Virus record (IMG/VR): IMGVR_UViG_3300042923_000281
Span: 186,001 to 250,000 of that record
Strand: one strand, 5' to 3'
DNA: 64,000 nucleotides
In this document: piece after piece, positions 1-64,000 of the stretch
Numbering within the stretch: the stretch's first letter is position 1
Layout of the letters: every line of letters begins with the position of its first letter
Position numbers and translations under genes: made by a program
The notes under the pieces: generated by a model
What the model saw: the letters and a program-made list of their open reading frames with translations, nothing else
Database searches by the model: none
What the model was told of the DNA's origin: nothing

Positions 1-817
1 GCACGTCAGCAATCACATCGCCGATAGCATCGGAACGGGTGATGGCGTCTTTGTACAGGTTCTCGTTGGCGAACTTCATCAGGTCAGACGCTTCTTTGAT
101 CGCGGCCGACATGGTGGTTTGTTCGAACGGCACGAAGGCCCCGTCACGGTACATAGCGAACAACGCTTTCGGGTTGTAACGCATTTGCTTGACCGGGATG
201 CCGTAGTCTTCGCCAATGGACGACATGCGCTTCTGAACGGCTTCAGCACGCTCGAGCAACGACTGACGGTTCACGGACACACGACGCTGGTTGATCGCCA
301 TGTTCTGGAACTTCTCGACGATCCACTTCTTGATCGACAGCAGGGCTTTCTTCACCCAGTCAACCAGACCTTCCATCGAGGCAGTGGTGATCACGTTGTC
401 AGCAGACACCAATACCGGCGCTTCTTCACCAATCCCGTACTGGGAGTTGATGTTGCCGATGGCAGTGTTCGCTGCTACCAGAGCGGTGTCGTCAATGCTT
501 TCCATCGAAGCGATGGTAGCCAGCATTTCCATGGACGCCATGGTACCGCCGACCATTTCCTTGATGTCGTTGATCGAGCCACGCAGTTCAGCGTGTTCCA
601 TCTCGTTCTGCTCAAGGAAGTCACGGCAGGATTCAGACAGGAAGTCCGCGTCCTTGTAACGTTCGTCTTTCATGTGCTCAGTCACGTCAGCAGCGATCTG
701 CTCGGAGGTGATGAGGGACAGGCCTTCGACAGGACCTTGGTCATCGGTGTTGGTGGCGACTGGTTGAGTCACACCCGACAACGAATTGGCGAGCAGGGAT
801 TCCAAACTGGCTTTCAT
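1..817 (-). CDS. Internal head (inner-body family) protein, truncated by window start
   Basis: Read manually: ATG at 817, MKASLES...ASME...ASME...TASMEGLVDWVKKALL. Repeated S-x-E maturation sites followed by an amphipathic helix, as in the neighbouring paralogues. Confidence 0.75.
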   Translation of the reverse strand, partial: MKASLESLLANSLSGVTQPVATNTDDQGPVEGLSLITSEQIAADVTEHMKDERYKDADFLSESCRDFLEQNEMEHAELRGSINDIKEMVGGTMASMEMLATIASMESIDDTALVAANTAIGNINSQYGIGEEAPVLVSADNVITTASMEGLVDWVKKALLSIKKWIVEKFQNMAINQRRVSVNRQSLLERAEAVQKRMSSIGEDYGIPVKQMRYNPKALFAMYRDGAFVPFEQTTMSAAIKEASDLMKFANENLYKDAITRSDAIGDVIADV

Positions 818-826
818 GTCAGTTCC

Positions 827-2089
827 TTATTGAGCAGCGAGAGACTTGCGACCGTAGGTCAGCAGGTTGCGGGAAACAGTCAACAGGTTGGTGGTCATCT
901 GATCCACCGGGCCAATGGCCCACCCTGCGTAGTTGCGTACAAAACGAAGCACGCTTTCATCAGCCCCAGTGCCGTCCGAAGAGGCCGTGGCTTGGAAGCG
1001 TTCACCGGCACGCAAGACATTCTTGATCTGAGCTTCGACTTTGTTGAAACCAATCGAGCGCTCTTGAGCATCAATCACGTCCAGGATCTCGACCACGCGC
1101 TTGGCAATGATCTCGACCTGCATCCCACTGGCTGCTTTCACAGACCCGGAGATGATGCTGGCGGAGTTGACACTGGTCAGGGCAAACTTCACCCCAGTGG
1201 TTCGCACAGCTTGTGCAAAGCCCAGAGGGTTAGCGGCAGCAAGGCCGCGTTGCTCAGGTTCCAGCGTCAGGAAGAACAGCGACCACCCACCGATGATCGG
1301 AGGAGCAGTCAGGGTCAGGCGACGACCAAAGCGAGGGTCACGGTACACCATGGCCTTCATCTTCGACGCAATCTGATCCACAGGCATGGTGGAGAACAGG
1401 TTGGACACCTCGTTCAACTTGGAGGTACCTGCGTTACCATCAGTGAGCATGCGTTCAAACTGCTTACCGATTTCCAACATGCCAGGACCGTACGCGTCAG
1501 TGAAGATCTTGTACTGGTCCAGCGCTGCACTGACCGACCGGATGATGGCATCTGGATCAGACAATACGTTGCTACCGGCGATCAAGGACTTGATCTCAAG
1601 ACCTAGGTCGATGTTCGGTTTACGCACGGTGCCGTAACGGCGCACAGCAGCTTGTTTGGCGAGGTGTTGAGCCGAGATGCGCAGACGGCCACGGTACGTG
1701 GAGATCTTGCCCCAGAAGCCTTTGAGGGACTTCAGGAGAGACAGGATCGCACCAACCAACCGCTTCCACAGTTCCTTGAGGCGATCCTTCAAAGATTCCG
1801 TGGAGACAGTACCGTTCTCGTGACCTTCCAGCTCAGGGATGATGTCAGCGACTGTCAGTCCGATGTTACCGATGAGGTTTTCGAAGCTGACAGTAATGGA
1901 GGCCTTGTGGCCCGGAGTAACAACTTCATGGCTGCCCAGATGGTTGATCAGGGCTTCCAGTGAGTCGGTGGCATTGAGCAGTGATTCGAGTTGGGCTTTC
2001 CCTTGGAAGAGACTACGCTCCGCTTCAAGGACGTCTACGAACCCCTCACTCTCGTTGCCCGCAATTGCTGGCAGTTCTTCATCAGACAT
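827..2089 (-). CDS. Internal head protein (phiKZ paralogous head family)
   Basis: 420 aa with acidic propeptide and VSTE|SLKDRLKELWKRL motif; lies in the structural block. Confidence 0.75.
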   Translation of the reverse strand: MSDEELPAIAGNESEGFVDVLEAERSLFQGKAQLESLLNATDSLEALINHLGSHEVVTPGHKASITVSFENLIGNIGLTVADIIPELEGHENGTVSTESLKDRLKELWKRLVGAILSLLKSLKGFWGKISTYRGRLRISAQHLAKQAAVRRYGTVRKPNIDLGLEIKSLIAGSNVLSDPDAIIRSVSAALDQYKIFTDAYGPGMLEIGKQFERMLTDGNAGTSKLNEVSNLFSTMPVDQIASKMKAMVYRDPRFGRRLTLTAPPIIGGWSLFFLTLEPEQRGLAAANPLGFAQAVRTTGVKFALTSVNSASIISGSVKAASGMQVEIIAKRVVEILDVIDAQERSIGFNKVEAQIKNVLRAGERFQATASSDGTGADESVLRFVRNYAGWAIGPVDQMTTNLLTVSRNLLTYGRKSLAAQ

Positions 2090-2201
2090 GACAAATGCTC
2101 GTTAAGGATGGAGGAGGACAATTCACCATAGAATTCGTTCAAACGGAATAAAAGATGTCCACCCAGCCGTAGCCAGGTGGACATCTCTAGCCGAGAGCTA
2201 C

Positions 2202-3506
2202 TTAGGCTGCCGGAGCAGCGGCCGCAGCAGCGTCAGCTTTCTTGGCCGCTTTGCCGTACTGGGACAGTACTTTGGCGCCGAAGGAAGCGGAGGCTTTGGC
2301 AGCACTGCCCATGAAGGACAGATACTGGTGCGAGCAACCGGTGGTCAGGCGAGCAGCTTTGTTCAGCTTGGCCAGAACGGCTTTGGCGGAACCAGCTTCG
2401 GTCTTGTCCAGGGTATCGCCTTTGGCAACCAGGCTGTTACCGGCCTTGACTGCGTCGTTGATGCCCTTTTCAGCAGCGCCAGCAACCGACTTCGAGGAGA
2501 TGATCAGTTTGCCCATGTTGATGATCTGATCAGCCAGTTTGCTGATTTCGTCAACGGAAGGCAGATCGAACTCGGCGGCGGTGACTTTGGCAGTCTTGTC
2601 TTGCGACAGTTTCAGGCTGGCTTCGGCCAAGCCGTCCAGACCTTCTTTGTTGCCGACGGTCAGGTCGAAGAAGTAGCCGCCAGGCAGCTTGCCCTTCATG
2701 TCTTCGGTCAGGCAGGCTTCGACGTTGATCGAGCCAGCGACTGCTTTCAGACGGTCAGGATGAACTTCACCTTTCTGGATTGCCTGGTACAGCGGGTTCA
2801 GCGCGGCCAGGATCTTGTTGGTGTAGTTCTTCACGCCTACGTCGTAGCCGTGGTTGATCGCAGCCAGGGCTTGAGCAGGAGCGCACTTGCCGCCAACGAC
2901 GACGAAGTTCAGCGCCATGCCCAGGTTGATCTTGGCAGCGGCAGGGTTCTGGCCTTTGGCAGCGGCAGCGCGTTGCTTCAGCGACTGACCAGCAGCAACG
3001 ACGGCAGGACCGGATTTGCCCATGGTGGCGAAGAAGTTCTTCACGGCAGCCCAAGCGCCTTGAACGGCGTTCTTGATGGCTTCCCAGATTTTGCTCAGCA
3101 GGGCTTTCGCGCCTTCCAGAGCTTCCATCGAGGCTTGCAGCTTGTCGCCGGTACCGCCGAAGGATTCGGTGGAGACGGTGTATTCCGAAGCATCGAGTGG
3201 CAGGCGGCGAGTGGCGATTGCCAGCGCACGGCCGTGAACGTCAGCAGCTTGAGGGCTCATGCCGCCGTCGGCAATGGCGCTTTCCAGGGAAGCGATCAGG
3301 CTTTCCATGCTGTCGGCAGCTTGCGACAGTTCTTCAACAGCTTCGTCGTGCTCTTCGACGATAGCGGAATCACCGCGGGCTTCTTCCAGAACCTCGTCAA
3401 CAGCGACGATGGTTTCTTCGGTTACCGGGTTGATTTCTTGGCTGGCATTTGGATCAATGCCTTCCATGGAGACGTTCAGAGCACTGTGCAGAATCGAGTT
3501 ACGCAT
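2202..3506 (-). CDS. Internal head protein (phiKZ gp93-like family)
   Basis: Ala-rich, with VSME/VSTE/ASME sites followed by LLSKIWEAIKNAV; strongly biased codons. Start taken at MRNS. Confidence 0.8.
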   Translation of the reverse strand: MRNSILHSALNVSMEGIDPNASQEINPVTEETIVAVDEVLEEARGDSAIVEEHDEAVEELSQAADSMESLIASLESAIADGGMSPQAADVHGRALAIATRRLPLDASEYTVSTESFGGTGDKLQASMEALEGAKALLSKIWEAIKNAVQGAWAAVKNFFATMGKSGPAVVAAGQSLKQRAAAAKGQNPAAAKINLGMALNFVVVGGKCAPAQALAAINHGYDVGVKNYTNKILAALNPLYQAIQKGEVHPDRLKAVAGSINVEACLTEDMKGKLPGGYFFDLTVGNKEGLDGLAEASLKLSQDKTAKVTAAEFDLPSVDEISKLADQIINMGKLIISSKSVAGAAEKGINDAVKAGNSLVAKGDTLDKTEAGSAKAVLAKLNKAARLTTGCSHQYLSFMGSAAKASASFGAKVLSQYGKAAKKADAAAAAAPAA

Positions 3507-3669
3507 GAGTATAAAACCCCGTGTTTGCAAACAGAAGGAATGAGACGCAGACGGAGCCTAGGACAGTTCCGCATCTCTGCACACAATAGGTGCTTTTTGA
3601 CAACGATGCGGCTCACACCGCATCATCGTGGTATTGCCAGCAGTTAACTGGACTTGATTCGAGTGACAC

Positions 3670-4200
3670 TCAGCTCGGTGGACGAGCCTCAGTCTGGTGG
3701 TACCAGCCCGGAGGCAGGCTCCCGCCGATCAGGTTCAAAGACATGACCAGGTCGGTGAGCCCATCTTCCATTGCCAGCCACTTGGAGAGGATCGTGCTCG
3801 CGTCTGCATCAAACACCCAGCCGAAGTTCTGTTCACGGATGACTGCTTTCGAGTCAACCCTGACAATGTCGGAAGGGTGGAAGATCAACAGGTCGCGATA
3901 GTTCTCCAGAGAGAGCTTACGAGCCTCACCACCGATGAATGCCATGGTGCTGACCGTGAAATTGAAGACCCAATGCGAGCACGGGGTATTCAACTGCTTG
4001 GCCAGAATGAACCGGCCATTGCGGTCGAACAACATTTGCTTGGCGGCAGCCAGCACATCCTTCACATAACCGAAGTCTTCTGCGAAGTTGTTATTGGTCT
4101 CCATATGATGATACAGACGATCGATCACAGGGAGGTCAACGTAGCCGCTGTCGCCATTGAGGTCCAGGGTAAAACCCCGGTGGGTCTTCAAGTGGCTCAT
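3670..4200 (-). CDS. Hypothetical protein (phiKZ gp91/92 region)
   Basis: 176 aa ORF overlapping the upstream stop (ATGA). Confidence 0.6.
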   Translation of the reverse strand: MSHLKTHRGFTLDLNGDSGYVDLPVIDRLYHHMETNNNFAEDFGYVKDVLAAAKQMLFDRNGRFILAKQLNTPCSHWVFNFTVSTMAFIGGEARKLSLENYRDLLIFHPSDIVRVDSKAVIREQNFGWVFDADASTILSKWLAMEDGLTDLVMSLNLIGGSLPPGWYHQTEARPPS

Positions 4201-5084
4201 GCGTATCGAGCCTCCATCTTCATGATCTTCTCGGACGTCTGGTTGAGGTAACCTTCGTACTTGGAGATCGTGCGCTCCAGTTGAGCATCGTTCTTGCCCT
4301 CGTTCTGAAGGCGAAGTTGCTCAAGGCGCAGTTGAATGGAACGGGCGTCTTCTTTCAAGCGCTCGTAGCGAGCCACCTGAAGCGTCGAGTACCAGATCCC
4401 GATGGACAGGGCAACACTGGAGATGCCCGGGATGAAGTTGTTCTTCAGCGGGTCCAGCTTCAGGATGCCCACCTGAGGCGCGATGATCTTGTCATCGTCT
4501 TCGCCGATCACGATGTCCGGGATCGACTCGATCAACGACGCAATCTCACGGCTCGGTTTCGAGAACGTGGTCAGCAACGTGAAGAACGCCAGTTGGTTGG
4601 TGCGCAGCCACGCCAGTTCAGGACGAGGACGCTCAGCGCCATCCGGGTGTTCTTTCGAGGTCACGGACGCTTCGGCCACCAGCAGGTAATGAAGCAACTG
4701 CATCGAGTAGGAGACAACGAAGTCCATGTACCCGATGGTGCGCAGCAGCTCAGCCCGGCGATACGTGATGCCTTCCACGACGATGTCCTTGCCGTAGCTC
4801 TTCTCAGCGATGGCAGAGAGGAGTTCCAGCGTCACCGACATGTTCGTCAGGACTTGACGGATGTAGGCGATGGGAGTCATGCGTGGGGGCAGGCGAACGC
4901 TCTTGCCCAAGTCCAGTTCAAACTGCTTACCGGCTTTGGACTTGAAGACACTCAGGGTGCCCTCAGCGTTCATGAAGGTCTCGAGAGACTTTTGCAAAGC
5001 TTGAGAAAGGATTCTCAGCTTCTCTTTCAGTTCATCCTTCGTGAAGGACGACACCATACGGCGCAGGAAATCAAGGATACGCAT
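4197..5084 (-). CDS. Virion/inner-body structural protein (phiKZ gp90-like)
   Basis: 295 aa, SD AAGGAAG, C-terminal coiled coil; assignment by synteny. Confidence 0.6.
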   Translation of the reverse strand: MRILDFLRRMVSSFTKDELKEKLRILSQALQKSLETFMNAEGTLSVFKSKAGKQFELDLGKSVRLPPRMTPIAYIRQVLTNMSVTLELLSAIAEKSYGKDIVVEGITYRRAELLRTIGYMDFVVSYSMQLLHYLLVAEASVTSKEHPDGAERPRPELAWLRTNQLAFFTLLTTFSKPSREIASLIESIPDIVIGEDDDKIIAPQVGILKLDPLKNNFIPGISSVALSIGIWYSTLQVARYERLKEDARSIQLRLEQLRLQNEGKNDAQLERTISKYEGYLNQTSEKIMKMEARYA

Positions 5085-5112
5085 TGCTATCTTCCTTTAA
5101 CGGACTTGGGGA

Positions 5113-6531
5113 TCAGATACGGCCTGGTGCTTTGCCGAGCTGGTACGACTTCAGAATGTCCATCAGTTCTTTGCTGTCGGACTTGCCAGCTGTCTTGATG
5201 TCGTTCTTGGTCAGCTTGGAAGGCATTTCGATACCGCGGGTGTAGATGGTGACCGATTCCCAGTCCGGGTCTACTACGATCATCAGCATCGAGTAGGTGT
5301 GACCGAAGATACCTTGGCGGGTCTTGAAGTTGCTCAACTGACCGCCGATACGGCGTTCGAGTTCGGTCGCGGTCTTGACGTCCAGCACCAGAATGGCAGA
5401 CGCAGTGCCCAGAGAAGGACCACCGGCCAGAGCTTGGGCAGCGGAGTTCTTGGCAGCACGAGCATAAACGGTTTTGTAGTAACCCGTTTCGTCTTTCATC
5501 ATGGCAGCGCGGTGAGCGTCGACACGGTCCATTTGCAGTACGAAGTCAGACCAGAAGCCCACTTCACCAGCACGCCAGGCTCTCCAGCGGCTACGGAAGG
5601 TGACATCGGTACCGCCGACAGCCAGGGTCTGGGTCATGACGTCAGAAGGCATGGCAGCCACACGCAGACGGATGGTCACTGGAACCACAGCGTCTTTGCC
5701 GTCTTCACTGATGGTCACGTCAATCACGTTACCGACAGCCAGGTTGTTCACCTTCTCGACGTACTTGGCGGCGTTCTGTACGCCAGTGCCAGTCTTGGCC
5801 AGACGTTTACGCTTGGCTTCTTCTTCAGCGTCGTCTGCTTTCTTCTGAGCGCGCTTAGCGGCTTCAGAGTCGGCAGCTTCAGCTTTCTTCTGAGCATAAG
5901 CAGAAGCGTTGGCACCAGCTTTGACGTCGTCACCGTCGTCCAGCAGGTCAGCAGTCACGTTAGCCGCAACCATGTCACCGTTGCTGATGGCTTCCATTGC
6001 TACTTGATGTTGTTCGGCCAGGATCTCGTCGATGAACGGCAGACCGAAGTCAGCCATCGAAGCGGCGAAGGCTTCCATCGAAGGACTGCCTTCCGACATC
6101 ATGATCAGGGTGGCGTCAGCCAGATCACGGTCAGTGGCGAACTTGTCCAGGCGACGACCCACCGATACACCGTTGATTTTGGTGTCGAGGGAAACGGCCA
6201 GCAACCAGTAGCCAGTGAACATGTTGTACGCGGTGTGGACCACGTCTTGGATGAACGGGATGTTCACCGCACGCTTGTCCATCAGCAAGATGGGCTCAAC
6301 ACGCGCAGATTGTGTGAAGCGAATCAGATCGCCTTCCTTGCTGCCAGCCAGCACACTCTTCGCAGTGTCGATGACTTTACCAGCAGCCTTCTCGCTGATT
6401 TTGCTGGAGATGGCGGCCACGACCTGAGGGGTGTACTTGGCCAGAAGGCCGATGCCCGTAGTAACCAATAGAGCAGTACCAGCGAACTCTTGCGAGACTT
6501 GGTACTGCGTGAGTTTTTTGTCCATGAACAT
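5113..6531 (-). CDS. Virion/inner-body structural protein (phiKZ gp89-like)
   Basis: 472 aa with PSME/VAME sites; assignment by synteny. Confidence 0.6.
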   Translation of the reverse strand: MFMDKKLTQYQVSQEFAGTALLVTTGIGLLAKYTPQVVAAISSKISEKAAGKVIDTAKSVLAGSKEGDLIRFTQSARVEPILLMDKRAVNIPFIQDVVHTAYNMFTGYWLLAVSLDTKINGVSVGRRLDKFATDRDLADATLIMMSEGSPSMEAFAASMADFGLPFIDEILAEQHQVAMEAISNGDMVAANVTADLLDDGDDVKAGANASAYAQKKAEAADSEAAKRAQKKADDAEEEAKRKRLAKTGTGVQNAAKYVEKVNNLAVGNVIDVTISEDGKDAVVPVTIRLRVAAMPSDVMTQTLAVGGTDVTFRSRWRAWRAGEVGFWSDFVLQMDRVDAHRAAMMKDETGYYKTVYARAAKNSAAQALAGGPSLGTASAILVLDVKTATELERRIGGQLSNFKTRQGIFGHTYSMLMIVVDPDWESVTIYTRGIEMPSKLTKNDIKTAGKSDSKELMDILKSYQLGKAPGRI

Positions 6532-6544
6532 TTCCCTTTAAGGC

Positions 6545-7726
6545 GTGCCAGAAATGAGCGATTATAAGGTGATGAAACAGGTGCTGGACGTAATTGCCCA
6601 GCACGGTGGTTTCGACAGCGATGACGCCTTGATGCGCCGTTTGACTCGTGAGCAAGGTACCGGTGCCATTGGCAGTCGATTCCATGATTTGCTCGGCGGG
6701 TACAACCGTACGCAGCAGGGATCTGCGGTGCCAGCTAACACTGACATGCAGGGCTTGACGTTTTTCACACGTCCGAATTTGAACCTGTCATACGATAACA
6801 TCATGGCGTACCGGCAATTGTCGGTTTTGGCCAGTGACAATCCTCGTAGTTACAGCCGGATCATCCGAAGGATGCTTTGGCCGGACAGTATTGAATCTGA
6901 CATTAAGAAAGACAACACCATCTTTGACAACCGTCAGGCTTTTTTGCCGCTGCTAAGCAACGCCCTGACAAACATGTCCGGGTGGCCTGACTTGACCCTC
7001 CACGCTTACAGCACTTCGGAGGGGATGGCAAAAGAATCCTGGATGATGAACGACACCATTGCAGAGATCAATGGACGTTACTCCCTGGATTGCACATTCG
7101 AAAATACCTTAGGCGATCCTATATCATTGACGCTGTTTGCGTGGCTTTTGTACATCGGGGGTGTCTACATCGGCACCAAGATTCTGCCGGCTGGTTACAG
7201 CATCGTGCAGAACGAGATGGACTACAACACCCGCATCTATCGTTTCGTGACGGATTGGTCTGGTCGGTACATCCAGAAGTGGGCTGCCTGTGGTGCTGCC
7301 TTCCCTGCGGGTCTCTCGATGGGCAGTGCGTTCAACTACTCGCGTGACAACCCGTACAACGAAAGTCAGAAGTCCATTCAGACCACCTTTGAATGCACCG
7401 TGGCTGAGTACAACGACCCGATCACGCTGTGGGAATTCAACAAGCTGGTAATCATGTTCAACCCTGAGATGGGTGACGGCACTCGTGAGAAGCAGATGGT
7501 GAAGATCTCTGCTGAAGAACGCAAGCTGCTCAACTATAAAGGCTTCCCGTACATCAACCTGGCTGCGAACAATGAGCTGGAGTGGTGGATGGATCGTTCT
7601 GAGTACGACACGGTCACCAAAGGTAACTTCAATGGGGTAGTGCCGGCATTGACTGCTGACATGGCCGATCCCGATTCGTTGATCTTTGCCGGTCAGTCCT
7701 CAGCCAACGTCACAACGACTGTTTAA
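6545..7726 (+). CDS. Virion structural protein (phiKZ gp88-like, possibly tube/baseplate fold)
   Basis: 393 aa divergent ORF with FFTRPNLNL motif; assignment by synteny. Confidence 0.55.
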   Translation: MPEMSDYKVMKQVLDVIAQHGGFDSDDALMRRLTREQGTGAIGSRFHDLLGGYNRTQQGSAVPANTDMQGLTFFTRPNLNLSYDNIMAYRQLSVLASDNPRSYSRIIRRMLWPDSIESDIKKDNTIFDNRQAFLPLLSNALTNMSGWPDLTLHAYSTSEGMAKESWMMNDTIAEINGRYSLDCTFENTLGDPISLTLFAWLLYIGGVYIGTKILPAGYSIVQNEMDYNTRIYRFVTDWSGRYIQKWAACGAAFPAGLSMGSAFNYSRDNPYNESQKSIQTTFECTVAEYNDPITLWEFNKLVIMFNPEMGDGTREKQMVKISAEERKLLNYKGFPYINLAANNELEWWMDRSEYDTVTKGNFNGVVPALTADMADPDSLIFAGQSSANVTTTV

Positions 7727-7737
7727 TGGAGTAACCC

Positions 7738-10659
7738 ATGTCCAGGTCCGACCTGAATACCATGATTGAGTTGGCCAAGCTCAATCCCATGGCAGTACAG
7801 CGTGCAGGTATCGAATACCTTGAACGTGTACGCAACGGCGAGATTGAAATCGTCGACGCCAGCAACGCCATGGTCTACTTGATGGAGTTCGCTTCGACAC
7901 TGTTTGCCAACGGTGCTCGTAAGGACGAATTCCTCAACCGCGTGCTTTACCCTGAGCTGGCAATGACCCGTTCAGACCTGTACCGTCACATGAGCGACGT
8001 GGATTACATCAACGTCTTCTCGGGACCGTCCAGCACCAACCTCCTGATGGTCTATCATAAAGACGAGATCTTGGAGAAGGCGGTAGCGACTGGCGAAGCA
8101 GGCATGCGTAAGCTCGTCATTCCGCGTCACACGAAGGTCATGGCCGGAGACGTACCCTTCACGCTCCAGTACCCGATCGAGCTGCGTGTGCTGCCTCACG
8201 GCGGTCTACAGATCGTTTACGACAACAGCCGACCATCGCCGTTGATGACCCTGGAGTCGAACAAGGTCAAAGCTCAGATTGACAACTACAATCTGGGTCA
8301 TGAAGACTACATCGAACTGGAAGTCCCGGTCCAACAGATCGAGATCAAGAGCTATTCAGCTCCGATGACGGCGTCTCGGGTCTTCAACAAGACCTACAAG
8401 TACACCGACCAGTTCTACTTCTGCCGGGTGTACGCCAGCGATGGCAAAGGCGGATGGGAAGAGATCAAGACCACGCACAGTGATCAAGTCTTCAACCCAC
8501 TGACACCGACCGCCGTCCTGAAGATCCTCGACAACAACCAGTTGAACGTGAGCATCCCACAGATCTACTTCAGCACGGGTCTGATGAACCGTACCTTGCG
8601 GATCGATGTGTACACCACTCGGGGTGCATTGGAGCTGGCGGTACAGGGTTATAGCTCTGACATGTTCAAAGCGACCTACAACGACTACGACAACGATGAC
8701 AACGGCAAGTACACCTCGCCGATCTCGCGTCTGGTCAGTGGTTACTTCATGGCGTCGACTCCTGCGACAGGCGGTTCCAACGCCCTGACGTTCGAGAAGC
8801 TCAAAGAGCGTGCCATCAACAACGCCTTGGGTCGTATTGATGTTCCGATCACCAACGTGCAGATCCAGTCTCAACTGGACTTGCTGACCGATGCTGGTTT
8901 CAGTTGCGTGACCGACATTGATAACGTGACCAACCGTCTGTACGCAGCCAGTCGTGAATTGCCAGCCCCTGACATCAAGGAAGTGTCGACCGGCATGGGT
9001 TCCAACGTCGTGACCCTGAGCAAAACCATCGACCAGATCTTGGCTTCGGCGGATGTTAAGGATAACGGCCAGCGGATCACCATCCTGCCGACCACCTTGT
9101 ACAAGGATGAAGGCGGGTTCCTGTCGATTGTGGACAATGAAGACCGTGATGCACTGAAGGCTCTACCAGCCGACGTGTTGGTCGAACGTGTCACAGGCGG
9201 GGATTACTTCTACACGCCGTTCCATTACGTCTACGACGTCTCTGACAACGTCTTGACGGTACGTCCGTACTACTTCGGCAACCCAAAGCTGACCCGACGC
9301 TTCTTTGTGGAAGATAACGGCACGATGGGTGTGGGTGTGAACTCCAACACGCACAACTTCATCCGCACTGAGACAGGTTGGAAGTTGCAGGTCATGACCA
9401 GCAGCACCGACTCGTTGAAAGAGCTGGACGAAGAAGCCCTCGTGGCACAGTTGGCCTTCATTCCACCGGGTGAAGTGACTCGCGTCTACCTGAACGGTAC
9501 GTCGTTGGGCCGTGACCCTAAAACCAAGGAATGGATCTTCGAGTTTGAGTTCACCTCGAACTGGGACGTGGATGAGGAGCACAACGTTTACCTGAATGGG
9601 TTTGAAGCTGACGGCATTGCGCCTCACGCTTACCCTGCCACGATGAACACCGTGTTCGACATCTTCTTTGCAGTGCAGGAAGGGCTGGTTGAAGCCGGTG
9701 AGTACACCGACATCGACAACTTCATGGGCAAGTTCAAGTACGACTTCCGGGTCATGGGTCTCTACCATGAACAGGTCACGGTCGTGTTGGGCGATGCACT
9801 GGATGGTCTGTGGGCTCGGGCTCGTTCTACTGTGGGTGAAGAGCAATACCTGCGGTACGAAGAGGACGTGGTTGAACTGTGGACCACCGACGTTCCTGAG
9901 AAGACGGCTACCGGTGCGGTCAAGGTGGCTTACGATGGCAATGGCAAACCGTACGTGGTGTACAAACACCGTGTGGGTGACGTCAAGATCAACGAAGAGA
10001 CCGGCAAGCCTGAGATCCTTCATGCAGCCAACTCGATCATTTACCAGAACGGTGAACCGATCGTGTCCAGTCCTCGTGCCATCTTGCGGCAGGTTGAGCT
10101 GTGCCTGTTTGATGGCGTGTACTACTTCGTCACCAACACCACGGATGTGAACTACCGTGACACGGTCCCTAACCAGATCGTAGAATGGGTCAACATCACC
10201 CTGGCTCCAACCCGCAAGAAGTTGCTGGAAAAGACCAAGTTGTGGTTCCACCCGAAATCCACCGTGGGTCTGGTGGGTGCAATTGTCGACGACAGTCTGG
10301 CAGTCAACATCCAAGCGGCTCAACACCTGTACATCGAGTTCTTCGTCTCCGATACGGTGTACAAGGACTTGGCGCTTCAGGACGAGATCCGTAAGGCGGC
10401 ACGCCGTGTCCTCACCGCAGCCTTCAAAGAGATTCAAGTGACCCGTAACGGCCTTGAGAACCTCCTGAAGACCACGATGGGCGATGACGTGACCACCGTG
10501 AACATCACGGGCTTGGGTGGCTACAAGAACTACAGCGTTATCACCATGAAGGACGAATCCTCTCGCCTGTGCATCGGCAAGAAGATGACGACTCTGCCAA
10601 ACGCTACCTTCGGTGTAGCAGACAGCATTGACATCCAGTTCTTCAAACACTCGGTGTAA
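7738..10659 (+). CDS. Large virion structural protein (phiKZ gp87-like, probable baseplate)
   Basis: 973 aa, SD GGAG, beta-rich, with a baseplate-wedge-like ATGGSNALTFEKLKERA segment. Confidence 0.6.
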   Translation: MSRSDLNTMIELAKLNPMAVQRAGIEYLERVRNGEIEIVDASNAMVYLMEFASTLFANGARKDEFLNRVLYPELAMTRSDLYRHMSDVDYINVFSGPSSTNLLMVYHKDEILEKAVATGEAGMRKLVIPRHTKVMAGDVPFTLQYPIELRVLPHGGLQIVYDNSRPSPLMTLESNKVKAQIDNYNLGHEDYIELEVPVQQIEIKSYSAPMTASRVFNKTYKYTDQFYFCRVYASDGKGGWEEIKTTHSDQVFNPLTPTAVLKILDNNQLNVSIPQIYFSTGLMNRTLRIDVYTTRGALELAVQGYSSDMFKATYNDYDNDDNGKYTSPISRLVSGYFMASTPATGGSNALTFEKLKERAINNALGRIDVPITNVQIQSQLDLLTDAGFSCVTDIDNVTNRLYAASRELPAPDIKEVSTGMGSNVVTLSKTIDQILASADVKDNGQRITILPTTLYKDEGGFLSIVDNEDRDALKALPADVLVERVTGGDYFYTPFHYVYDVSDNVLTVRPYYFGNPKLTRRFFVEDNGTMGVGVNSNTHNFIRTETGWKLQVMTSSTDSLKELDEEALVAQLAFIPPGEVTRVYLNGTSLGRDPKTKEWIFEFEFTSNWDVDEEHNVYLNGFEADGIAPHAYPATMNTVFDIFFAVQEGLVEAGEYTDIDNFMGKFKYDFRVMGLYHEQVTVVLGDALDGLWARARSTVGEEQYLRYEEDVVELWTTDVPEKTATGAVKVAYDGNGKPYVVYKHRVGDVKINEETGKPEILHAANSIIYQNGEPIVSSPRAILRQVELCLFDGVYYFVTNTTDVNYRDTVPNQIVEWVNITLAPTRKKLLEKTKLWFHPKSTVGLVGAIVDDSLAVNIQAAQHLYIEFFVSDTVYKDLALQDEIRKAARRVLTAAFKEIQVTRNGLENLLKTTMGDDVTTVNITGLGGYKNYSVITMKDESSRLCIGKKMTTLPNATFGVADSIDIQFFKHSV

Positions 10660-10667
10660 CGGCATAA

Positions 10668-10693
10668 AGGCCAGGGGCAATTGCCCCTGGCCC
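10668..10693. terminator. Bidirectional GC hairpin between convergent genes
   Basis: GGCCAGGGGCAATTGCCCCTGGCC palindrome; minus-strand tail TTTATGCC. Confidence 0.7.
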
Positions 10694-10705
10694 TATGTTC
10701 GCGTG

Positions 10706-11899
10706 TTACGCAGCCAGCAGTTGGTCCACCTTGGTGTCCACGCCGTCGATCATGCGAGCCATGTCCAGCTTGACGCCAGCCATGAGGTTACGCACGGTGT
10801 CGAAGTTGGCCAGTGCATGCGAGATGCCGTAGCGACCGCTGATGAAATCCAGCAGACGGTTGGCTTGCTCTTCTTGCCCGCCTTCTTCGGCTTCACGGTA
10901 CTGACGGTTGTACTCGCGTTGTTCTTCGTTGAACTTCGCCCAGACCTTCTTCCACAGAGCAAAGATTCGCAGCACGCCATGCTTACGCACTTGCTGAGTC
11001 GCCGTGTCGATGTCACGCAGTACCAACGGCATGTCGTAGACGGTGTACTTCTTCGGCTGAGCCTTCAGGGCGTTGAAGTGACGCAGGATGTCGAGCATCT
11101 GCCGGTTGGCGATGTTCCACTGGTCCCAATGCGGTTCAACCGGACCGAACTCAATGCTGTACATGGCAGCGACTTTGGTATTGGCCTCGTACAACGCAGC
11201 CAGACCGCCATCGATGTTTTGCAGCACGGTGTTCAGGAACGATTCGTACGCATAGACGACACTCACCAGACGGTTGTCTTTGATCGCCATGTCGAAGAAC
11301 ATCGACATCTCTTTCCAGGTCTCGGTTTCAACCTGTGGCAGAGCGGTGACCTTTTCAACCTTCTTGAAGTCGACCTTGATGACACGCTTGGTCAGCTCTT
11401 CTTCAACCTTCTTCTCCATCGCAGCACTGCGAGTGGCGGTGATGGCAGAACCTGCGAAGTAGCTCTTGATCTTGGCAGCGAGTGCTTTGATCGCTTCCCA
11501 GATCTTGCGCAGGATGGAACTGAGCATCCCTTCCATTGCTGGACTGTAGTTGACCTTGGAGGGCAACTCAGTGAAGCTGTTGGTCGGCATGGTCACGAAC
11601 GGATCGTTGAAGCCTTCCAACGACGCGGTCATGTTCATCAGGACTTGGGCATCAGCCCGAGAGATGTGACCGGAATCACGCACGCTGTGGTAAACGTTAC
11701 GCAGGCTTTCAAGGGCTGGGGTCAGGATGGTGACATCCTCATCGCTCAGCTCTTCTACCACGGCCAGCTTCTCGACTTCATCGAACAACTGCTCGAGTGA
11801 CAAGCTGTTGATCTCTTCCGTTACTTCAGGAGTCAACTCCAGTGTAGCGGCAAGTTCGTTGATGTCCATCACCGCACCGGAATCGGAAATCATTGACAT
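10706..11899 (-). CDS. Head-internal protein (phiKZ gp86-like)
   Basis: 397 aa with acidic N-terminus and ASLE/PAME|GMLSSILRKIWEAIK motif. Confidence 0.6.
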   Translation of the reverse strand: MSMISDSGAVMDINELAATLELTPEVTEEINSLSLEQLFDEVEKLAVVEELSDEDVTILTPALESLRNVYHSVRDSGHISRADAQVLMNMTASLEGFNDPFVTMPTNSFTELPSKVNYSPAMEGMLSSILRKIWEAIKALAAKIKSYFAGSAITATRSAAMEKKVEEELTKRVIKVDFKKVEKVTALPQVETETWKEMSMFFDMAIKDNRLVSVVYAYESFLNTVLQNIDGGLAALYEANTKVAAMYSIEFGPVEPHWDQWNIANRQMLDILRHFNALKAQPKKYTVYDMPLVLRDIDTATQQVRKHGVLRIFALWKKVWAKFNEEQREYNRQYREAEEGGQEEQANRLLDFISGRYGISHALANFDTVRNLMAGVKLDMARMIDGVDTKVDQLLAA

Positions 11900-11946
11900 T
11901 GAGTTACCCTCATAGGGCGAGAGGAGCCTAGGCTCCTCTCGAGTGG

Positions 11947-12381
11947 TCAGGCTACGATGAAGCGACGGATGTAATCGCTCAGGTCGCTACGCATCAAGCC
12001 GCCAACGCTGTTGTTCAGCACGTCAGCGTGGACTGCGTCAACCGAGGCTTCGAAAGCCGGACGGCGCAGTTGGACGCAGATGTCTTGCACGCTGAGCAGT
12101 TGAGGCTCATGGCACAGGACGTAGCGGTTCTTGTAGATGTCCACGACCATGTTGTAGGTCACGTTCAGGGAGAACGGGTACATCTCGTTGACGTTGCCGA
12201 GCACCTTCTTGACCACGTCGGCATGGAACTGCTCGAAGTGAACCACGATGGAGTCGACCTTGCTGCCTGGCAGAGGGAAGGTGTAGCCCAGCTCAACGGC
12301 CAGTGCGGTTTCCAGGAAGGGTTTGCGTTCCGCTGGGTTCGCAACGCCCTCGAGCAGTTGAAGGAGGCGAGTGATGTTCAT
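11947..12381 (-). CDS. Hypothetical/structural protein (gp85-like)
   Basis: 144 aa ORF directly downstream of the gp84-like gene. Confidence 0.55.
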   Translation of the reverse strand: MNITRLLQLLEGVANPAERKPFLETALAVELGYTFPLPGSKVDSIVVHFEQFHADVVKKVLGNVNEMYPFSLNVTYNMVVDIYKNRYVLCHEPQLLSVQDICVQLRRPAFEASVDAVHADVLNNSVGGLMRSDLSDYIRRFIVA

Positions 12382-12383
12382 GC

Positions 12384-13697
12384 TTACACCTTGGCTTGGA
12401 GTTGGTTGGAAAGTTCGAACAGGCGGTTGTTCACGAGGTTCTCGAGCATACGCTGGAACTTCTGCTCAGCCGGTTTGCCGCTGAACACGCCTTTGATGTA
12501 TTCGCCGATCACGTCAGGGCCGAAGTAGCCTTTGACGCCATTGCGGATCGGAGCGAGGATGTCGTCGATCGCTTGGATCTGATCGAGGATCTCTTGACGC
12601 TGACGCACAGTGAGGTACGCGTCTTTGGCCGAGGCGATCAGTTCACGACGCATGGCTTCGTAGCGCTGAGGGATCGGGTCGTAGATACCGTCATCGCCTT
12701 TGCCGAACAACGGCATGAGCACAGCCAGCAGACCCAGCATGATGCCGATTGGCAACGTTGCTACCACACCACCGACGACCAGCAGACCACCCATCAGGAT
12801 GGTACCGTAGCCCATCAGAGACGACATGATGTTGGCACTGCGACCACGGTACTCTTTGAAGTACGCCGGGTAGCTCTTGTACATGTAGTCCAGAGCTTCA
12901 ACGATGTACTGAGCACCGCCGTGACGGGCCACGAATTGGTCCGAGGAGAACTCGAATGCACGCAGGTCGTAGAACTTGGTGCCCAGCTCCGAACGGATGC
13001 TCTCAACCATGCCCGCCATGACCACTTGTTGCAGCAACAGGGGATCGGTGGAACCGTTGATCTCGCCCAGGTCACGCAGACGCCAGCCGGTCTTCTGTTC
13101 AGCGACCTTGACGACTTCTTGCAGGACCTTGTCATCAGCACCTTCGTGTTGACGGCGGGTGATCTCGGCCACAACCACGTTGGACAGGACCATGCGGCCC
13201 AAGTAACGCAGGTAGGTGAAACCATGGCCCATTTCATGGCAGGCAATAGCTGCGACGTGCATGCCAGTGATGCCGACCATGTTACGGTCCGTAAAGAACT
13301 CGGTGGCGATGAAGATGTCGATCGGGATTTCGCAGTAGATGCCCGAAACCTGACCGGTCTTCACATCAACCGTGCCCTTGAACAGTTCTTGCTCGGAGAC
13401 AGGGCGACCAAAGCGTTTGACCTTGGTGGCGATCTCATCAGGACGCATCGGACTGGCGATGTCAGCTTGTGGCGGAATAACGAAAGCGTTGGGCCCACCC
13501 AGGCGTGCGAAGTTGAAACGGAAGTTCATTTTAGTGACTTTCTTCGCGATCTCGTGAAGAGCAGCACTGACTTTGTTGAAGGTGTCTTTGGACGGATCAC
13601 GGAGACAGGCTTCGAACTGAAGTCCCATTTCCTTGAGCAGTGTAGAGTCGCGTTGGAAGTCAATCGCTTCCATCGAGGCAATGAGGGCTGGATTCAT
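12384..13697 (-). CDS. Virion protein with HExxH zinc-peptidase-like motif and transmembrane hairpin (gp84-like)
   Basis: ASME site, CHEMGH, downstream E-x3-D (EFSSD), hydrophobic stretch in the C-terminal third. Start uncertain. Confidence 0.6.
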   Translation of the reverse strand: MNPALIASMEAIDFQRDSTLLKEMGLQFEACLRDPSKDTFNKVSAALHEIAKKVTKMNFRFNFARLGGPNAFVIPPQADIASPMRPDEIATKVKRFGRPVSEQELFKGTVDVKTGQVSGIYCEIPIDIFIATEFFTDRNMVGITGMHVAAIACHEMGHGFTYLRYLGRMVLSNVVVAEITRRQHEGADDKVLQEVVKVAEQKTGWRLRDLGEINGSTDPLLLQQVVMAGMVESIRSELGTKFYDLRAFEFSSDQFVARHGGAQYIVEALDYMYKSYPAYFKEYRGRSANIMSSLMGYGTILMGGLLVVGGVVATLPIGIMLGLLAVLMPLFGKGDDGIYDPIPQRYEAMRRELIASAKDAYLTVRQRQEILDQIQAIDDILAPIRNGVKGYFGPDVIGEYIKGVFSGKPAEQKFQRMLENLVNNRLFELSNQLQAKV

Positions 13698-13815
13698 GAC
13701 AGAGTCTCTTGAAGGTGGCTTGGTGTAGGTACCCAATCATAGAGATTGGCGTTATTTCTTACAAAGCTCTGGTATTGATTTGTATATACCCACCCAACAG
13801 TTTTCAGGATAGCTC

Positions 13816-15540
13816 ATGACAGCCGTTAAGAAAGCTCCTCTCTTCAACAAAGAGGATGTGTTAGGTCTTGAGTGCAAACACGCGATCTATACCGAACATC
13901 AGCTCAATGACACCGATGACCTCCTGACCGTGAAGGAGTTGGTGTGGCTGAAGGATGGTACTCGTGTGCCGCGACTTCGGTTCTACCCTAACCGCATGCG
14001 CCCCTTTGGCATCACAAAAGAAAAATACCGTAACCACAAGGACAAAAAAGAAGTAGAGGACCTCGATAAGCTGATCCTCTGTGAGACCACCCAGCGTGAC
14101 CTCAACAACCAGATCGTACGACGCATGGGCTATGGCAACCCACGTCAGCAGTTACGCACCTTATGCCGTAACCAGTACATCTACGGGGCAGACATTGCTC
14201 CAGCCACTCTGCTGAAACGCCAGTACCAAGAGAAGTGGCCCGGTCTGTTCCATGCCAACCAAGTCGCCGTACTCGATACCGAGACCGACATGTGGAACGG
14301 TGACGGTAAGGACATCATCATCTCGACGGTGACGTTCAAGAACAAAGCGATCGTGACTATCCTCGACACTTGGATCGAGGGGATACCGGACGCAGTCAAC
14401 CAGATCCGTGATGCACTGAACACGTACTTGGGTCACTTGGTCAAACCACGGGGCATTGAGTTCGAGATCAAGATCATGAAGTCCGCCGGGGCCATGGTCA
14501 AAGAGTGTGTCGACAAGTGCCATGAGTGGATGCCGGATTTCGTGTCCTTCTGGAACATGGACTTCGACATGACGGTAATGATCCGTGCTCTGGAGAACGA
14601 GGGTTACAACCTCGCTGAAGTCTTCAGTGCTCCGGAAGTGCCGAAAGAGTACAAGTACTTCAAGTACAAGCGTGGTCCTGATCAGAAGGTCAAGGCTGAC
14701 GGCAAGTCGGAGAACTTGGCATGGTACGACCGCTGGCACACCGTCACCACTCCGTCCAGTCACTTCTGGATCGACAGTGCGGCTGTGTACCGGAACATCC
14801 GTCGGGCGAAGGGTAAGGAGCCGAGTTACGCTCTCGACAAGATCTTGAAGAAGAACTTGGGTGAGGACTTCGGTAAGCTGTACTTCCCAACTGGTGATTC
14901 CTCTGCTCACCCTGGTAGTGTCGAATGGCACATGCAGATGCAGAAGAGCTTCAAGATCCCGTACGTCGTGTATAACGTGTATGACTGCTTGGGCGTAGAG
15001 CTGCTGGATGAGAAGGTGACTGACCTGAACACCCAGATCGGTATCTTGTCTGGGTCGTCGGAATACAGCATCTTCAACTCCAACCCGAAACGTAACGTCA
15101 ACGACTTCTACTTTGACATGCTCAAAGAAGGGATGATGACGGGCACGTTGTCGGACCGCATGGAAGACGAACTGGATCGTCTGCTGCTCGGTAAGGAAGA
15201 TTGGATCGTCACGCTGCCAACGAGTCTGGTGGAAGCGAACGGCGTGTACATGATCAAGGACTTGCCAACCGTGCGTTCATTCGTACGTCGGTACACGTCT
15301 GACGCCGACATCGGGTCTACGTATCCGAACGGCGAGATCATCATGAACCTGTCGAAGATGACGACGATGTACGAGGTCTGTCGGATTGCAGGGGTGACAG
15401 CCAGCAAGCAACGACTGGTGGGGATCAACCTTACAGGCGGCCCAGTGAACTCAATCGAGATCATGACCGATGTGATGAAGGCTCCCGATCCATTCGAATT
15501 GCTGGAAGCGTTCGAAGAAGAACTCAAGCAAGCTGCGTAA
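13816..15540 (+). CDS. Split family-B DNA polymerase, exonuclease plus motif A subunit (phiKZ gp82-like)
   Basis: ExoI DTETD, ExoII WNMDFD, ExoIII YNVYD, motif A DIGSTYP. Confidence 0.85.
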   Translation: MTAVKKAPLFNKEDVLGLECKHAIYTEHQLNDTDDLLTVKELVWLKDGTRVPRLRFYPNRMRPFGITKEKYRNHKDKKEVEDLDKLILCETTQRDLNNQIVRRMGYGNPRQQLRTLCRNQYIYGADIAPATLLKRQYQEKWPGLFHANQVAVLDTETDMWNGDGKDIIISTVTFKNKAIVTILDTWIEGIPDAVNQIRDALNTYLGHLVKPRGIEFEIKIMKSAGAMVKECVDKCHEWMPDFVSFWNMDFDMTVMIRALENEGYNLAEVFSAPEVPKEYKYFKYKRGPDQKVKADGKSENLAWYDRWHTVTTPSSHFWIDSAAVYRNIRRAKGKEPSYALDKILKKNLGEDFGKLYFPTGDSSAHPGSVEWHMQMQKSFKIPYVVYNVYDCLGVELLDEKVTDLNTQIGILSGSSEYSIFNSNPKRNVNDFYFDMLKEGMMTGTLSDRMEDELDRLLLGKEDWIVTLPTSLVEANGVYMIKDLPTVRSFVRRYTSDADIGSTYPNGEIIMNLSKMTTMYEVCRIAGVTASKQRLVGINLTGGPVNSIEIMTDVMKAPDPFELLEAFEEELKQAA

Positions 15541-15600
15541 ACAAAGAAAAAAATAAAGCCCGGGCCTTCTTGGCCTGGGTTCTATTTCGTGTGCCCGTAA

Positions 15601-15867
15601 TCAGGGCTTTGGTTCCTCCTTCTTGATGATGTTGATTTCGACATGCTGGTGGATCTCTTTACCCTCATGTACGGCGTAGGCTGTTACTCCTGAATGAACC
15701 ACCCATGCAAACGCTAGTGCAATCATTCCGTATCCAAACCACTTCATTTCACCAACCTCTACGTTGATTAGTTTAAGGTCTTTGAACTTGAACCACTTAT
15801 CTAATCTATTTGTTACCCAGTTTAACGCTTTCTTCATACTGCCTCTCTTATTGTTGTTTACATTCAT
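15601..15867 (-). CDS. Small AT-rich single-TM hypothetical protein
   Basis: 88 aa, SD GGAGG, one hydrophobic helix. Confidence 0.6.
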   Translation of the reverse strand: MNVNNNKRGSMKKALNWVTNRLDKWFKFKDLKLINVEVGEMKWFGYGMIALAFAWVVHSGVTAYAVHEGKEIHQHVEINIIKKEEPKP

Positions 15868-15986
15868 TTGGTCCTCCGTGTGGCCCTTATTAATAGTGTA
15901 ACATATCCCCGTTACATGTCAATGACCGTTCGTCGGCTTTGACGGGGTGACTGGGGAGAACCGCTCTCCCCAGTGCACAGGTTTAC

Positions 15987-16256
15987 TTATGGATACAACG
16001 CAACGCAGAACGGTCCGGGATAGAACAGGCAACGACCTGCTGCAACCAGCATGATCAATCCAACGAACATCATGCCCAGACAGAACAGCTCAAGGCGATG
16101 AAACCATTTGGATGCATGTTTCCCGGTGCGTCTGCCCCAGTCGTCCTTCTCGATGGACTTGATGAACAACTCAGTCTTGATGCCGACGGCACCCAGACCA
16201 ATGATGAACAGCAAAGACAGTCCAATGAACCACATCCCGAATGCTGAGACACTCAC
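15987..16256 (-). CDS. Small 2-TM membrane protein (paralogue of 16269..16541)
   Basis: SD AAGGAGGAG, two hydrophobic helices, CxFxPxxxC. Confidence 0.65.
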   Translation of the reverse strand: MSVSAFGMWFIGLSLLFIIGLGAVGIKTELFIKSIEKDDWGRRTGKHASKWFHRLELFCLGMMFVGLIMLVAAGRCLFYPGPFCVALYP

Positions 16257-16268
16257 TACTTCTCCTCC

Positions 16269-16541
16269 TTACTCAATGAAAAGACTATAACAGATCTGGT
16301 CAGGCCAGAAGATGCACTTGAATATATAAAGCGTCAGGAAGAACCCCACGAGCAACGTCTTCGTGAAGAACTTCTGTCGCTTATACATCCACTTGGGTGC
16401 GTATCTACGATTGTAGCCACTACCCCATGCACGCCACCAGATGCACAGGTTGAGCCAAAAGAGTATCACAGCACTCCCGAGGAACAAGCCTAATGCAATA
16501 CCGGCATACCAGAAACCCTGAGTGGATATGACCAGAGTCAT
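16269..16541 (-). CDS. Small 2-TM membrane protein
   Basis: ATGA overlap with the upstream gene, two hydrophobic helices, CxFxPxxxC. Confidence 0.65.
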   Translation of the reverse strand: MTLVISTQGFWYAGIALGLFLGSAVILFWLNLCIWWRAWGSGYNRRYAPKWMYKRQKFFTKTLLVGFFLTLYIFKCIFWPDQICYSLFIE

Positions 16542-16858
16542 TTGAACTCCCGGCGTTGCCTCTTTTCATGGCGCAGACGTTCCACATTGGGACGCCGTGC
16601 ATTCTTGAGAGACCGTTTGAGCTTGCGCACCTTGTTCTTCGCAGCGAGCGACATGCTGTTGAACTTGCGACGCAGGCGAATATCGCGTGGCAGTTGAGGC
16701 TTCGGCATCTCGAAGGACGGGGTGTCACCATCGTAGTCTGCCTGAGGAGACCGGAGAGGCCTCTGGAAGATGTCCGATTCAATATCCCGAGGGAATGGTT
16801 TACCCGATTCTTCTTTCAGCCGCATGGCCCCGACGAGTAGATCGTTGTCCTTGCTCAT
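16538..16858 (-). CDS. Hypothetical protein with basic C-terminus
   Basis: 106 aa with ATGA overlaps at both ends. Confidence 0.55.
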   Translation of the reverse strand: MSKDNDLLVGAMRLKEESGKPFPRDIESDIFQRPLRSPQADYDGDTPSFEMPKPQLPRDIRLRRKFNSMSLAAKNKVRKLKRSLKNARRPNVERLRHEKRQRREFK

Positions 16859-18063
16859 TCCTTGTCTTCCTTCTTGTCTTCGTCACCAATGAACTTCTCA
16901 ATGGTGTCGTTGACTTCCCTGGGCAGTTCTGGATCAAGGAAGACGGTGTGGACAGGTTCGCCACGACCCATCCCTGGACGGTACATGCGAGCAACAGCAA
17001 TGGAGTCGACCGAGTGATCTTCCATTGTTGCCAGATGAGTACGGCGCGACAACCAACGGCCATCATTGTCCTTAGTCACCGTGCACTGTGCCGTCAGAGA
17101 CTCTTTACCGAGTGCCCGAGCCCACGCAGCCAGCCGACGTTTGTAGGCCACCTTGACCCGCAACGAAGCATTGTTGTACTGGCGGCGATTGTGTACCGGA
17201 TCGGTGGTCAACTTCATCTGGTCTTCAGAACACGCCACCAATCGTCCCCGGTATTCGGACGTGAGGAATGGGGTGCTGCGAAGTCGATGCAGTTGGGACA
17301 TGCCTTGAAGTGAGTCTTTCAGAGCGGTCGGGTTCTGCAACAGAGCCTTGCTTGCCGAACGAGACTCCAGTCCATCCGCAATGAACTTGTCCAGCACGCT
17401 GGTATCGCCGAGGAAGTGCAGGGCATACAGCTCAGCATCGCTTTCATCACCCTTTATTGGGGGAGAGACGATGATACCCCGAGAGGCAAACGGCTGAGCG
17501 TGTTCCAACTTGCGACGAGCGATCATCGGCGTGGAACCTGTCACAATGACAGGCACAGTCGGGCTGTCCATCCCTATATCCAGTGCCTTCTGAACGGCTT
17601 CTGGAGAGATGTCGATAAGACCACCGCTTTCAGTCATCCCATCTTTCAAGGCCGCTGCCATCGCACGGATAACGTTACCTTGCTGGGAAGGTTTACGCAT
17701 GTAGTCCTCGATGCTCGGTACAGGACGTTCCAGCATCGGATCGTCTTGGAACGGGTTGGTCGAACCTACATACTGGCAAGGAATGTCATCGACCATGACC
17801 AGATGTTCCTCGTCATAGCAGAGGTAGACCTTCAGCCAACTGGTGCCAATCCAGGACCCTTCAATGCGGGTCTCGATTTCACCGTAGGTCATGCGTGCCC
17901 AGTTGTAACCAACACGATCCATGGCCACGTACAGGTACTCACAGTGCAGGTCCTTCGAAGACTCCAGTACGGCAGCCGATTGTGCGATCACCGAGAACTT
18001 GACCCCTCGTGGCAGGATCAAGCGGAAGTTAGTGATGTGTTTCTTCAGTTCTTCGCGATTCAT
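16855..18063 (-). CDS. Hypothetical protein
   Basis: Long ORF; start placed at MNREEL, downstream of the hairpin at about 18095. Confidence 0.6.
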   Translation of the reverse strand: MNREELKKHITNFRLILPRGVKFSVIAQSAAVLESSKDLHCEYLYVAMDRVGYNWARMTYGEIETRIEGSWIGTSWLKVYLCYDEEHLVMVDDIPCQYVGSTNPFQDDPMLERPVPSIEDYMRKPSQQGNVIRAMAAALKDGMTESGGLIDISPEAVQKALDIGMDSPTVPVIVTGSTPMIARRKLEHAQPFASRGIIVSPPIKGDESDAELYALHFLGDTSVLDKFIADGLESRSASKALLQNPTALKDSLQGMSQLHRLRSTPFLTSEYRGRLVACSEDQMKLTTDPVHNRRQYNNASLRVKVAYKRRLAAWARALGKESLTAQCTVTKDNDGRWLSRRTHLATMEDHSVDSIAVARMYRPGMGRGEPVHTVFLDPELPREVNDTIEKFIGDEDKKEDKE

Positions 18064-18125
18064 GATGTACATCCCATGGTGAGAAAATAAAAGAGAGGGC
18101 CGAAGCCCTCTCCTATTTACGTGTG

Positions 18126-18491
18126 TTAGAAATTCAGGCCAATAGCACCTGCGCCCTTGGTGGTGAACCAACGCTGCTTGACACCGTAGATGTCCAACAT
18201 GGTCGGGCCAACATTCAGCACGTCACAGGTGGCTTCGATAAGATCCATCACGTGGATCTCAGGATCGAGGATCTCGATCTTGCCAAAGCCAGTATCCGTT
18301 TGCTTCGCCCGGCAGACCACACGGCCATACTGATCGAAACGCACTTCCCCGTCTTCCTTCGAATACTCGATATGGAAGTACTGCCCCATCGTGTCGCAGC
18401 CAGTATCATCAATGATGTTAGCAGCAGCGAGTTGTTCCAGACGTTCGATGAACTTCTGGTTCAGTTGACGAGCGGAGAGTTGTTGAGTCAT
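18126..18491 (-). CDS. Hypothetical protein
   Basis: 121 aa, SD AAGGA, followed by a terminator hairpin. Confidence 0.65.
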   Translation of the reverse strand: MTQQLSARQLNQKFIERLEQLAAANIIDDTGCDTMGQYFHIEYSKEDGEVRFDQYGRVVCRAKQTDTGFGKIEILDPEIHVMDLIEATCDVLNVGPTMLDIYGVKQRWFTTKGAGAIGLNF

Positions 18492-18552
18492 TGTTGCATT
18501 CCTTTACTTGGTTAGTGTTGTTTCTTATAGTTGGGGAAGAGGTCCCCATACC

Positions 18553-19341
18553 TTATTCGCCTTCCAGTTCTTTCCGAACGCCTTCCAGAGTCAAGCCTGG
18601 CATGCATTCCCCTTCAGCAAACTCTTCAGGGCCCGTTTCATCGTTACGCTCAACCTTGCCCACTTGCCCCAGGTTGATGAGATCCCGGTATTGATCTTCT
18701 TCGAAGTGAACATCAAAACCGAGGAAGTCGATCTCACATCCACCGCTGCCGACGTAGCCAGTAGCGACCTGATGATCGAACGCGTTGGTCCAGTAGATCT
18801 CACGATCACCGAACGCATGGTCACGCAGCTCATCACGAGTAGCCGTGGAGAGCAGATTGACCGCATCATCGTAGGTGAACTCAGCGCGAGGCCAAGTGGT
18901 CGCTTCGATGTCAGCCGGATCGACGTCGAGGTAGAAGTGATCGAGGCCGTGAGACTTCTCCTTCTGCTCGCTGCGATCGTAGACTGCCAAGATACGGGAC
19001 TTGGCTTCCACTGTCACTACGTCACCTGTCTGAGTCGTCAACAGACGGCACAGGCGATCCACGTCCGCATTGTTCGTAGGCCAGATGCGGAACTTGCTTT
19101 CAACAGTGTCGCCCACGATGATCAACAGATCGAAGTTGGCTTCACCATCGAACTTGCCCATGGCCAACGACTCGAGACGGAAGGTCTCGATGACGTCACC
19201 GTAGTTGGTGATGTCGGTCACGAACTTGAAACCGGACTCAGTTTCAATGGTACGGATGCGACCGTAGTCCACTTCCAGATCGTCAGTGGTGACGATCACG
19301 CAGTCACGGCCATTCTCGTAGAACTCGTGTTGGGTATTCAT
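18553..19341 (-). CDS. Hypothetical acidic protein (probable early gene)
   Basis: 262 aa, SD AAGGAG, TACATGAT promoter-like motif upstream. Confidence 0.65.
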   Translation of the reverse strand: MNTQHEFYENGRDCVIVTTDDLEVDYGRIRTIETESGFKFVTDITNYGDVIETFRLESLAMGKFDGEANFDLLIIVGDTVESKFRIWPTNNADVDRLCRLLTTQTGDVVTVEAKSRILAVYDRSEQKEKSHGLDHFYLDVDPADIEATTWPRAEFTYDDAVNLLSTATRDELRDHAFGDREIYWTNAFDHQVATGYVGSGGCEIDFLGFDVHFEEDQYRDLINLGQVGKVERNDETGPEEFAEGECMPGLTLEGVRKELEGE

Positions 19342-19462
19342 GCTGACTCCTTAAATCTTGGTTAGTTGCTAGGTCGACTGTTCTCCCTAGTCACCGCTAT
19401 CATGTATTGTTTCAAATCTTTCGAATCAACAAAAGAAAAGGAGGGGTGCACCCCTCCTCCAT

Positions 19463-19939
19463 TCACTCTACCCGCAGTAGGACGTTGTCTTCGAACGTGT
19501 GCCACAGATGAAGGCTCTTATGTTCCATCATGGCAGCATGCATCGCAGGGATGTCCAGAGCGTCGTACGTCGAGGCATACGTGGCTAAGGCATGCACGAC
19601 ACTGTTTGATCCACCAATCGACTCCATGCGGTCCTGAGAGGCTTGTGAGATCTCTTTGAAGTCCAAGTAGTCACCCACGACATTGATAGTCTGCGGGATT
19701 TCGTTGTTGACATACTTGCTTGTCAGATGACGCAGGGCGATCGCCGCCAGCATGAGACGCTGCCGCCCGACAAACATACCGGACTGCCGCCCGATCTTCT
19801 CCAATGCTCGCGTAGGGACGTGCTGAAGGCCACCGTGCTGTTGACACAGCTCCATGTACTTCATCGCTGCTCGCTTACCACTGAAGTAGCCGTTGAAGTA
19901 GCCCTTCACGTAGCCGAAGTAATAACCGATTGATTTCAT
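19463..19939 (-). CDS. Hypothetical protein
   Basis: 158 aa ORF coupled to the upstream gene. Confidence 0.55.
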   Translation of the reverse strand: MKSIGYYFGYVKGYFNGYFSGKRAAMKYMELCQQHGGLQHVPTRALEKIGRQSGMFVGRQRLMLAAIALRHLTSKYVNNEIPQTINVVGDYLDFKEISQASQDRMESIGGSNSVVHALATYASTYDALDIPAMHAAMMEHKSLHLWHTFEDNVLLRVE

Positions 19940-19940
19940 G

Positions 19941-20420
19941 TCATTGTCCGTAGTAGTAATGGAAGGCGTCTGGGATGTCCGACGTGAAGATGTCTGGCGG
20001 AGCCGCAGTCAACTTGAACGTCATGAGGACTTCGCCCTCGGCGTAGGTGGTCGTCTCGTTAATACGAGTCTCACGTTTGAAGACACACTTGTCACCGTTG
20101 AAGCGGACATAACCGAAGTACGAGTTCTGCCCGTACAGTTGCTTGTTCTGCAACGTGCTACGCTTCGACCCCAATGGTGCCTCACCTGACACGACAATCA
20201 CGGTGACATCGCGACGTGCACCGATCTTGACGATGTAGTAGCAACGACCGAGCTGCTTGAGCATGGCCGGATGGATCTTCAGCTGGGTGTTGAGCTTACG
20301 GTTGACTGCATTGAGTATCTGAGAGCGTTTGGTGGTCGCTTCTTTTCGAGTGACCTTAGGTTTGGGCAGTAGTTTGCGCAAACGGGCAGCGTCGATGTCG
20401 TTTCTCAATTCAGGATGCAT
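19941..20420 (-). CDS. Hypothetical basic protein
   Basis: 159 aa, SD GGAAG. Confidence 0.55.
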   Translation of the reverse strand: MHPELRNDIDAARLRKLLPKPKVTRKEATTKRSQILNAVNRKLNTQLKIHPAMLKQLGRCYYIVKIGARRDVTVIVVSGEAPLGSKRSTLQNKQLYGQNSYFGYVRFNGDKCVFKRETRINETTTYAEGEVLMTFKLTAAPPDIFTSDIPDAFHYYYGQ

Positions 20421-20483
20421 GGTGTACTTCCAATGGTCAGGTTATAATGGTGGACGGCATAAATGGAGGCCGAAGCCTCCTAG

Positions 20484-20867
20484 TTATGCACGAAACTCTG
20501 TGGCAGACATTGTTGGTGCATCCACAATCTGTTCGATGACATCGTATCGTCCTCGGTGGAGGAGTAACGCGATCATCGACAGCTTGCCCTTATCGCCCGG
20601 CGTTTGTGCCTGTAGCGAAGAACCGAATCGACTGATGACTCTTTCCATGAGAGAAGCGTACTTCTTCTCAATGATGGTCACCTTCATCGACTCGATCAGG
20701 GCAAGTAGTGGGATCTGTGCTTCGTCCGCCTCTAATGTGCGGATCTTCTCTGTACCCAACTCCATCGCGTGGCTGAATGACTTCCCAATGCCCATGAACT
20801 GAGCCGTTAGGTCAGCATTGTCATCGAAAGCCCCACGGAATGAAGGATGAAACAGGTAGTAATGCAT
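20484..20867 (-). CDS. Hypothetical protein
   Basis: 127 aa, SD AGGAG, followed by a UUCG hairpin. Confidence 0.6.
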   Translation of the reverse strand: MHYYLFHPSFRGAFDDNADLTAQFMGIGKSFSHAMELGTEKIRTLEADEAQIPLLALIESMKVTIIEKKYASLMERVISRFGSSLQAQTPGDKGKLSMIALLLHRGRYDVIEQIVDAPTMSATEFRA

Positions 20868-21104
20868 GTAGCGCTCCTAGTGTGTGCTGCTTCCCCAAGC
20901 AACGTGGTGCGGCATAACTGCCCGCCTGCCTTGAAAGACAAACGGGCAGCTAGAGGCTTTGTCGGTCACTGTTCGACCGAGTCACATGTCGCGGCTGGCA
21001 TGAGCCAGATCGTACAACAGTCCATCCGGGTAACACTCAGGCATCTACTCAGACGGACCTCGAGTAGAGACTGCTCACTGGGTGTGCACCCCCATGAGAT
21101 GTGT

Positions 21105-21350
21105 TCAGTTGCAGTTCATCGGAATGGGCGGGTTGAACACTTCAGTGGCCACGTATCGGCTACTGACGTTACCCAGTCCATCTTCCCGAAGAACTACGAT
21201 ACCTTTGGAGCGGAGCAAATACGGCAGCGGTCCCATGTACAAATCCTCCAGTGGAGGACAGTACCCTTCCATCTCACCGTGAAACTCCATGAGAGGAGGG
21301 GGTGGGCCTGCTTCTAAGCGCCGTCTACGGGCGCCTTTTCGATTGCACAT
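21105..21350 (-). CDS. Small hypothetical protein at the 3' end of the tRNA/ncRNA array
   Basis: SD AGGAG 7 nt before the ATG at 21350. Confidence 0.45.
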   Translation of the reverse strand: MCNRKGARRRRLEAGPPPPLMEFHGEMEGYCPPLEDLYMGPLPYLLRSKGIVVLREDGLGNVSSRYVATEVFNPPIPMNCN

Positions 21351-21372
21351 GCTCAAACTCCTGTATAAAAGA

Positions 21373-21486
21373 CAGTGAAGCCGTTCTCCTCTCGTGTCCG
21401 GGACTTTTCCCTCATCCTGAGGACTATGCTCCCTGTTCGCCTTACGAGGGTTACTTAGAGCTCGGCTAACGAGTACAGCTTCACTG
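21373..21486 (-). ncRNA. Putative structured ncRNA
   Basis: 12-bp closing stem CAGTGAAGCTGT/ACGGCTTCACTG with internal hairpins; non-coding. Confidence 0.5.
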
Positions 21487-21562
21487 GCGCGCTTTGAATC
21501 AACCAGCGGGACGGCGTCCGCCTACACCCTACGCGCCGCGCAGGAATGCCACTGATTGAAAA

Positions 21563-21677
21563 GGGTCGTCCTGGGGAGACTCAAACTCCCGACCGCTGCC
21601 ACGTTGTTAGGCCCAAGTCCCTCGGAAGGGAGTATGGGCCTGAAAAGGCAGTGCTCTATCAACTGAGCTACAGGACC
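21563..21677 (-). ncRNA. tRNA-like RNA with a 39-nt hairpin insertion in the anticodon loop (pseudo/intron-containing tRNA, Glu-UUC if spliced)
   Basis: GGTCCTG acceptor, GCTC/GAGC D arm, CTGCC/GGCAG anticodon stem around a 46-nt loop, GGGAG-TTTGAGT-CTCCC T arm; G1:G72 mismatch; ends ACCC. Confidence 0.75.
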
Positions 21678-21681
21678 GAAA

Positions 21682-21757
21682 TGGCTCCACGACCTGGACT
21701 CGAACCAGGGACACTACGGTTAACAGCCGTATGCTCTACCAACTGAGCTATCGCGGA
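21682..21757 (-). tRNA. tRNA-Asn(GTT)
   Basis: Full cloverleaf, anticodon loop CTGTTAA, encoded CCA. Confidence 0.95.
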
Positions 21758-21761
21758 ATGT

Positions 21762-21858
21762 GCTCACTGCTGGGCTATACCCAGATCCCCTGCGCTGCCA
21801 ATCCCATTCGCTTCGCCTTGAAGGGGCTTGCGGGATCGGCTGCCAATGGGCAGTGAGC
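21762..21858 (-). ncRNA. Putative structured ncRNA with acceptor/T-arm-like 8+5 stack
   Basis: GCTCACTG/CAGTGAGC stem next to CTGGG-TATAG-CCCAG; internal GCCGATCCC/GGGATTGGC stem. Confidence 0.5.
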
Positions 21859-21863
21859 GGTTT

Positions 21864-21986
21864 ATCAACATCTTCAAGTAGATTTCACCGTACCGTCGGC
21901 TGTGATGTTACTTTCTACTTGCCTACCTTTCGGCTGATTCCCTGCATCCAGGCTCACGCTTTAACTGGATACTTGAAGATGTCGAC
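21864..21986 (-). ncRNA. Putative structured multibranch ncRNA
   Basis: 17-bp closing stem GTCGACATCTTCAAGTA/TACTTGAAGATGTTGAT; internal TCCAG/CTGGA and GCC-GAAA-GGT hairpins. Confidence 0.55.
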
Positions 21987-21989
21987 AAC

Positions 21990-22068
21990 TGGAAGGGGCA
22001 TCTGGATTCGAACCAGAGAATGACAGGATCAAAACCTGTTGCCTTAGGCCAGACTTGGCTACACCCCT
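21990..22068 (-). tRNA. tRNA-Gln(TTG)
   Basis: Cloverleaf, anticodon loop TTTTGAT, TTCGAAT T loop, encoded CCA; A1-U72 and U73. Confidence 0.9.
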
Positions 22069-22108
22069 AAATGCTTGGGACGTCACTCCCGTGTTGCAAT
22101 GTAGCGTT

Positions 22109-22297
22109 GAACGCTTCCCCTTATGTTCCGTTCTCTCTGAGGCGGGACTCGAACCCGCAACGGACATGAGCTCTGATGCCCTAGGGCCGCACTCATTCCA
22201 CACCAACGGACAGGCAGCCACAATGGACTTAGGGTTGTTGGACCGAAGCCCTCACCCTCGGGTATACCAATTCCCCCACTCGTGAGAGGAAGCGTTC
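22109..22297 (-). ncRNA. Large tRNA-like RNA: Leu-type D arm and perfect T arm flanking about 95 nt of extra hairpins, no anticodon loop
   Basis: TG-GGG-GAATTGGTATA-CCC D arm, GCGGG-TTCGAGT-CCCGC T arm, CTCTC..GAG/CTC..GAGAG acceptor, outer GAACGCTTCC/GGAAGCGTTC stem. Confidence 0.7.
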
Positions 22298-22302
22298 GAA
22301 CA

Positions 22303-22379
22303 TGGCGGCTCCAAGGGGACTTGAACCCCTGACCCCCGGCGTGACAGGCCGGTGCTCTAACCAGCTGAGCTATGGAACC
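22303..22379 (-). tRNA. tRNA-Asp(GTC)
   Basis: Full cloverleaf, anticodon loop CTGTCAC, G73 followed by CCA. Confidence 0.95.
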
Positions 22380-22386
22380 TAGAAGA

Positions 22387-22474
22387 TGGTGGAGAGAGAA
22401 GGATTCGAACCTTCGAAGTGCGGTCGCACGTCAGATTTACAGTCTGATCCCTTTGACCACTCGGGAACCTCTCC
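22387..22474 (-). tRNA. tRNA-Tyr(GTA)
   Basis: Full cloverleaf with long variable arm, anticodon loop CTGTAAA, ACCA end. Confidence 0.95.
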
Positions 22475-22482
22475 TAATAGGG

Positions 22483-22581
22483 TGGAAAGGCCGTCGCCAT
22501 TAGCCGCGATGGCGATAACGCCGATCCGTTCGCTGCTCAAAGGCTGCATGGATCACGGCGGCGGAGGCGACGGCCTTTCCA
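22483..22581 (-). ncRNA. Putative structured ncRNA
   Basis: Perfect 16-bp closing stem TGGAAAGGCCGTCGCC/GGCGACGGCCTTTCCA with internal stems; first element after the promoter. Confidence 0.55.
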
Positions 22582-22647
22582 AACGCTCGAAGCCTAGGAC
22601 GTTTTTCGCCTACAACCGTTTAAGGGGTAAGGGACAAAGGCTCTTCA

Positions 22648-22678
22648 CATAGACTACGTCCCTCGTGTAATTTTTTAC
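22648..22678 (-). promoter_or_regulatory. Putative phage promoter for the tRNA/ncRNA array (GTAAAAAA-N13-GTAGTCTATG)
   Basis: Same architecture repeated at 23736..23766; TATG resembles the phiKZ nvRNAP start motif. Confidence 0.55.
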
Positions 22679-22749
22679 ACGATTACAAGGACTTACTTGG
22701 AAAGCAGGCATAAACGCCGTGCATCACACACGGCGCTATGCGGGGAACG

Positions 22750-23592
22750 TTACACGAGACGACGGTTGCCGTCAGCCAGGTGCACTTCGATTTCGATCTG
22801 GAAGTCTTCGCTGAACGAGGAGGTCACGTGAGTGATACCACGCTGTGCATCGAGGCCGATGTCGAACAACAGCTCATCACCGATGTCGCCCGAGATGCCG
22901 AAGCCACGAACCATCTTCTCAACACGCACGGTAGCGTCGTCGATTGGATCGCCGTTCTGATTGAACACGCTGATCGCGCCGACCGGGATGTTGTAGATGG
23001 TGCCGGTGTAGCAGCAGGCGTCGATCTGACCTTCCAGCGCCTTGAAGATGCGCGGCATGATGTCGAAGCGAGTGCCGTTGGCTACCGAGAAACGGATCTT
23101 GGCTTTGTGTTCCACGCGAGCTTCTGGCAGCAGCAGTTCCAGACGCTGAGTCAGGACGGTGTCCAGCTCGTGCATCAGTTGCAGTTGCTTTTGTTGTAGG
23201 GCCAACTGGTGAATGTCCAGCGTTGGGAACTTGTCCAGGAACGCTTGACGCTCGGGAGCACGGTCGTCAACTTCAGCCGCCTTCTCGTCCTGGATGTCCA
23301 GGAAGGTACGCAGCTTGTTGACGCGGTCGTAGTTCTCAGCACGCTCGCCCTTGAGGCGCTGAATGAATGGGGGCAGATCAGAAGCATCACCGATAGCGAT
23401 GTACGCTTTCTCGAACGTTTCCACTGGCGAGAGGCTTACGTAGCCGTCTTCGTATTCGACGACGTAGACTTCCTCTTCCATGTTGGGATGGTTGCCGCCG
23501 ACTGCACGGGTTTCAGCAGCGAGGCTGCGGGTCATCTTGGCAGCGCGAACGATCTTGGTGCCAGTGTAGTGTTGGTAGGTTGGAAGCGACAT
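22750..23592 (-). CDS. Multidomain protein, candidate immune-signal sponge fusion
   Basis: N-terminal YTGTK..YEDGYVSLSP..FEKAY domain, then a crAss001_48-like helical domain (QRLKGE..KLRTFL..QLQLM..VLTQRL), then an extra C-terminal domain. Confidence 0.55.
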   Translation of the reverse strand: MSLPTYQHYTGTKIVRAAKMTRSLAAETRAVGGNHPNMEEEVYVVEYEDGYVSLSPVETFEKAYIAIGDASDLPPFIQRLKGERAENYDRVNKLRTFLDIQDEKAAEVDDRAPERQAFLDKFPTLDIHQLALQQKQLQLMHELDTVLTQRLELLLPEARVEHKAKIRFSVANGTRFDIMPRIFKALEGQIDACCYTGTIYNIPVGAISVFNQNGDPIDDATVRVEKMVRGFGISGDIGDELLFDIGLDAQRGITHVTSSFSEDFQIEIEVHLADGNRRLV

Positions 23593-23624
23593 CGGTATAT
23601 CCTTACCGGTTGTTGGAAATAGGC

Positions 23625-23702
23625 GGGGGCTTGTAGCCGTTCCATGTTGCGGACGGGTGCGCTAGGTTCGAAACGAGGTAGATGGCCTCTCTACAAACCC
23701 CC
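23625..23702 (-). ncRNA. Putative structured RNA or leader
   Basis: 12-bp closing stem GGGGGTTTGTAG/CTACAAGCCCCC with two internal hairpins. Confidence 0.45.
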
Positions 23703-23735
23703 TAAAGCAACCAGCGTGATGGCACACTGGTCTTT

Positions 23736-23766
23736 CATAGACTACTTCCTAACCGGACTTTTTTAC
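23736..23766 (-). promoter_or_regulatory. Putative phage promoter (GTAAAAAA-N13-GTAGTCTATG)
   Basis: Second exact-architecture copy of the 22648 motif. Confidence 0.55.
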
Positions 23767-24191
23767 TCGTCGCGAAGACGCTTGTCCAACTCATCGCCCA
23801 GGATGTTGTACGTGTAACGGTCGAGGGTGCCGGACTTGATGCAGCTGTTCGCATGGTCGTGCTCGAAGCCTTCCAGCTGCGCGAGGGTGGCGCAGATCGT
23901 GTACGAGCGAATACGGCCTTCACCGCACTGCACGTAGATCACTTCAGCACCGGCATCGCGTTGTTCTTCAGCGAACTTGAAGATCTCCGCTGCACGCTCT
24001 GGAGTCATGCAGCCTTCCGGGTCGAGTTCCGGGGCATGGTCACGAGGGAAGAACATCACCTGCAAGAGCGGACGTTGGTCTTTGCCGGGGATGGCTACGC
24101 CGTTGCTGTAACGGTCGGTGATCGAGATCACAGGGGCTTTGGGATCGACTTGTTGCAAACGGCCCTTGCTGATATTCACGAGACGGGTCAT
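23763..24191 (-). CDS. CX5R (PTP/dual-specificity-like) phosphatase
   Basis: VISITD N-terminal motif and VQCGEGRIRS P-loop. Confidence 0.75.
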   Translation of the reverse strand: MTRLVNISKGRLQQVDPKAPVISITDRYSNGVAIPGKDQRPLLQVMFFPRDHAPELDPEGCMTPERAAEIFKFAEEQRDAGAEVIYVQCGEGRIRSYTICATLAQLEGFEHDHANSCIKSGTLDRYTYNILGDELDKRLRDE

Positions 24192-24205
24192 GCGATGCTC
24201 CTAGG

Positions 24206-25090
24206 TTACTTCAGTTGGTAGTCTTTGACGATCTTACCGCCGACACCGGCGTTAACGACCATGGGGTTGATCCAGATGGTTTTACCGGATCGTTTATAAG
24301 TACGGTCATGGCCCCGGCGATCATGCTCGCGGCTCTGACGACGTTCACCACACGGACCAGTCTCAGTCCGGCCAGCGCTGACGATGCGTTCTGACTTGTT
24401 GACTACCAACACACGGTAGCTGTCATACGGCAAGGCTTTCTTGCGCTGTTCGGTGAAGGTCAACTTCTTGGCAGGAATCTCCTGCTCAGAGATGTTGCTG
24501 AAAGCAAAGGCTTCGCACAGCTCACACAGGGCCTTGATTGGACCTCGCATGGTTGCACCCGCCAGCTTCTCAAACCACTCCTTGCTCAGGCCAACGTCGT
24601 TGGTCAGGGTGCAAGGCAGTATGCCGCTTTCAAGCGCCTCGAACATCGGGCCCTTCTCTGCGGGCATCTTGCAGATGAACGGGGCACTGATCCATGAGCT
24701 TTGATCGGGTACGTGACTGACCACCGTGATCTCAATCGGACCCGAGCCTTCCTGAGTGGCGATCACAATGACCTTGTCCCGGTAACAGTGACCTGAGGTC
24801 ATTAGCTTCAGCACAGGGTCGTCGATGTGGTGCAAGGCGGCTTCAGCAGCCATGTCGGCCAGATAGTCTTCCTTGTGAAAATACTCAATCACCACACACG
24901 GGTAAGGCAACCGGATCTTCTCCGGCAAGCAACGCAGGTTGTTGTCCAGTACGCGTCCACCTTCCGGCAGGGCGAACTTGGGGGCTTTCATAGCGGCTTG
25001 AAGTGTCACCGCCAACTCTTTGTTTCCGGCAATCCGCTTCGAGCGTTTGAAGAACTCCATCGCTGTACGGAAATAGTTAGGACCTTCCAT
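24206..25090 (-). CDS. Hypothetical protein with C-terminal H-x-RRGH-x-R motif
   Basis: 294 aa; REHDRRGHDRTYKRSGKTIW resembles a motif common in uncharacterised phage proteins. Confidence 0.6.
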   Translation of the reverse strand: MEGPNYFRTAMEFFKRSKRIAGNKELAVTLQAAMKAPKFALPEGGRVLDNNLRCLPEKIRLPYPCVVIEYFHKEDYLADMAAEAALHHIDDPVLKLMTSGHCYRDKVIVIATQEGSGPIEITVVSHVPDQSSWISAPFICKMPAEKGPMFEALESGILPCTLTNDVGLSKEWFEKLAGATMRGPIKALCELCEAFAFSNISEQEIPAKKLTFTEQRKKALPYDSYRVLVVNKSERIVSAGRTETGPCGERRQSREHDRRGHDRTYKRSGKTIWINPMVVNAGVGGKIVKDYQLK

Positions 25091-25538
25091 TCTTTCTCCT
25101 GCTGTCGCCTAAGGCAACTGTGATGTCTGCCTCGATGAACGGATAGATGGCGCGGTAGACGTACTGAATGTCTTCCTCCCAATCCAATCCGCCGTGGCCA
25201 CAACCCATGGGTGGTAAGACGATGCGTCCAAGTCTGTGCCGGCTGGCCAAGACTGCTATCTTGTTGATGTGATGAACGACCAAGCTACGCGGAGAGGCAT
25301 CTCGCCAGTCCAGTTTGGTCGGCACCAACAGGTAACGCATGTCTTCGTGTTTATACGAGATGATGTTGCCCGGTTCGATGGTTGGATACATCTTGCGGTA
25401 GTGCTTGTGAAGCCCTGGGACCGTGTTACGGGCGGTTCGAGCCACACCGGCTCCCATTGCCCCGACCAGATTGATCGTGATCACACGTGTATCAGCAGGG
25501 ACGTCAAATAGATCCTGCTCCACGATCTTTAATGACAT
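25077..25538 (-). CDS. Macrodomain (ADP-ribose processing, DarG/TARG1-like)
   Basis: INLVGAMGAGVA, PTK..W and LPPMGCGHGGLDW motifs. Confidence 0.8.
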   Translation of the reverse strand: MSLKIVEQDLFDVPADTRVITINLVGAMGAGVARTARNTVPGLHKHYRKMYPTIEPGNIISYKHEDMRYLLVPTKLDWRDASPRSLVVHHINKIAVLASRHRLGRIVLPPMGCGHGGLDWEEDIQYVYRAIYPFIEADITVALGDSRRKNGRS

Positions 25539-25998
25539 GTTCAACCGCCTCGGTAAAGCAGCTTGCTAAGAAGGCTGCGGTGATGGGGGTATGAGACGGG
25601 ACAGTGATGGTCCAGACATGGCCCACGTGCTGGAACTCCCGTGCTACCAATCGTAGCCGATGTTTAAGGTGGATCTGACTGACCAATGAATCGATGTGAG
25701 GGTTACCGGACACGAATCCAGTGAACGTCATCACGAGATCCGCTAAGAAGTCTAACCCCTCCTCAGTCACGAAGAATGCACAGTAGAACTGCTTCTTCGT
25801 TTTGCCTTCCTCATGATGCGACGCACAGCAGTCTGTGGTCATCACACCGGGTTGTTCGTTCAGCAATGCCACTGCCTGTTTCAGTTCAGGGTCAACGAGG
25901 CTGTAGGGTGCCGAAGGATCGTTGAGGAGCTGTACCTTACGGTAATCATCCAATGCTTCTTGAACATTGGTGAGCTTGCCAGCAGCAGATAATTTCAT
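25504..25998 (-). CDS. Hypothetical protein with TYW3-like motif
   Basis: VDPELKQAVALLN..GVMTTDCCASH resembles the D..LN....TTSSC.G motif of the TYW3 fold; early promoter upstream. Confidence 0.45.
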   Translation of the reverse strand: MKLSAAGKLTNVQEALDDYRKVQLLNDPSAPYSLVDPELKQAVALLNEQPGVMTTDCCASHHEEGKTKKQFYCAFFVTEEGLDFLADLVMTFTGFVSGNPHIDSLVSQIHLKHRLRLVAREFQHVGHVWTITVPSHTPITAAFLASCFTEAVEHVIKDRGAGSI

Positions 25999-26025
25999 GA
26001 GTTAGTTCCTAAGAATATACATGCT

Positions 26026-26035
26026 GATAATGTAT
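26026..26035 (-). promoter_or_regulatory. Putative early promoter ATACATTATC
   Basis: Recurrent intergenic motif, also upstream of chimallin and nvRNAP genes. Confidence 0.6.
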
Positions 26036-26056
26036 TGTCTCGGCGAGATGGAATAG

Positions 26057-26077
26057 AGGGAGGGCCGAAGCCCTCCC
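26057..26077 (-). terminator. cUUCGg hairpin terminator (near-identical copies at about 18092, 20465, 34798, 36732, 37840, 53410)
   Basis: GGGAGGG-CTTCGG-CCCTCCC immediately after a stop codon. Confidence 0.75.
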
Positions 26078-26078
26078 C

Positions 26079-26489
26079 TTACTTTTTCTTTCCGTTGCCT
26101 TGACCCGCGACACCACCCATCAACTTGTTGACCTCGGTATCCTCTTTCGTGGAGACCGTGTCACAACGCTTGAGAACTGCTTCTGCACGATCGCGAGGCA
26201 TCTTCATAAACGTGTCAAGTGACATGCCGGTGTATTTGAGTACGTTGGCAACCAAGTATCGCTCAAGGTACACATCGAACGGATCAACCAATGCCAGATC
26301 TTCGGATTCGTGCATCGCAATCGAAGCGTAAGGACTCATGCCCTGTGAGCTTTGATCGTGAACACCGAAGTAATCGTCGTAACACTCCGTGATGATGATC
26401 TGAGCTGGAATGCTGTCAAGAGTCCCTTCGAACTTTGACAGCACTTCATCAAGAGCAGTGATGCTCTCTTTGTCTTCCAGCTTATCCAT
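26079..26489 (-). CDS. Tail-assembly-chaperone 'T'-like ORF, probably expressed by -1 frameshift from the upstream gene
   Basis: No clear SD; frame stays open upstream through the T_TTT_TTC site; TGMSLDTFMKMPRDR resembles chaperone T-domain motifs. Confidence 0.55.
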   Translation of the reverse strand: MDKLEDKESITALDEVLSKFEGTLDSIPAQIIITECYDDYFGVHDQSSQGMSPYASIAMHESEDLALVDPFDVYLERYLVANVLKYTGMSLDTFMKMPRDRAEAVLKRCDTVSTKEDTEVNKLMGGVAGQGNGKKK

Positions 26490-26530
26490 CCCGAACCGAC
26501 GATCACCAGCATGGTAGCCTAACGGAAGGG

Positions 26531-28129
26531 TTAGACTGCCGCGCCTTCTACTTGGCTGATCTTCAGTGCGGCTAGGGTGAAAAAAACGTAACCGATGTCG
26601 ATTGGGATCAAGTACGGATGCGTTTGATCTTCAGGCTCCTTCTGGCACGCCGGGCACTTGACTTTCGGCAGGCCGATGTAGGAGACCGTCGACTTCTTGA
26701 TCCACTCGAGGATCTCGTTGGTGAACTTGTCGCCCACCTCAGGATCTTCAGACAGCATCTCGAGGATGCGGTCCTTGTTGACCAGGTCATCGTAGATGAT
26801 CGGCGCTGCATCAGGATCGAGCGCATGCTCGAAATGATCGACCCAATGGCCGTACTGACGCAGGTTCGTCAACGCACCACTGCGCATGATGTGTCGCATG
26901 CGGTCCATCTCAGAGAGACGGGCGCCGAACGCATCGTTGGTCGCTTTGGAGATACCGTCGACCCACACGTGGCCGCCATCGATCTGGGCTGCCAGCGAAG
27001 TCACCTTCAGCACAGCAGTCAGGCCCTTGCCCAGCGGAACACGTTTCTCGTAGAACGGGAACTCCGCTTGGTATTCAGCCAGCCACTTCGCATCACGCTT
27101 GGCGCTACGAGAGGCCATCTTCAGCGCTTGGCTTGGGGTGATCTTGGCGCGGTCAACAAAGCCCATACGAGCAAAGTTGATCAGCACTTCGTCGACGTGC
27201 TTGCACTTGTCTGGATCGGCCACGCATGGCTGACGCAGTGGGTAGCCGTCCGGGTACATCGCACAGGCCAGACCCCACATCACTTGCTGGTAGTCACGGC
27301 TGCGGATCACTTCCATCAGCTCGTCAACGGTATCGCCGGTTTCGAAGGCGTAGTTGACGGAGACGATGTGCTCCAGCGCGAATCGCATGTAGGTTTCAAC
27401 GGTGTAGACTTCCACCGAGGAGAACACCATGCCGTTCGAGGAACGACCGAGGTTCATCTTCTCCATGCGGGTCTTCTGTTCGAAGTCCAGCAGCGCTTGG
27501 ATGGTCGGGGCACGGAATGTCACCCACAGACCAGTGTTCCACAGCGGCACCTGCACCATCGAGCCTTGGCCGAAGGTTGCACGGATTGCCATGACCGGGT
27601 CTTTCATGTTGGCAGGCTTGACCTTACCAGCACCCAGACGGGTCTCGTTGTGCAGCACGGTGTTGTGCCAATCGCCTTCACCGTCGATGCCGTCGAAGTA
27701 CATGTCCTGCCACACGGCAGAAAGCGTACGGGACAGGTTCACCAGACGACGATCTTCCGGGGAGAGGGACTCAGCCTTTTCTTTACTGAGTTCGTTCAGA
27801 CCACGGTGATCCATGATCATTGCCATCTCGTCCATGCCCACTTTCAAAGCCACGAGGCCAGGACGTGCAGGGTCGAGTGACTGACGCTTGAACATTGGTT
27901 CGGTCAGGGTGACGTGAGGGTTCGGTTTATCGAACTGATCCCACAACCCTTCGATTTCCATGGTGACTTCAGGTGTTTGTTCTGCTGGAGGCTTAGCAGT
28001 GGCCGCTGCTGTGGTGGCTTGGGCAAACGCATCAGCGCTCTGAGAGCTGTCAACGTTTGGCACCAAGTTGGACGTATCCAACTCCACCTCATCCATTCCT
28101 TCATTCTGGGGTTTCTGGTCGTCGCTCAT
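26531..28129 (-). CDS. Conserved protein (phiKZ gp77-like), probable tail/baseplate-hub assembly chaperone
   Basis: 532 aa with FRAPT, C..C and CPAC Zn motifs reminiscent of T4 gp26/gp51-type chaperones; slippery site near the 3' end. Confidence 0.55.
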   Translation of the reverse strand: MSDDQKPQNEGMDEVELDTSNLVPNVDSSQSADAFAQATTAAATAKPPAEQTPEVTMEIEGLWDQFDKPNPHVTLTEPMFKRQSLDPARPGLVALKVGMDEMAMIMDHRGLNELSKEKAESLSPEDRRLVNLSRTLSAVWQDMYFDGIDGEGDWHNTVLHNETRLGAGKVKPANMKDPVMAIRATFGQGSMVQVPLWNTGLWVTFRAPTIQALLDFEQKTRMEKMNLGRSSNGMVFSSVEVYTVETYMRFALEHIVSVNYAFETGDTVDELMEVIRSRDYQQVMWGLACAMYPDGYPLRQPCVADPDKCKHVDEVLINFARMGFVDRAKITPSQALKMASRSAKRDAKWLAEYQAEFPFYEKRVPLGKGLTAVLKVTSLAAQIDGGHVWVDGISKATNDAFGARLSEMDRMRHIMRSGALTNLRQYGHWVDHFEHALDPDAAPIIYDDLVNKDRILEMLSEDPEVGDKFTNEILEWIKKSTVSYIGLPKVKCPACQKEPEDQTHPYLIPIDIGYVFFTLAALKISQVEGAAV

Positions 28130-28141
28130 GATCCTGCCTTA

Positions 28142-28525
28142 TTACGCAGTTTTCTTTTCGGAACGAACAAGATCACTGATCAAATCCATCAGCTCACCGG
28201 AGTGAGGGGAGACGGTTGCAGTGGTCTGTTCAATGAAATCATAATAATCACCACCGGCCTTGAGCAGCACAGGGTGATTAGGATTATTCAACACGGCTGA
28301 CGTGATGTCGGCGCTGTGTTTGGCTTTGATCCCGTCGAGACGTTTCTTCATCTCTTCCAGATCACGTTTGATGATGCGGGTCAACTCAGCGACACGCTTG
28401 CCGTTCGGAGATTTACTCCAATCGTAGCGAGCTGCGTCTTGAGTGGTTGTAGCGAAACTGTGCAGTAGTCTCAAGGACTGTTGGTGAAGGGACTGCAACC
28501 CCTGACTCCGTGTAAGCTTGGACAT
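28142..28525 (-). CDS. Hypothetical protein (gp78-like)
   Basis: 127 aa helical ORF. Confidence 0.55.
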   Translation of the reverse strand: MSKLTRSQGLQSLHQQSLRLLHSFATTTQDAARYDWSKSPNGKRVAELTRIIKRDLEEMKKRLDGIKAKHSADITSAVLNNPNHPVLLKAGGDYYDFIEQTTATVSPHSGELMDLISDLVRSEKKTA

Positions 28526-28622
28526 GATCTTTTAAACCCCAGTAATATGGAAAATGGACTGGCCAATTATTTGTACTTTACTCATAGTAGGTCGGCTAAA
28601 CTTTTTTTATTAGGAAAACACA

Positions 28623-29459
28623 ATGTTCCAAGAACTCTCTGACATTCTTCTGGACAATGTGCACCCTGCCATCTACAGTGGAATGGTGACACTTACTCGG
28701 GCACTGGAAAAGCATCAAGCTGTCCAGTACAAGGAGCGCATCATTCAATTGCGGATGGATGCGAATAACCGTGAACCACTCACCTTGACCGATGAGGCGA
28801 TCTCGATCGTCTACGACCAGGTGCGTGCCCTGACCCAACAGATGAAAATCCAGTTGGAGTTGGACACCTTGAGCATGGACAAGCTTTCCATGATCCTGGA
28901 GTGTCTGACCTTTACACCTAGCGATAATGATTCAGAGTATCTGGCAGCTTTGGATGCTGGAGAGGACTCTGAGGACACGCTGCACGACATTCTGGCCATC
29001 TACATGCAGTGTGAGCCCATCGAATTGATGGAGTACGTCACAGGTGTGGACGGTGCGGTCATCGTGGCCATTCGTGAGACCGTGGAACGTAACCTCAGCT
29101 ACCTCGAGAAGGCAGAAGAGGGTGTGCAAGATGCGGTCGTGCTGCTGAACAAGTTCCAGACCCTCGTTGGGGACAAACTGACGGTGGGCATGGAGTCGTT
29201 GCAGGCAGGTACTGAGGTAGGTGCGTCGGCTGAAGAGCTGGTGAACCAATCTCGCAGTCGTCTGGCTGACTTGCCGGCTGAAGACTTGGCAGATCAGTTG
29301 CTCTCCATTGCGATTATCGCCAAGACCCCACGCGATGCCCTGCAAGACGAAGTCATGTTCTTCGCAGAGAACATCATCCATGACCCGTTCATGGTTCAGA
29401 AGGCTTACAAGCGCGTTACCAAGCGCCTGAGTGAGTTGCCACCGGAGAATACGCCGTGA
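28623..29459 (+). CDS. Conserved hypothetical/virion protein (gp79-like)
   Basis: 278 aa, SD AGGA, overlaps the vRNAP subunit gene (GTGA). Confidence 0.6.
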   Translation: MFQELSDILLDNVHPAIYSGMVTLTRALEKHQAVQYKERIIQLRMDANNREPLTLTDEAISIVYDQVRALTQQMKIQLELDTLSMDKLSMILECLTFTPSDNDSEYLAALDAGEDSEDTLHDILAIYMQCEPIELMEYVTGVDGAVIVAIRETVERNLSYLEKAEEGVQDAVVLLNKFQTLVGDKLTVGMESLQAGTEVGASAEELVNQSRSRLADLPAEDLADQLLSIAIIAKTPRDALQDEVMFFAENIIHDPFMVQKAYKRVTKRLSELPPENTP

Positions 29460-30802
29460 AGAAGCTTGACTTTTACATTGATGCCCTCCAGGCAGGTGCG
29501 TACCGTCGTAAGGACTGGGTCATCAGTGCTTTTTCGGTGGTGCGTGAACAGGCCTCGTTTCATGGACCGGTTCCTGAGACGCAAATGGGGGTGGGTGACC
29601 TTGCAGGGACCGAATTGTACTCGATCCGCTACGGTCGTGAGAGCACTGAGGTCTACGTGCCGACGTTGGCAGGTAATGAGTGGGTCTCCATTCAAGACAC
29701 CGTGCCAATGACCCCGCTGTTCTACCCGGCTGATGAGTTGAACGTCACTCCGGCCATGATTCCGAACTGCAAAGCGGCCGTGGAGTCCACGTTTGGCGAT
29801 ATGCTGTTCAATTGGATCGCGTTGGTCGAGCCTTTCCATGATCGCATTGACTATCAAGTCGGTCCGGTGAAGATTGGCGCCATCGAACGGATCATTGCCA
29901 AGAAATTGGTGGACGATCCTGAGATCTCGGGTATCGAACCACGCCCTGACCAGATCCCGGTCAAGATGTACATGCGCTTTGGTCGTTGTGTCGGGGCCTT
30001 GGCGGGCTTTACACAGATCTTCGTGCCTACCTTGACGCCTAAGTCACTCCAGACCGACCCTCAAGTGCGGGTACGTCGGGGTGAACTGCTCGAAGAGAAC
30101 GCTGATCGTCTCCATGACCCGGTTGTCGTGGCCAAGATCCAGAACGAACTCATCGACATGGACAAAGCGTGGCTTAAAGACGACCCGTCTGAAGGTTTCC
30201 TCCTGTCGAACAAGACTTGGGGTACGGCGCGTAAGCGGATGTTCCTCATCCACGGTCCTGAAGCAGGCTTTAACGAGGGCGGTAACGCTGAACTCGTGGT
30301 CAACTCGCTGGAAGAAGGCTGGGACACCGACAAACTGGTGGCCATGTTCAACTCCACACGGGCGGGTTCCTTCTATCGGGGTGCTCTGACAGCCCTCGGC
30401 GGGGAAGCGGTGAAGTTCTTCATGCGGGTGTTCCAGAACGTTGCCATTTCTGAAGAAGATTGTGGCTCCCGACTGGGTATTGAACGCACCATCGAGAAAG
30501 GTCAGGGTGAATACTACGCTGGTCTGTGGGAAATCACCTCGACAGGTATTGCTCTGCTGACCGAAGAACGTGCGAAGAGTCTGGAAGGCAAGACCATCCG
30601 TACTCGTTCCCCTCAATTCTGCAAAACGGGCGGTACTGACTTCTGTGCGCGGTGTGTGGGTGATGCTCTGGCAGCCATTCCATTCGCTATCGGTGCGGAA
30701 AGTACCTCCGTGGCTTCCAAGTTCATGGACATCATGATGGCCTCGGCTCACGCCAAGGAACTGAAGACGGCCAAACTGAACGTGCTGGAAGCATTTACCT
30801 AA
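29456..30802 (+). CDS. Virion RNA polymerase beta' subunit fragment (phiKZ gp80-like)
   Basis: Bridge-helix-like RAGSFYRGALTALGG, EEDCGS and RSPQFC...FCARCVG Zn site of beta'. Confidence 0.85.
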   Translation: MKKLDFYIDALQAGAYRRKDWVISAFSVVREQASFHGPVPETQMGVGDLAGTELYSIRYGRESTEVYVPTLAGNEWVSIQDTVPMTPLFYPADELNVTPAMIPNCKAAVESTFGDMLFNWIALVEPFHDRIDYQVGPVKIGAIERIIAKKLVDDPEISGIEPRPDQIPVKMYMRFGRCVGALAGFTQIFVPTLTPKSLQTDPQVRVRRGELLEENADRLHDPVVVAKIQNELIDMDKAWLKDDPSEGFLLSNKTWGTARKRMFLIHGPEAGFNEGGNAELVVNSLEEGWDTDKLVAMFNSTRAGSFYRGALTALGGEAVKFFMRVFQNVAISEEDCGSRLGIERTIEKGQGEYYAGLWEITSTGIALLTEERAKSLEGKTIRTRSPQFCKTGGTDFCARCVGDALAAIPFAIGAESTSVASKFMDIMMASAHAKELKTAKLNVLEAFT

Positions 30803-30811
30803 GGGTGCCTC

Positions 30812-33727
30812 ATGAGCGACAAATACAACGGCAAATATCCCAAGGCGTGGACTCCGCAGGAGGTCGCAGCCTACAAAGAAACCGGGAACGAGCCTCCCAA
30901 GTCCAAGAACGGCTTGTGGGTAACTGATGGTGAACGCGAAGCCAAGGAGTTGAAGGACTGGACCTTGGCTGAACTGTTCGCACTGGCCAACGGTGAGCTG
31001 TATTCCTTCCACACCACCGGCAGTGACGACTTCTACGCTGCTGTCCGTGGCAAAGCGGTGCTGGATGATCGTGATGCTGTCAAGTGGGGTGAAGAAGACC
31101 TCTACAACTGGCTGGTGTTTGAACGTCCTCCGGCTAAAAGCCCGAACGGTTACTACATCAATGACCCGGAACGTTGGGTCAAAGATGCCAGCAAGTGGAA
31201 CGACACTGAACTGTCGGATCTGGGGGCGGGTTACTTCGGGGAACCGGAGAAGAGCCAGCTCTACATCCTCGATGAGGCCTGTGAGCGCTTTGACTTGCCG
31301 CTCGGGATCACATGGGAAGACTTCTGTGCGTACATCACGACCAAAGCCAAACCTGCCCTGACTCACAACGACATCCTGGTCAATGACCGTAACCGTGTGG
31401 GTAAGGCGATTGCGGATTGGTCGGAAGCTGAGGTCGAAGCCTGGCTGCTGGATGAGATCGTTGTTGAAGATGAGCAACGTTTGGCTCAGTTGCTGGCCCG
31501 GTGTGTGAAGTTGTTCGGTACAGGTCGTTACTGGACCAAGGACATGATCAAGGACTACGTCATTCGTGGTGCCGGTCCTGATGATCCCTTGGGTAACTGG
31601 CCCGACATTGACTACAGTCAGTACACTGACGAGCAGTTGACCATCCTGGCTGAAGAAGACAACGACACCGAAGCCCAGCATGAACTGCTGAGCCGCCACC
31701 CTGCGTTTGACCCACCACCGGAGCCTGAAGATGAACCAGCCCCAGTACCCCCTGTTGCCGAAGAACCTGACGACAGCGGAGCAGAGGAAGAAACTGGACT
31801 TGATCCAGAAGACGGAGGCCCTACTGGAGAGCCTGAGGAACCTGAACCTGAGCCGGATGCACCTAGCGATGACGATAGTGGCCCGGAGGAAGCGGAACCG
31901 GATGTTGAGGAACCGCCTACGGTGCTCTGGACGGATCTGGTGCCGGAAGGTACGCCACTCCATGAAGCGCTTGTCACTGGGACACCTGATGTCGTAATCG
32001 CCGACACCGATCGTCGACGTTTGCTCAGTGCCTCCAAGTGGACCCTCACTGAACTCATCGGTTGGGCACGGGGTGAAATCTCCAACAGCCTGAACACCAC
32101 TGACGACACTCTCATTACGGCTCTGCGAGTCGCTCTGGGGTCGTTTGTTACCAACTGGTCAAACGGTGCGGTAAAGACCTTTGTCGTCTCTCAGGAGCTT
32201 CCTGCGGGCTTTGAGACAGGGGTTCTGGTTGAGGACTGCATCCGTGATCGCATGCACCCAGGTGACTGGCGTGAAGAGGAAGTCAAGGCATGGGCGGCGG
32301 GTAAAGTCATCACGACTGTTGCTGCTGACCGTATCCTCTTAGCGGCTCGGAATCGGTTCAGTATCCCAGACCGACTGAACGACGAAGAAGTCAAGGAGTA
32401 CATCGTGACAGGTATCATGCCTGATGACACGATTCCTCCGATCGAAGCGTGCAAGCCTGTGTCCAAGCGTCAACTGGATGCGTGGCTCAAAGGTGAACTC
32501 CCGGCTGACAAGGCTGAGGAAGAGCGCCTGTTCGTGCAGGCTCGACAAGCGTACGGCATTGACATCCATTGGACCAATGCTCACCTCCTTGCGTACATCC
32601 GTAACGGCTCCTCGCCCAAGCGTTTGCCCGATGGGACGCTGGTCGAAGATCGGATGCGGTGCAACGATGCATGCACCAACTGGTCGTGGAAAGAACTGCG
32701 TGCCTTGGCAGCAGGCGAGCTCACTGCTCAGTTCACCATCACCGATGCCATGGACCGTATTCGTCGTTTGATCGACGTGCAGTTCGGGGTGAGTCCTGCT
32801 CACTGGTCGGACGACGATGTGCTGAACTACCTGCTCACCAACGAGAAGCCGAAGTCACTGGAAAGCGGGGTCTACATCAACGACCCTACCCGTCCAATGA
32901 AACAGGCCATCGAATGGCGTGACGCTGAACTCAAGGCATGGTTGCGGGGTGAGATCACCGAAACCGTCAAGGCTCCAGAGGACGTATTGTGGGACGAGAT
33001 CTACGTTCGTTTCCGCGTTCCGTTGTTCTGGTACCGTGAGGATGCCAAATCGTATGTGCTGACCGGCAAGCAAGTACCTGCTACTCCATCAGGCATCTGG
33101 ATACGTGACCGTAACCGTGATGCTCGTCCGGTGAAGCATTGGACACGTCGGGAAATCAAGGCCTGGTGCCGTGGGCAGATCATGCCTTCGATCTCTGCCA
33201 GTCCTGAGACCATGATCAAGCGTGCTGCTGATCTCTTTGGGGTAACTACCCTGCTCGATGCTGATTCGATCAAGAAACGGATCAGCTCTATCACTGAGGA
33301 ATCCATGACCATGACCGTCAAATTTGTTGACAACGACCTGAAGTCGTACGAAGAAGGCCGTAAAGCCGCAGGCGACAACGCTGCTGCTGCCGCGCCTTAC
33401 CAGACGCTGCTGGACCGTTGCATCAGCCGTGTACTGCGCCTGGAAGGTGAAGACTTCGTGCAGGGTTGGACCGAACTGCTGAACTTCTTCCACAAGAACA
33501 GCAACGGCATCATGTCGCCGAAGAAGGTCTACACTGGCGTTGGCCAGATGTCGATCACTCCAAAAGGCCTGCGTCTGTTCAACAACATGACGTCGGTTCT
33601 GATGCAGACTGCTGATCCTGCGACCCGTGACCGCGCTGTCAAAGTCATCGAGTGGAACGCTTCCTTGAAAGAAGTGACCAACGAGAAGACGCGTCAATCG
33701 CTGCTGGCGTACTACGGCCTCAGCTAA
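30812..33727 (+). CDS. Large Trp-repeat protein with Pro/Glu linker and distinct C-terminal domain
   Basis: 971 aa; about 8 degenerate units of roughly 80 aa (W..Y..P..G.[WYL].D..R......W...E...W..G). Confidence 0.7.
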   Translation: MSDKYNGKYPKAWTPQEVAAYKETGNEPPKSKNGLWVTDGEREAKELKDWTLAELFALANGELYSFHTTGSDDFYAAVRGKAVLDDRDAVKWGEEDLYNWLVFERPPAKSPNGYYINDPERWVKDASKWNDTELSDLGAGYFGEPEKSQLYILDEACERFDLPLGITWEDFCAYITTKAKPALTHNDILVNDRNRVGKAIADWSEAEVEAWLLDEIVVEDEQRLAQLLARCVKLFGTGRYWTKDMIKDYVIRGAGPDDPLGNWPDIDYSQYTDEQLTILAEEDNDTEAQHELLSRHPAFDPPPEPEDEPAPVPPVAEEPDDSGAEEETGLDPEDGGPTGEPEEPEPEPDAPSDDDSGPEEAEPDVEEPPTVLWTDLVPEGTPLHEALVTGTPDVVIADTDRRRLLSASKWTLTELIGWARGEISNSLNTTDDTLITALRVALGSFVTNWSNGAVKTFVVSQELPAGFETGVLVEDCIRDRMHPGDWREEEVKAWAAGKVITTVAADRILLAARNRFSIPDRLNDEEVKEYIVTGIMPDDTIPPIEACKPVSKRQLDAWLKGELPADKAEEERLFVQARQAYGIDIHWTNAHLLAYIRNGSSPKRLPDGTLVEDRMRCNDACTNWSWKELRALAAGELTAQFTITDAMDRIRRLIDVQFGVSPAHWSDDDVLNYLLTNEKPKSLESGVYINDPTRPMKQAIEWRDAELKAWLRGEITETVKAPEDVLWDEIYVRFRVPLFWYREDAKSYVLTGKQVPATPSGIWIRDRNRDARPVKHWTRREIKAWCRGQIMPSISASPETMIKRAADLFGVTTLLDADSIKKRISSITEESMTMTVKFVDNDLKSYEEGRKAAGDNAAAAAPYQTLLDRCISRVLRLEGEDFVQGWTELLNFFHKNSNGIMSPKKVYTGVGQMSITPKGLRLFNNMTSVLMQTADPATRDRAVKVIEWNASLKEVTNEKTRQSLLAYYGLS

Positions 33728-33743
33728 CAAAGAAAAAAGAAAG

Positions 33744-33770
33744 GAGACAGGAGCCCTAGGGCTCCTGTCT
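33744..33770. terminator. Bidirectional hairpin terminator
   Basis: GAGACAGGAGCCCTAGGGCTCCTGTCTC palindrome between convergent genes. Confidence 0.7.
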
Positions 33771-33778
33771 CTATTCCG

Positions 33779-34117
33779 TCAGATCGAGATTTCGATGATG
33801 TTCTGCCAGTTGTTCAACTGCTCGTGGTTGTAGCTGTACAACATGGTGAAGTGCATGCTCACGTAGCCTTGCTCGTAGTGCTTGCGTTGAATTACGCTCA
33901 GCACTTTGTAGAGATCCTTCTTGTGCTCTGTCTCTTGTTCCCAGCCAACCTTACTATCCAGCGGAAACACCGTCAGATAGGTCCCGCCATTGGGAGCGCA
34001 GGTGTGAAGCCCGCTATGGGCTAAGCCAAGTTCGTCACACTTGGCCATCACTTGCTCCATCCCGTTGCGATCGGACGTTGACATCACGTGCAACGTCCTG
34101 AATCCGTACTCACTCAT
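33779..34117 (-). CDS. Hypothetical protein
   Basis: 112 aa, SD GGGAG. Confidence 0.6.
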   Translation of the reverse strand: MSEYGFRTLHVMSTSDRNGMEQVMAKCDELGLAHSGLHTCAPNGGTYLTVFPLDSKVGWEQETEHKKDLYKVLSVIQRKHYEQGYVSMHFTMLYSYNHEQLNNWQNIIEISI

Positions 34118-34128
34118 TACCTTCTCCC

Positions 34129-34725
34129 TTACAACAATGCGATTTCATCACGCTGCTTTTGCAGCTCTTCACCAAAGCACGTCAGGTACATTTCAGGATA
34201 GCGTGCATAACCGCTCATCCCAAACTTCTCCTTTAGATGCTTGACCGATTCTTCATACCGCTGATCTTCCGACTGTTCCGGATGATGCGCCACGCGATAC
34301 AGAATGGCTCGTTCCAGCATATCCGAGACATTCCCCGGCATCATTCGATCAGCTGCGTTAATCAGCTCACAGAACTGACTGTGGAACGATCCTTTGAACG
34401 ATGCCCGATGCTGATGACACCCCCATGCGACCATCTTTGTTTCCAATGGATCAAGGTTATCAAGGATCACCGGATGATCCGTGCTCATCATCCAATGAAA
34501 ACTCAATTCATGATGATTCACCCGACTCCACGCAAACATATCGTGAAAGTACGCTGCAAACAGAATCAGCTTTGGATCATACCCAAAGTCCATTCGGTTA
34601 CTGATTGCAGTACCACATTGAAACACCGCTTCAAAGTGATTCTCTCGATGCGCTTTATCATTCAGCTCCCACACATGTGAGAATCCCTTAATGATCTCTT
34701 GACGCCATTCGGGAATATTCTTCAC
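34129..34725 (-). CDS. HD-domain phosphohydrolase
   Basis: H...H, AAYFHD, HH, HR and ADR motifs; SD AAGGAG with GTG start. Confidence 0.8.
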   Translation of the reverse strand: MKNIPEWRQEIIKGFSHVWELNDKAHRENHFEAVFQCGTAISNRMDFGYDPKLILFAAYFHDMFAWSRVNHHELSFHWMMSTDHPVILDNLDPLETKMVAWGCHQHRASFKGSFHSQFCELINAADRMMPGNVSDMLERAILYRVAHHPEQSEDQRYEESVKHLKEKFGMSGYARYPEMYLTCFGEELQKQRDEIALL

Positions 34726-34820
34726 TGCTCACTCCTTGGTGATGGTTATCTCACTCTTACAATGTAGTGCTACAGATTCTTGGAATCAAAAAAGAAAGGG
34801 AGGGCCGAAGCCCTCTCCTT

Positions 34821-35201
34821 TTATTCGTAAGCGAACCGGATGTAGATCTGGAGTTGCTCCGTCAGGTACTTGACCTTGGCGGTGGAGAACAGCAATTGGT
34901 CCAGAGCACCGTACATGTACGACGGGTCTTCAGGACTGATCTGGTGACGGTCTTGCCAGTAGCGCTGCAAGTGTTCCAGCTTCAGTTTCGTGGTCGGGTA
35001 GGAAGGCATCTCAGGCTTCCAGCCTTCCTGTTCGATCAAGTGATGAGCAGCCTGAACGCCACCGAACAATGCGTAACGGCACTGGTCAATGATCTCAGGA
35101 TCGACGGAGACCTTGTTGGCAGTGAGGACAGCTTCCAGCTCTGCCAAGGCAGTGACGTGCAAATGCCAGTGGACCTGACGTGCACCGATTGAATTGTTCA
35201 T
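34821..35201 (-). CDS. Hypothetical protein
   Basis: 126 aa, SD GAGG. Confidence 0.6.
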   Translation of the reverse strand: MNNSIGARQVHWHLHVTALAELEAVLTANKVSVDPEIIDQCRYALFGGVQAAHHLIEQEGWKPEMPSYPTTKLKLEHLQRYWQDRHQISPEDPSYMYGALDQLLFSTAKVKYLTEQLQIYIRFAYE

Positions 35202-35206
35202 GCTGC

Positions 35207-36217
35207 TTAGACCTCTTTCATTGATAGTTCGTGTCTGGTCAGAAGGTCATCAGCGATGCCATCCATGTCGTTCAGCAGGTCGTTAACCAGCAATGGGTTA
35301 CGGTACCAGTCATTGATGTAGACGATGCCATCACGAGCGTTTACATCGTCTATGCCGACTGAACTGATGTAGACGATGTCACTGATGCCACCGCGAGCAC
35401 TGTAGTCCCAGTCACGCTTGGATGATAACTTCACGCGGTAACCACGCCATTCAAACCAGGTATGGTTGACCTCATACTTGGTATACATCTCGCCGGCCAA
35501 CAGTATCCGTAACTGATTGAAAGCACTTTCACCAGCGCCTTCTTCAGGGTTAGCCTGAGTGCCCCAGTAATGATCCATCAAGAGCCATTCGAGCTTCTCT
35601 GGAGGTTCACGATGCTCAGTACCCACCATGTATTCGTACAGGGGAGTGTAGAGCATCTTGTCCAGGTAAGCTGCCTCGACGGTAACCCCGTATGGCTTCT
35701 CGAACAACGGGCAGGTCAACAGTCCCTTGTTCTGGTGGAATTCCGGAAGCGTCAGTTGCATCTCGTTATTGTCCCAACAGAAGACCGTTTCACCTGTCCT
35801 CATGTCGACCGTTACCTGATCATGCTCAGGGTCGTAGGTGTTGAACACGAATTCATCGTCCCCGTCACGCTCTTCCGGACGGTTGACCATCCAGTAGTCC
35901 ATGATCGCTCTCAGCGGACGACTTGGGGATCGGTTCCAATGCTCAGCAGCTAGGTTTTCGATGATCGGTTCTTTACGAGGCACCCCGATCTTCTTGCCAG
36001 TCTGCATTGTGTACAGTTTGGCCCACGGACTTTCGCCGAAGAACAGTTCAGAGCGCATTCCGCCCATCATCTGATTGAACACGTTACGCAGGTCCATACC
36101 CATCATCTGGAGCACTGGCACCAACTGAGGATACGACGATGATAGCGAGTTGCCCATCAGGTTACGGGCGAGATTCTCGGCCATGTTCATGACCATTTCT
36201 TCGTTATCAGGAAGCAT
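35207..36217 (-). CDS. Hypothetical protein
   Basis: 336 aa ORF within an operon. Confidence 0.6.
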   Translation of the reverse strand: MLPDNEEMVMNMAENLARNLMGNSLSSSYPQLVPVLQMMGMDLRNVFNQMMGGMRSELFFGESPWAKLYTMQTGKKIGVPRKEPIIENLAAEHWNRSPSRPLRAIMDYWMVNRPEERDGDDEFVFNTYDPEHDQVTVDMRTGETVFCWDNNEMQLTLPEFHQNKGLLTCPLFEKPYGVTVEAAYLDKMLYTPLYEYMVGTEHREPPEKLEWLLMDHYWGTQANPEEGAGESAFNQLRILLAGEMYTKYEVNHTWFEWRGYRVKLSSKRDWDYSARGGISDIVYISSVGIDDVNARDGIVYINDWYRNPLLVNDLLNDMDGIADDLLTRHELSMKEV

Positions 36218-36222
36218 CTACA

Positions 36223-36708
36223 TTACCCCAGGTTGAATTTCTTTGGTTCATCGACAGTGATGCCCAGTCGAGCCATCGCAGACTGAGCGAAGAAGTCTTT
36301 TCGAATATCCGCTAGATTGTGCTCCCAGACACGCTTTGCATATTGCTCGAACACGTCGGGGTTCCGCTTGGGCATGTCCTTTATCAGGAGACGTCTCGCC
36401 TTGGCTTGTTCGTTGAGCAGTAGCTGGAACTGTTCTTGCCAGTCGATCTCATCCATGGCGTCCTTGCAGACACAGGAGAAGCCGTGCGGATCGGCACCAA
36501 CGCAGGACTGGATTGGGAACGCCCGGTTACCGCAGAAGACGCAGAAGCGGGTGTGGGTGTGGACACCCATCGTCGAAGTGGGTTTCGCCTCACTAATCGG
36601 GTCCCAGCTTGTCTTGTAGCCTGTGTTGCCGTCACCATGACTGGTGCCCACGAAACCCCTGCTGAAATGCTTGTGGGATCTCGGGTCAGCGTATTCTGGA
36701 ATAGCCAT
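36223..36708 (-). CDS. Hypothetical Zn-binding protein
   Basis: CVFC...CVC motifs, SD AGGAG. Confidence 0.6.
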   Translation of the reverse strand: MAIPEYADPRSHKHFSRGFVGTSHGDGNTGYKTSWDPISEAKPTSTMGVHTHTRFCVFCGNRAFPIQSCVGADPHGFSCVCKDAMDEIDWQEQFQLLLNEQAKARRLLIKDMPKRNPDVFEQYAKRVWEHNLADIRKDFFAQSAMARLGITVDEPKKFNLG

Positions 36709-36758
36709 TACTTGCTCCTAACCGAATAGATGGGAGGACCGAAGTCCTCCCACTTGAA

Positions 36759-37679
36759 TCACTTCTTGGGGGTCTGTGCGTCGAAGAACGCGTCAGTGAC
36801 AGCCTTCACGGTACCTGACGGATCAGGGTCACGTGGATCGGTCGTGATCTTCAACGTCTTGCCAGAGAGCGCCATGGACAAGTCATCGGCCCACTCTTCA
36901 ATGCAGCCCTTCATCATGGACTCATTGGTGGCGATGCGTACGTCAGCGTCCCAGCCCACAGCGGCCATGTGCTTGACCATGTCGTGTTCCAGACGTGGCG
37001 GGACATCGTTCTCACGAGGGTTCAGCCAGAAGCCTACGTCGATGTCCTTGGTGTTGCTGTGGATGATCAAGGCGTAATGGTTCAACGTACCAATCTGGAT
37101 GACCAGCTTTGGCTCACGGCTGAAGACCGGATACTGCGAACGTTTGATACGACGGATGACCACACCTGTTGGCGTCCGCATGCTGAAGCGACCAGTCACG
37201 AAGTTGTATTCGAACCAGAACACCGGGCAGACAAAGTTCAGAGTCTGGTTCAGTCGATCCAGATCTGGTTTGCCGAGGGGGTTGCCTCGCACCTTGAACA
37301 TCACAGGGGCAATGACGCGGTACAGGTTGCGGATGGTGTCGTCGTATTCAGCCCACTCGTACAGTCTGGCAGGAGCCACCAAGAAGTACGTGTAGCTGTT
37401 TGGGTTCCCCAGCGTCAAGCGCAGGTTAGGGACTTGGTCGATGCTCTTGACCGAACCACGTTTGTGGCGCATCTCGGTGATGGTCAGCACATGGCTGAAG
37501 TCCAGCGGTTCAGTCTCACACACCTTTTCGATGAGGATGGTGAGAGTCTCAGACGACAAGCGCATGCCGTCATAGATCCGAAGTGAATCGCACAGCTGTG
37601 CACCTAGGACTTCACGCAGGAAGCCGCCTTTGAATTGACGGTTCAACATGGAGTCGAGGTTGCTTCGTGTATCGCTCAT
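36759..37679 (-). CDS. Hypothetical protein
   Basis: 306 aa, SD GGAG, followed by a UUCG terminator. Confidence 0.6.
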   Translation of the reverse strand: MSDTRSNLDSMLNRQFKGGFLREVLGAQLCDSLRIYDGMRLSSETLTILIEKVCETEPLDFSHVLTITEMRHKRGSVKSIDQVPNLRLTLGNPNSYTYFLVAPARLYEWAEYDDTIRNLYRVIAPVMFKVRGNPLGKPDLDRLNQTLNFVCPVFWFEYNFVTGRFSMRTPTGVVIRRIKRSQYPVFSREPKLVIQIGTLNHYALIIHSNTKDIDVGFWLNPRENDVPPRLEHDMVKHMAAVGWDADVRIATNESMMKGCIEEWADDLSMALSGKTLKITTDPRDPDPSGTVKAVTDAFFDAQTPKK

Positions 37680-37859
37680 GGGTGTATCTCCAAAAACTGA
37701 CTGGCCTCACTTGAGGGCTTATTCTGTCAGTGAATTGATACAGGAACGGAATGTCCCTGCAATCTGCCCAAGCCGGGCAAATACGGTGTGTTGCTTGTAC
37801 GATTGGTTGAGTTTGTTTTCTTTGACATTCGGAATAAAAGGAGGGCCGAAGCCCTCCCG

Positions 37860-39416
37860 TTATCCGTTGGTGGTCAGGACGTACCGCGACATGACTTCCA
37901 TGTGCGAGACTACCTTGCCTTTGAAGAACTCCAGCTTGTTCCTGTGGTACTTACAATGTTGCTCAATCTCCAAGCAGCCAAAGTAAATGAACTCAGGGGT
38001 CACATCTGGCCAACCGATCAGAGGACGCGTGCGCCCCAAGACCTGTTCGTTAGACTGACGCGAGTCAATTGCAGTCGACATGAACGAGCAACGCAGGTTC
38101 TTGATGTCGATGGCGGTACCGCCCGAGCCGATGGTGGTGACACCAATGTCAGCTTCCAGCAATTCCTCGTAGGAGTCCCCCTCAGAGCCGACGTAACGCA
38201 CGACGTTCAACTCTGGGTACATCTTCCTCAGACGCTCCACAAACAGCGTACAGAGGTCTACACGGGCAAAGAACACCAGTGCCTTCTGTCCTTCCTCACG
38301 CACCGACACGAAGCGGTTGTAGATCGCATGGTCGATGATCTTGAGGTAGGACTTCAGAAGCCCCTTATGCCGCATGACGGATTCTTCGAACGTGGTGTGC
38401 GAGTAACCCTGAGCCCCCATGAACTTGATCCGAACTTCCGGGTCCATGTGGTACAAGATCGCAGTCACACCAATGTAGACGTTGTAACCCCCGCCGTCAT
38501 GGCGCTGTTGCGTTGGGTAACCGACGTCGTACATTCTGTTCTTGAACGCATCCGAGCTGACCATGGTAGCGGACAGGCCCAGTGTCTTGTACGTGTGCGT
38601 GTACAAGTCAATGCGGTAGTTGTTGTGGAACTCTTGGTGCAGCTCATCCGTCACCCGGAAGCCAATACCGGTCTTCGGGTAGAAGTCGATAGGCTTGATC
38701 GGATAGAGCTTGCTGTTACCGTTGGACTCCTCGTAGTTCTTGAGGTATTCACGCATGGTACCAGCCGTGATGATCACGACTTGCAGTTTGTCCAGATCAC
38801 CGTCCAGCGCCATTTGCTGAAGGGCGATCATGTCCTTACCACCACGCACGATCAGGAACTCACCACGCTTGAACTTGAAGGTCTCCTCCAAGTCATCCTT
38901 CCACCGGGAGACGTAACCGCCTTTGAAGTGGATGGCGGTGCGCAGTTCCAGTTTGTTCATGCAGTACTGGGCGACGTAGGTTTTACCGCCCCCGGTCTGC
39001 AACGTGACCATCTTGATGATCGGGTCCCACTTGGGGTTCTGATCGTCAAGCACGTATTCGATGATCCCGACTTGTCGCTCACGCGGTGGGAACATCTTAC
39101 GGACGTCGAACTGGACCTTCGGAAGGATATCCTTGGACACGACGTGGTGAGTGATGGGGACCAGATGCTGAGCGTAGCCCAGGTTCCCGAATAGGTGGCG
39201 CTTCAGGGCATCGAGTTGGTTCCTGTGAAAGCTGAACTCTTTTCGATTCCGTGTAGCCGCAGCAAATGTACGAAGGCCTTTTGGAACGAATCGCCTGCCC
39301 TGTTTCTCATATCCCATCTCGATCAAGGGCCTGCAAAACGCCAACATCGCCTGGAGGTCACGATCAGTAGTTACATCGGTAACCCTTAACCCGTGACTGT
39401 AGACATCGATTTTCAT
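37860..39416 (-). CDS. SF2 helicase (phiKZ gp75-like, UvsW/DEAD-like)
   Basis: Motifs QTGGGKT, DELH, LSAT and QVLGRTR. Confidence 0.9.
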   Translation of the reverse strand: MKIDVYSHGLRVTDVTTDRDLQAMLAFCRPLIEMGYEKQGRRFVPKGLRTFAAATRNRKEFSFHRNQLDALKRHLFGNLGYAQHLVPITHHVVSKDILPKVQFDVRKMFPPRERQVGIIEYVLDDQNPKWDPIIKMVTLQTGGGKTYVAQYCMNKLELRTAIHFKGGYVSRWKDDLEETFKFKRGEFLIVRGGKDMIALQQMALDGDLDKLQVVIITAGTMREYLKNYEESNGNSKLYPIKPIDFYPKTGIGFRVTDELHQEFHNNYRIDLYTHTYKTLGLSATMVSSDAFKNRMYDVGYPTQQRHDGGGYNVYIGVTAILYHMDPEVRIKFMGAQGYSHTTFEESVMRHKGLLKSYLKIIDHAIYNRFVSVREEGQKALVFFARVDLCTLFVERLRKMYPELNVVRYVGSEGDSYEELLEADIGVTTIGSGGTAIDIKNLRCSFMSTAIDSRQSNEQVLGRTRPLIGWPDVTPEFIYFGCLEIEQHCKYHRNKLEFFKGKVVSHMEVMSRYVLTTNG

Positions 39417-39559
39417 GGGACATCCCTAACTGGCGGCATACGACTGTTACATAACAAACCTCATTTAGATGATAAAAAACTGTCCACCGACGTCCATAGA
39501 CGTCCACGGAGATCCATGAAACAAAATAGAAAGAGGAGCCCGAAGGCTCCTCTCACTGG

Positions 39560-41662
39560 TCAGATCACTTCTGGGAACACGAACGGATCGAGGAGTCCAG
39601 CAGGCCGCTTGGTGATCAAGTAGCTGTCTGGATCTTCGATCATGTCCGGTTGACGCTCGTACGCCAGTTGCTGACCGCCAGAGCGGTACTGCATCAAGGT
39701 CCGGTGTTCCTCGAACTTCGTAGGCCGGCCAAACTCTGGCAGGCAATAGTCGTCCGGGTCATCGGCTGGGCGCATGAGCGACAGCAGGATCACTTCAAGG
39801 TGACTGATGGACACTTTCAACTGAGAGTTCACCAAGTCACTGAAGTCCAACAAGGCTGCCACGGGGTCCGTGTAGCTGGTCAACATCTTGCCCGAGAACC
39901 CATTCCGTTCCGACTTCTTCGCCGGAGATCGGATAAAGGCCTCAACTGCTGCCATGAAGTCCAGCGTACTGGCGTGGCGGCGTGGCAAGGAGAACGCTGG
40001 TGCACCGAAGTCCCATTGACTCAGGTCGATGCAGAAGTCCCCGTTCTCGTTGATCGTGTACCCGTGTTCCTGGATGTAGTACAGCATGAGGCGCGACAGC
40101 GACCCCAGACGTGCACCTTGGCAAACCGGTACCCATGCGTCATAGACTTCATCACGCAGGTTGGTGGTACGGATCTGCACTTCCCGGAAGGCAGTGAAGC
40201 GGTGGATATTCAGACGTTCGATGACGGTATCTTTGTTGATACCTGCCAGCTCGGTCCCGTTGTCGGTGTTCTTGTCCGCAGAAGCCTGAAGGATCAGAAT
40301 CGGATTCATCTTCTTCAAGCGTGGGTTGAACTTCAGCAACGACGATTCACGGGCAGTCTCAGGAATTGCTTCGCCGAGTGCTTCTTCCGTAACGTTCGAC
40401 ATCACTTCCACGTCTGCGTTGTCGTTCATGGCCGGGTCACTGGCACAGACATCGATGTACGGCAAGTGCTCCTCCGCAATCACGATCTCCTCTACCACCG
40501 ACGAGCCGTCCAAGTGTTTCACGGACAGCGTTCGCTGGGAGCCTTCCCGGCACAGCTCGGTGGCACACACGTGGCCCAAGCTGGTTTCCCGTGGGATCGA
40601 CCATGCCAGCTCACCGAAGCAAACGTGGCAGACTTCACCCGCACCGCGGTACTTGCAGAACATGCTGGACCGCATCTTGATGGTCTGACCTTTCAGCGCC
40701 TTCATCTGTGCCGTGTTATCGGCATGGATGGGGGTGAGCTTGTTGGTCTTCTCGTTCAAGAAGAACTTGCCGTCCAGGTGCGACCAGAGGCTGGAGTCCA
40801 CCACGAGTTCGGCGTACTGATCCGAACCGCAGTCGTTCCAGATGAGCTTGTCCACAACCGTAGTGGAGAGCTGCATTTTCCGGTTAAAGTACTCAACGAT
40901 CCGCAGGGGCTTCTTGGTGAACAGCAAAGCCTTCTTCGCGGAGCACGACTCGATCATGATGTCGTGCATCTTGGTCAGGCCTTCGAAGAAGCCTACCGTG
41001 ATCGGTTTACGGAAGATCACCTGATCGAGGTCAGTCCGGTAGCCCAGGCAGAGGATGATCTGCATGAACTGGCCCATCTTGATCTGCTTGGAGCGCAGAC
41101 CACGCACGATCGGGTTGTGCAGGATAGCTGGGTCCTTCATCAGGACTTCAGCGGTTCTGTCCATCGCATTACTGATAGACAGCTGGTTCTCCTGCAACGT
41201 CCCACGAATCTCCACCAACGGCGGATAGTCGTACAGCTCCAGCAAGTGGAAGCCGTTGATGTGTACGTGCCACTCTTCCAGGTTGATCGACAACACGTTG
41301 TAGATGTCGTTACCCACATCTTTGACCACACGCCACACGTCCTCCCGGTCGTAGCACTGGTCATGGTTAGCCATTTCCTGGCCAGGGGTGAAGTAGGTGT
41401 AGTGCAGGGACCGCACGATGTTGGAGAGCGTCTTGGGCACCATGTCGGCACTTGGGAACGCATTACCGATGTGGTGGTTCATGTTGAGCGGCGTGCGTGG
41501 GAAATTCCGGTGCAGCTCCCAGCAGAACCAGCTCAACGCTGTCCGGCGAGTGGTGGTCTCAAGGATACCGTCGTCGAACTCGATCTCCAGTACTTCATCG
41601 GGCAGTGGCCATTCCGCAACGATGTCGCGGTTCATGAACTCCCGTGCCTTAATTCTGCGCAT
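39560..41662 (-). CDS. Non-virion RNA polymerase beta' C-terminal subunit (phiKZ gp74-like)
   Basis: DCGS, RSSMFC..VCHVCFG, EGSQRTLSVKH (trigger loop) and HLEVIL motifs. Confidence 0.85.
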   Translation of the reverse strand: MRRIKAREFMNRDIVAEWPLPDEVLEIEFDDGILETTTRRTALSWFCWELHRNFPRTPLNMNHHIGNAFPSADMVPKTLSNIVRSLHYTYFTPGQEMANHDQCYDREDVWRVVKDVGNDIYNVLSINLEEWHVHINGFHLLELYDYPPLVEIRGTLQENQLSISNAMDRTAEVLMKDPAILHNPIVRGLRSKQIKMGQFMQIILCLGYRTDLDQVIFRKPITVGFFEGLTKMHDIMIESCSAKKALLFTKKPLRIVEYFNRKMQLSTTVVDKLIWNDCGSDQYAELVVDSSLWSHLDGKFFLNEKTNKLTPIHADNTAQMKALKGQTIKMRSSMFCKYRGAGEVCHVCFGELAWSIPRETSLGHVCATELCREGSQRTLSVKHLDGSSVVEEIVIAEEHLPYIDVCASDPAMNDNADVEVMSNVTEEALGEAIPETARESSLLKFNPRLKKMNPILILQASADKNTDNGTELAGINKDTVIERLNIHRFTAFREVQIRTTNLRDEVYDAWVPVCQGARLGSLSRLMLYYIQEHGYTINENGDFCIDLSQWDFGAPAFSLPRRHASTLDFMAAVEAFIRSPAKKSERNGFSGKMLTSYTDPVAALLDFSDLVNSQLKVSISHLEVILLSLMRPADDPDDYCLPEFGRPTKFEEHRTLMQYRSGGQQLAYERQPDMIEDPDSYLITKRPAGLLDPFVFPEVI

Positions 41663-41894
41663 TGGAGCCCTCCTCGGTATTGGCTACCTTGAGGCGGGTC
41701 TTCACCACCTCGTACAGCTCGACTGTCTTGGTAATGCCCGAGGACTTCGCCTGACCAGTAGCGATCCTTTCGAACGCTTCTTCAGCCTGCACTTTGTCAG
41801 TGCCGCTGTGAAGTACGACTTTGACGTCGTACTCCCCGTGTGCAGCTACCTCGTACCGGGTTTCCGGCTTGAAGGCTTGTTCGCTGTAGCCCAT
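41649..41894 (-). CDS. Small hypothetical protein between nvRNAP subunit genes
   Basis: SD GGAG; ATG 5 nt after the upstream stop. Confidence 0.5.
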   Translation of the reverse strand: MGYSEQAFKPETRYEVAAHGEYDVKVVLHSGTDKVQAEEAFERIATGQAKSSGITKTVELYEVVKTRLKVANTEEGSNAQN

Positions 41895-41899
41895 GATGC

Positions 41900-44134
41900 T
41901 TACTCCGTATATTCGTTGGTGAGCTGCTTGCCAGAACATTCGAACATGTTGCGCATGTAGGCCAACGGACGATGTCCACCAACAGGCACCACGGCACGAT
42001 CGAGGACTTCTTCGACGTTCGTAGGCGTAGGGTGGGTCAGCAACCGTCGGAGCACGAACTTGTGCGCGATTGGGTTGTTGGACGCATCCTTCTGATCCGC
42101 GATCGCTTCACCACCGCACACGGCAGCTTCGGACCGGAACTCAGACTCACCGACACGGATAGACGACTGACGACCGGGAGAGTCGTACTTGTCGTTGTTA
42201 CTCAGACGCGCTGTTGTACCGAAGACGTTGCACTTCGCAGACGATGCCGCCATCCACGAGTCTTCTGCGGTCTTTTCAAGGTTGATGTAGTAGGACGGGG
42301 CAATCAACATCGGTTCACGAGAAACCTTCATGTTGCCATCACGACCACGGAAACGCACCGGCGTAATAAACGGCGGCCAGCGCTCCTTAATGGTACGGAT
42401 CACGTCCGGCATGTGGATCGGGTTGTTGGTCGGCATCTCCAGGTCGATACCGTACATGTGGTCGAACATCACAGAGGCTACCTGTGTGTACATGTACTCT
42501 GGGTTGAACTTCCGATACTCCGGATCGGTCAGGTCTTGCCATTGGAACGGCACCACGACCTTGTAGAACTCCAGCATCTCATTGAACGCTGCTTCCACCA
42601 AGTCACGGTTCTCTGGAGCGAACACGGCATCGTTGGCTTCTTCTTCGGTGATCTGCGTATTCAGCGGAAAGCCAAAGGAAGCTTGGATGCGTTTACCCAA
42701 GTCACGGGCGGCACCAGCAATGATCATTTCGATCGGAGAGGCTGGGGTTACCCGGTTCCAGCGAGAGTTCGGGTCGACCACGATGTCAGCGACGATGCCG
42801 TTCTCATCGACTGGCATGTCTTCGTCTTCAACCACCTCAACGACGACCGACTTGTTCCCGTTGATGTCGGTGATCTTATAGCCCTTGTTGGGAACCGACA
42901 GGTACTTGAACGTAATCTCTACGCGCCAAGCATCCAGTTTGAGCCCACGGTAGACTTTGTCGACCTTGCCGTTGTCATCGTACTTCTTGTTGAACCCACC
43001 GTCAGGACGGATGTAGTCCGGCGTCACGCGGCCAATGGCCTCGTACACCAGATGGCTCAACGCAGGTTCCATCGGCAGCTCGCTGTAACCACGACGGCGA
43101 GCGTCCTTACGCTTATCCACCCAGAAGTCAACGATCTTCTTGTAGAACTCGGTGTCAGCGTTGTAGTACTTGAGCAGTTGCTCGTCCATGCCCACAGGCA
43201 GCGGCGGGATCGGGATCGAGGTGTTACGCTCAACCTTGATGTCCACCACCTCAGCATCAATGTGCTGCACGAAGCGCTTGCGGTCGAAGATGTAGTCCGG
43301 CTGCATCAACGCATCGACAGTCATGTTTGCCACAGCGCTGATTGGATCGTAGCGGCGCAGGGCCACCAACAGACCGGTACTACTGACCTTCTCACCCAGA
43401 TCGGGCATGATCTTGTAGACGCCCGGTATCGGTGATTGGTTGGTAGGGAAGAACTCTCGCCCGAATTCGAACACCCGGGTCTCAAATCCTGTGGGGGCCA
43501 ACGACTCCAGATAACCACGGCGTGCCTTAACACCGTCTTCAGTCCCTGCCACGTCGGACGCCATGAGCACGTTCGTCTCACGACCGTACATGTAGTTCTT
43601 GTGTTCATCGATCAACGGGCTGTGTGCCAGTCGAGTGCCTTTCTTAAACCGCACGCCCTTACGCATTTTGTCGAGCGCATCGCGGTTACGCTTGAACTCC
43701 GTGCCAAAGTGTTGGTGAGTGACGTGGTAGTCCGTCAACATCGTGACGCCAAGTTCCTTCGTGCGAAGGTTCTCGTACAACACGGCTGTCTGTGGTGAAT
43801 GACGGATACGGTTTGCGCCTGCCGTGTGGCCAAAGCGGGGAATGATCTCGAGTACTTCGACATCATCGTCGAACTCGATCGAGAACGTTGCTTCGCCAAA
43901 AGGGCGCTCCATCCCAGAACGGATGCGTTTGCGCATGGGGTTCTTGATAACCACCATCTGCGCCAAGTTACCAGTAAACATCGCCGCCCGGCTGGCGGAG
44001 ATGTGCCGGATAAACGGGTTGAGTCCGTACAGCGACATCAGCTCCGGATGAAGTTCAACCGGGTTGTGCCATGACTGCTGCGCATAGAGCTTAGCCAACT
44101 GCTCTTGCACGGACGGGGTACTGTCGTTGAACAT
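41900..44134 (-). CDS. Non-virion RNA polymerase beta C-terminal subunit (phiKZ gp71-73-like), uninterrupted
   Basis: PFIRHISASR, EDG, GYKITDINGNKSVV, D...PNS..NR and RVGESE motifs. Confidence 0.88.
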   Translation of the reverse strand: MFNDSTPSVQEQLAKLYAQQSWHNPVELHPELMSLYGLNPFIRHISASRAAMFTGNLAQMVVIKNPMRKRIRSGMERPFGEATFSIEFDDDVEVLEIIPRFGHTAGANRIRHSPQTAVLYENLRTKELGVTMLTDYHVTHQHFGTEFKRNRDALDKMRKGVRFKKGTRLAHSPLIDEHKNYMYGRETNVLMASDVAGTEDGVKARRGYLESLAPTGFETRVFEFGREFFPTNQSPIPGVYKIMPDLGEKVSSTGLLVALRRYDPISAVANMTVDALMQPDYIFDRKRFVQHIDAEVVDIKVERNTSIPIPPLPVGMDEQLLKYYNADTEFYKKIVDFWVDKRKDARRRGYSELPMEPALSHLVYEAIGRVTPDYIRPDGGFNKKYDDNGKVDKVYRGLKLDAWRVEITFKYLSVPNKGYKITDINGNKSVVVEVVEDEDMPVDENGIVADIVVDPNSRWNRVTPASPIEMIIAGAARDLGKRIQASFGFPLNTQITEEEANDAVFAPENRDLVEAAFNEMLEFYKVVVPFQWQDLTDPEYRKFNPEYMYTQVASVMFDHMYGIDLEMPTNNPIHMPDVIRTIKERWPPFITPVRFRGRDGNMKVSREPMLIAPSYYINLEKTAEDSWMAASSAKCNVFGTTARLSNNDKYDSPGRQSSIRVGESEFRSEAAVCGGEAIADQKDASNNPIAHKFVLRRLLTHPTPTNVEEVLDRAVVPVGGHRPLAYMRNMFECSGKQLTNEYTE

Positions 44135-44179
44135 CGGTTACTCCCATTACACTACAGGTTAGCGTTCGCTTACCAATTA

Positions 44180-44189
44180 GATAATGTAT
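44180..44189 (-). promoter_or_regulatory. Putative early promoter ATACATTATC
   Basis: Located 45 nt upstream of the nvRNAP beta start. Confidence 0.6.
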
Positions 44190-44221
44190 CTCTGAAGAAA
44201 ATTCAAACGAGGAACACGGGC

Positions 44222-44560
44222 ATGAGCCAGTTGCTTAACAACCTGATGCAAGTCGAAGGCGCTACGACCTTCCACACACCAGAATTCCTAAGTTACATCC
44301 ACACCCATGAAGCATACCTCAAGGCGAACTCGATCAAGACTCCCTTGGACCCGGGACTCGTTCACAAGTTCGAGTACAACTTCATGTCGCTCCTCGTAGA
44401 ACTGAAGCTACCGATCGAGAATTTGCTGATCTTCATGGTGGTTAACGACCTCGATTGCCCTACACAGATGACCAGAGACTTCAAGGAAATGAGGCTCCCG
44501 GACTTGGGAGTGGTCGACAACCTCAAGAACCTTTACCTACAGACACCAGGCCGTATCTAA
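44222..44560 (+). CDS. Hypothetical protein
   Basis: SD GAGGA, MSQLL start, followed by a hairpin. Confidence 0.6.
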   Translation: MSQLLNNLMQVEGATTFHTPEFLSYIHTHEAYLKANSIKTPLDPGLVHKFEYNFMSLLVELKLPIENLLIFMVVNDLDCPTQMTRDFKEMRLPDLGVVDNLKNLYLQTPGRI

Positions 44561-44608
44561 CAAAGAAAAGAGGAGGGGGCGTAATTGCCCCTTCCTCTAT
44601 GCCGTCAG

Positions 44609-46042
44609 TCAGAAGCGACTGCGGCTTTGCGTCTGCTGTGCACCGCTACCGAATGGACGACGACCGGAGGTGCTGCGCTCTTCCCGACGGAAGTCTTGAC
44701 GACTCCAGCTGGTTTCACGCTCTGGCTCACGGTCACGGTCCAGGCCGAGATCAAAGCGGCGACCGCCACGTTCATCACGGGTGTCACGGCTATCACGACC
44801 ATCGCGGTTGTTCCAGCGGCCACCGCGGTCATCACGACCACGATCTTCACGGCTCCAGCGAGTGTCGCGGTCACGGTCACCGCCACGGCGATCATCGTCA
44901 CGACGGGTATCGCGCCCGCCATTCAGGTAATCGTCCAGCGACTTGCCACCGGTACGGCGAGCAGGTGGTTCGTCACGACGTGCTTTGGTGCCTTGGTTCG
45001 AATCGTCGTCCACATCGAACGGCAGGTCGAGTTCATCAGCACGGCCACCGCTGCGGCTTTCATTGCTGGCACGGGTAGGTGGGGCAATGCGGGTGGACAG
45101 CTTCTCAGCCGTCTTCGCCACGTCTTTGGCTTCGGCCACGATGATGCAGCCTTCGTTACCTTCTTGCGGAGGCACGATGCGGCGCATGTCAGCCAGGTCG
45201 TCCATGCCGTCAACCCAACTGGTGTCGATCAGCAGGTCGTCGGACAGCCAGCGGCCGGTTTCCTTGCCGTCAGCATCGATGGCATGGCCCAGCAACTTCT
45301 TGTGCGTCTTGATGACGCCGTTGAGGTGCGTGGCAAATGCATTGAAGCCCATCATCAGTGCGTGGAAGTACGGCGCAGCCATGTTCTTGCTGCCGTAATC
45401 GTAGCCAGCACGAGTGTCCTCGTCACCCAGCACGATCTCGAACAACGCGATCAGGTTCTGACGCGCCTTCTTGGACGGGTACTTCACGCCGAGCAGTTCT
45501 TGCTCGTCGGTCAGCAACTGATCCAAGACTGGGAACTTGAACTTGGCAGCACGCAGCACGCCGTCCTTGTTACCCTTGCGCAGGCTGATGGACACCAGAC
45601 GCTTCTCAGGCTCCGGCCCGATACGCAGGATGACCTTCTTCAGGAACTCGTAGGACCGTGCGTCCATGCCCGAGACCTGCTTCAGGTATTTGCTGGCATC
45701 TTTGCCGAGACGGGAGTGCTCACTGTCAGTGGCAGCCACACGGCCCAGCTCAGAGATCAACTGCACCGCGATCACGGTCAGCTTGAACATGATCTGATCG
45801 CGCATCGACTTGATCATGTCCGACTCACCACGGGTGATGTTCTCCGACAGCGGGTGATAGATCACCACACCACTGTCATCACCGCGCAGATGCTCGGCAG
45901 TTGGCAGCACCACGCGCTTCTCGCCGATCATGAACGGCACAGTACGGTCTTCGCCCAGCACACGGCTCAGGTGACCTTTACCTGTCTCGTCGACGATCCC
46001 GATGGCATTGAGCACACGGGGGTTGAAATCATGGAGATCCAT
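44609..46042 (-). CDS. Conserved protein (phiKZ gp70-like) with Arg/Asp/Gly-rich disordered tail
   Basis: 477 aa, synteny, low-complexity C-terminus. Confidence 0.6.
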   Translation of the reverse strand: MDLHDFNPRVLNAIGIVDETGKGHLSRVLGEDRTVPFMIGEKRVVLPTAEHLRGDDSGVVIYHPLSENITRGESDMIKSMRDQIMFKLTVIAVQLISELGRVAATDSEHSRLGKDASKYLKQVSGMDARSYEFLKKVILRIGPEPEKRLVSISLRKGNKDGVLRAAKFKFPVLDQLLTDEQELLGVKYPSKKARQNLIALFEIVLGDEDTRAGYDYGSKNMAAPYFHALMMGFNAFATHLNGVIKTHKKLLGHAIDADGKETGRWLSDDLLIDTSWVDGMDDLADMRRIVPPQEGNEGCIIVAEAKDVAKTAEKLSTRIAPPTRASNESRSGGRADELDLPFDVDDDSNQGTKARRDEPPARRTGGKSLDDYLNGGRDTRRDDDRRGGDRDRDTRWSREDRGRDDRGGRWNNRDGRDSRDTRDERGGRRFDLGLDRDREPERETSWSRQDFRREERSTSGRRPFGSGAQQTQSRSRF

Positions 46043-46053
46043 GTGTTACTCCC

Positions 46054-47580
46054 TTAGAAATTGAAATTGCCAGTGTTGCTGAGAAGTGGGGACTCTTCGT
46101 AGTCATCGTTGTCGTTTGGACGACGGCCCGACCCGAGTTTGTCCACGATGTCAGTGAGCGAGGAGCTCATGGCACCGATGGTGTCCTGATCGTCCACGAT
46201 GACCGGCGCCACCAAGGAGTCACAGAAGACCGGGAACACGTCTTCGAACGGATCTTCGCCTTCCAGCTTGAGCCAGATTTCGATGTCGTTGGACAGTCCC
46301 GCTTTAACGCTGATGTCGAACATGCAGTCAGGCCACGGCAGCATGTCATGGAACATCTCGGTGATGCAGCGCTCTTCGAACGCCATCAACGACCGATCCG
46401 TGATCTGCTTGCCAATGATCGGCAGGCACTGCGGGATGATCATGACTGCGTCACCCATGGCCGACATGTTGTCCGCCGTGAACTCGACGTACGCGATGTG
46501 GTGGAACGCCATGAACGCTGGCAACGCACGCGCCACTTGGATCGCAGCGATGGTGCTGTTGTCACGACCGGACCAGCCAGAACGGTTCTGGTAGTTACGG
46601 ACTGTTTCAGGGCGTTCGAAGAACACCTTGACGTCGTCCCACATGTAGTCCGGGTTCATGGCGATCAGCTCGCCGTAGGTGATGAAGCCTTGCTCGAGGA
46701 TGTTGGTCTCACGAGCAATGTCAGCCAGCACAGGAATGCTGCTCACGGTCTTCTCACGGACCTGAGAGCGTGCGTCTTTCAGGATCGACCCAGTGTCGCG
46801 GTCGAACTGATTGCCTTGGCCGAACATCTCGCCTTCATTCGCAGTTGCCAGCGCCTTGATCGAGCGGTGCAAGTAACGAGTGGAGGAGTCATTGAGGCGG
46901 TGAGACATCCGCAGGCCTTTACCGGTGAACCCATGACGCATGTCAAGGTAGTTCTCTTTCTCGGCACGGCGGTTGAACGCGTTGGACACGACGTTCTTCG
47001 GGTTGTTGTGGAACACGTCTTCTGGACGCATCACCAACGTACCCGCTGACATCCGATCACGGCTGAAGTCCGGCAAGACTTGCGGCGCAATCAAATGGTT
47101 GGAACTGGCAATCTGGGTCTGCCAACCACGGCGGGTCGGGGTATCCATGTAGCTCTGGTTCAGCTCGGTCACGGAGTTGAAGTACAACGCCATGCTCTCG
47201 TCAAGCTTGATACCGCGAATGCCTTGGGAAGCACCCACGTGGTCGGTGTAACCGGAGATCTCCAGGGTCCGGATGTCGGTACGGCTTTTGCGAACCAACA
47301 CGGTCATCATGAACATGAAACGCTTCTCGCCCCAGCCACCGGCAATCAGGGCGGACCCTTGGTGCTTGGCAGCAGGACGGATGATTCGACCCGCCACGCG
47401 GCTCAGGGCCGCTGGAGTCAGGTCTTCACCGCCGCGAGTGTCACGGTCCAGGATGCCGATCAATTCATCAGTGGCATCAGCGTAATAAGGACGGAGCTGC
47501 ATGTCCTTGTAGCCCGAGCGCTCACGGAATACGAGATCAATTAGTTGCATGGGTACGGCTCCCGATGGTGTTGTTGACAT
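46054..47580 (-). CDS. picA: Probable phage-nucleus protein importer PicA/Imp1 (phiKZ gp69-like)
   Basis: About 500 aa, directly downstream of the gp68-like subunit in the chimallivirus core block; assignment mainly by synteny. Confidence 0.65.
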   Translation of the reverse strand: MSTTPSGAVPMQLIDLVFRERSGYKDMQLRPYYADATDELIGILDRDTRGGEDLTPAALSRVAGRIIRPAAKHQGSALIAGGWGEKRFMFMMTVLVRKSRTDIRTLEISGYTDHVGASQGIRGIKLDESMALYFNSVTELNQSYMDTPTRRGWQTQIASSNHLIAPQVLPDFSRDRMSAGTLVMRPEDVFHNNPKNVVSNAFNRRAEKENYLDMRHGFTGKGLRMSHRLNDSSTRYLHRSIKALATANEGEMFGQGNQFDRDTGSILKDARSQVREKTVSSIPVLADIARETNILEQGFITYGELIAMNPDYMWDDVKVFFERPETVRNYQNRSGWSGRDNSTIAAIQVARALPAFMAFHHIAYVEFTADNMSAMGDAVMIIPQCLPIIGKQITDRSLMAFEERCITEMFHDMLPWPDCMFDISVKAGLSNDIEIWLKLEGEDPFEDVFPVFCDSLVAPVIVDDQDTIGAMSSSLTDIVDKLGSGRRPNDNDDYEESPLLSNTGNFNF

Positions 47581-49102
47581 GAATGATCATGTCTGCTAGT
47601 TGTCGTCTGATGTCGCCCGAGATGTACATGTAGCCAGTCTGGGTCAACATCGGTACACGGTTGATAATGTCGCGAGGTGCATGTGGTTTCCAAGCCCGGC
47701 CGCTCATCCAGTCCACCACCATGTCAATGGCGGTCACTGCGACGTTGCCACGCTTGCCCGGTTCCTGACGTTTGGTTTCCTGACGCCAGTGCGGGTATTG
47801 CTTGTCCAAGATCTCGGCCTGGATCTTGGTGATCTTGTTGCGGGTTTCCGTCGGGATGTACGTTTCACCGTCATCGCTGATGTACTCTTCCGCCGAGACC
47901 AGCAGTGCCAGCTCATGGAAGCCCCAGTGATCGAGGATGGCCTGAGCCACACCCATCAGACGGAACTCCGTACGCTTGAGCAACAGCTCACGGGCTTCAG
48001 GCGAGATCGTCCGGATGACCCAGAAGATGATCGCCTTCTGGAAGTCTTCCACCTTGCGCTCTTCGTGACGAGAGCAGATGGCGACACACTGCTGCACACG
48101 AGCAATGTCCAGAGTCGGGTCAGCACGTACCACGATGACTTGGGTGTTCTCACTGAACACTTCCAGCAACTGACGGTCGCCTTCGGTGATCTCGGTGGTT
48201 TGACCGTAGTCATCCCAGACCGACGAGTTATCCTCATCGCCTTTGTCCAGACTGCGCGAACGTTTGGCCTGTACCACGCCGGTGACGCTTTGGAAGCGAC
48301 CATCCATGCGCAGGTGCGTGCCTGTCACGTAGTTGAACAGGATACGAGCCAGGCTGTCCCGATCCACCGGAGTGGACAGCGGCCCGATGGAGATCTTGCG
48401 GACTAATGCCATAGCCATCAAGTGACGCGGTACTTCTTCACTCGATAGACCGGCCATGACCATGGTCATGCTGATCTCTTTGTCCACCGATGCCTCGATG
48501 TACTCCATCATGCGGATATAAGGAGGCCATTGGTTCACACCGGCCAGCTCAATCAGCTTGACAGCTTCGGATTCCTTGTAACCGTTGCCGTGGGTAGACG
48601 CCACGTTTTGGATGTACATGCCCCAGATAGGCACGACCATCCGCAAGCCCAACGCCAGCGCTTGCAAGTCAATGTAGTCCGCCTTGATGTACGTACGACT
48701 GCGGTAGTTGCGACCGCGCTCGTTGAACTCTTCGAACTTTTCACTGACATCGCTTGGGATGTCCAAGCGAGCCTGCTCTACCCAGCCACGAACCACTGGC
48801 CATGTGATGATCTTGTACAGGTCTTTGACGACCGTCTCGATCTCGGCACGGATAAAGAAGGACGACCGAATCTCTTCGGACGACAGGTACTCGTTGACTT
48901 TGAGGTACAGTTCCCAAAGCTGGTATTGCGCCTCGGGGCTTAGACTCGCGAGGAAGTCATTGGTCTCCTTGAACAGTGTGTCACGGTTGATGATCGCAGC
49001 CGAATGGTAGCTGCCAGCCGACAGCTTCATTGAGTTGCCGCGGTGTTCCAGATTCAGGGATGTGATTCCCTTACTTGACAGTTCATTAAGCTGAATCTGC
49101 AC
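47537..49102 (-). CDS. nvRNAP promoter-specificity (sigma-like) subunit (phiKZ gp68-like)
   Basis: About 520 aa helical protein, synteny, SD GAGG with GTG start. Confidence 0.7.
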   Translation of the reverse strand: MQIQLNELSSKGITSLNLEHRGNSMKLSAGSYHSAAIINRDTLFKETNDFLASLSPEAQYQLWELYLKVNEYLSSEEIRSSFFIRAEIETVVKDLYKIITWPVVRGWVEQARLDIPSDVSEKFEEFNERGRNYRSRTYIKADYIDLQALALGLRMVVPIWGMYIQNVASTHGNGYKESEAVKLIELAGVNQWPPYIRMMEYIEASVDKEISMTMVMAGLSSEEVPRHLMAMALVRKISIGPLSTPVDRDSLARILFNYVTGTHLRMDGRFQSVTGVVQAKRSRSLDKGDEDNSSVWDDYGQTTEITEGDRQLLEVFSENTQVIVVRADPTLDIARVQQCVAICSRHEERKVEDFQKAIIFWVIRTISPEARELLLKRTEFRLMGVAQAILDHWGFHELALLVSAEEYISDDGETYIPTETRNKITKIQAEILDKQYPHWRQETKRQEPGKRGNVAVTAIDMVVDWMSGRAWKPHAPRDIINRVPMLTQTGYMYISGDIRRQLADMIIHVNNTIGSRTHATN

Positions 49103-49136
49103 GTGGTACAACCTCGATGGTTACTGGTTACAATGA

Positions 49137-49146
49137 GATAATGTAT
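49137..49146 (-). promoter_or_regulatory. Putative early promoter ATACATTATC
   Basis: Upstream of the gp68-like gene. Confidence 0.6.
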
Positions 49147-49160
49147 CGCGCCAGAAGTCT

Positions 49161-49784
49161 TTAAACGAATTTCCACTGGGCGAACTTGGGTGATGTCGCA
49201 TCAAGCCGTGCTCTGGCAGTTCCTAACGGAATACCGAGAGCTATTGCTGCATCGCGCACCCCAGCGTATCTCACACCGTCGATGAGGACGGGTCGCTTGA
49301 GGTGGTCTTTAGCAGAGCTCATTCGATCAAGCGTTTCTGGACTACGTTTCAACCCAGTGTTTGCTTGTCGAACAGCTTCACGGGCCTCGTCAGACACAAC
49401 GTGGCCTTTGGCGTATTGGTTACCGATGGAACGTTGACGGTTCTTCTCGATGATGTGCTCTGGAACATTACCTGGAGTCCAGCCTGGAATTGCATTGACG
49501 GCTACATTACAGCAATCTGGATCGTGCCAGTATTTATCCAGCAAAGTCTGCTCGCCACGGCGAGCCTCCTCTACAGAACTAGCGACTGCGATCTCAATGG
49601 AGATGTCATCGAGCGATGTGAACACCTCCTGCAACTTGGCGTTGTAGTGGGTGCCGTTGACTAGACTGTTACGATGAACGTGAAAGCGTTCTTGCAAGTT
49701 CTGAGTAGAACCTACGTAGAATCGACCGGTCGGATTGTGAATAATGGCGTACGCACCAGGTGCTTTAGCAAGTGGAGATCCCAT
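49161..49784 (-). mobile_element. Free-standing GIY-YIG homing endonuclease with NUMOD3/NUMOD1-type tail
   Basis: GAY..YVGS..R...H...L....N; GHVVSDEAR/GLKRSPETLDRMS repeats; C-terminal HTH RDAAIALGI. Confidence 0.85.
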
Positions 49785-49816
49785 GACAGATCCTCGTTAA
49801 TGGTTTACTCACTTAG

Positions 49817-49826
49817 TATAATGTAT
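49817..49826 (-). promoter_or_regulatory. Putative early promoter ATACATTATA for the endonuclease
   Basis: Near-copy of the 49137 motif with shared flanks. Confidence 0.55.
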
Positions 49827-49922
49827 CGCCATATCGAGGTCGAGCAGAACGCCGTCAGGGTATAAGAGTCGACACAGGACCAAGACTGGTCCTGTGTCGA
49901 TGCTGGCTATGTCGGGCTCGTT

Positions 49923-50708
49923 TTAAAGAGGCACGTCGTCACTGAAGTCAAAGCCAGTGCCGCCAGATACCTGCGCAGGCGCTTGAGACTGACCACCACC
50001 GTTGCCACCCCAACCACCACCGCCGGAATTACCGCCGCCGTTGTTGTTGCCGCCCCAGTTATTACCCCCGCCACCTTGACGGTTACCGCCACCACCATTA
50101 CCGCCCCACTGGCCACCGCCACCGTTGTTCTGCTCACGGCGCTGCATCCAGGCTGGCTTGGCGTAGTTCTTCTCGATCACGACTGGCAGGTATTCACGAA
50201 CGACGTCGATCCAACCCAGGCAGTACAGTTTCGAGGCCACGTCTACCGGCATGCTGCCTTGGCCATCACGGAACTGATGGTAGGTGCAGTCGAGGAACGG
50301 GAATTCGATCAGCGGACGGTTTTTACCGGCACTGATGCAGATGGAGATCACGCCTTCGTTCGTCTTCTCGAGCTTGATCATGCTCATGATGGACGGGTTC
50401 GGATCACGCTTCTTATCAACGAAGCGGTGGCCTTTGTTGTCCAGGAAGACAATGGTCGGGCCGTTCGAGTTGGCCACGAGTTCCAGAGCGCGAAGGACCG
50501 AGAAGAACGCACGGTTAGACAACGCCGCTTCGATCTTGCCATGGTTCTTGTCGTTCGGTACACGGGTCTTCACGACCAGACGCGGGTTGTTTTCGTAGTA
50601 AGCCGGACGCAGAGTAGGCTCGCCTTCCATGCCGTCTTGCTTCTTCGCTTTGAGGGCCAGGGAAGGGTCGTCCAGGATTGTTTCCGGACGCGCGTTCTGT
50701 TCGCTCAT
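49923..50708 (-). CDS. SSB-like protein (phiKZ gp67 position)
   Basis: Gly/Asn-rich linker and acidic-hydrophobic tip FDFSDDVPL. Confidence 0.6.
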   Translation of the reverse strand: MSEQNARPETILDDPSLALKAKKQDGMEGEPTLRPAYYENNPRLVVKTRVPNDKNHGKIEAALSNRAFFSVLRALELVANSNGPTIVFLDNKGHRFVDKKRDPNPSIMSMIKLEKTNEGVISICISAGKNRPLIEFPFLDCTYHQFRDGQGSMPVDVASKLYCLGWIDVVREYLPVVIEKNYAKPAWMQRREQNNGGGGQWGGNGGGGNRQGGGGNNWGGNNNGGGNSGGGGWGGNGGGQSQAPAQVSGGTGFDFSDDVPL

Positions 50709-50792
50709 CTAGTGTTACTCCAAACCAAAAATTGTGATCGGCTTCTATTCAAAAGATAGGACCTAGGCGTTTCTTTTTACCCGCCGGTTCCC

Positions 50793-51662
50793 CTAGCCTT
50801 TCGAGTAAAGATTGATCACCAGTCTTTCAAGCTCGGGCTCGTAAGCCTTCTTGACCGATTGGATGATGTAGTCTTTTGTCGTCATGGCATGCCAGCGGTT
50901 TTTCTGAGCGATGTCGAGCATGATCCTCCGGAACTTGATCGGGAAGCCTGTGAACAGGTTACCGTTGTCTCCGAAGAACTGAAGCGTCATCCGATCAAAC
51001 GGAATGTGCGACAACTCTTTACCATTGGTAAGCTTGGTGTACCACATTGCTGGAGGCTTAGTGGCGCCGGTATGCGATTCAAGCAGGGTGATGGCTGCGA
51101 ACTTGTAACGCTGCAAGAGATCCACGGCGTAGTTCGACAGCAACAGCACCTTACGGGCGTCCGGTGGCAACTCCATATCGGTCTCGATAGGGCGAATGTG
51201 CGGATGCTCGTGCAGGAGTCGACGAAACTCAATGACTGTGTTCTCTTCACGTAGCGCTGCGTAGCGCTGACGATCGGTGTTCGCGTTCTTGAGGATGCCG
51301 TACTGGAACTTGCGAGGCAGGTCCCGGTAGTTACATAGATAAGGCTGGACTTTCACCCGACCTTTGGAGACCAGTGCCACCGCTTGCTCAATGGTGGTCA
51401 ACTCATTCACCAGGCTGAAGGCCAAGTCTTCTGGAAAGACCGCGCTGAGCTGCTCAGCGTCAATGGCCCCGACCATGTTCCGGATCAGGGTCCGGATGTT
51501 GACGTACAGGACGTCCACGTTGTGAATGATGGGCTTCGGGTTGTGGTTATCCTCAAGGATGCCAAAGGCACCCTCGAGGGCCAGACTGGTACCGATAGAG
51601 ACGGGGATCTGCCCCAGCTCACGGCCTGACAGCGCCGCTTGGGCACTAGGATCACTGATCAT
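50793..51662 (-). CDS. Conserved hypothetical protein (gp66-like)
   Basis: 289 aa, ATGA overlap with the nuclease gene. Confidence 0.6.
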   Translation of the reverse strand: MISDPSAQAALSGRELGQIPVSIGTSLALEGAFGILEDNHNPKPIIHNVDVLYVNIRTLIRNMVGAIDAEQLSAVFPEDLAFSLVNELTTIEQAVALVSKGRVKVQPYLCNYRDLPRKFQYGILKNANTDRQRYAALREENTVIEFRRLLHEHPHIRPIETDMELPPDARKVLLLSNYAVDLLQRYKFAAITLLESHTGATKPPAMWYTKLTNGKELSHIPFDRMTLQFFGDNGNLFTGFPIKFRRIMLDIAQKNRWHAMTTKDYIIQSVKKAYEPELERLVINLYSKG

Positions 51663-52786
51663 GCCGCCTCCTTAAATTTGTCCAGGACAGCAAGGACCTT
51701 CTGTGCTCGAGCATCGGACACGTCAACACCTTGACGCGCCATCCGTTCAGACACGAGGTGGCCAATGTTGGTTGGGGTGATACTGATCGGTTTAACCACC
51801 GGAGCCTGCTGTTGAGTCAGGACTACTTCTTCCTGAGTCTTCAGATCATCCTGCTGTGTGGTCAAGCGGAACTGAGGGAACCGCTTACGCAGATCCTTCA
51901 ACCCGTACTGCACCGTACCGCCCCGCTGAATCAGCAGTCGGAAGTTCGACTGGTCTGGTTCATTCTCATATTGCGCCAAGAGGTTGATAGTCTCATCAAT
52001 GTCTTGGTTACGGCAGTCCAGCGTCTTATAGATGCGGGCACCGACGTTTTCAACGAACCAATGGTAATTACCGGCAGGCGAGATGCACGCCCTGTAATGT
52101 CCCTTCGGCGCTTCCTCACCGTGTGACAACCGATCAAAGGACCCTTGGGCCAAGATGACCGAGGAGTACGCTGAGAGGGCACGCTCAGTGCGGATGTGCA
52201 CATGGCCAATGCCAATGAAATGACGGACCAGTGCAAGGTACGCTTGGCTGTTGTGGTTCTTGCTCGACTCAATCGGCAACTGGTAATCGAAGGCACCGTG
52301 CATACAGCCCACGTCTACCTTGTCCAGCCCATGGATCGAGAGGAGTTCTTGGACCTGAGTCCATGTAACACTGGCGTCAGCGTTCCACTCATCCGGCACG
52401 TACAGCACGCTCAGGTTGTCCAGCTCTGCAATCACCTCAATACTCAATGTATCGACGTAGCGCAGGTTAGCAGGATTGTCCAGCGTGTTGTTGACGTTGA
52501 CGAACTGTTTCGACTGGCGCCAGTCATGGCTTGGAGTGCCTTCGAGGACCCGTACGATGATGTCGCGTTTCGCACAGATACGAAGAAGATCACCGATCCA
52601 CTCTTGGATGGCGTCCACCTCATCCTGAGGTAGGCTCATCAGGCGGTCAAAGACATCGCCTGCAAAGAAGATGACATCGAGCTTGCCCGTCTGCTCATCA
52701 TCCGGAAACGCCTTGCGGAGGTTCTCGATGATGTGGTACGTGTTGGTACGTGGGTGGGCTAAGTGGATATCGGAGATGAACGCCAT
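51659..52786 (-). CDS. sbcD: SbcD/Mre11-like metallophosphoesterase nuclease
   Basis: SDIH, AGDVFD, GTPSHD, MHG and GHVH motifs; start uncertain. Confidence 0.8.
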   Translation of the reverse strand: MAFISDIHLAHPRTNTYHIIENLRKAFPDDEQTGKLDVIFFAGDVFDRLMSLPQDEVDAIQEWIGDLLRICAKRDIIVRVLEGTPSHDWRQSKQFVNVNNTLDNPANLRYVDTLSIEVIAELDNLSVLYVPDEWNADASVTWTQVQELLSIHGLDKVDVGCMHGAFDYQLPIESSKNHNSQAYLALVRHFIGIGHVHIRTERALSAYSSVILAQGSFDRLSHGEEAPKGHYRACISPAGNYHWFVENVGARIYKTLDCRNQDIDETINLLAQYENEPDQSNFRLLIQRGGTVQYGLKDLRKRFPQFRLTTQQDDLKTQEEVVLTQQQAPVVKPISITPTNIGHLVSERMARQGVDVSDARAQKVLAVLDKFKEAA

Positions 52787-52793
52787 GAGTCTT

Positions 52794-53390
52794 TCAGAGC
52801 GGTTCGATGTCGTCGTCTTCAATCTCATCGAGGGTTTTCCTGACCGGAGTGGAATCAGTCTCGGCTTCGCCGCTGATCTGGCCGAGTTGACGGGCCACTT
52901 CAGGAGCATCTTCACCGAACATGCGTTCCAGCGGGATGTTGTAACGGCGGTAGATCTTGGCCCACATCAGGCTGTAGACCGCGGAGATCGCGTCAGCCGG
53001 ACTGTAGTTCAACGCCATGAGGCGGTTGACGAAACCGTCGATCACCATGCCTGGGGCGTTGGTGGATACCTGAGCATCGTACTCAGCGCTGAGTTCACCA
53101 ATGTCCGTTTCCGGCCGCGCATGAATCGAGCGGATGGTCATCGGAGTCGGGGAGATCAACGGTGGAACGGTGAACAGGATCTTGGCAGGGTTGCCGTTTT
53201 CGAACACGTCGATCATGCGGTTGGCATGACCTGCGGCAGCGACATAGATGTCAACGCGCACGTTTTCGTTAGTGCCATTCGGCACAAGGTGAGGCAGTAG
53301 ACGCTGGATGAAGTCACGCTCGTTCATCTTAGCGTTGGCTTCTTTGTCCATCTGATCCAGACGTTTGAAATCGTCGTCGGTAAGCTGCAT
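52794..53390 (-). CDS. Conserved hypothetical protein
   Basis: 198 aa, SD GGAG. Confidence 0.6.
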   Translation of the reverse strand: MQLTDDDFKRLDQMDKEANAKMNERDFIQRLLPHLVPNGTNENVRVDIYVAAAGHANRMIDVFENGNPAKILFTVPPLISPTPMTIRSIHARPETDIGELSAEYDAQVSTNAPGMVIDGFVNRLMALNYSPADAISAVYSLMWAKIYRRYNIPLERMFGEDAPEVARQLGQISGEAETDSTPVRKTLDEIEDDDIEPL

Positions 53391-53440
53391 GACAGTCTCT
53401 CCGTAAAAGAGGGAGGCCGAAGCCTCCCCCAGTGCAGGAC

Positions 53441-54268
53441 TTAGTGAACGATCGGAGCTTCCGACGCCGACTGTGCAGGATCAGCAGCAGGCGCTTCGAC
53501 CACCGGAGCAGCTGCACCAGCAACTTGTTCCAGGGCTTGCTTGGCGCCGGCCTGAGCGTCTTTGCGGAAGGTCTCGAGATGCACGTCTTCTACGACGTAG
53601 TACGGACGACCGATGCTTGCGCCGAAACCGGCCAGCAGGTTACCGAACACTTCAGGGATCATTTCGCCCTGCATGCTTTCGGACATCTTCTCGCCAGTCA
53701 CCCACTCACCGGTGTCAGTGAGTTGCTCTTCAACCAGCACGCCGCCTTCTTCCAGCAGAGTCACGCGGATTGCGCCTGGGATTGGCTGCTCGATAACAAC
53801 CAGCTCAGGGGTGCGGTGCTGCGAAGCACGGGCCTTGAAGGCGATGGCGTTGGCACCGGCGATCAGGATACGCTGGCAGATGCTGTCGATCATGACCGGA
53901 TCGCTGAACAGACGGTCGATGTGGGCCGCAGTCATGTCGACGATGTTGCGCTGGATGTTCAGCAGAGCGTTGTTGGCGCTTTCCAGAGCGTGCTCGACGG
54001 TTTCCAGGCGGGAGCCTTGGTCAGCCAGCAGGTCTTCCAGTTTGGCGATACGGGCTTCTTGCAGGAACTCACGCGCTTCGCCGGCTTCAGCAACCAATAC
54101 TTCGGTCACGGTTTCGCGCAGCTGAGCACCACCACGAGTCACGGTGTAGCTGTCACCGACAACCAGTTCGTCTGCACGAACATCGGTGCCGTCATCGCGC
54201 TGGAAGACTTGACTGGCCAGCATGAGGATCGGGCCGTTTTGGGTGTTCAGCTTAACAACTTGGGACAT
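53441..54268 (-). CDS. Hypothetical coiled-coil protein
   Basis: 275 aa, SD AGGAG, followed by a terminator. Confidence 0.65.
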   Translation of the reverse strand: MSQVVKLNTQNGPILMLASQVFQRDDGTDVRADELVVGDSYTVTRGGAQLRETVTEVLVAEAGEAREFLQEARIAKLEDLLADQGSRLETVEHALESANNALLNIQRNIVDMTAAHIDRLFSDPVMIDSICQRILIAGANAIAFKARASQHRTPELVVIEQPIPGAIRVTLLEEGGVLVEEQLTDTGEWVTGEKMSESMQGEMIPEVFGNLLAGFGASIGRPYYVVEDVHLETFRKDAQAGAKQALEQVAGAAAPVVEAPAADPAQSASEAPIVH

Positions 54269-54277
54269 GGATCACTC

Positions 54278-54703
54278 CTAGGTAGTAAGAAGGTCAGCCA
54301 GAATGAATGGCTTACCGTCATTTTGCAGATCGATGATGCTGCGAATTTTGGAATCGGATGACGTCACTACGTGTTGAATGTCAATCGACTTGTCACCGTC
54401 TCGTAGGATAGCACCGATTTGTAAATCAATACTGGGTCCTTTGACTACGGTGTTGACATCGAGGGTCACTTCATCGAACAGACGCTCGAAGTAGCTCTCG
54501 AGTACGTCCCTGACCTCGTCTTCGAGGCCTGAGGGGTTGTTTCCGAGTCGACTGATGATATCCCCCAGACTGACGATTGCACCCCGATACATGTCGGACT
54601 GCGAGCGCTGAGAGATATAGAAATTGGTCAGGGCTTCATCGGCCTTGATGGTCAAATCGGTAGCAAATCCAACACTACCCAAGACCGGGATGACACGTGC
54701 CAT
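54278..54703 (-). CDS. Conserved hypothetical protein (possibly structural)
   Basis: SD GGAG before MARVIP. Confidence 0.55.
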   Translation of the reverse strand: MARVIPVLGSVGFATDLTIKADEALTNFYISQRSQSDMYRGAIVSLGDIISRLGNNPSGLEDEVRDVLESYFERLFDEVTLDVNTVVKGPSIDLQIGAILRDGDKSIDIQHVVTSSDSKIRSIIDLQNDGKPFILADLLTT

Positions 54704-54792
54704 AGGACACTCCAGACGAAAAAGAAAAGGGGCGAGGCGGTTGCAGAGCACATACCCATAAGGCTGTGCTCCACTTGACCCCGCTCCTTTAC

Positions 54793-55416
54793 TTACAGCG
54801 ACCCGTTGTTGGCGTCGCTTGGATCGTCCAGACCTGCATCGAGGAAGCTTTCGAAGTTAGCCCACATGCTGTCCTTCACCAAGGTTTGCTCGGCAAAGCG
54901 CAGCGGACCACGGTTGTCACCGTCACGAATGGTCAGGTACTGCGTACTCACAGCCCCGCCTTCTTCGTTAAAGGTGAACAGGCCGTCCATGACTGCTTGG
55001 TAATCTGGGTTATCCTCGCCGTGTCTACCTTGGAAGTAGTTCACGAACGAGTCACGCCAGCCATTCATCATGTCCTTCTCCAGCAGACGCTGAGCACGGG
55101 GGTTAGCCATGAGCCAGCGTTGCTGTTCCGGTCCTGCTTGCTGGAACTGACCGATCTTGAACATCGGCCGGATTTCGTCCCGGTCAAACAGGTGACTGAC
55201 CTTCCGCTTCAGGGCGTCCATCTTGCGTTCCAGTCGATCGAAGTCAAACGACTCAAACCGCTGTACCGCTCGAGTGAACATTTCACTGCCAGACAGGCCA
55301 TACGACCGTGCAGTGTTTTCCATACGCTGTCGGATAGCCGCACGGTCCTCCGATCGCGGAAGTCCGTAGTGCATGACACCGAACTCCTGATCATCAGCGT
55401 AGATAGCTATCGCCAT
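54793..55416 (-). CDS. Conserved hypothetical protein (phiKZ gp59 position)
   Basis: SD GAGGAG before MAIAIY; follows the beta'-N gene. Confidence 0.55.
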   Translation of the reverse strand: MAIAIYADDQEFGVMHYGLPRSEDRAAIRQRMENTARSYGLSGSEMFTRAVQRFESFDFDRLERKMDALKRKVSHLFDRDEIRPMFKIGQFQQAGPEQQRWLMANPRAQRLLEKDMMNGWRDSFVNYFQGRHGEDNPDYQAVMDGLFTFNEEGGAVSTQYLTIRDGDNRGPLRFAEQTLVKDSMWANFESFLDAGLDDPSDANNGSL

Positions 55417-55426
55417 GGTGGTCTCC

Positions 55427-56890
55427 TCATCGTGATACTTGGTCGCCCTCGACGATCCAACTGGTAATCGTCGCAATCAACGGCGGCGGAAGCGTCGTGT
55501 TACGGGATACCGTGAAGGGTTTGTCGAGGTCCATGACACCTGTGACTGGATCATGGCGGGACATGACTTTCGCGTTCTTCAGGTCAAGCGGCAGCTCGCC
55601 CCAGAGTGCGTCACCATCAAAGTCAGCGTTCTTGTCGATCAGGTTGAGCGGCGAGATGCTGATGGTGTTGTCAGTTGGGTCCGGCTTGATCGTGTCGATC
55701 TGGTTGTAGCCAATCGAGCCACGGGTCAGCGTCGGGTTACGACCGAAGGTGGTTGGAATGGTGCCGTTCGGAGCTTCGGCTAGTAGCTCCTTGAACAACC
55801 TGTCCAGCTCAGGGTGCCAGCGTAGAGTGTTCTCGTAGATCAGGGCCTGCATCTCATTGGGGATGTACCCCTGAGTCAGCAGCTTGTTCTGCAAGTGAAC
55901 CTTAAACAGCAAGGTACTCGCGGACCACGGCATCTCCATACCGTCCTGCCGGTGAGGCTTCTGACGCGACGTAATCACCGCACGGAACCCGAAGTACGGA
56001 CGTGTACCGTAGATCAGCTTCCGTGCTACCCCAGGCTTCTTGAAGATCACCTCAGACTCGAAGGTCTTATAGTAGTCATTGAAGTGCTGGAGTGCGCTAA
56101 CAACGCGACCCTCTTTTACCGCCTGAGCCAGCTTGGGCTGATTCTCGGCAGTCTCACGGTTGTCGATCCCGATCAGGATGTGCGCGGCGTTAACCGCAGA
56201 CACCATCTTGGGGTCAGCCGTGATACGGTTGTTGGAGTTCTCTTTGATGAACCCGAGACGCGTTGGGAATGGCAGGTAATCCGAGAACGTCCGGTCGAAG
56301 TTCTCCTGCAAGAAGCGCATGATCTTTCTACGCTTACGGGCAGATGCCGAGGGACCAATTAAGCCAGCCTTAAACAGCGCTACCAGGATGGACTCGTAGT
56401 TCTCGACAAAGTGGTTGTAGCCACGGGGGATTTCCAGCTTATCCAACTTGCGCATCTTGTCAGCCGCCAGGGGAGAGGCAGCTGTGTAGCGCGGGTTGCA
56501 GAGGTACTCCAGGATGTTGAAGTTCGAATGCGTCAGGTTCTTCGAGAGAATCCGCCACACTGTCAAGTTAATGAATTTCTTGATGCCTGCCGGACATTTG
56601 ATCCACAGGAGAGTCTCCAGTGGTTTCTCAGTGATCGGCATGACCAAGCTCAGACAGTCATTACAGCGGATGCCGTAATTGTCCATGCCGTGGATGAGTC
56701 CACAGTCACAGCTCGCCGTGTTGTTCAGCGAGTCCCCGTCGAGGCTGGCATAAATCAGGTTGTTCAGCTTGAGACGGTCTGCCTCAAGATCGATGTTGAA
56801 GTCGTTCATCAGGATCGCTGGGTGCGACTGATGCATGAACATGGTGTCGTAACCCACCACGCGTAAGTAAATGCCATTACGCTTTTTCAT
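55427..56890 (-). CDS. Non-virion RNA polymerase beta' N-terminal catalytic subunit (phiKZ gp55-56.1-like), uninterrupted
   Basis: CDCG..CNDC Zn finger, RAVI, RNPTL and catalytic NADFDGD. Confidence 0.92.
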   Translation of the reverse strand: MKKRNGIYLRVVGYDTMFMHQSHPAILMNDFNIDLEADRLKLNNLIYASLDGDSLNNTASCDCGLIHGMDNYGIRCNDCLSLVMPITEKPLETLLWIKCPAGIKKFINLTVWRILSKNLTHSNFNILEYLCNPRYTAASPLAADKMRKLDKLEIPRGYNHFVENYESILVALFKAGLIGPSASARKRRKIMRFLQENFDRTFSDYLPFPTRLGFIKENSNNRITADPKMVSAVNAAHILIGIDNRETAENQPKLAQAVKEGRVVSALQHFNDYYKTFESEVIFKKPGVARKLIYGTRPYFGFRAVITSRQKPHRQDGMEMPWSASTLLFKVHLQNKLLTQGYIPNEMQALIYENTLRWHPELDRLFKELLAEAPNGTIPTTFGRNPTLTRGSIGYNQIDTIKPDPTDNTISISPLNLIDKNADFDGDALWGELPLDLKNAKVMSRHDPVTGVMDLDKPFTVSRNTTLPPPLIATITSWIVEGDQVSR

Positions 56891-56968
56891 TGACCTCCCC
56901 TAGTGCCCGGTGAAAATAAAAAGGCATAACAAGGGGGAGCACAGGCTCCCCCAAGCTATGAACGTCAG

Positions 56969-58882
56969 TTAGAAGCTATTGCCGAAGCCAAAGCCGTTAC
57001 CAACGCTACCACGCAGCGAACGTGCGCCATCACCAGTCACGCGGCGGCTCGAGAGCATGCCGTGAGTGAGGTCACCACCGACGAAGTCACGGATGCGAGT
57101 GTTACCACGCAGGCGACGGTTGCCGAAGGTGTAGTGAGCCGAACGCTGGTCGATGTTGATTTTGCAATCAGCAACGGCCATGGCCAGCGCTTCGATGAAC
57201 TGCGGGTTGACGAACGCCAGGTCTACGTAACGAGCGAACTTGACGTTGCTCGCACCGAGAGCGCTGGTCAGTTGGTCGTACTGCTCGCTGACGCGGATTT
57301 CAACGTCCAGGTCAACGCGGTCGATCACGTCCTGATAACGCAGGGCAGACTCGCCTTCGTCATTCGGGTTGGTGGCCATCCAGCGCAGCAGGTCCCATTC
57401 ACGCAGATCGCGCTCGTTGCCCTTCTCGTCGATCCAGGTGCCAGTCAGGTAACGAGCACCGGACATTTGCAGCGGGGTTTCGACGCCCAGTTCACGGGCA
57501 CGGCGGGTGAAGTTGCCGTTGGTCAGACGGTCGGCGTAGTCGTACAGACGGCCGATGGCGTCCTTGTTGGCGCTGTCGTCAGTTGCAGCGTCGGACAGCA
57601 GGGAGGTGATCCAGCTGTTGTCGCCGCCTTCTTCGAGCTCGATAGCCCAGGCCAGGTTGTCGTCAACCAGGCTGAAGAAGTACTGAGCCCACTTGTGGGT
57701 GTCCAGCGACGCACGGTTGTCGAACTCGACCGGAGTCTTGTCCTGATCCGGGCCGAGGATGTTCAGCAGACCAGCGTCACGGTGGTCGATCTCACCACGA
57801 GCAACATCGCCCGGCAGGTAAGTCTGAGCCCACGCTTGGTCTTTGGAGATGACCGACGCACCAGCCAGAGCCAGCAACAGCAGCTCAGGGGTGATGCCGT
57901 TGGCGTTGGTGTCCATGCGGTTGATCACGTACATCGGAGTGAAGTACGGCTGATCACGGCGCTGGGTACGGGACCAACGATCTTGTTCGACCGGCGGGGT
58001 GTACATGATGCTGACGTAACCGCCCAGGTTGGCCAGGCCAACAGGGATGTTCTGGTCGCCTTTGCGCACGATGCCGGCAACGGTAACGGCCAGGTCGGAA
58101 CGACGCGGCAGACCGTCGGCGGTCATGACTTCACGGCCAGACAGGTCGACGTTGATTTCCAGAGTCGACTGCTTGCTCAGCCAGTCCAGCGAGAAGAACA
58201 GGTCAGGCTGGAACAGGTTGCTGTAGATCGCTGCCAGAGCGGCCTGGGCGTAGAACACGACCTGACGCACTTCGGTGTTTTCCGGATCGTTGAAGTCAAC
58301 CTTGTGGCTCACTACACGCCAGCCGGCACGCACGATTTCAACGCTACGGCGCTGGCCTTCGAACGCCTTCTTCGCGATTTCGTCAACCAGAGCCAGGTAG
58401 CTCTCGGTGATGTAGTCGGAAGCGATGATCGGCAGCGGGTAGGTGCGGTGGTTGATCTCGACGTTACGCACGGTGGCGTCGTCGGTCATGCTCGAGGACA
58501 GAGCCAGGGCGGAAACCAGAACCTTGACGGTGCCGTTGTCTTCGACCGGGTATGCCAGGATCACAGAGCTGATGCTCACGTTGTGCTCGGAAGCTTCCAG
58601 ACCCAGAACTTGGATCTTGGAGAGGTCGATCAGGCCGGCGCCTGCAACCTGACGCTCTGGATCGAACCAGTGCTTAACCGACTTAACAGCGTTGACCAGA
58701 ACTTCGCCGCTGATGCGACGGGACATCGGTGCGCCGAGCAGGCGGTTGATGTCCAGCAGACCGGCGGTGGTCGCTTGGGATTCACGAGCCGGGCGCTCAG
58801 CACGCTGCTCTTGGCGCGGAGCTTCGCGGGAGGTACGCTCGTTGCTCGAAGCGGAGTTGTCGATGTCGTCTTGTACAGCCAT
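56969..58882 (-). CDS. chmA: Chimallin, phage nuclear shell protein
   Basis: 637 aa, immediately upstream of nvRNAP beta'-N; strong SD AAGGAG, highly biased codons, early promoter, flexible termini. Confidence 0.8.
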   Translation of the reverse strand: MAVQDDIDNSASSNERTSREAPRQEQRAERPARESQATTAGLLDINRLLGAPMSRRISGEVLVNAVKSVKHWFDPERQVAGAGLIDLSKIQVLGLEASEHNVSISSVILAYPVEDNGTVKVLVSALALSSSMTDDATVRNVEINHRTYPLPIIASDYITESYLALVDEIAKKAFEGQRRSVEIVRAGWRVVSHKVDFNDPENTEVRQVVFYAQAALAAIYSNLFQPDLFFSLDWLSKQSTLEINVDLSGREVMTADGLPRRSDLAVTVAGIVRKGDQNIPVGLANLGGYVSIMYTPPVEQDRWSRTQRRDQPYFTPMYVINRMDTNANGITPELLLLALAGASVISKDQAWAQTYLPGDVARGEIDHRDAGLLNILGPDQDKTPVEFDNRASLDTHKWAQYFFSLVDDNLAWAIELEEGGDNSWITSLLSDAATDDSANKDAIGRLYDYADRLTNGNFTRRARELGVETPLQMSGARYLTGTWIDEKGNERDLREWDLLRWMATNPNDEGESALRYQDVIDRVDLDVEIRVSEQYDQLTSALGASNVKFARYVDLAFVNPQFIEALAMAVADCKINIDQRSAHYTFGNRRLRGNTRIRDFVGGDLTHGMLSSRRVTGDGARSLRGSVGNGFGFGNSF

Positions 58883-58953
58883 GGTGTGACTCCTTGGTAT
58901 ATAACGTTACTAGGCCTAGTGAACTTCGAAGCTTGGCTTCTGTATTCATGTTT

Positions 58954-58961
58954 ATAATGTA
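58954..58961 (-). promoter_or_regulatory. Putative early promoter TACATTAT for chimallin
   Basis: Same recurrent motif. Confidence 0.55.
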
Positions 58962-59209
58962 GCACCGTACGAAGTTCGAATGGAATCCGCGCAGAGAGCC
59001 TCATTATGATTCGGCCAGGGGGTTTAAATTTACGTGCGATCTTTCCAGGAAAAGGAAATACCCTCCTCTTGTACTGGGCTGTTAACCCAGTCGGAGCAGA
59101 TCTCCTATAGCATATGCACTCTCAGGTTATTTTTTACGATTCCACTCGCACCACCTCGGTAAGAAGATCCGGCTATCCTTTGAGACTTACCCGCCAATGG
59201 ACCATCGCC

Positions 59210-60349
59210 ATGTACCAACTGTTCAACACCGAGTCCAGGATCAAACAGACCAACATCGCTACGTTTGGCCTGGACTACGTTAAGCGCGAACTGATGAACG
59301 TACAGGTGAACCGCTATAAACAGCTTCGGGCTTTGAACCCGGGGTACCTGAAGAGCGACCACCTGCTACAGAAGATCCTGGGCATGATCGACATCCCTTT
59401 CGATGGCGACCTACCCGACTACTATCTCCGTGTCTCCAGCATCGTCGACCGGCTTGCTGGTCAGATGGGCTTTTGCACCGCCGGCCACCACGGGCGGGTC
59501 AGGAACCACAGCCACTTCTACGGCAAAGGGGTGAATGAAGTCATCATCGCGATTGCAGACGATGAAGTCACTCCGGCCCAGATCTGGTTTAACTGGCGGA
59601 ATATGAGCCCTGTGAGGGTACTCTCACATCCTATCATGGGATGTGGTATTATTGAACTGGATGGGACCAACGACATCAAGGGATTGCCTTACGGCGCCAC
59701 CGCGGTGATCGAGATCAACATCCCGTTGCTGGCTTGTCAGTATCACTTGTGGCGGGTGGCTGTACGTGGCTTAGCTCCAGAGGGCTTTGCCTTCCCAGTC
59801 AGTCACTTCCTCACCCAGATCGTCATCCCCAACCTCCTCCCCAGTCACTTGGACGTGGCGGTGGGCAATACCCTGCACTCCTTGATTGGCGGACAAGGTT
59901 ACGTGAAGGTTGAGAGTGACATGCCGTTCTACACGGCTGACTTGTACCCTCGGTTGGAGAAAGGCCTGCAAGAGCTCGCTACACGCTTCTGCAACCAGAC
60001 CCTCTACTACCGTGACATCTTGTCCAACGTGCCTGTCTTTGGCAACGACACGCTGCTCCAGACGGTACGGATGCCCGACATCGCCTACACCAACCAAGCA
60101 ATCTGGGCCTTGACCATGGCCAGGCTCCCGGTGGTAGCGATGCTGCTGAAGTTCGACCAGTTGGCCAAGAACGTCAAGAACGACGCTGACCGGAACCGGA
60201 TTCGTCGTAGCCTCAGTGAAGCAGACAGTGGTAAGTACCTGACGAACCAGATCCCTTCCGATGTTGCAGCAGGGATTGCGAACTTCATTGCTACTAATGT
60301 CACGCCGTTACTGAACAGCTCGCCCCAAGCAGCAGAACAAACCCTGTAA
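59210..60349 (+). CDS. Conserved protein (phiKZ gp52 position)
   Basis: Divergent from chimallin; start placed at MYQLF. Confidence 0.6.
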   Translation: MYQLFNTESRIKQTNIATFGLDYVKRELMNVQVNRYKQLRALNPGYLKSDHLLQKILGMIDIPFDGDLPDYYLRVSSIVDRLAGQMGFCTAGHHGRVRNHSHFYGKGVNEVIIAIADDEVTPAQIWFNWRNMSPVRVLSHPIMGCGIIELDGTNDIKGLPYGATAVIEINIPLLACQYHLWRVAVRGLAPEGFAFPVSHFLTQIVIPNLLPSHLDVAVGNTLHSLIGGQGYVKVESDMPFYTADLYPRLEKGLQELATRFCNQTLYYRDILSNVPVFGNDTLLQTVRMPDIAYTNQAIWALTMARLPVVAMLLKFDQLAKNVKNDADRNRIRRSLSEADSGKYLTNQIPSDVAAGIANFIATNVTPLLNSSPQAAEQTL

Positions 60350-60354
60350 ACATA

Positions 60355-60376
60355 GAGAGGAGCCTAGGCTCCTCTC
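60355..60376. terminator. Hairpin terminator (same core as about 11919)
   Basis: AGAGAGGAGCCTAGGCTCCTCTCT followed by ATGCC. Confidence 0.65.
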
Positions 60377-60385
60377 TATGCCGTG

Positions 60386-60964
60386 TCAGTCAAACAAACG
60401 ATCAATGGAAAGGCTGGTCATGATGGGCAATGAAGCAATGTGCACACTCCGAGGTTGTACGAAAGCCTCAGGCATGGGCAGCAGCCCTGGGATCACCCGA
60501 CGAATCACGGTACCATCAGGCAGAACGCGGGTGAGTGGTTCAGACTCACGTTCCTTGGCCCATTGCTCCGCCTGTAAGCGCGCCTGAGCCTGCCGGACAG
60601 CTTTGTCCACCACACGTTGCGCTTGGGCCTCAGGAGCCATCATACCGGCTTGGAAGAGCGCCTGTAGAGGAGTCTCGTAGACGGTACCGCTGCGGTGGGT
60701 GAAGTCCTGCTTGAACGTTACGTCATCACGGAAGGTCACCATCCCATGAGGCCAGACGATCAACCAATGCCCGCCTTCTGGCTTGAAGAGTGCCATCATC
60801 TCAGGGTCGATCTGATGACGCTCTTTTGGGTTGAAGCCGTACGCCATGTACGACGGTTCATCGCCGAACATCCAATCCGTACGGTCAACCCGCTGGATCT
60901 GGAACGCATGCACCTTAGACCACGGTGTGATTCTAAGGGTTGAGACGGTCTCGTTGGGCTTCAT
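60386..60964 (-). CDS. Hypothetical protein
   Basis: 192 aa, SD GAGGAG. Confidence 0.55.
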   Translation of the reverse strand: MKPNETVSTLRITPWSKVHAFQIQRVDRTDWMFGDEPSYMAYGFNPKERHQIDPEMMALFKPEGGHWLIVWPHGMVTFRDDVTFKQDFTHRSGTVYETPLQALFQAGMMAPEAQAQRVVDKAVRQAQARLQAEQWAKERESEPLTRVLPDGTVIRRVIPGLLPMPEAFVQPRSVHIASLPIMTSLSIDRLFD

Positions 60965-61286
60965 CGGCGCTCCTCAAAGCTCTTAGGGTTTCAGTCAGCA
61001 ACTTAGCCACCGGGACACTCAAGCCCGTGTGGCGACGGATCGCTGTCTCTGCCAGTACGTACACCGATACACCGCTGATAACAGACTGCGTGACAGCCAC
61101 ATCCATCAGTTCAGCGAATACTTCAGCCACACACCGAGGTTTGAACGGCTCGGCAATGAGGGCTGAGGTGACGCAGTGTGCGCTGTAGTCGCCGGTGAGA
61201 TCGCCCCAAGTGGTCAACAATTGGGGCTTTCTCTCAGGGAACTTGAGGATCTTGCACTCAGTCGGCAAGCCAGTCCTCTCCATCAT
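60933..61286 (-). CDS. Hypothetical protein
   Basis: ORF overlapping the polymerase 3' end; start placed at MMERTG. Confidence 0.4.
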   Translation of the reverse strand: MMERTGLPTECKILKFPERKPQLLTTWGDLTGDYSAHCVTSALIAEPFKPRCVAEVFAELMDVAVTQSVISGVSVYVLAETAIRRHTGLSVPVAKLLTETLRALRSADEAQRDRLNP

Positions 61287-63549
61287 CTTCTTCGTACTCC
61301 TCATCGTCATCCTCGTCGATCTTGAGGATGATACTGTTTGCGTCTGTTGGGTCAGGTTGCAGGTTGACTTCGCCACGTGGGGTGTAGATGTCGCTGATCA
61401 AGCGGACGTACTTGCTGTCCACTTGGAAGATCCCCAGCGTCTCGAGGATCATGTAGAAGGACTCCAGGATCTCGTAGGTGAGACGACGGACGTCGATCAT
61501 GGCCATGACCTCGTCTGGCATCCCGATGCCCGAGAGGATCGACAGAGGCAGCATGAGCGTGCCCATCTTGTCCTTGCCAGCCCGTTGGCAGTACTCGCGC
61601 AGACGTTCACCCATGTCCTTGTCCGTCTTGTCCACGTGAGCCATCCAGTCCTGCATGTCGGTCTTGTTATTGATCGCCAGCGGAACCTTAATCACGGAGA
61701 AGGGTGGGCTTTCTACATGGCCGTACTTCGGTGCAAAGACGTGCTCCCAGAAGTGATAGTGACGGTAGTTCGTCTTCTCACGGAACGGGTCTTCCTTGTT
61801 CATGTTCGGGTACGATTCCTGAACCTGTGCAGACTTCAGGTAACGGTGTTCCCCGGACTTGATCGAGGTGTAGATGTCTTGCTCCAAACGCCACACCAGC
61901 AGGTACAGCTCTTCCAACGTGAACTGACGGTTCTCATCCGCGCGGGTCATGACTTCCTTCATGAACGCCTTGGCCTGCTTGATGATTGCTACCGGTACAG
62001 TGGAGGAACGCAGGGCTACGCCTTTGATCTCCATCTCGTAGTCACGGTACACACGGCCTTCACGAGCACTCATGAACGCGTAGTAGTGCTTCGCCCGGCT
62101 GGTCAAGGTAAAGACTGGGAAGGCGTACTCGTTCTTCATGGTCAGACGGTGCAGGTCTTCCTGAATCACCCCCATGTTTGCCGAGAGCTTCGCCAGTACG
62201 TGCACGATACATTGGCAAGCCACGTACGTCGTGGTGTACCAGATCCCGTCACCTTCACGGCTACGCACGTCACTGCCGGTGTACCACGTTACCCACTCTT
62301 GGGTGGTGAAGATCGTGGAGTCGGTGTCAGACGCCAGTACCACACGGCGCAAGATGCCCTTGACGTTTGCCACGGTTGGAGCCAACAGCACAGGCGTGAG
62401 GAACACACGGATGAACTGGAAGTAGTCCTGCAAGGTGTTCTGGATGTTCGCTGAGCTCTTGGCAACCAAGGCCAGCTCTGCGGTCATCCCTTTCTCCTTC
62501 ATGGAGTCAAAGTCTTCACCACGGGTGATGTCAGCGTTGAGGTACGTGGCCAACATCTTGGTGTCGTCATCGAACTTCTTGCTGCGCAGCATCTCGAAAC
62601 CGTCTTCCACTTCCATGGAGTCGTTACGAGGCTCGTGCTTGATGATGCGGTCCATGAACCCACGGACAAACCCATCGTTCAGCTGAGCAATGTGGTACAG
62701 GTCGCCCGTGTACATCACAATGGCCCGTTCCAGCGGGGTCAGCTTCTCAAGCAGATCAACGATCTTCTGGAAGTTAGCCTCGTTGCGCCAGTACAGGTCG
62801 GTCGAACGCTTGATGCACGCTGCGGCTTGCTCGGTGGTTGGGTACACGAAGCCGCAGTTGTCCATGGCCTGACGGAACTCCTCGTGCGGTTGGCTCTTCA
62901 CCAGCGCGAGGATATTCGCTATCGTTATCTTGGGGGACCAATAGTGTCTTGATCCCGCCAAGAGCTTCTCGTTACTGGCGTTACCGTAACCGGTGGCCGA
63001 ACGGCACATGGAGGTCAGGCTGGAGTGGCCCGATTTGACGTACAGGATGTTGCCGGTGAAGCCGTGCATGCCAGACAGCGAGTTAATCGCGATCTTCTTG
63101 GCGTTCTGCTCGGCGTCCTTGATCTTCTCAAGGGTCTCGTCCCCTGCTACCTGAGCAAGGAACATCTCGTTCTTGGCTTTCTTACGACCTGCGATACCCG
63201 ATTCAACGAACTTGGCCGAAGGGGACTTCAACACCTTCGGGTTCTCGTAGCACACCATCGATGGACTGATGATGCGGTTGCTCTCGGTCACCGTCTTGAC
63301 GTAGCTGAGCAGGGTCATTTCAGTCTTGACCCGGTTGCCCGGTGATTCTTGTTTCAGGACCAGCATGTTCGGATCACGAAGCGGGTACTTCCCACCTCGG
63401 GAGAGTGTACGCTTCAGGAAAGCCAAGCATTTGTCTTCTGGCTGACCGGTCATCCGATGCAGGTAATGGGTATTCTGTTCGAAGTACCCCTTTAGCAGAT
63501 CGAGGTCACGGACATAGGCTTCCTTCGGAAGTACAAACGGATTTTCCAT
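61258..63549 (-). CDS. Split family-B DNA polymerase, catalytic subunit (phiKZ gp50-like)
   Basis: Motif B Q.A.K..INSLSG, motif C SDTDS, K.Y and IKGV; start placed at MENPF. Confidence 0.88.
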   Translation of the reverse strand: MENPFVLPKEAYVRDLDLLKGYFEQNTHYLHRMTGQPEDKCLAFLKRTLSRGGKYPLRDPNMLVLKQESPGNRVKTEMTLLSYVKTVTESNRIISPSMVCYENPKVLKSPSAKFVESGIAGRKKAKNEMFLAQVAGDETLEKIKDAEQNAKKIAINSLSGMHGFTGNILYVKSGHSSLTSMCRSATGYGNASNEKLLAGSRHYWSPKITIANILALVKSQPHEEFRQAMDNCGFVYPTTEQAAACIKRSTDLYWRNEANFQKIVDLLEKLTPLERAIVMYTGDLYHIAQLNDGFVRGFMDRIIKHEPRNDSMEVEDGFEMLRSKKFDDDTKMLATYLNADITRGEDFDSMKEKGMTAELALVAKSSANIQNTLQDYFQFIRVFLTPVLLAPTVANVKGILRRVVLASDTDSTIFTTQEWVTWYTGSDVRSREGDGIWYTTTYVACQCIVHVLAKLSANMGVIQEDLHRLTMKNEYAFPVFTLTSRAKHYYAFMSAREGRVYRDYEMEIKGVALRSSTVPVAIIKQAKAFMKEVMTRADENRQFTLEELYLLVWRLEQDIYTSIKSGEHRYLKSAQVQESYPNMNKEDPFREKTNYRHYHFWEHVFAPKYGHVESPPFSVIKVPLAINNKTDMQDWMAHVDKTDKDMGERLREYCQRAGKDKMGTLMLPLSILSGIGMPDEVMAMIDVRRLTYEILESFYMILETLGIFQVDSKYVRLISDIYTPRGEVNLQPDPTDANSIILKIDEDDDEEYEEDDGEDWLAD

Positions 63550-63620
63550 CAGTTGGGCCCTTGATACGGCAAAAGAAAAAGAAAGGGAGGAGTAGCTCAT
63601 AGTAGAGTACCCCTCCGTTT

Positions 63621-64000
63621 TTATTCACTGAAATTCACGAACGTGTAAATGACAGTGTCTTCTTCTCGCATCGGTACAACCTCGGTGAGAATGAAGCCAT
63701 CTTCCTGCGCTTGGATAAGCCGCAACGTGTCAATGCCATGGGGCTTGATGCCGTTGTTGTGGAAGTTGACCACCTCCTCGAGGAAGTCCTGTGCAACAGC
63801 ATCCTCGAACGTGTTGTAGATGTCGTCCATGTGGGACTCTGTCACGTCCGTCTCACCATTCTCCTCACGGATCATGATGTCCACGTGAAGGGCAAGGGAG
63901 CACATGGCGAACATGTTCTCTTTAAGCTCTTCGGACAGGTGGTGCTTGTGGACGACCTTGTCGACCGCGTCGAGGAAGTCGCCGTAGACCGCGAAGAAGT
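63621..64000 (-). CDS. Hypothetical protein, 5' end outside the window
   Basis: Open frame running off the window end. Confidence 0.5.
   Translation of the reverse strand, partial: FFAVYGDFLDAVDKVVHKHHLSEELKENMFAMCSLALHVDIMIREENGETDVTESHMDDIYNTFEDAVAQDFLEEVVNFHNNGIKPHGIDTLRLIQAQEDGFILTEVVPMREEDTVIYTFVNFSE

What the first reader, a model, noticed from the sequence alone, without database searches (positions are those of the whole stretch)
21373..22678. tRNA operon doubling as an array of tRNA-scaffolded and stem-closed ncRNAs
Seen: from one putative promoter, four canonical tRNAs alternate with six other modules, mostly only a few nt apart. Two modules keep tRNA D and T arms but carry cargo hairpins at the anticodon position, one has an acceptor/T-like stack, and three are multibranch RNAs closed by 12-17 bp stems. 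Known: flanking tRNAs are excised by RNase P and 3' nucleases, which would release the RNAs between them, and engineered tRNA scaffolds stabilise cargo inserted in the anticodon arm. Inference: the phage may use tRNA processing to release a set of stable small RNAs, for example decoys for anticodon nucleases or RNA-sensing defences, or protein sponges. I do not recognise these modules as any named RNA family.
Basis: partly seen in the sequence, partly recalled or inferred. Interest (0 to 1): 0.88.

Follow-up and report, generated by a model that had tools for sequence, protein, structure and literature searches.

The report
Phage tRNA operon packed with structured RNAs
A giant nucleus-forming phage carries a 1.8 kb non-coding stretch in which four tRNA genes alternate with at least six folded RNAs of no named family, most of them kept in shape by evolution and swapped like cassettes between related phages; what they do is unknown.

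Summary
The anatomy is real, and lies on the minus strand. Between a conserved promoter-like motif (22681-22648) and 21373 lie tRNA-Tyr, Asp, Gln and Asn, all with encoded CCA. Among them are a leader hairpin and seven non-tRNA modules (A, B, C, D, E, F1, F2), 4-10 nt apart. Rfam recognises only tRNA. That includes module E, a cloverleaf whose anticodon loop is replaced by a ~41-nt hairpin, with no conserved anticodon and no CCA.

Nine related uncultured phages and Pseudomonas phage DT01 show compensatory base changes in A, D, E/F1 and F2. B (unique to this genome) and C (invariant stems) are unproven.

Modules come and go as cassettes, and the window's operon is a recombinant mosaic. An eighth module, T (21104-20911, outside the finding), is the most conserved and ends in the phage's usual terminator. 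One relative keeps A and T with no tRNA within 5 kb, so the locus is an RNA island that recruits tRNAs rather than the reverse.

The closest precedent is T4's tRNA cluster with its stable 'species 1 and 2' RNAs. Release by tRNA processing and any decoy function remain untested inferences. A type I-F CRISPR-repeat resemblance in D is real, but the hairpin is not conserved.

Verdict: new variant of a known kind.

The parts
22648..22681 (-). Promoter-like element: an A-rich palindrome (22681-22664) followed about 20 nt later by TATG (22651-22648).
   Evidence: Unique in the window. Nearly invariant in five relatives. Its layout resembles the phiKZ middle-promoter description: A-rich run, then a TAC motif about 22 nt before the start site (PMC8244752). 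No sigma-70 promoter was found. Function is inferred.
22589..22646 (-). Leader hairpin (GAAGAGCCU...AGGCUUC).
   Evidence: The outer stem changes on both sides in L005, L015 and L016 (GUGCCC...GGGCAC). The fold z-score is only -1.0, so support is weak.
22484..22580 (-). Module A: 97-nt RNA with a 15-bp closing stem, a junction and two inner hairpins.
   Evidence: z -6.7. The same architecture appears in seven independent single-sequence folds. The covariance model also finds it in L018. Across 8 lineages, 19 of 33 pairs show double compensatory changes and 94% of cells are canonical. No shuffle out of 300 reaches the observed values. The alignment was fitted to the model.
22387..22474 (-). tRNA-Tyr(GUA) with encoded CCA.
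   Evidence: ARAGORN; Rfam 56 bits.
22303..22379 (-). tRNA-Asp(GUC) with encoded CCA.
   Evidence: 69 bits.
22109..22297 (-). Module B: 189-nt element closed by a 10-13 bp stem. It contains a canonical T arm and an acceptor-like 3' strand, and is followed by a 40-nt tail with a small hairpin.
   Evidence: T-loop at 22155-22146. The closing stem appears in the minimum-energy fold, but z is only -1.2. There is no tRNA hit at E<=10. It is absent from every relative, so covariation cannot be tested.
21990..22068 (-). tRNA-Gln(UUG) with encoded CCA.
   Evidence: 53 bits.
21866..21983 (-). Module C: 118-nt multibranch RNA with a closing stem of about 13-16 bp.
   Evidence: z -3.7. Present in L004 and L015, absent from L005 and L016. 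The stems are invariant, so covariation is uninformative. The only hint is a GAAA-to-UUCG tetraloop swap.
21762..21858 (-). Module D: 97-nt RNA with a closing stem, a rod and an invariant hairpin.
   Evidence: z -4.2. Five lineages; 7 of 36 pairs are compensatory and 99% of cells canonical; 0 of 300 shuffles reach that. L016 carries a 60-nt version that lacks the rod.
21682..21757 (-). tRNA-Asn(GUU) with encoded CCA.
   Evidence: 67 bits. The sequence is identical in L004, L005 and L015.
21563..21677 (-). Module E: tRNA-like RNA. The cloverleaf body is intact, and the anticodon loop is replaced by an internal loop plus hairpin (about 41 nt). Positions 1 and 72 are mismatched, and the 3' tail is ACCC rather than CCA.
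   Evidence: Rfam tRNA scores 47-52 bits in five lineages. The body is nearly invariant, while the apical insert helix differs in every lineage yet stays paired. The triplet at positions 34-36 reads UUC in four lineages and UCA in L004, so there is no conserved anticodon.
21497..21559 (-). Module F1: 63-nt three-way junction, always directly 3' of E.
   Evidence: z -3.1. It co-occurs with E in all five lineages. Compensatory changes are seen in both inner helices.
21373..21486 (-). Module F2: 114-nt RNA with a 12-bp closing stem, followed by UCUUUUA. It may act as an internal terminator.
   Evidence: z -2.0. The distant phage L023 has the same interior at 81% identity, with a closing stem whose sequence differs and stays paired: 4 double changes.
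21105..21350 (-). Small 81-aa ORF (MCNRKGARRRR...) between F2 and T. This is context, not RNA.
   Evidence: Conserved at both ends between the window and L004, and absent from other lineages. No Pfam or PHROG match.
20911..21104 (-). Module T: roughly 190-nt multi-helix RNA that ends in a GC hairpin plus TTATGCC, the phage's usual gene-end motif. It lies outside the finding's coordinates.
   Evidence: 89% identical to L015. Across 8 aligned lineages (10 by BLAST), 20-21 of 53 pairs are compensatory and 0 of 300 shuffles reach that. No Rfam hit. The same hairpin-plus-TTATGCC motif follows four other minus-strand genes.

Best explanation
This is a non-coding RNA island of a nucleus-forming jumbo phage.

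Proposed mechanism:
1. One transcription unit on the minus strand runs from a phage-type promoter near 22650. It ends either at the U-run after F2 (21373) or at the terminator that closes module T (20911).
2. It encodes four decoding tRNAs interleaved with independently folding RNAs of 60-190 nt.
3. Host RNase P cuts at the 5' end of each tRNA, and probably of tRNA-like E.
4. 3' maturation back to the encoded CCA completes the cut on the other side.
5. Together these cuts free the intervening modules with only a few overhanging bases.
6. The 9-17 bp closing stems seal both ends, so the modules should persist as stable small RNAs, as T4's species 1 and 2 RNAs do.

Shown here:
- The anatomy.
- Selection for structure in A, D, E/F1, F2 and T.
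- Cassette gain and loss, and recombination between phages.
- Persistence of A and T without any nearby tRNA.

Inferred:
- Co-transcription, release and stability.
- Function. Interior sequences stay conserved while the stems drift, which suggests the modules work in trans by being bound. E would offer a tRNA body with no anticodon. Its partners would be tRNA-binding or tRNA-cleaving host factors, or phage proteins.
For: Identity of the phage:
- It is a chimallivirus, with nuclear-shell protein, split RNA polymerase and DNA polymerase genes.
- The nearest isolate is Pseudomonas phage pPa_SNUABM_DT01.

Anatomy:
- tRNAs and E.
- Significant fold z-scores.
- No Rfam family other than tRNA.
- ORFs inside the region have no family match.

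Covariation with shuffle and slid-partner controls:
- A: 19 of 33 pairs compensatory.
- T: 21 of 53.
- D: 7 of 36.
- E+F1: 7 of 56.
- F2: 5 of 36.
- Canonical cells are 94-99%, against 28-50% when the 3' partners are slid.
- Independent single-sequence folds give the same architectures.

Cassette behaviour:
- A is deleted in L003.
- B occurs only in the window.
- C is missing in L005 and L016.
- Relatives carry extra modules and a tRNA-His.

Mosaicism:
- C, D and E are 96-100% identical to L015, although the flanking protein is only 64% identical.
- The leader, F1 and F2 match L004.

Independence from tRNAs:
- L018 has X-A-T with no tRNA.
- F2's interior is conserved in the distant phage L023, with a closing stem of different sequence that stays paired.

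Precedents:
- T4 rnaD lies 1 nt from tRNA-Arg and rnaC lies 6 nt from rnaD. Both are annotated as small stable RNAs, and rnaC carries a T arm.
- An sRNA was detected directly upstream of a tRNA in giant phage 201phi2-1 (PMC11512511).
Against: - There are no expression or end-mapping data for any of these phages. All but DT01 are metagenomic.
- B and C have no covariation support, and B's fold is not better than shuffles.
- The E+F1 and F2 statistics rest on 3-5 sequences. For E+F1 the count of compensatory pairs was reached by 22 of 300 shuffles.
- Module A's alignment was fitted to the model, and reverse-strand hits score about as well as the distant homologues.
- Modules are lost in close relatives, so each is dispensable in some setting.
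- phiKZ itself has small protein genes, not RNA modules, between its tRNAs, so this is not general to chimalliviruses.
- Nothing computed here identifies a binding partner.
Confidence: 0.6

Rival explanations
1. The modules are cis-acting punctuation only. They would be insulators that let neighbouring tRNAs fold, entry sites for processing nucleases, or attenuators and terminators, with no function after release.
For: - The spacing to tRNAs is tight.
- A always sits just upstream of the first tRNA.
- F2 and T end in terminator-like features.
- Individual modules are dispensable in relatives.
Against: - L018 keeps A and T with no tRNA to serve.
- The interior sequences of F2, F1 and T are conserved far more strongly than a spacer needs, while their stems are free to change.
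- E is itself tRNA-shaped.
Confidence: 0.2
2. Module D (and perhaps E) is an RNA anti-CRISPR. It would be a solitary mimic of the Pseudomonas type I-F repeat that titrates Cas6f.
For: - The 5' end of D matches the flanks of the P. aeruginosa I-F repeat hairpin at 15 of 17 bases in the window and 17 of 17 in L004.
- The repeat sequence was confirmed in the literature.
- RNA anti-CRISPRs of this kind exist (PMC10651486).
Against: - In L005 and L016 the would-be Cas6f hairpin is broken without compensation.
- The same bases instead covary with the 3' end of the module: CACUGC/GCAGUG becomes CACUAC/GUAGUG.
- The loop is 4 nt rather than 5.
- The nuclear shell already protects nucleus-forming phages from DNA-targeting CRISPR (PMC13282480).
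Confidence: 0.07
3. The modules are decayed tRNA genes and neutral spacer left over from tRNA gene turnover.
For: - B has a T arm and an acceptor-like strand, but it fails the tRNA model and is unique to one genome.
- Relatives carry other tRNA-like fragments.
Against: - Compensatory changes and near-invariant interiors in A, D, E/F1, F2 and T.
- A, C, D, F1, F2 and T have no tRNA features.
- E's body is conserved across five lineages, where a pseudogene would drift.
Confidence: 0.05
4. The stem-closed modules are miniature inverted-repeat mobile elements that insert between tRNA genes.
For: - They have terminal inverted repeats of 9-17 bp and are 60-190 bp long.
- They are present or absent between close relatives.
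Against: - Each is single-copy in the 64 kb window and in all held loci.
- The terminal repeats differ in sequence between lineages but stay complementary. That is selection at the RNA level, not recognition by a transposase.
- The loss of A in L003 is offset from the repeat ends and uses a 3-bp microhomology.
- No target-site duplications were seen.
Confidence: 0.03
5. F2 and/or T are sponges for the host translational repressor RsmA (CsrA), through GGA motifs.
For: - F2 carries an invariant CCUCAGGAUGAGG, and T an invariant GAUGGAC.
- By my own knowledge these look like RsmA/CsrA sites.
Against: - There are only one or two such motifs per RNA.
- In the consensus fold the F2 motif is paired differently.
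- T's motif is complementary to a conserved loop and more likely forms a pseudoknot (by eye).
- No enrichment test was done.
Confidence: 0.05

Closest known systems
Phage T4 tRNA gene cluster with species 1 (rnaC) and species 2 (rnaD) stable RNAs
   Same: - Non-tRNA stable RNAs of 119-139 nt lie on the same strand, 1-6 nt from a tRNA and from each other, at the distal end of a phage tRNA cluster.
- rnaC carries a T arm and an acceptor-like closure, much like module B.
- Their function has never been established (my knowledge).
   Different: - There is no sequence similarity (T4 was in the searched set).
- Here there are seven or eight modules rather than two, interleaved between the tRNAs rather than appended.
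- Most have long closing stems and no tRNA features.
- They turn over as cassettes.
- Two of them (A, T) persist without tRNAs.
sRNA immediately upstream of a tRNA in giant phage 201phi2-1 (and PAK_P3)
   Same: Experimentally detected short transcripts sit at the 5' side of a phage tRNA that is driven by a middle promoter (PMC11512511). This is the position of the leader and module A.
   Different: - Those were described as products of premature termination in a 5' UTR.
- No structure family, covariation or array was reported.
- Homology was not tested here.
Engineered tRNA scaffolds, and viral tRNA-linked small RNAs (MHV68 tRNA-miRNA units, mascRNA)
   Same: - Module E is a natural tRNA body carrying a hairpin where the anticodon loop should be.
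- tRNA-processing enzymes are used to liberate adjacent non-tRNA RNAs (my knowledge of these systems).
   Different: - Those are eukaryotic or synthetic.
- Rfam's mascRNA model scores only 17.8 bits here, on tRNA-Asp.
Bacterial Y RNA-like YrlA (RF02553) and tmRNA
   Same: These are tRNA-mimicking modules joined to non-tRNA helices.
   Different: - YrlA scores 21 bits against a threshold of 69, and the hit spans two adjacent genes.
- ARAGORN finds no tmRNA.
- In E the ends are at the acceptor stem, the reverse of YrlA's topology (my knowledge).
RNA anti-CRISPRs (solitary repeat units)
   Same: They are short phage-encoded structured RNAs that act as decoys. The 5' end of D resembles a type I-F repeat.
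   Different: The repeat-like hairpin is not conserved among D homologues.

Membership tests
tRNA (RF00005), for module E | Cloverleaf with acceptor, D, anticodon and T arms, scoring above the gathering threshold. | tested here: met
   48.2 bits against a threshold of 29. Scores are 47-52 bits in four relatives.
tRNA (RF00005), for module E | Seven-base anticodon loop with an anticodon conserved among orthologues. | tested here: not met
   There is a 41-nt insert in the loop. Positions 34-36 read UUC in four lineages and UCA in L004. The insert does not form a bulge-helix-bulge intron motif (by inspection).
tRNA (RF00005), for module E | 3' CCA, which is encoded in all four neighbouring tRNAs, and a paired 1:72 position. 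| tested here: not met
   The tail is ACCC. Position 1:72 is G-G or A-G in all lineages.
tRNA (RF00005), for module B | Cloverleaf scoring above threshold. | tested here: not met
   No hit over 22070-22302 even at E<=10. Only a T-loop is present.
Phage tRNA-cluster stable RNAs (T4 species 1 and 2 type) | A non-tRNA RNA gene on the same strand within a few nt of tRNA genes in a phage tRNA cluster. | tested here: met
   Spacers are 4-10 nt. In T4 they are 1-6 nt.
Phage tRNA-cluster stable RNAs (T4 species 1 and 2 type) | Co-transcribed with the tRNAs, cut out by tRNA-processing enzymes, and accumulating as a stable species. | not testable with these tools
   No transcript data exist for these phages.
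Phage tRNA-cluster stable RNAs (T4 species 1 and 2 type) | Sequence homology to rnaC or rnaD. | tested here: not met
   No BLAST match at E<1e-3 against a set that included the T4 locus.
RNA anti-CRISPR (type I-F solitary repeat), for module D | Repeat-like sequence able to form the Cas6f hairpin with the C6-G20 base pair. | tested here: met
   Window, L004 and L015 have CUGCC-CAUU-GGCAG within a 15-17 of 17 match to the repeat flanks.
RNA anti-CRISPR (type I-F solitary repeat), for module D | The hairpin is maintained among homologues. | tested here: not met
   It is broken in L005 and L016. The bases covary with the module's 3' end instead.
RNA anti-CRISPR (type I-F solitary repeat), for module D | The host carries the cognate CRISPR-Cas system, and the RNA binds Cas6f. 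| not testable with these tools
   The host of the window's phage is unknown.
YrlA / Y RNA (RF02553) | Match to the covariance model at the gathering score. | tested here: not met
   21.1 and 19.8 bits against 69; 24.7 bits in L017.
tmRNA | tRNA-like domain plus a tag reading frame, as detected by ARAGORN or Rfam. | tested here: not met
   None found in the window.
Miniature inverted-repeat transposable element | Multiple copies with conserved terminal repeats and target-site duplications. | tested here: not met
   Single copies only. The terminal stems covary rather than being conserved. The rest of the 277 kb genome was not searched.
Any Rfam 15 family | Match at the gathering score. | tested here: not met
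   Only tRNA matches in the window and in 12 related or comparison loci.

The most novel reading that the evidence does not exclude
The locus is an RNA-only accessory island that jumbo phages shuffle among themselves. It would be a toolkit of stable decoy RNAs, made alongside replacement tRNAs. Those tRNAs are the queuosine family (Tyr, Asp, Asn, plus His in relatives) and Gln. The toolkit would include a natural 'tRNA scaffold' (E) that offers a tRNA body without an anticodon. Together they would blunt host nucleases and sensors that attack tRNAs or phage RNA in the cytoplasm, which is the one compartment where nucleus-forming phages are exposed.
Probability: 0.2. Interest if true: 0.85.

Novelty: new variant of a known kind. 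Interest (0 to 1): 0.62.

Why it matters
Stable non-tRNA RNAs in a phage tRNA cluster have been known since T4's species 1 and 2 RNAs, and their purpose is still unexplained.

This clade offers a richer and more tractable case:
- At least five new RNA families have comparative support.
- They behave as exchangeable cassettes.
- One is a tRNA whose anticodon has been replaced by a hairpin.
- Two persist without any tRNA nearby.

A cultured relative, phage DT01 on Pseudomonas aeruginosa, carries modules A and T. That makes the old question of what such RNAs do directly testable.

If they prove to be decoys or sponges, RNA would join proteins as a general counter-defence currency of nucleus-forming phages. 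The closing-stem and tRNA-flank design would also be a ready-made way to express stable RNAs in bacteria.

Tried and rejected
1. **Rfam.** Searched at gathering and permissive thresholds over the window, the operon, module T and 12 other loci. Only tRNA matched. The weak YrlA, mascRNA and plastid-UTR hits are tRNA look-alikes.
2. **Protein coding.** The four longest ORFs inside the region overlap tRNAs and have no Pfam or PHROG match.
3. **Convergent '+' strand gene.** The ORF 20847-21317 with its 'terminator' at 21318 is an antisense artefact. The real genes run on the minus strand.
4. **CRISPR-repeat mimic for D.** The resemblance is real but the hairpin is not conserved.
5. **Intron reading of E's insert.** There is no consistent anticodon after any excision, no bulge-helix-bulge motif, and the insert is far too short for a group I intron.
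6. **Host mimicry.** An exact-pattern scan for T's conserved core in 185,579 bacterial and archaeal genomes found nothing.
7. **Wider distribution.**
   - Pattern scans of IMG/VR for A, F2 and T returned only this clade.
   - BLAST of the operon against GenBank phages hit only tRNAs.
   - E's body did not identify a parent isoacceptor.
8. **Literature.** Searches found no description of such arrays.
9. **C and B.** No covariation evidence could be obtained.
Full report
**What the window is.**
- The 64 kb window comes from a 277 kb uncultured viral contig, IMGVR_UViG_3300042923_000281.
- It encodes a nuclear-shell protein, split RNA polymerase beta subunits and phiKZ-type DNA polymerases.
- Its nearest isolate is Pseudomonas phage pPa_SNUABM_DT01, with 84% identity in an RNA polymerase subunit.

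**Checking the observation.**
- The feature lies on the minus strand.
- ARAGORN and Rfam find tRNA-Tyr(GUA), Asp(GUC), Gln(UUG) and Asn(GUU). Each is followed by an encoded CCA.
- Rfam adds a fifth tRNA match, at 21677-21566, with a 41-nt insertion in the anticodon loop. This is module E.
- Reading the minus strand, the order is:
  - a promoter-like A-rich palindrome and TATG (22681-22648)
  - a leader hairpin
  - module A, then Tyr and Asp
  - module B, then Gln
  - modules C and D, then Asn
  - modules E, F1 and F2
  - a U-run
- Spacers are 4-10 nt, except for a 40-nt tail after B.
- Folds beat dinucleotide shuffles for A (z -6.7), D (-4.2), C (-3.7), E and F1 (-3.1), and marginally F2 (-2.0). 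They do not for the leader or B.
- No sigma-70 promoter is present. The conserved A-rich/TAC/TATG arrangement fits the published description of phiKZ middle promoters (PMC8244752), but its function is inferred.
Only one module (E) is a demonstrable tRNA scaffold, and there are seven modules plus a leader rather than six.

**Relatives.**
- The 280-aa protein upstream of the locus served as an anchor.
- With it I recovered three other IMG/VR lineages (L003/L004, L005) and five metagenomic ones (L015, L016, L017, L018, L023). DT01 carries the same gene.
- All have an RNA-rich, ORF-poor stretch in the same place.

**Modules behave as cassettes**.
- A is missing from L003 through a microhomology deletion.
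- B exists only in the window.
- C is absent from L005 and L016.
- L004 has an extra 173-nt module and a tRNA-His.
- L005, L015 and L016 share a 65-nt module between Tyr and Asp.
- L005 and L017 carry acceptor-less tRNA-like fragments.

**The window's operon is a recombinant**.
- Its leader, F1 and F2 are 94-98% identical to L004, and module A (87%) is also closest to L004.
- Its C, D and E are 96-100% identical to L015, and its tRNA-Asn is identical in L004, L005 and L015 alike. The flanking protein in L015 is only 64% identical.

**Selection for structure.**
- Independent single-sequence folds of every homologue give the same architecture for A, D, E and F1.
- Module A:
  - A covariance model built from five sequences also finds A in DT01, L017 and L018.
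  - Over eight lineages, 19 of 33 pairs show double compensatory changes.
- Results with column-shuffle and slid-partner controls:

| Module | Lineages | Compensatory pairs | Shuffles (of 300) reaching the observed count |
|---|---|---|---|
| A | 8 | 19 of 33 | 0 |
| T | 8 | 21 of 53 | 0 |
| D | 5 | 7 of 36 | 0 |
| E+F1 | 5 | 7 of 56 | 22 |
| F2 | 3 | 5 of 36 | 4 |

- E+F1 exceeded every shuffle on percent paired and covariation score, though not on the pair count.
- F2 exceeded 296 of 300 shuffles with only three sequences.
- F2's case is qualitatively strong. The distant phage L023 keeps the interior at 81% identity, while its 12-bp closing stem has a different sequence that stays paired.
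- C's stems never vary and B has no homologue, so neither can be judged.

**Module E.**
- Its acceptor, D, anticodon and T stems are almost invariant in five lineages. There is one compensatory change, in the T stem.
- The apical helix of the insert is different in every lineage but always paired.
- The junction is an asymmetric internal loop: UUU(U)C on the 5' side and AACA(N)ACRY on the 3' side.
- Positions 34-36 read UUC in four lineages and UCA in L004, so no excision gives a conserved anticodon.
- The 1:72 position is mismatched, and the tail is ACCC rather than CCA.
- E is therefore a tRNA-shaped RNA that is unlikely to decode.
- It is always followed within 7 nt by the three-way junction F1, so the two may be one unit.

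**Beyond the given coordinates.**
- A BLAST with relatives' terminal module found it in the window at 21104-20911. It lies downstream of a small 81-aa ORF that only the window and L004 possess.
- This module, T, is present in all ten lineages. It has five helices with abundant covariation and, by eye, a candidate pseudoknot.
- T ends in a GC hairpin followed by TTATGCC. The same motif follows four other minus-strand genes in the window, so it is this phage's ordinary terminator.
- The '+' strand ORF 20847-21317 that seemed to converge on the operon is an antisense artefact.
- In L018 the locus consists of modules X, A and T with no tRNA within 5 kb either side.
- A and T are therefore the conserved core, and the tRNAs and other modules are variable cargo.

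**What it is not.**

| Alternative | Result |
|---|---|
| Any Rfam family | Only tRNA matches |
| Protein coding | No family match for the internal ORFs |
| Mobile inverted-repeat elements | Single copy; stems covary rather than being conserved |
| Host mimic at sequence level | T's core is absent from 185,579 prokaryotic genomes |
| RNA anti-CRISPR (module D) | Resemblance real, hairpin not conserved |

- On the last row: the 5' end of D resembles the P. aeruginosa type I-F CRISPR repeat, matching 15-17 of the 17 bases that flank the loop.
- In L005 and L016 that hairpin is broken. The same bases covary with the module's 3' end instead.
- An anti-CRISPR role is therefore unlikely.

**Mechanism.**
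- Best-supported model: a single phage-polymerase transcript; RNase P cuts at each tRNA 5' end; 3' trimming goes back to each encoded CCA; the modules are freed with short overhangs; the closing stems protect both ends.
- These steps rest on established tRNA-processing biology and on the T4 precedent. None was shown here.
- On function, I favour trans-acting, protein-bound RNAs, for three reasons:
  - interiors are conserved while the stems drift;
  - A and T do not need tRNAs;
  - the cassette turnover and recombination resemble accessory, arms-race loci.
- The companion tRNAs are the queuosine family plus Gln. By my own knowledge these are the substrates of several anticodon nucleases.
- Cytoplasmic RNA is the exposed flank of nucleus-forming phages (PMC13282480).
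- A decoy role is a reasonable guess, but no more than that.

**Comparison with what is known.**
- The closest precedent is the T4 tRNA cluster.
  - rnaD lies 1 nt from tRNA-Arg, and rnaC lies 6 nt from rnaD.
  - Both are annotated as small stable RNAs, and rnaC carries a T arm.
  - There is no sequence similarity.
- In giant phage 201phi2-1 an sRNA was detected directly upstream of a tRNA (PMC11512511).
- Pseudomonas phage D6 also has stem-closed spacers between tRNAs, and a 'tRNA-OTHER' with a 14-nt anticodon loop.
- phiKZ has small protein genes there instead.
- The kind of thing is therefore known. The families, the interleaved array, the tRNA-scaffold member, the cassette exchange and the tRNA-independent core are new.

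**Limits.**
- All relatives but one are metagenomic.
- Sequence numbers are small (3-8 per family).
- Module A's alignment is model-fitted.
- There are no transcript data.
- B and C remain unproven.
- Only 64 kb of the genome was searched for extra copies.

Noticed in passing
window 20911-21104 (-): Module T is a ~190-nt five-helix RNA outside the finding's coordinates. It is conserved in all ten lineages, and 20-21 of its 53 pairs are compensatory. Its P3 loop (GGUCCRUC) is complementary to an invariant GAUGGACU about 20 nt downstream, which makes a candidate pseudoknot.
   Followed up: partly
window minus strand, motif starts 56929, 22713, 20917, 20462, 10667: A GC-rich hairpin immediately followed by TTATGCC recurs just after gene ends. 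It is probably this phage's terminator, perhaps overlapping a TATG-type promoter for the next gene.
   Followed up: partly
window 20847-21317 (+) versus 21105-21350 (-) and 20484-20867 (-): The 156-aa '+' ORF is antisense to module T, to a small 81-aa ORF and to the start of a conserved 127-aa gene (MHYYLFHP...). It is probably spurious. The neighbouring genes are co-directional with the RNA island.
   Followed up: partly
window 21682-22474 (-); L004 8040-8112; L015 6943-7015: The decoding tRNAs are Tyr(GUA), Asp(GUC) and Asn(GUU), plus His(GUG) in relatives. That is exactly the queuosine-modified family, together with Gln(UUG).
   Followed up: no
L018 5920-6335: This relative's locus holds modules X, A and T back to back, with no tRNA gene within 5 kb either side.
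   Followed up: yes
L023 5444-6895 and 8640-8870: A more distant 259 kb phage has about 1.35 kb with no ORF of 60 aa or more. That stretch holds two tRNAs, X-, Y- and A-like elements and an F2 homologue. Two ORFs follow, then T.
   Followed up: partly
L093 (Pseudomonas phage D6) 1585-1732, 2015-2095, 2096-2295: Another Pseudomonas jumbo phage has inter-tRNA spacers closed by 8-13 bp stems. It also has an annotated 'tRNA-OTHER' with a 6-bp anticodon stem and a 14-nt loop. That element does not reach the Rfam tRNA threshold.
   Followed up: partly
window 21838-21858 (-); L004 7668-7688: The 5' end of module D matches the flanks of the P. aeruginosa type I-F CRISPR repeat hairpin, at 15 of 17 bases in the window and 17 of 17 in L004.
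   Followed up: yes
L016 6660-7110; L017 5850-6310: An ORF with a signal-peptide-like start and staphylococcal-nuclease-like motifs sits inside or beside the RNA island in two relatives. The motifs were judged by eye and no tool was run.
   Followed up: no
window 22210-22245 (-) versus 21600-21650 (-): B contains a 5-bp stem enclosing a UUCG hairpin followed by AACA. This is the same layout as E's anticodon-arm insert (hairpin, then UAACA). The motif is short and was seen by eye only.
   Followed up: no

What the first reader, a model, noticed from the sequence alone, without database searches (positions are those of the whole stretch)
21563..21677. tRNA with a 39-nt hairpin inserted at the canonical 37/38 intron position
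Seen: the anticodon stem CTGCC/GGCAG encloses TTTTCA-[GGCCCATACTCCCTTCCGAGGGACTTGGGCCTAACAACG]-T. Removing 21602..21640 restores a 7-nt loop UU-UUC-AU (Glu). The insert is too short for a group I/II intron, and I see no clear bulge-helix-bulge motif. The G1:G72 mismatch, TTTGAGT T loop, non-Glu D arm and CCC end argue against normal decoding. Inference: either a protein-spliced short tRNA intron, which would be unusual in a bacterial host, or an unspliced tRNA mimic or decoy.
Basis: partly seen in the sequence, partly recalled or inferred. Interest (0 to 1): 0.75.

Follow-up and report, generated by a model that had tools for sequence, protein, structure and literature searches.

The report
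Phage tRNA-like gene with hairpin insert
A jumbo phage's tRNA operon holds a well-conserved tRNA-shaped gene whose anticodon loop is filled by a small hairpin; relatives show it is not a glutamate tRNA with a standard intron, and it is probably a tRNA mimic or an oddly interrupted valine tRNA.

Summary
On the minus strand at 21677-21563 lies a canonical tRNA body (Rfam 48.2 bits) with 46 nt between the strands of its anticodon stem. It is the last gene of a Tyr-Asp-Gln-Asn operon in a 277-kb phiKZ-like phage.

Eight relatives in the same clade carry it. So do the cultured Ralstonia phages FLC1-1B, FLC4-3B, RP12 and RP31 and Burkholderia phage FLC9, where it is unannotated. Compensatory changes occur in the anticodon stem, T stem and hairpin base, and at the tertiary 19:56 pair.

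The Glu/37-38 reading fails. The "UUC" triplet becomes UCA, UUA, AUC, UAC or CAU in relatives.

Conserved features:
- U33.
- An A:U-closed hairpin of about 11-12 bp.
- An NCCA-like tetranucleotide after the hairpin (AACA in this clade).
- A-C placed where A35-C36 of tRNA-Val would sit.

There is no bulge-helix-bulge, group I core or known ribozyme. This phage encodes no RtcB, Rnl1/2, EndA or CCA-adding enzyme, and no protein is specific to carriers. Every clade has an abnormal acceptor end.

Best reading (about 0.4): an unspliced tRNA mimic. Main rival (about 0.27): tRNA-Val with a non-canonical intervening sequence. No read-level RNA data could be obtained.

The parts
21563..21677 (-). The whole interrupted tRNA-like gene (115 nt including the CCC end)
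   Evidence: Rfam RF00005 at 48.2 bits. ARAGORN intron mode. Own covariance model R1 at 133.9 bits.
21671..21677 (-). Acceptor stem 5' strand GGUCCUG. G1 faces G72, a purine-purine mismatch.
   Evidence: In this clade 1:72 is G.G three times, A.G four times and G.A once, never a standard pair.
21653..21668 (-). D arm GCUC-AGUUGAUA-GAGC, with A at position 19 instead of G
   Evidence: A19 occurs only together with U56 (window, L012, L019).
21647..21651 (-). Anticodon stem 5' strand CUGCC
   Evidence: Pairs with 21596-21600. Compensatory CCGUC/GACGG in L016 and L018, ACGUC/GACGU in FLC1-1B, UCCCC/GGGGA in FLC9.
21642..21646 (-). 5' single strand UUUUC. The first two nucleotides correspond to positions 32-33.
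   Evidence: Length (4-7 nt) and sequence vary among relatives; only the second nucleotide is kept (U in 11 of 12 sequences).
21609..21641 (-). Inserted hairpin: AGGCCCA/UGGGCCU base closed by an A:U pair, an internal loop, a UCCCU/AGGGA stem and a UCCG loop
   Evidence: Folds. Compensatory changes in the base, and an apical part that varies in sequence and length (24-36 nt) with UUCG or GAAA loops.
21605..21608 (-). AACA directly after the hairpin, the counterpart of GCCA, UCCA or ACCA in other lineages (NCCA-like)
   Evidence: the third and fourth nucleotides after the hairpin are C and A in all 12 sequences. The second is C outside most of this clade.
21601..21604 (-). ACGU. The A-C sits at -4/-3 from the stem, where A35-C36 would lie.
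   Evidence: A-C is invariant in all 12 sequences although the tail length is 7, 8 or 9 nt.
21596..21600 (-). Anticodon stem 3' strand GGCAG
21574..21590 (-). T arm GGGAG-UUUGAGU-CUCCC (U56)
   Evidence: Pair 51:63 is G:C, U:A or C:G among relatives.
21563..21573 (-). Acceptor 3' strand CAGGACG, discriminator A73, then CCC instead of CCA
   Evidence: ACCC is invariant in the 8 clade members. The four neighbouring tRNA genes all encode CCA.
21682..22474 (-). Upstream genes of the same operon: tRNA-Tyr(GUA) 22387-22474, Asp(GUC) 22303-22379, Gln(UUG) 21990-22068 and Asn(GUU) 21682-21757. Asn ends 4 nt before the interrupted gene.

Best explanation
It is a tRNA-shaped non-coding RNA of a phiKZ-like jumbo phage. 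It is not a glutamate tRNA and probably not a decoding tRNA at all.

Shown:
- It lies in the phage's tRNA operon, 4 nt behind tRNA-Asn.
- It keeps a complete class-I tRNA core: all four stems, U8, A14, G15:C48, G53:C61 and the 19:56 elbow pair. Purifying selection on this core is visible as compensatory changes.
- In place of a 7-nt anticodon loop it carries a conserved module. The module is 4-7 variable nucleotides, an A:U-closed hairpin of about 11-12 stacked pairs, an NCCA-like tetranucleotide, and A-C two nucleotides before the stem.

Inferred:
- The RNA is cut out of the operon transcript like a tRNA, by RNase P at the 5' end and host 3' trimming, and stays unspliced.
- The tRNA body gives it stability and lets tRNA-binding proteins dock.
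- The extra arm resembles an acceptor/T-arm minihelix with its own discriminator-CCA. This arm, plus the exposed A-C, is the working part.
- The RNA acts as a bait or competitor for a host factor that recognises tRNA. Candidates are an anticodon-loop nuclease or other tRNA-directed defence enzyme, RNase P, or ValRS. The insert occupies the site where known anticodon nucleases cut (33/34 and 34/35).

The target is not identified.
For: 1. ARAGORN calls relatives Glu, SeC(tca), Stop(tta), Val(aac), Val(tac), Met(cat) and Leu(gag).
2. Every lineage has an abnormal acceptor end. This clade has a purine-purine 1:72 mismatch and an invariant ACCC. FLC1-1B and FLC4-3B have two mismatches at 4:69 and 5:68. 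FLC9 has a 2-nt bulge. RP12 ends A-UCA and has a T-stem mismatch. The neighbouring tRNAs are canonical and encode CCA.
3. Position 37 would be a pyrimidine in FLC1-1B, FLC4-3B, RP12 and FLC9.
4. Nucleotides that would belong to an intron (the A:U closing pair and the NCCA-like motif) are conserved across lineages, and the hairpin covaries.
5. G000 has no RtcB, Rnl2, Rnl1, EndA or CCA-adding enzyme. It has no homologue of the FLC1-1B ligase or the RP12 RtcB.
6. No ORF of G000 is shared with FLC1-1B, RP12 and FLC9 yet absent from the non-carriers DT01 and Noxifer, apart from DUF7941 paralogues.
7. The same clusters hold other tRNA-derived chimeras. An unrelated viral contig, L130, has a tRNA body with CCA whose anticodon loop is replaced by a 15-bp hairpin.
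8. An RNA-labelled wastewater run holds 0.79 of the sampled 31-mers of 21440-21700 but only 0.21 of 20500-23500. About 30% of possible words in the short stretch touch the insert, so some unspliced words must be present.
Against: - No read-level RNA data exist.
- The invariant A-C at the A35-C36 position, U33, A73 and G45 fit a valine tRNA and are most simply explained by decoding and ValRS recognition.
- The Ralstonia and Burkholderia carriers do encode an Rnl2-family ligase, and two of them also RtcB. Hosts may supply RtcB too.
- No target protein is identified, and no carrier-specific partner was found.
- The 31-mer evidence could reflect DNA carry-over or an unspliced precursor.
- The lineages number only about 4-5 independent ones, so the invariants rest on few events.
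Confidence: 0.4

Rival explanations
1. It is a genuine tRNA-Val gene (anticodon NAC, most likely UAC) with a short non-canonical intervening sequence. The insert lies between position 33/34 or 34/35 and A35. It is removed by host enzymes, or by a phage enzyme not recognisable by sequence, and the exons are religated to give a decoding tRNA.
For: - A-C is invariant at -4/-3 from the stem in all 12 sequences, although tail length and every other loop nucleotide change.
- U is the second loop nucleotide in 11 of 12.
- Joining the first 3 loop nucleotides to the last 4 gives UAC in 7 of 8 clade members (AAC in L018), UAC in FLC1-1B and FLC9, and CAC in FLC4-3B and RP12. All are valine anticodons.
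- A73 and G45 are valine identity elements.
- The tRNA core is complete and under selection.
- The gene sits in a tRNA operon.
- The 5' part of the insert varies freely in length and sequence, as intron sequence would.
- FLC1-1B, FLC4-3B, RP12 and FLC9 encode an Rnl2-family ligase.
- Lak megaphages were reported to have enigmatic tRNA introns.
Against: - No known bacterial pathway removes such an insert. There is no bulge-helix-bulge, no group I core and no ribozyme hit.
- The window clade has no ligase, endonuclease or CCA enzyme, and no carrier-specific protein exists.
- No sequence is conserved at either putative junction.
- Position 37 is a pyrimidine in four sequences.
- Acceptor stems are irregular, whereas ValRS needs a regular helix. 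The CCC end is invariant. G20 is absent.
- The A-C can also be read as the start of a second ACCA-like motif (RP12 has ACCA-U-ACCA, FLC9 has GCC-ACCA).
Confidence: 0.27
2. The inserted hairpin with its NCCA-like tail is an acceptor/T-arm minihelix recognised by host RNase P, as a built-in external guide sequence would be. RNase P cuts at its 5' side, inside the anticodon loop. The gene is then a device that releases a small CCA-tailed minihelix, tRNA halves, or both. These products, not the whole RNA, would be the active species.
For: - The hairpin is closed by A:U in 12 of 12 sequences.
- It is followed by N-(C/A)-C-A in 12 of 12: GCCA, UCCA or ACCA in five lineages and AACA in most of the window clade.
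- The stacked length of about 11-12 bp equals the acceptor plus T stem, and the irregularity lies 6-7 bp from the end.
- From established knowledge, hairpins with a 3' RCCA tail are model substrates of bacterial RNase P.
- Only host enzymes are needed, which fits the lack of carrier-specific proteins.
- A Lak phage intron was reported to look like a tRNA inside a tRNA.
Against: - Most of the window clade has AACA, which lacks C74.
- There is no T-loop on the hairpin.
- The nucleotides at -1/+1 show no RNase P preference.
- Cutting would leave loops of 7-10 nt if religated, so this does not yield a normal tRNA.
- Continued selection on the whole outer tRNA, including the anticodon stem, is not obviously needed for a mere release device.
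- There is no experimental support.
Confidence: 0.15
3. One reading: a tRNA-Glu(UUC) with a 39-nt intron at the canonical 37/38 position, removed by a protein endonuclease and a ligase.
For: ARAGORN intron mode gives this call for the window, L012, L013 and L019. Removing 21602-21640 leaves a 7-nt loop.
Against: - The triplet is UCA in L001/L002, UUA in L016, AUC in L018, UAC in FLC1-1B and CAU in FLC4-3B at the same place.
- Apart from the putative anticodon loop, the Glu identity elements I recall for E. coli tRNA-Glu (G1:C72, U2:A71, the augmented D helix, absence of 47; from memory) are absent.
- There is no bulge-helix-bulge and no EndA, RtcB or Rnl.
Confidence: 0.04
4. A dead tRNA gene: a hairpin, such as a small repeat or a remnant of a larger element, landed in the anticodon loop of a tRNA-Val gene, and the gene is decaying.
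For: The acceptor-end defects differ from lineage to lineage. The gene is absent from close relatives (DT01, L020's phage).
Against: - Compensatory double changes occur in the anticodon stem (2 pairs within the clade, 4 of 5 across lineages), the T stem, the hairpin base and the 19:56 tertiary pair.
- 96% of pair cells are paired across 8 sequences, against at most 50% in slid controls.
- The gene is retained at the same site in phages whose neighbouring protein is only 56% identical, and in phages of other host genera.
Confidence: 0.04

Closest known systems
Enigmatic short introns in tRNA genes of Lak megaphages (Devoto et al. 2019, PMC6784885)
   Same: These are phage tRNA genes with short inserts in the anticodon loop and no known splicing route. 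One insert was described as itself looking like a tRNA, and its true position was offset from the predicted canonical one.
   Different: The phage group (Prevotella megaphages, 26% GC) and the tRNAs (Thr, Tyr) differ. No homology was tested here. The Lak introns were reported as nearly identical between genomes. Here the hairpin top is hypervariable and only an A:U-closed base plus the NCCA-like tail are kept.
Archaeal and eukaryal protein-spliced tRNA introns (bulge-helix-bulge, EndA/Sen, RtcB or Trl1)
   Same: A short insert in the anticodon loop of an otherwise normal tRNA.
   Different: No two 3-nt bulges separated by a 4-bp helix can be drawn. The conserved anticodon-like nucleotides place the insert 5' of position 35, not at 37/38. 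The phage has no EndA and no ligase. The host is bacterial.
Group I introns in bacterial tRNA genes (for example cyanobacterial tRNA-Leu(UAA), inserted between U34 and A35; from established knowledge)
   Same: A bacterial-type setting, with the insertion point in or next to the anticodon, possibly the same 34/35 site.
   Different: The insert is 33-46 nt against roughly 200 nt or more. No catalytic core and no Rfam intron hit was found. The last insert nucleotide is A, G, U or C rather than a conserved G.
tRNA-like non-coding RNAs: bacterial and phage YrlA (Y RNA-like), the stable species 1 and 2 RNAs of the T4 tRNA cluster, and the engineered tRNA scaffold used to express RNAs in the anticodon position (from established knowledge)
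   Same: A tRNA body used as a stable, correctly processed carrier for another RNA module, encoded among tRNA genes and not used for decoding.
   Different: The Rfam YrlA score is 21 bits against a gathering score of 69. No Rsr/TROVE protein is present in the phage. The topology is the reverse of YrlA: ends at the acceptor stem and the extra arm closed. No homology to the T4 RNAs was tested.
Valine-accepting tRNA-like structures of plant RNA viruses (TYMV type)
   Same: A viral tRNA mimic that presents A35-C36-like nucleotides and is not used in decoding.
   Different: Those sit at the 3' end of an RNA genome, use a pseudoknotted acceptor and end in CC(A). This one is a free-standing gene with a true cloverleaf, and in this clade it ends in CCC.

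Membership tests
Canonical tRNA (Rfam RF00005) | Cloverleaf with conserved core nucleotides, scoring above the gathering threshold | tested here: met
   48.2 bits against 29. U8, A14, G15:C48, G53:C61 and A58 are present. Stems covary.
Canonical tRNA (Rfam RF00005) | 7-nt anticodon loop | tested here: not met
   46 nt lie between the stem strands. Relatives have 37-48 nt.
Canonical tRNA (Rfam RF00005) | Paired 1:72 and a CCA end, as in the other tRNA genes of this operon | tested here: not met
   G1.G72 and ACCC. Both features are kept in the clade.
Protein-spliced tRNA intron (bulge-helix-bulge type) | Two 3-nt bulges flanking a 4-bp helix at the splice sites | tested here: not met
   By inspection of the folds. 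The 5' strand has only 4-7 nt and no complementarity to the 3' strand is conserved.
Protein-spliced tRNA intron (bulge-helix-bulge type) | Splicing endonuclease (EndA, PF01974) and a ligase (RtcB or Rnl) available | tested here: not met
   Absent from G000. The host genome is unknown, so a host RtcB could not be tested.
Group I intron in a tRNA gene | Catalytic core of about 200 nt or more, recognisable by covariance model, and a terminal G | tested here: not met
   The insert is 39-41 nt. No intron family appears at E <= 1. The last nucleotide varies.
tRNA-Glu(UUC) | UUC anticodon conserved among orthologues | tested here: not met
   UUC, UCA, UUA, AUC, UAC and CAU occur at the same place.
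tRNA-Val | A35 and C36 | tested here: inconclusive
   A-C is at the right distance from the 3' strand of the stem in 12 of 12 sequences. It is contiguous with positions 32-34 only if the insert is removed, and an ACCA-like reading is also possible.
tRNA-Val | A73, G45, G20 and a regular acceptor helix | tested here: inconclusive
   A73 and G45 are present. Position 20 is U. The acceptor helix is irregular in most lineages.
tRNA-Val | Aminoacylation with valine and use on the ribosome | not testable with these tools
   Needs charging assays or tRNA-seq.
YrlA / Y RNA-like | A match to the family model and a partner Rsr (TROVE) protein | tested here: not met
   21.1 bits against 69. No TROVE in G000.
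RNase P minihelix substrate | A helix of about 12 bp followed by a single-stranded RCCA | tested here: inconclusive
   An 11-12 bp stack and NCCA are present in five lineages, but AACA in this window. Cleavage itself is not testable here.

The most novel reading that the evidence does not exclude
A new kind of tRNA intervening sequence in bacterial viruses. An acceptor-stem-like minihelix with its own NCCA sits 5' of A35 in a tRNA-Val. It is excised with the help of ordinary host tRNA-end-processing enzymes, with RNase P guided by the intron's own CCA, and the exons are rejoined. This would be a protein- or RNase P-dependent tRNA splicing route that is neither bulge-helix-bulge nor group I, operating in Pseudomonas, Ralstonia and Burkholderia cells.
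Probability: 0.15. Interest if true: 0.9.

Novelty: new variant of a known kind. Interest (0 to 1): 0.62.

Why it matters
Bacteria are not known to splice tRNAs with proteins. Short inserts in phage tRNA genes have so far been reported as an unexplained oddity.

What this family offers:
- It has a defined anatomy and covariation support.
- It occurs in five cultured, plaque-forming jumbo phages of Ralstonia and Burkholderia, where it is unannotated. The question therefore becomes directly testable.

Possible outcomes:
- If the RNA is spliced, it reveals a new processing route.
- If it is not spliced, it is a new tRNA-mimic RNA. It may act against tRNA-directed host defences, since it sits in an operon whose other members (Tyr, Asp, Asn, His, Gln) are the classical targets of anticodon nucleases.
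- Either way, annotation pipelines that read it as tRNA-Glu, tRNA-SeC or a suppressor are misleading.

Tried and rejected
- **Read-level RNA evidence.** Two run searches found RNA-labelled wastewater runs holding the stretch. I did not try again, so only word shares are available.
- **Exact and degenerate DNA patterns in viral contigs.** These gave only the three known relatives.
- **Metagenome scan with the neighbouring protein.** It added nothing new.
- **BLAST of the gene against phage records to fix the isotype.** The 5' half matches Lys, Ile, Asp, Leu, Phe and Met tRNAs and the 3' half one Val tRNA, so this is not decisive.
- **Known splicing or repair enzymes.** RtcB, Rnl2, Rnl1, EndA, TROVE and the CCA-adding enzyme are all absent from G000.
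- **Phylogenetic profile.** I compared all 1198 ORFs of G000 with three carrier and two non-carrier genomes. Only DUF7941 paralogues stood out.
- **Codon usage.** GUA is 13% of Val codons. Without the host genome this is uninformative.
- **Bulge-helix-bulge drawing and pairing between the two single strands of the loop.** No conserved solution was found.
- **CRISPR-repeat mimicry.** The anticodon stem equals, from memory, the stem of the Pseudomonas type I-F repeat. I rejected this because the stem covaries in relatives.
- **Sigma-70 promoter and terminator scan.** Nothing was found on the gene's strand.
- **Broad structural pattern in viral contigs.** It returned many interrupted tRNA genes. 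Most are Ile(UAU) or Tyr(GUA) genes followed by T runs, which I take to be eukaryotic-virus genes. None belongs to this family.

Full report
**Setting**

The window is bases 186001-250000 of a complete 276,978-bp virus record with direct terminal repeats. It has 54% G+C. Its tRNA cluster and a baseplate-hub protein match phiKZ-like jumbo phages. The closest cultured relative is Pseudomonas phage pPa_SNUABM_DT01, at 72% amino-acid identity.

On the minus strand the genes run Tyr(GUA), Asp(GUC), Gln(UUG), Asn(GUU). Four nucleotides after Asn comes the gene in question.

Rfam's tRNA model matches 21677-21566 at 48.2 bits, with a 41-nt insertion in the anticodon loop. ARAGORN finds the gene only in intron mode, as tRNA-Glu(ttc) with a 39-nt intron at position 37. 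The RNA folds into a cloverleaf plus a hairpin at -49 kcal/mol, with z = -2.9.

No other Rfam family, ribozyme or intron matches at E <= 1. The only other hit is a weak YrlA score of 21 bits against a threshold of 69.

**Relatives in the same clade**

The 280-aa protein upstream of the cluster has 15 homologues, at 51-100% identity. Eleven contigs of related phages were fetched.

- Eight carry the interrupted gene directly after tRNA-Asn: L001, its near-identical twin L002, L003, L012, L013, L016, L018 and L019.
- L014, L015 and L017 end before the site.
- L020, the most distant, has a plain tRNA-Ser there.
- DT01 and Noxifer lack the gene.

**Relatives in other host genera**

A more distant version lies in the tRNA clusters of Ralstonia phages FLC1-1B, FLC4-3B, RP12 and RP31 and of Burkholderia phage FLC9. 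GenBank annotates none of these. These share the D arm, the AGGUC variable loop and the hairpin base AGGCCC/GGGCCU with the window gene. They differ in the acceptor stem and in most loop nucleotides.

I count about four to five independent lineages.

**Structure is under selection**

On the eight clade sequences 96.3% of pair cells are standard pairs. With partners slid by 1-3 columns the figure is 37-50%. The covariation score is 0.25, against at most 0.095 in the slid controls.

Double compensatory changes:
- In the anticodon stem: U:A to C:G and C:G to U:A.
- At T-stem pair 51:63: G:C, U:A and C:G.
- In the hairpin base.

Across all lineages, four of the five anticodon-stem pairs and three T-stem pairs change type while staying paired.

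The window, L012 and L019 have A at D-loop position 19 together with U at T-loop position 56. All others have G19 with C56. So the T loop that looked degenerate keeps the elbow pair. This is one evolutionary event, not several.

A decaying pseudogene is therefore excluded.

**The Glu/37-38 reading fails**

The six nucleotides before the hairpin are:
- UUUUCA in five clade sequences.
- UUUCAA in L001/L002.
- UUUUAA in L016.
- UUAUCA in L018.
- AUUACCU(A) in FLC1-1B.
- AUCAUC(A) in FLC4-3B.
- ACCA(A) in RP12.
- AUUU(A) in FLC9.

ARAGORN accordingly calls Glu, SeC, Stop, Val, Val, Met and Leu. A decoding anticodon would not change like this among phages this close.

**What is conserved in the loop**

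1. The second nucleotide after the stem is U in 11 of 12 sequences. This is position 33.
2. The hairpin is always closed by an A:U pair and stacks about 11-12 bp, with an irregularity 6-7 bp from its end. Its top varies in sequence and length (24-36 nt in all) and often ends in UUCG or GAAA.
3. The four nucleotides after the hairpin are N-(C/A)-C-A. They are GCCA in L016 and FLC9, UCCA in FLC1-1B, ACCA in FLC4-3B and RP12, and AACA in the rest of the window clade.
4. A-C is invariant at -4/-3 from the 3' strand of the anticodon stem.

Features 3 and 4 hold independently, although the tail is 7, 8 or 9 nt long.

**Two readings of these invariants**

*The valine reading.* The A-C sits where A35 and C36 sit in a normal loop. 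Joining the first three loop nucleotides to the last four gives UAC in seven of eight clade members and AAC in L018. It gives UAC in FLC1-1B and FLC9 and CAC in FLC4-3B and RP12. All are valine anticodons. A35, C36, A73 and G45 are valine identity elements, and A73 and G45 are present. This would make the gene a tRNA-Val interrupted 5' of position 35, at or near the site of the cyanobacterial tRNA-Leu group I intron and of the cuts made by known anticodon nucleases.

*The minihelix reading.* The hairpin plus NCCA looks like an acceptor/T-arm minihelix with its own discriminator and CCA. The A-C may be the start of a second such motif (RP12 reads ACCA-U-ACCA).

**Against a decoding tRNA**

- Position 37 would be U or C in FLC1-1B, FLC4-3B, RP12 and FLC9.
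- Every lineage has a different defect at the acceptor end:
  - a purine-purine 1:72 mismatch that drifts among G.G, A.G and G.A without ever pairing, plus an invariant ACCC, in the window clade;
  - two mismatches in FLC1-1B and FLC4-3B;
  - a bulge in FLC9;
  - A-UCA and a T-stem mismatch in RP12.
- The neighbouring tRNA genes are regular and encode CCA.

**No machinery for splicing**

- No bulge-helix-bulge can be drawn.
- G000 has no RtcB, Rnl2, Rnl1, EndA, CCA-adding enzyme or TROVE protein.
- The same holds for RtcB and Rnl2 in two sister genomes.
- The Ralstonia and Burkholderia carriers do have an Rnl2-family ligase, and RP12 and FLC9 also have RtcB. G000 has no homologue of either.

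I then compared all 1198 ORFs of G000 with the complete genomes of three carriers (FLC1-1B, RP12, FLC9) and two non-carriers (DT01, Noxifer). Nothing is shared with the carriers and missing from the non-carriers except paralogues of DUF7941, an unrelated expanded family. Any processing must therefore use host enzymes or core phage proteins.

**Expression**

Two searches of public runs found RNA-labelled wastewater libraries that hold the locus. One holds 0.79 of the sampled words of 21440-21700 but only 0.21 of the 3-kb surroundings. That suggests the structured RNAs rather than the whole genome are represented, and that at least some insert-containing words are present. Splicing, cleavage and integrity therefore remain untested.

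**Context**

These clusters hold further tRNA-derived chimeras. An unrelated viral contig has a CCA-ending tRNA body whose anticodon loop is replaced by a 15-bp hairpin.

A broad pattern scan shows that interrupted tRNA genes are common in viral contigs. Most of those are Ile(UAU) or Tyr(GUA) genes followed by T runs, which I take to be eukaryotic-virus genes. None belongs to this family.

The literature search found only the enigmatic introns of Lak megaphages as a precedent. A review notes that nucleus-forming jumbo phages are poor in RNA repair genes.

**Verdict**

The feature is real, conserved and functional as a structured RNA.

| Reading | Probability |
|---|---|
| Unspliced tRNA mimic that presents a minihelix arm and an A-C dinucleotide on a tRNA body | about 0.4 |
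| tRNA-Val with a non-canonical intervening sequence removed by an unknown, mostly host-borne route | about 0.27 |
| Release device cut by RNase P at the inner minihelix | about 0.15 |
| Pseudogene | about 0.04 |

The remainder is unassigned. The mechanism is inferred, not shown. The cultured carriers make the decisive experiments simple.

Noticed in passing
L020:5890-6045, L016:5525-5675, L003:8040-8195 (relatives, 3' of the interrupted gene): A composite RNA of about 155 nt. An outer acceptor stem and D arm are followed by a long stem. That stem encloses, in order, a T-arm-like hairpin, a closed 9-bp hairpin (compensatory between L020 and L003), 'UA' and a second D arm. The outer T arm follows. 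The inner order is that of a circularly permuted tRNA, a YrlA-like topology, sitting in the anticodon position of another tRNA.
   Followed up: partly
window 21490-21555 (-): A conserved element of about 65 nt right after the interrupted gene, present in all relatives. Its inner hairpin changes GGCG-GA-CGCC to CUCG-GA-CGAG in L003. Its folding energy is not better than shuffles.
   Followed up: partly
window 22069-22302 (-) and 21758-21989 (-): Two ORF-free spacers of about 230 nt inside the tRNA operon fold very stably, at -86 and -94 kcal/mol. The first holds a T-arm-like GCGGGUUCGAGUCCCGC. No Rfam family matches.
   Followed up: partly
window 21250-21480 (-): A structured stretch closed by a 12-bp stem (CAGUGAAGCUGU/ACGGCUUCACUG). 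It is conserved in L001 but replaced by tRNA-like pieces in L003.
   Followed up: no
L007:2977-3072 (Noxifer), L021:2263-2340 (pPa_SNUABM_DT01), L025:1355-1492 (FLC9): Further unannotated tRNA-like sequences that standard finders miss. Noxifer has one with a 23-nt anticodon loop and a CCA end. DT01 has one with an acceptor stem and T arm but an aberrant middle. FLC9 has a composite of 138 nt.
   Followed up: no
L025 (Burkholderia phage FLC9, LC667451.1 127968-130409): ARAGORN finds nine tRNA genes here, but the GenBank record lists no tRNA feature in this stretch.
   Followed up: no
window 21682-22474 (-), and the His genes in L001, L012 and L016: The phage's regular tRNAs are Tyr, Asp, Asn and His (the GUN anticodons) plus Gln(UUG). 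From established knowledge these are the target sets of colicin E5-type and zymocin/PrrC-type anticodon nucleases. This suggests the operon serves against tRNA-directed defence.
   Followed up: no
window 21647-21651 and 21596-21600 (-): The anticodon stem CUGCC/GGCAG with its flanking CA and C equals, from memory, the stem of the Pseudomonas type I-F CRISPR repeat. The stem covaries in L016, L018 and FLC phages, so this is probably coincidence.
   Followed up: partly
window 25077-25544 (-): A 155-aa macro-domain protein (Pfam PF01661, E 1e-4; PHROG 335 'phosphatase') lies 3.4 kb upstream of the tRNA operon.
   Followed up: no
window 22750-23592 (-): The 280-aa protein next to the operon matches Pfam PF21825 (crAss001_48-related; shown as 'Sequestin' in precomputed hits). 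It is conserved in the clade at 51-100% identity.
   Followed up: no
G000 135993-145354 (outside the window; locus L104): An array of eight DUF7941 paralogues. It is shared with Burkholderia phage FLC9 but absent from the closest cultured relative DT01.
   Followed up: partly
window 27645-28842 (+) and 60467-61830 (+): ARAGORN intron mode also calls tRNA-Lys with a 1106-nt intron and tRNA-Thr with a 1276-nt intron. The first overlaps the baseplate-hub gene on the other strand. I take both as false positives.
   Followed up: no
L130:3330 region (-), IMGVR_UViG_3300002918_000119: A tRNA body ending in G-CCA whose anticodon loop is replaced by a perfect 15-bp hairpin with a UUCG loop. This is a natural tRNA scaffold in an unrelated viral contig.
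   Followed up: no
L112, L127, L134, L136, L150, L177, L182, L204, L206, L209 and others: Many IMG/VR contigs carry tRNA-Ile(UAU) or tRNA-Tyr(GUA) genes with inserts of 35-49 nt after position 37, followed by runs of T. These look like eukaryotic-type intron-containing genes of giant viruses.
   Followed up: no

What the first reader, a model, noticed from the sequence alone, without database searches (positions are those of the whole stretch)
22750..23592. Three-domain candidate nucleotide-signal sponge
Seen: a GTK..Y.V.Y.DGY.S.SP...FE.AY domain, a crAss001_48-like helical hairpin, and an unrecognised C-terminal domain of about 120 aa. From memory, the first two domain types occur as fusion partners of Tad2/Acb-type sponges. 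Inference: an anti-CBASS/Thoeris fusion whose third domain may be a new anti-defence module. The phage nucleus would not protect against signalling-based defences.
Basis: inference. Interest (0 to 1): 0.6.

Follow-up and report, generated by a model that had tools for sequence, protein, structure and literature searches.

The report
Three-domain Sequestin anti-Thoeris sponge
This jumbo-phage gene encodes a member of the recently characterised Sequestin family of proteins that soak up a bacterial alarm molecule, flanked by two uncharacterised domains, and the first of these turns out to sit almost only in front of known phage "sponge" domains.

Summary
The ORF (window 22750-23592, minus strand, 280 aa) and its three-part layout are real. 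Residues 73-155 match Pfam PF21825 above its cut-off. This family, crAss001_48, is now named Sequestin and has been shown experimentally to sequester 3'cADPR (1''-3' gcADPR) and block type I Thoeris. All four published ligand-contact residues are kept and invariant in the clade (R79, E83, Q136, R150). The segment is predicted to form the published antiparallel dimer (ipSAE 0.60 against a best control of 0.00).

The N-terminal motif domain (residues 1-72) folds confidently (pLDDT 91) into a small unit with no PDB match. It is not Tad2, Acb4 or Lockin. Of 50 non-redundant viral proteins carrying it, 29 also carry Sequestin, 10 Tad2-like and 10 Acb4, and no other Pfam family appears. It is absent from Pfam and from the sponge literature I could search.

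The C-terminal β-sandwich (residues 156-280) occurs only in this small clade of chimallin-encoding jumbo phages. It has weak capsid-protein-like structural matches and no known function.

It is unsupported for CBASS and untested for the third domain. I rate this a new variant of a known kind.

The parts
22750..23592 (-). Whole ORF: 280 codons plus stop, single copy in a complete 276,978-bp phage genome with terminal repeats
23600..23604 (-). Shine-Dalgarno-like AAGGA, 7 nt upstream of the ATG at 23590-23592
   Evidence: the start position agrees with the N-termini of 15 homologues
23377..23592 (-). N-terminal sponge-associated domain (residues 1-72), topology beta-alpha-beta-beta-alpha, long form with an insert at about residues 22-40. 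Conserved Y9, G11, K13, Y43, V45, Y47, D49, G50, Y51, S53, S55, P56, F60
   Evidence: PHROGs; alignments A3 and A6; AF2 pLDDT 91.3; no PDB match; same fold at the N-terminus of Sequestin, Tad2, Acb4 and Acb2/Tad1-hairpin protein clusters; partner counts
23128..23376 (-). Sequestin (PF21825) helical hairpin, residues 73-155: helix 1 at 75-105, a clade-specific loop insertion of about 19 aa at 106-126, helix 2 at 127-154
   Evidence: Pfam; model; alignment with validated T4 Y16O; predicted homodimer
23356..23358 (-). Codon of R79, equivalent to SequestinA R8 and T4 Y16O R7 (phosphate contact)
23344..23346 (-). Codon of E83, equivalent to SequestinA E12 and Y16O E11 (ribose contact, essential)
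23185..23187 (-). Codon of Q136, equivalent to SequestinA Q47 and Y16O Q45 (contact from the second protomer, essential)
23143..23145 (-). Codon of R150, equivalent to SequestinA R61 and Y16O R59 (ribose contact, essential)
22753..23127 (-). C-terminal clade-specific beta-sandwich domain (residues 156-280), together with the two Sequestin helices the most conserved part of the protein within the clade

Best explanation
The gene encodes a cytoplasmic anti-Thoeris signal sponge of the Sequestin family, built into a three-domain protein. Shown: residues 73-155 are a PF21825/Sequestin helical hairpin that keeps the four residues contacting the ligand in characterised members. Inferred from the family: two hairpins pack antiparallel, helix 2 against helix 2, and create two symmetric interface pockets. 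Each pocket is lined by R79, E83 and R150 of one chain and Q136 of the other. The pockets trap 1''-3' gcADPR (3'cADPR) made by the host ThsB TIR protein, so the ThsA NADase is not switched on and infection proceeds. This would matter for a nucleus-forming phage, because the chimallin shell shields DNA but not the cytoplasmic NAD+ pool. The N-terminal domain is a self-standing module of about 50-70 aa that evolution places almost exclusively in front of sponge domains (Sequestin, Tad2, Acb4, Acb2/Tad1 hairpin). I infer that it serves sponge function generally, either as a further small-molecule site or as an assembly or partner-binding module. The C-terminal beta-sandwich is a lineage-specific addition whose role is unknown; oligomerisation or scaffolding, a second binding activity, or virion association are all possible.
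For: Pfam PF21825 at 37.5 bits against a cut-off of 24.8, in all 15 clade members. The family is validated: 10 of 13 tested members block type I Thoeris, the purified protein binds and releases intact 3'cADPR, and E/Q/R-to-A mutants lose activity. T4 Y16O is validated. The Ab09 Sequestin domain was crystallised as an antiparallel dimer and binds gcADPR tightly within a fusion protein in a Pseudomonas phage. MAFFT with T4 Y16O makes R7, E11, Q45 and R59 invariant columns, equal to R79, E83, Q136 and R150 here. The spacings R-x3-E and Q-x13-R are identical to SequestinA and B. The homodimer model gives ipSAE 0.60 against a best control of 0.00; that mark was reached by 21 of 30 solved homo-pairs and 0 of 23 single chains; runs agree in at least 96% of contacts and partner pLDDT is at least 79; R150 touches Q136 and Q133 of the other copy. 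The N-domain shows near-exclusive co-occurrence with three sponge Pfam families (29, 10 and 10 of 50, with no other family), and Atlas shape matches add a fourth. The gene shows module-wise mosaicism typical of arms-race genes. The genome encodes chimallin, and the closest cultured relative infects P. aeruginosa.
Against: There is no biochemical or genetic test of this protein. Three of 13 tested Sequestins were inactive. The clade has an insertion of about 19 residues in the hairpin loop and bulky domains on both sides, whose effect on the pockets is unknown. The dimer prediction may reflect the model's memory of solved Sequestin-like dimers (caveat). The host is unknown, so it is also unknown whether it carries type I Thoeris. 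All three domains are acidic (pI about 5), whereas sponge pockets are described as positively charged. Only K13 is an invariant basic residue in the N-domain, which argues against that domain being a classical sponge.
Confidence: 0.68

Rival explanations
1. A multi-signal sponge: the Sequestin hairpin binds gcADPR, and the N-terminal and/or C-terminal domain is a further, so far undescribed ligand-binding module for another signal (for example His-ADPR, N7-cADPR, cyclic di- or trinucleotides), as in the known Acb4-Tad2 and Acb4-Sequestin double sponges.
For: Fusions of two sponge domains are common and functional. The N-domain is fused to three or four unrelated sponge families and also exists as stand-alone clusters of 75-120 aa, which is the same pattern that led to the discovery of Sequestin. 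Its invariant residues are mostly aromatic plus K, D and S, as expected for a nucleotide site.
Against: No structural match to any sponge. The N-domain is acidic with a single invariant basic residue. It is always N-terminal and abuts the sponge domain, which suits an accessory role equally well. The C-domain is restricted to one small clade. No oligomer or pocket model was made for either domain.
Confidence: 0.18
2. A virion-associated or structural protein: the C-terminal beta-sandwich docks on the capsid or another virion part and the helical hairpin is a coiled-coil stalk. Any sponge-like sequence features would be vestigial, or the sponge would be delivered pre-made with the virion.
For: The best structural matches of residues 156-278 are jumbo-phage major capsid proteins: S6 Z 7.6 over 111 aa, phiKZ Z 6.9 over 116 aa, phi-kp24 Z 5.8, P1 Z 5.6. 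BFVD matches include a Psa21 protein annotated as virion structural protein. The gene lies a few genes from a gp26-like baseplate hub gene.
Against: These Z values lie in the range the tool calls common for unrelated folds. The four ligand residues are invariant, which a mere stalk would not require. The Dec decoration-protein note in the DT01 record is noise (pairwise E 0.48 and 18). The immediate neighbours are a Macro-domain protein and a phosphatase-like protein, not structural genes.
Confidence: 0.07
3. A Sequestin-fold protein with a different role, for example a regulator whose Tudor/CarD-RID-like N-domain binds a host protein such as RNA polymerase, with the hairpin serving only as a dimerisation element.
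For: The top, weak structural neighbours of the N-domain are the Mfd and CarD RNA-polymerase-interacting domains and Tudor or chromo domains (Z 2.6-3.3).
Against: Z of 3.3 or less is noise level. This does not explain why the domain sits in front of sponge domains in essentially every sampled protein (no other Pfam family in 50), nor why the ligand residues are conserved.
Confidence: 0.05

Closest known systems
Sequestin (Pfam PF21825, formerly crAss001_48): SequestinA-M, T4 Y16O (Tal et al., bioRxiv 10.1101/2025.07.12.664507)
   Same: HMM match above the cut-off; two-helix hairpin; the R-x3-E and Q-x13-R ligand residues are invariant; predicted antiparallel helix-2/helix-2 homodimer with R150 next to Q136 of the partner chain.
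   Different: Characterised members are 60-90 aa stand-alone proteins. Here the hairpin is the middle third of a 280-aa protein, has a loop insertion of about 19 residues with an extra short helix, and is flanked by two unannotated domains.
Acb4-Sequestin fusion gp59 of P. aeruginosa phage Ab09 (bioRxiv 10.64898/2026.06.04.730250)
   Same: Sequestin works inside a multidomain protein of a Pseudomonas phage. Its structure is an antiparallel dimer, and it binds 1''-3' gcADPR tightly.
   Different: Ab09 gp59 is 147 aa, Acb4 (1-83) plus Sequestin (84-147), with no N-domain and no beta-sandwich. The target has no Acb4.
phrog_32732 two-domain proteins (Kosakonia phage Kc237 119 aa, Pseudomonas phage phi1 141 aa) and the phage CL triple fusion Acb4 + N-domain + Sequestin
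   Same: The same N-domain directly followed by a Sequestin hairpin. The CL N-domain carries the same GGKPNHP.H.GY insert found in part of the target clade.
   Different: These lack the C-terminal beta-sandwich and the hairpin-loop insertion. None has been characterised experimentally.
Tad2 (PF11195) and Acb4 (PF13876, PDB 9e4w) sponges
   Same: They share the N-terminal partner domain with the target's family: 10 and 10 of 50 N-domain proteins respectively.
   Different: Neither domain is present in the target or in its genome. The N-domain model does not resemble Tad2: 8wje ranks 38th at E 3.8.
PA10_00177 of Pseudomonas phage pPa_SNUABM_DT01 (MW735835)
   Same: Full-length orthologue with all three domains, 28% identity over 98% of the length, in the same syntenic position.
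   Different: Annotated only as a hypothetical protein, with a spurious Dec note.

Membership tests
Sequestin (PF21825) | Match to the family HMM above the curated cut-off | tested here: met
   37.5 bits against 24.8, E 2.3e-9, residues 74-152 covering model positions 1-60 of 61. All 15 clade members match. It is the only PF21825 hit in the genome.
Sequestin (PF21825) | Two-helix hairpin fold | tested here: met
   AF2 helices at 75-105 and 127-154, pLDDT 80-92. A loop insertion of about 19 aa is an addition to the fold.
Sequestin (PF21825) | Ligand-contact residues: SequestinA R8, E12, Q47, R61 (SequestinB and Y16O R7, E11, Q45, R59); E, Q and the second R are essential | tested here: met
   R79, E83, Q136 and R150 fall in the invariant columns of the MAFFT alignment with T4 Y16O. 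They are invariant in the clade. The residue list comes and the sequences.
Sequestin (PF21825) | Antiparallel homodimer (or tetramer) with pockets at the protomer interface | tested here: met
   Prediction only: ipSAE 0.60 against a best control of 0.00; the mark was reached by 21 of 30 solved homo-pairs and 0 of 23 single chains; contacts agree in at least 96% of cases; pLDDT at least 79. Antiparallel contacts include 146:139, 143:136, 150:133 and 150:136. The pass may stem from the model's memory of solved relatives.
Sequestin (PF21825) | Binds 3'cADPR and inhibits type I Thoeris | not testable with these tools
   Needs binding and plaque assays. 3'cADPR is not among the ligands offered by the complex tool.
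Tad2 (PF11195, DUF2829) | HMM match or Tad2 fold in any domain | tested here: not met
   No hit at E up to 10. A six-frame scan of the genome found none at E up to 0.1. The N-domain profile against PDB sequences found none. The N-domain model against PDB gave SPO1 Tad2 8wje only at E 3.8, and it is absent from the VIA top 50, which ends at Z 2.4.
Acb4 (PF13876, PDB 9e4w) | HMM match or dsRBD-like fold | tested here: not met
   No hit. In phage CL, Acb4 (residues 17-90) and the N-domain (about 110-185) are separate adjacent domains.
Acb2 / Tad1 | HMM match (PF24729 hairpin) or sequence match to solved Acb2/Tad1 chains | tested here: not met
   No Pfam hit. No PDB sequence hit at E up to 10.
Lockin | Beta-rich protomer forming a hexameric cog with K-rich interface pockets | tested here: inconclusive
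   No Lockin entry appeared among the Foldseek or VIA matches of the model, but I could not confirm that a Lockin structure is in the PDB copy, and the C-domain was not folded alone. The authors found no Lockin in INPHARED phages, whereas the DT01 orthologue of this protein is in that collection.
Dec-type capsid decoration protein (ST64T / phage L) | Sequence similarity to Dec | tested here: not met
   Pairwise BLASTP E 0.48 for the target and 18 for the DT01 orthologue.
HK97-type major capsid protein domain | Clear structural match of the C-domain to a capsid-protein domain | tested here: inconclusive
   Z 5.6-7.6 over 92-116 residues to the S6, phiKZ, phi-kp24 and P1 capsid proteins. This lies within the range the tool rates as common for unrelated models, and the C-domain was not folded alone.

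The most novel reading that the evidence does not exclude
The N-terminal domain of about 50-70 aa (core Y.G.K.v.A...GY.V.Y.DGY.SWSP..VFE.AY) is an undescribed, widespread module dedicated to phage signal sponges. It could be an eighth sponge or ligand-binding family, found by the same guilt-by-fusion logic that revealed Sequestin. Alternatively it could be a universal accessory that all sponge types need against a common host counter-measure, such as decoy-based sponge sensing by Panoptes. In this jumbo-phage clade the module has additionally recruited a lineage-specific beta-sandwich that may add a further anti-defence or virion-delivery function.
Probability: 0.3. Interest if true: 0.8.

Novelty: new variant of a known kind. 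Interest (0 to 1): 0.6.

Why it matters
There are three reasons.

First, it assigns a concrete and testable function, sequestration of 1''-3' gcADPR to block type I Thoeris, to a conserved hypothetical gene of a little-studied clade of chimallin-encoding jumbo phages. This fits the idea that a phage nucleus does not protect against NAD+-depleting signalling defences.

Second, and more generally, the analysis exposes a small domain, absent from Pfam and from the sponge literature I could search, that occurs almost exclusively at the N-terminus of three or four unrelated sponge families. That is the same kind of association that led to the discovery of Sequestin. It can be tested directly with existing assays: binding panels, truncations, and Thoeris, CBASS, Pycsar and Panoptes strains.

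Third, annotation pipelines that report "Acb4-Sequestin" or "Tad2-Sequestin" fusions may be overlooking this third module.

Tried and rejected
- **N-domain as a disguised Acb4 or Tad2.** Rejected: separate domains in phage CL, no HMM hits, no fold match.
- **N-domain as Lockin or TadIV-1.** Rejected on the published descriptions: Lockin is a beta hexamer absent from INPHARED, and TadIV-1 is a two-helix protein.
- **HIT domain.** The hit (E 0.015, below the cut-off, lying over the helices) is noise.
- **Giant-protein hits of the C-domain profile.** These BON/secretin and Big_12/LRR proteins match only in short repeated stretches and were treated as spurious.
- **Word searches.** Searches with the C-domain alone and with residues 1-155 found nothing. 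These are limited by length window and word sharing, so they are not evidence of absence. The exhaustive profile search is the basis for the rarity claim.
- **ESM Atlas feature searches.** No usable lead for either flanking domain.
- **VIA wide search on the whole model.** Swamped by the hairpin.
- **Tool failures.** The search for related loci with the diverse N-domain alignment failed for lack of a conserved stretch, and a tighter alignment worked. The first complex-prediction run found the machine busy, and the identical request was repeated.
- **PDB 6E3C.** This entry is mentioned in one paper as a recurrent extra domain. I could not identify it, and it is not the Acb4 structure found by sequence.
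- **SequestinA-D sequences.** Those printed in the paper's Table S1 were compared by eye only. T4 Y16O, taken by reference, served for the tool alignment.
- Not used.

Full report
**Observation.** The window holds an ORF of 280 codons at 22750-23592 on the minus strand. An AAGGA ribosome-binding site lies 7 nt before the ATG. The start agrees with the N-termini of 15 homologues. The window is part of a complete 276,978-bp virus record with direct terminal repeats, and the gene is single-copy there. The motif domain is there letter for letter (residues 11-64). A Pfam crAss001_48 hairpin lies at residues 74-152 (E 2.3e-9, 37.5 bits against a cut-off of 24.8). A C-terminal part of about 125 residues matches no library. 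An AlphaFold2 model made from the 15-sequence family alignment gives two long helices (75-105 and 127-154, pLDDT 80-92) and a nine-strand beta domain (160-274, pLDDT 75-88). The N-terminal part was poor in that model.

**Genome and context.** The nearest cultured phage is the 265-kb Pseudomonas aeruginosa phage pPa_SNUABM_DT01. It carries a full-length orthologue (PA10_00177, 28% identity over 98% of the length) in the same syntenic slot: a gp26-like baseplate hub gene, several hypotheticals, a putative Tyr-phosphatase, this gene, then tRNAs. Fifteen closer relatives (51-100% identity) lie on metagenomic contigs of about 276 kb. More distant carriers keep the neighbourhood.

**The middle domain is a known sponge.** A full-text search for PF21825 led to Tal et al. 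(bioRxiv 10.1101/2025.07.12.664507).
- They noticed that PF21825 is the commonest fusion partner of Tad2 (PF11195, 60 cases) and of Acb4 (PF13876, 91 cases).
- They tested 13 members and found that 10 inhibit type I Thoeris.
- They showed that the purified protein binds 3'cADPR and releases it intact, and they named the family Sequestin.
- Modelling places the ligand in two symmetric pockets at the interface of an antiparallel dimer, contacted by R8, E12 and R61 of one protomer and Q47 of the other in SequestinA (R7, E11, Q45 and R59 in SequestinB). E, Q and R61 are essential.
- T4 Y16O is a validated member.
- A 2026 preprint crystallised the Sequestin domain of the Acb4-Sequestin fusion of P. 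aeruginosa phage Ab09 as such a dimer and measured tight 1''-3' gcADPR binding.
- Newer Pfam labels already call PF21825 "Sequestin".

**Membership test.** I located Y16O in the T4 record with the Pfam model. I aligned it with the hairpins of the target clade and four other phages. The invariant columns are Y16O R7, E11, L22, F25, Q45 and R59, which correspond to R79, E83, L94, F97, Q136 and R150 in the target. The same residues are invariant in the 15-member clade. By eye they line up with SequestinA and B as printed in the paper's Table S1, with identical R-x3-E and Q-x13-R spacing. Those sequences have no reference, so I did not type them into any tool. The clade differs from characterised members by an insertion of about 19 residues in the hairpin loop. 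A homodimer prediction of residues 70-158 passed. The ipSAE was 0.60 against a best control of 0.00. That mark was reached by 21 of 30 solved homo-pairs and 0 of 23 single chains. The runs agreed in at least 96% of contacts, and partner pLDDT was at least 79. The contacts are antiparallel helix 2 on helix 2 (146:139, 143:136, 139:139), and R150 of one copy lies next to Q136 and Q133 of the other. This is the published pocket geometry. The pass may partly reflect the model's memory of solved relatives, and it shows likeness rather than binding. The genome holds no other PF21825 domain, no Tad2-like domain and no Acb4 domain.

**The N-terminal domain.** PHROGs 32732, 9467 and 872 cover it, all of unknown function. 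Related proteins in cultured phages show that the N-domain followed directly by Sequestin is a recurrent module of 116-141 aa. Examples are Kc237, next to exonuclease, recombinase and SSB genes, and phi1, near NinG. In phage CL a 253-aa protein reads Acb4 (17-90), N-domain (about 110-185), Sequestin (188-247). The N-domain is therefore neither Acb4 nor part of the Sequestin model.

A scan of IMG/VR gave 61 loci. Of 50 non-redundant N-domain proteins, 29 carry PF21825, 10 carry PF11195 (Tad2-like) and 10 carry PF13876 (Acb4). No other Pfam family appears. This sample comes from two peptide patterns of the short form and is not unbiased.

With a 58-sequence alignment the domain folds confidently (pLDDT 91.3, pTM 0.74, topology beta-alpha-beta-beta-alpha). 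It has no PDB counterpart. The best Foldseek E is 0.64. The best VIA Z is 3.3, to Tudor, chromo, CarD-RID and DUF1653-type units. SPO1 Tad2 appears only at E 3.8. Its profile finds no solved sequence.

A shape search of the ESM Atlas finds the same fold (TM 0.67-0.76 over 63-69 residues) at the N-termini of several kinds of viral cluster. These are annotated Sequestin, Tad2-like, Sequestin plus Tad2, Sequestin plus Acb4, and Acb2_Tad1_hairpin. It also finds unannotated stand-alone clusters of 75-120 aa.

[quoted passage not shown] None fits this domain, and I found no paper describing it. Its function is open. For a ligand site: the invariant residues are aromatic plus K, D and S, and the fusion pattern is suggestive. 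Against: the domain is acidic and has a single invariant basic residue.

**The C-terminal domain.** The word search with the domain alone found nothing. The exhaustive profile search of 1.84 billion representatives found it only at the C-terminus of 263-289-aa proteins of the same architecture, plus one fragment. The remaining hits were short stretches in giant BON/secretin or Big_12/LRR repeat proteins, which I regard as spurious. It has no paralogue in its own genome, and among 50,697 phage records only the DT01 orthologue matches. Within the clade it is, together with the two Sequestin helices, the best conserved part: mean pairwise identity is 0.74, against 0.52 for the N-domain and 0.45 for the loop.

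Foldseek found no PDB match at E below 1e-3, only lectin-like and capsid rows. In BFVD it matched small proteins of 100-145 aa from phiKZ-like phages at TM 0.5-0.63, one of them annotated as a virion structural protein. That tool gives no aligned range, so assigning those matches to the C-domain is my inference from their length. Re-ranking Foldseek's list with VIA gave jumbo-phage major capsid proteins as the best matches for residues 156-278: S6 Z 7.6 over 111 aa, phiKZ Z 6.9 over 116 aa, phi-kp24 Z 5.8 over 115 aa, and P1 Z 5.6 over 92 aa. These values are in the range the tool rates as common for unrelated models. I therefore call it a beta-sandwich of unresolved affinity and do not call it a new fold. 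No sponge family appears among its matches. The Dec note in the DT01 record is noise.

**Mosaicism.** The modules recombine independently. P0004 shares 99% of the N-domain with the target but 14% of the loop. P0005 has a different N-domain allele (36%) with a 97% identical C-domain. This is the pattern expected of a gene in an arms race.

**Verdict.** The most likely reading (about 0.68) is a Sequestin-type sponge for 1''-3' gcADPR that protects a nucleus-forming jumbo phage from type I Thoeris, carrying two accessory domains. Membership of the Sequestin family is met on every feature I could test. Ligand binding and Thoeris inhibition remain untested. Anti-CBASS activity has no support. The novel element is not the gene as such but its flanking domains, above all the N-terminal sponge-associated module.

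Noticed in passing
window 25077-25544 (-): Macro-domain protein (155 aa) three genes upstream of the target: Pfam Macro E 1.1e-4, and PDB MacroD/YmdB-type chains at E 8e-14. An ADP-ribose-processing enzyme next to a gcADPR sponge could mean a small cluster directed at ADP-ribose-based defence. The gene is also present in the distant carrier L077.
   Followed up: partly
window 23763-24191 (-): 142-aa protein immediately upstream of the target with a CX5R(S) phosphatase signature (CGEGRIRS). The DT01 orthologue is annotated as a putative Tyr phosphatase. No Pfam or PDB sequence hit. A gene of this size sits directly upstream in both distant carriers: 142 aa in L077 and 141 aa in L076.
   Followed up: partly
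window 56969-58882 (-): Chimallin (phiKZ gp054) homologue, 24% identity over about 600 residues, E 4.7e-20. The phage is probably nucleus-forming.
   Followed up: yes
window 21682-22474 (-): tRNA cluster (Asn-GTT, Gln-TTG, Asp-GTC, Tyr-GTA) directly downstream of the target. DT01 has tRNA-Asn and tRNA-Asp at the same place. The Asp region is 88% identical to Pseudomonas phage D6.
   Followed up: no
L008:1165-1926 (Pseudomonas phage CL, OR687461): 253-aa triple fusion of Acb4 (PF13876), the N-domain and Sequestin (PF21825) in an unannotated Schitoviridae genome. Published 'Acb4-Sequestin' or 'PF21825-Acb4' fusions may in some phages hide this third module.
   Followed up: yes
L003:2495-3691 (Xoo-sp14_45); L031 and L039:1501-2697: 398-aa proteins of 228-234-kb jumbo phages: N-domain plus Sequestin plus about 270 unannotated C-terminal residues. 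This is a second, independent case of the module acquiring a large C-terminal extension.
   Followed up: no
L035 and L036:1501-1764: An N-domain variant with a Cys-rich insert of about 35 residues (paired CxxxC motifs) between the first strand and the GY.V.Y strand. It may be a metal-binding elaboration.
   Followed up: no
window 22750-23592 and homologues P0002-P0015: Module-wise mosaicism: two N-domain alleles (with or without the GGKxNHPxHxGY insert) and two hairpin-loop alleles combine independently of the C-domain.
   Followed up: partly
window 24206-25090 (-) and 25504-25998 (-): 294-aa and 164-aa proteins between the phosphatase-like gene, the Macro gene and the hub gene, with no Pfam match. 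A 292-aa gene sits at the corresponding position in the distant carrier L077. Function unknown.
   Followed up: no
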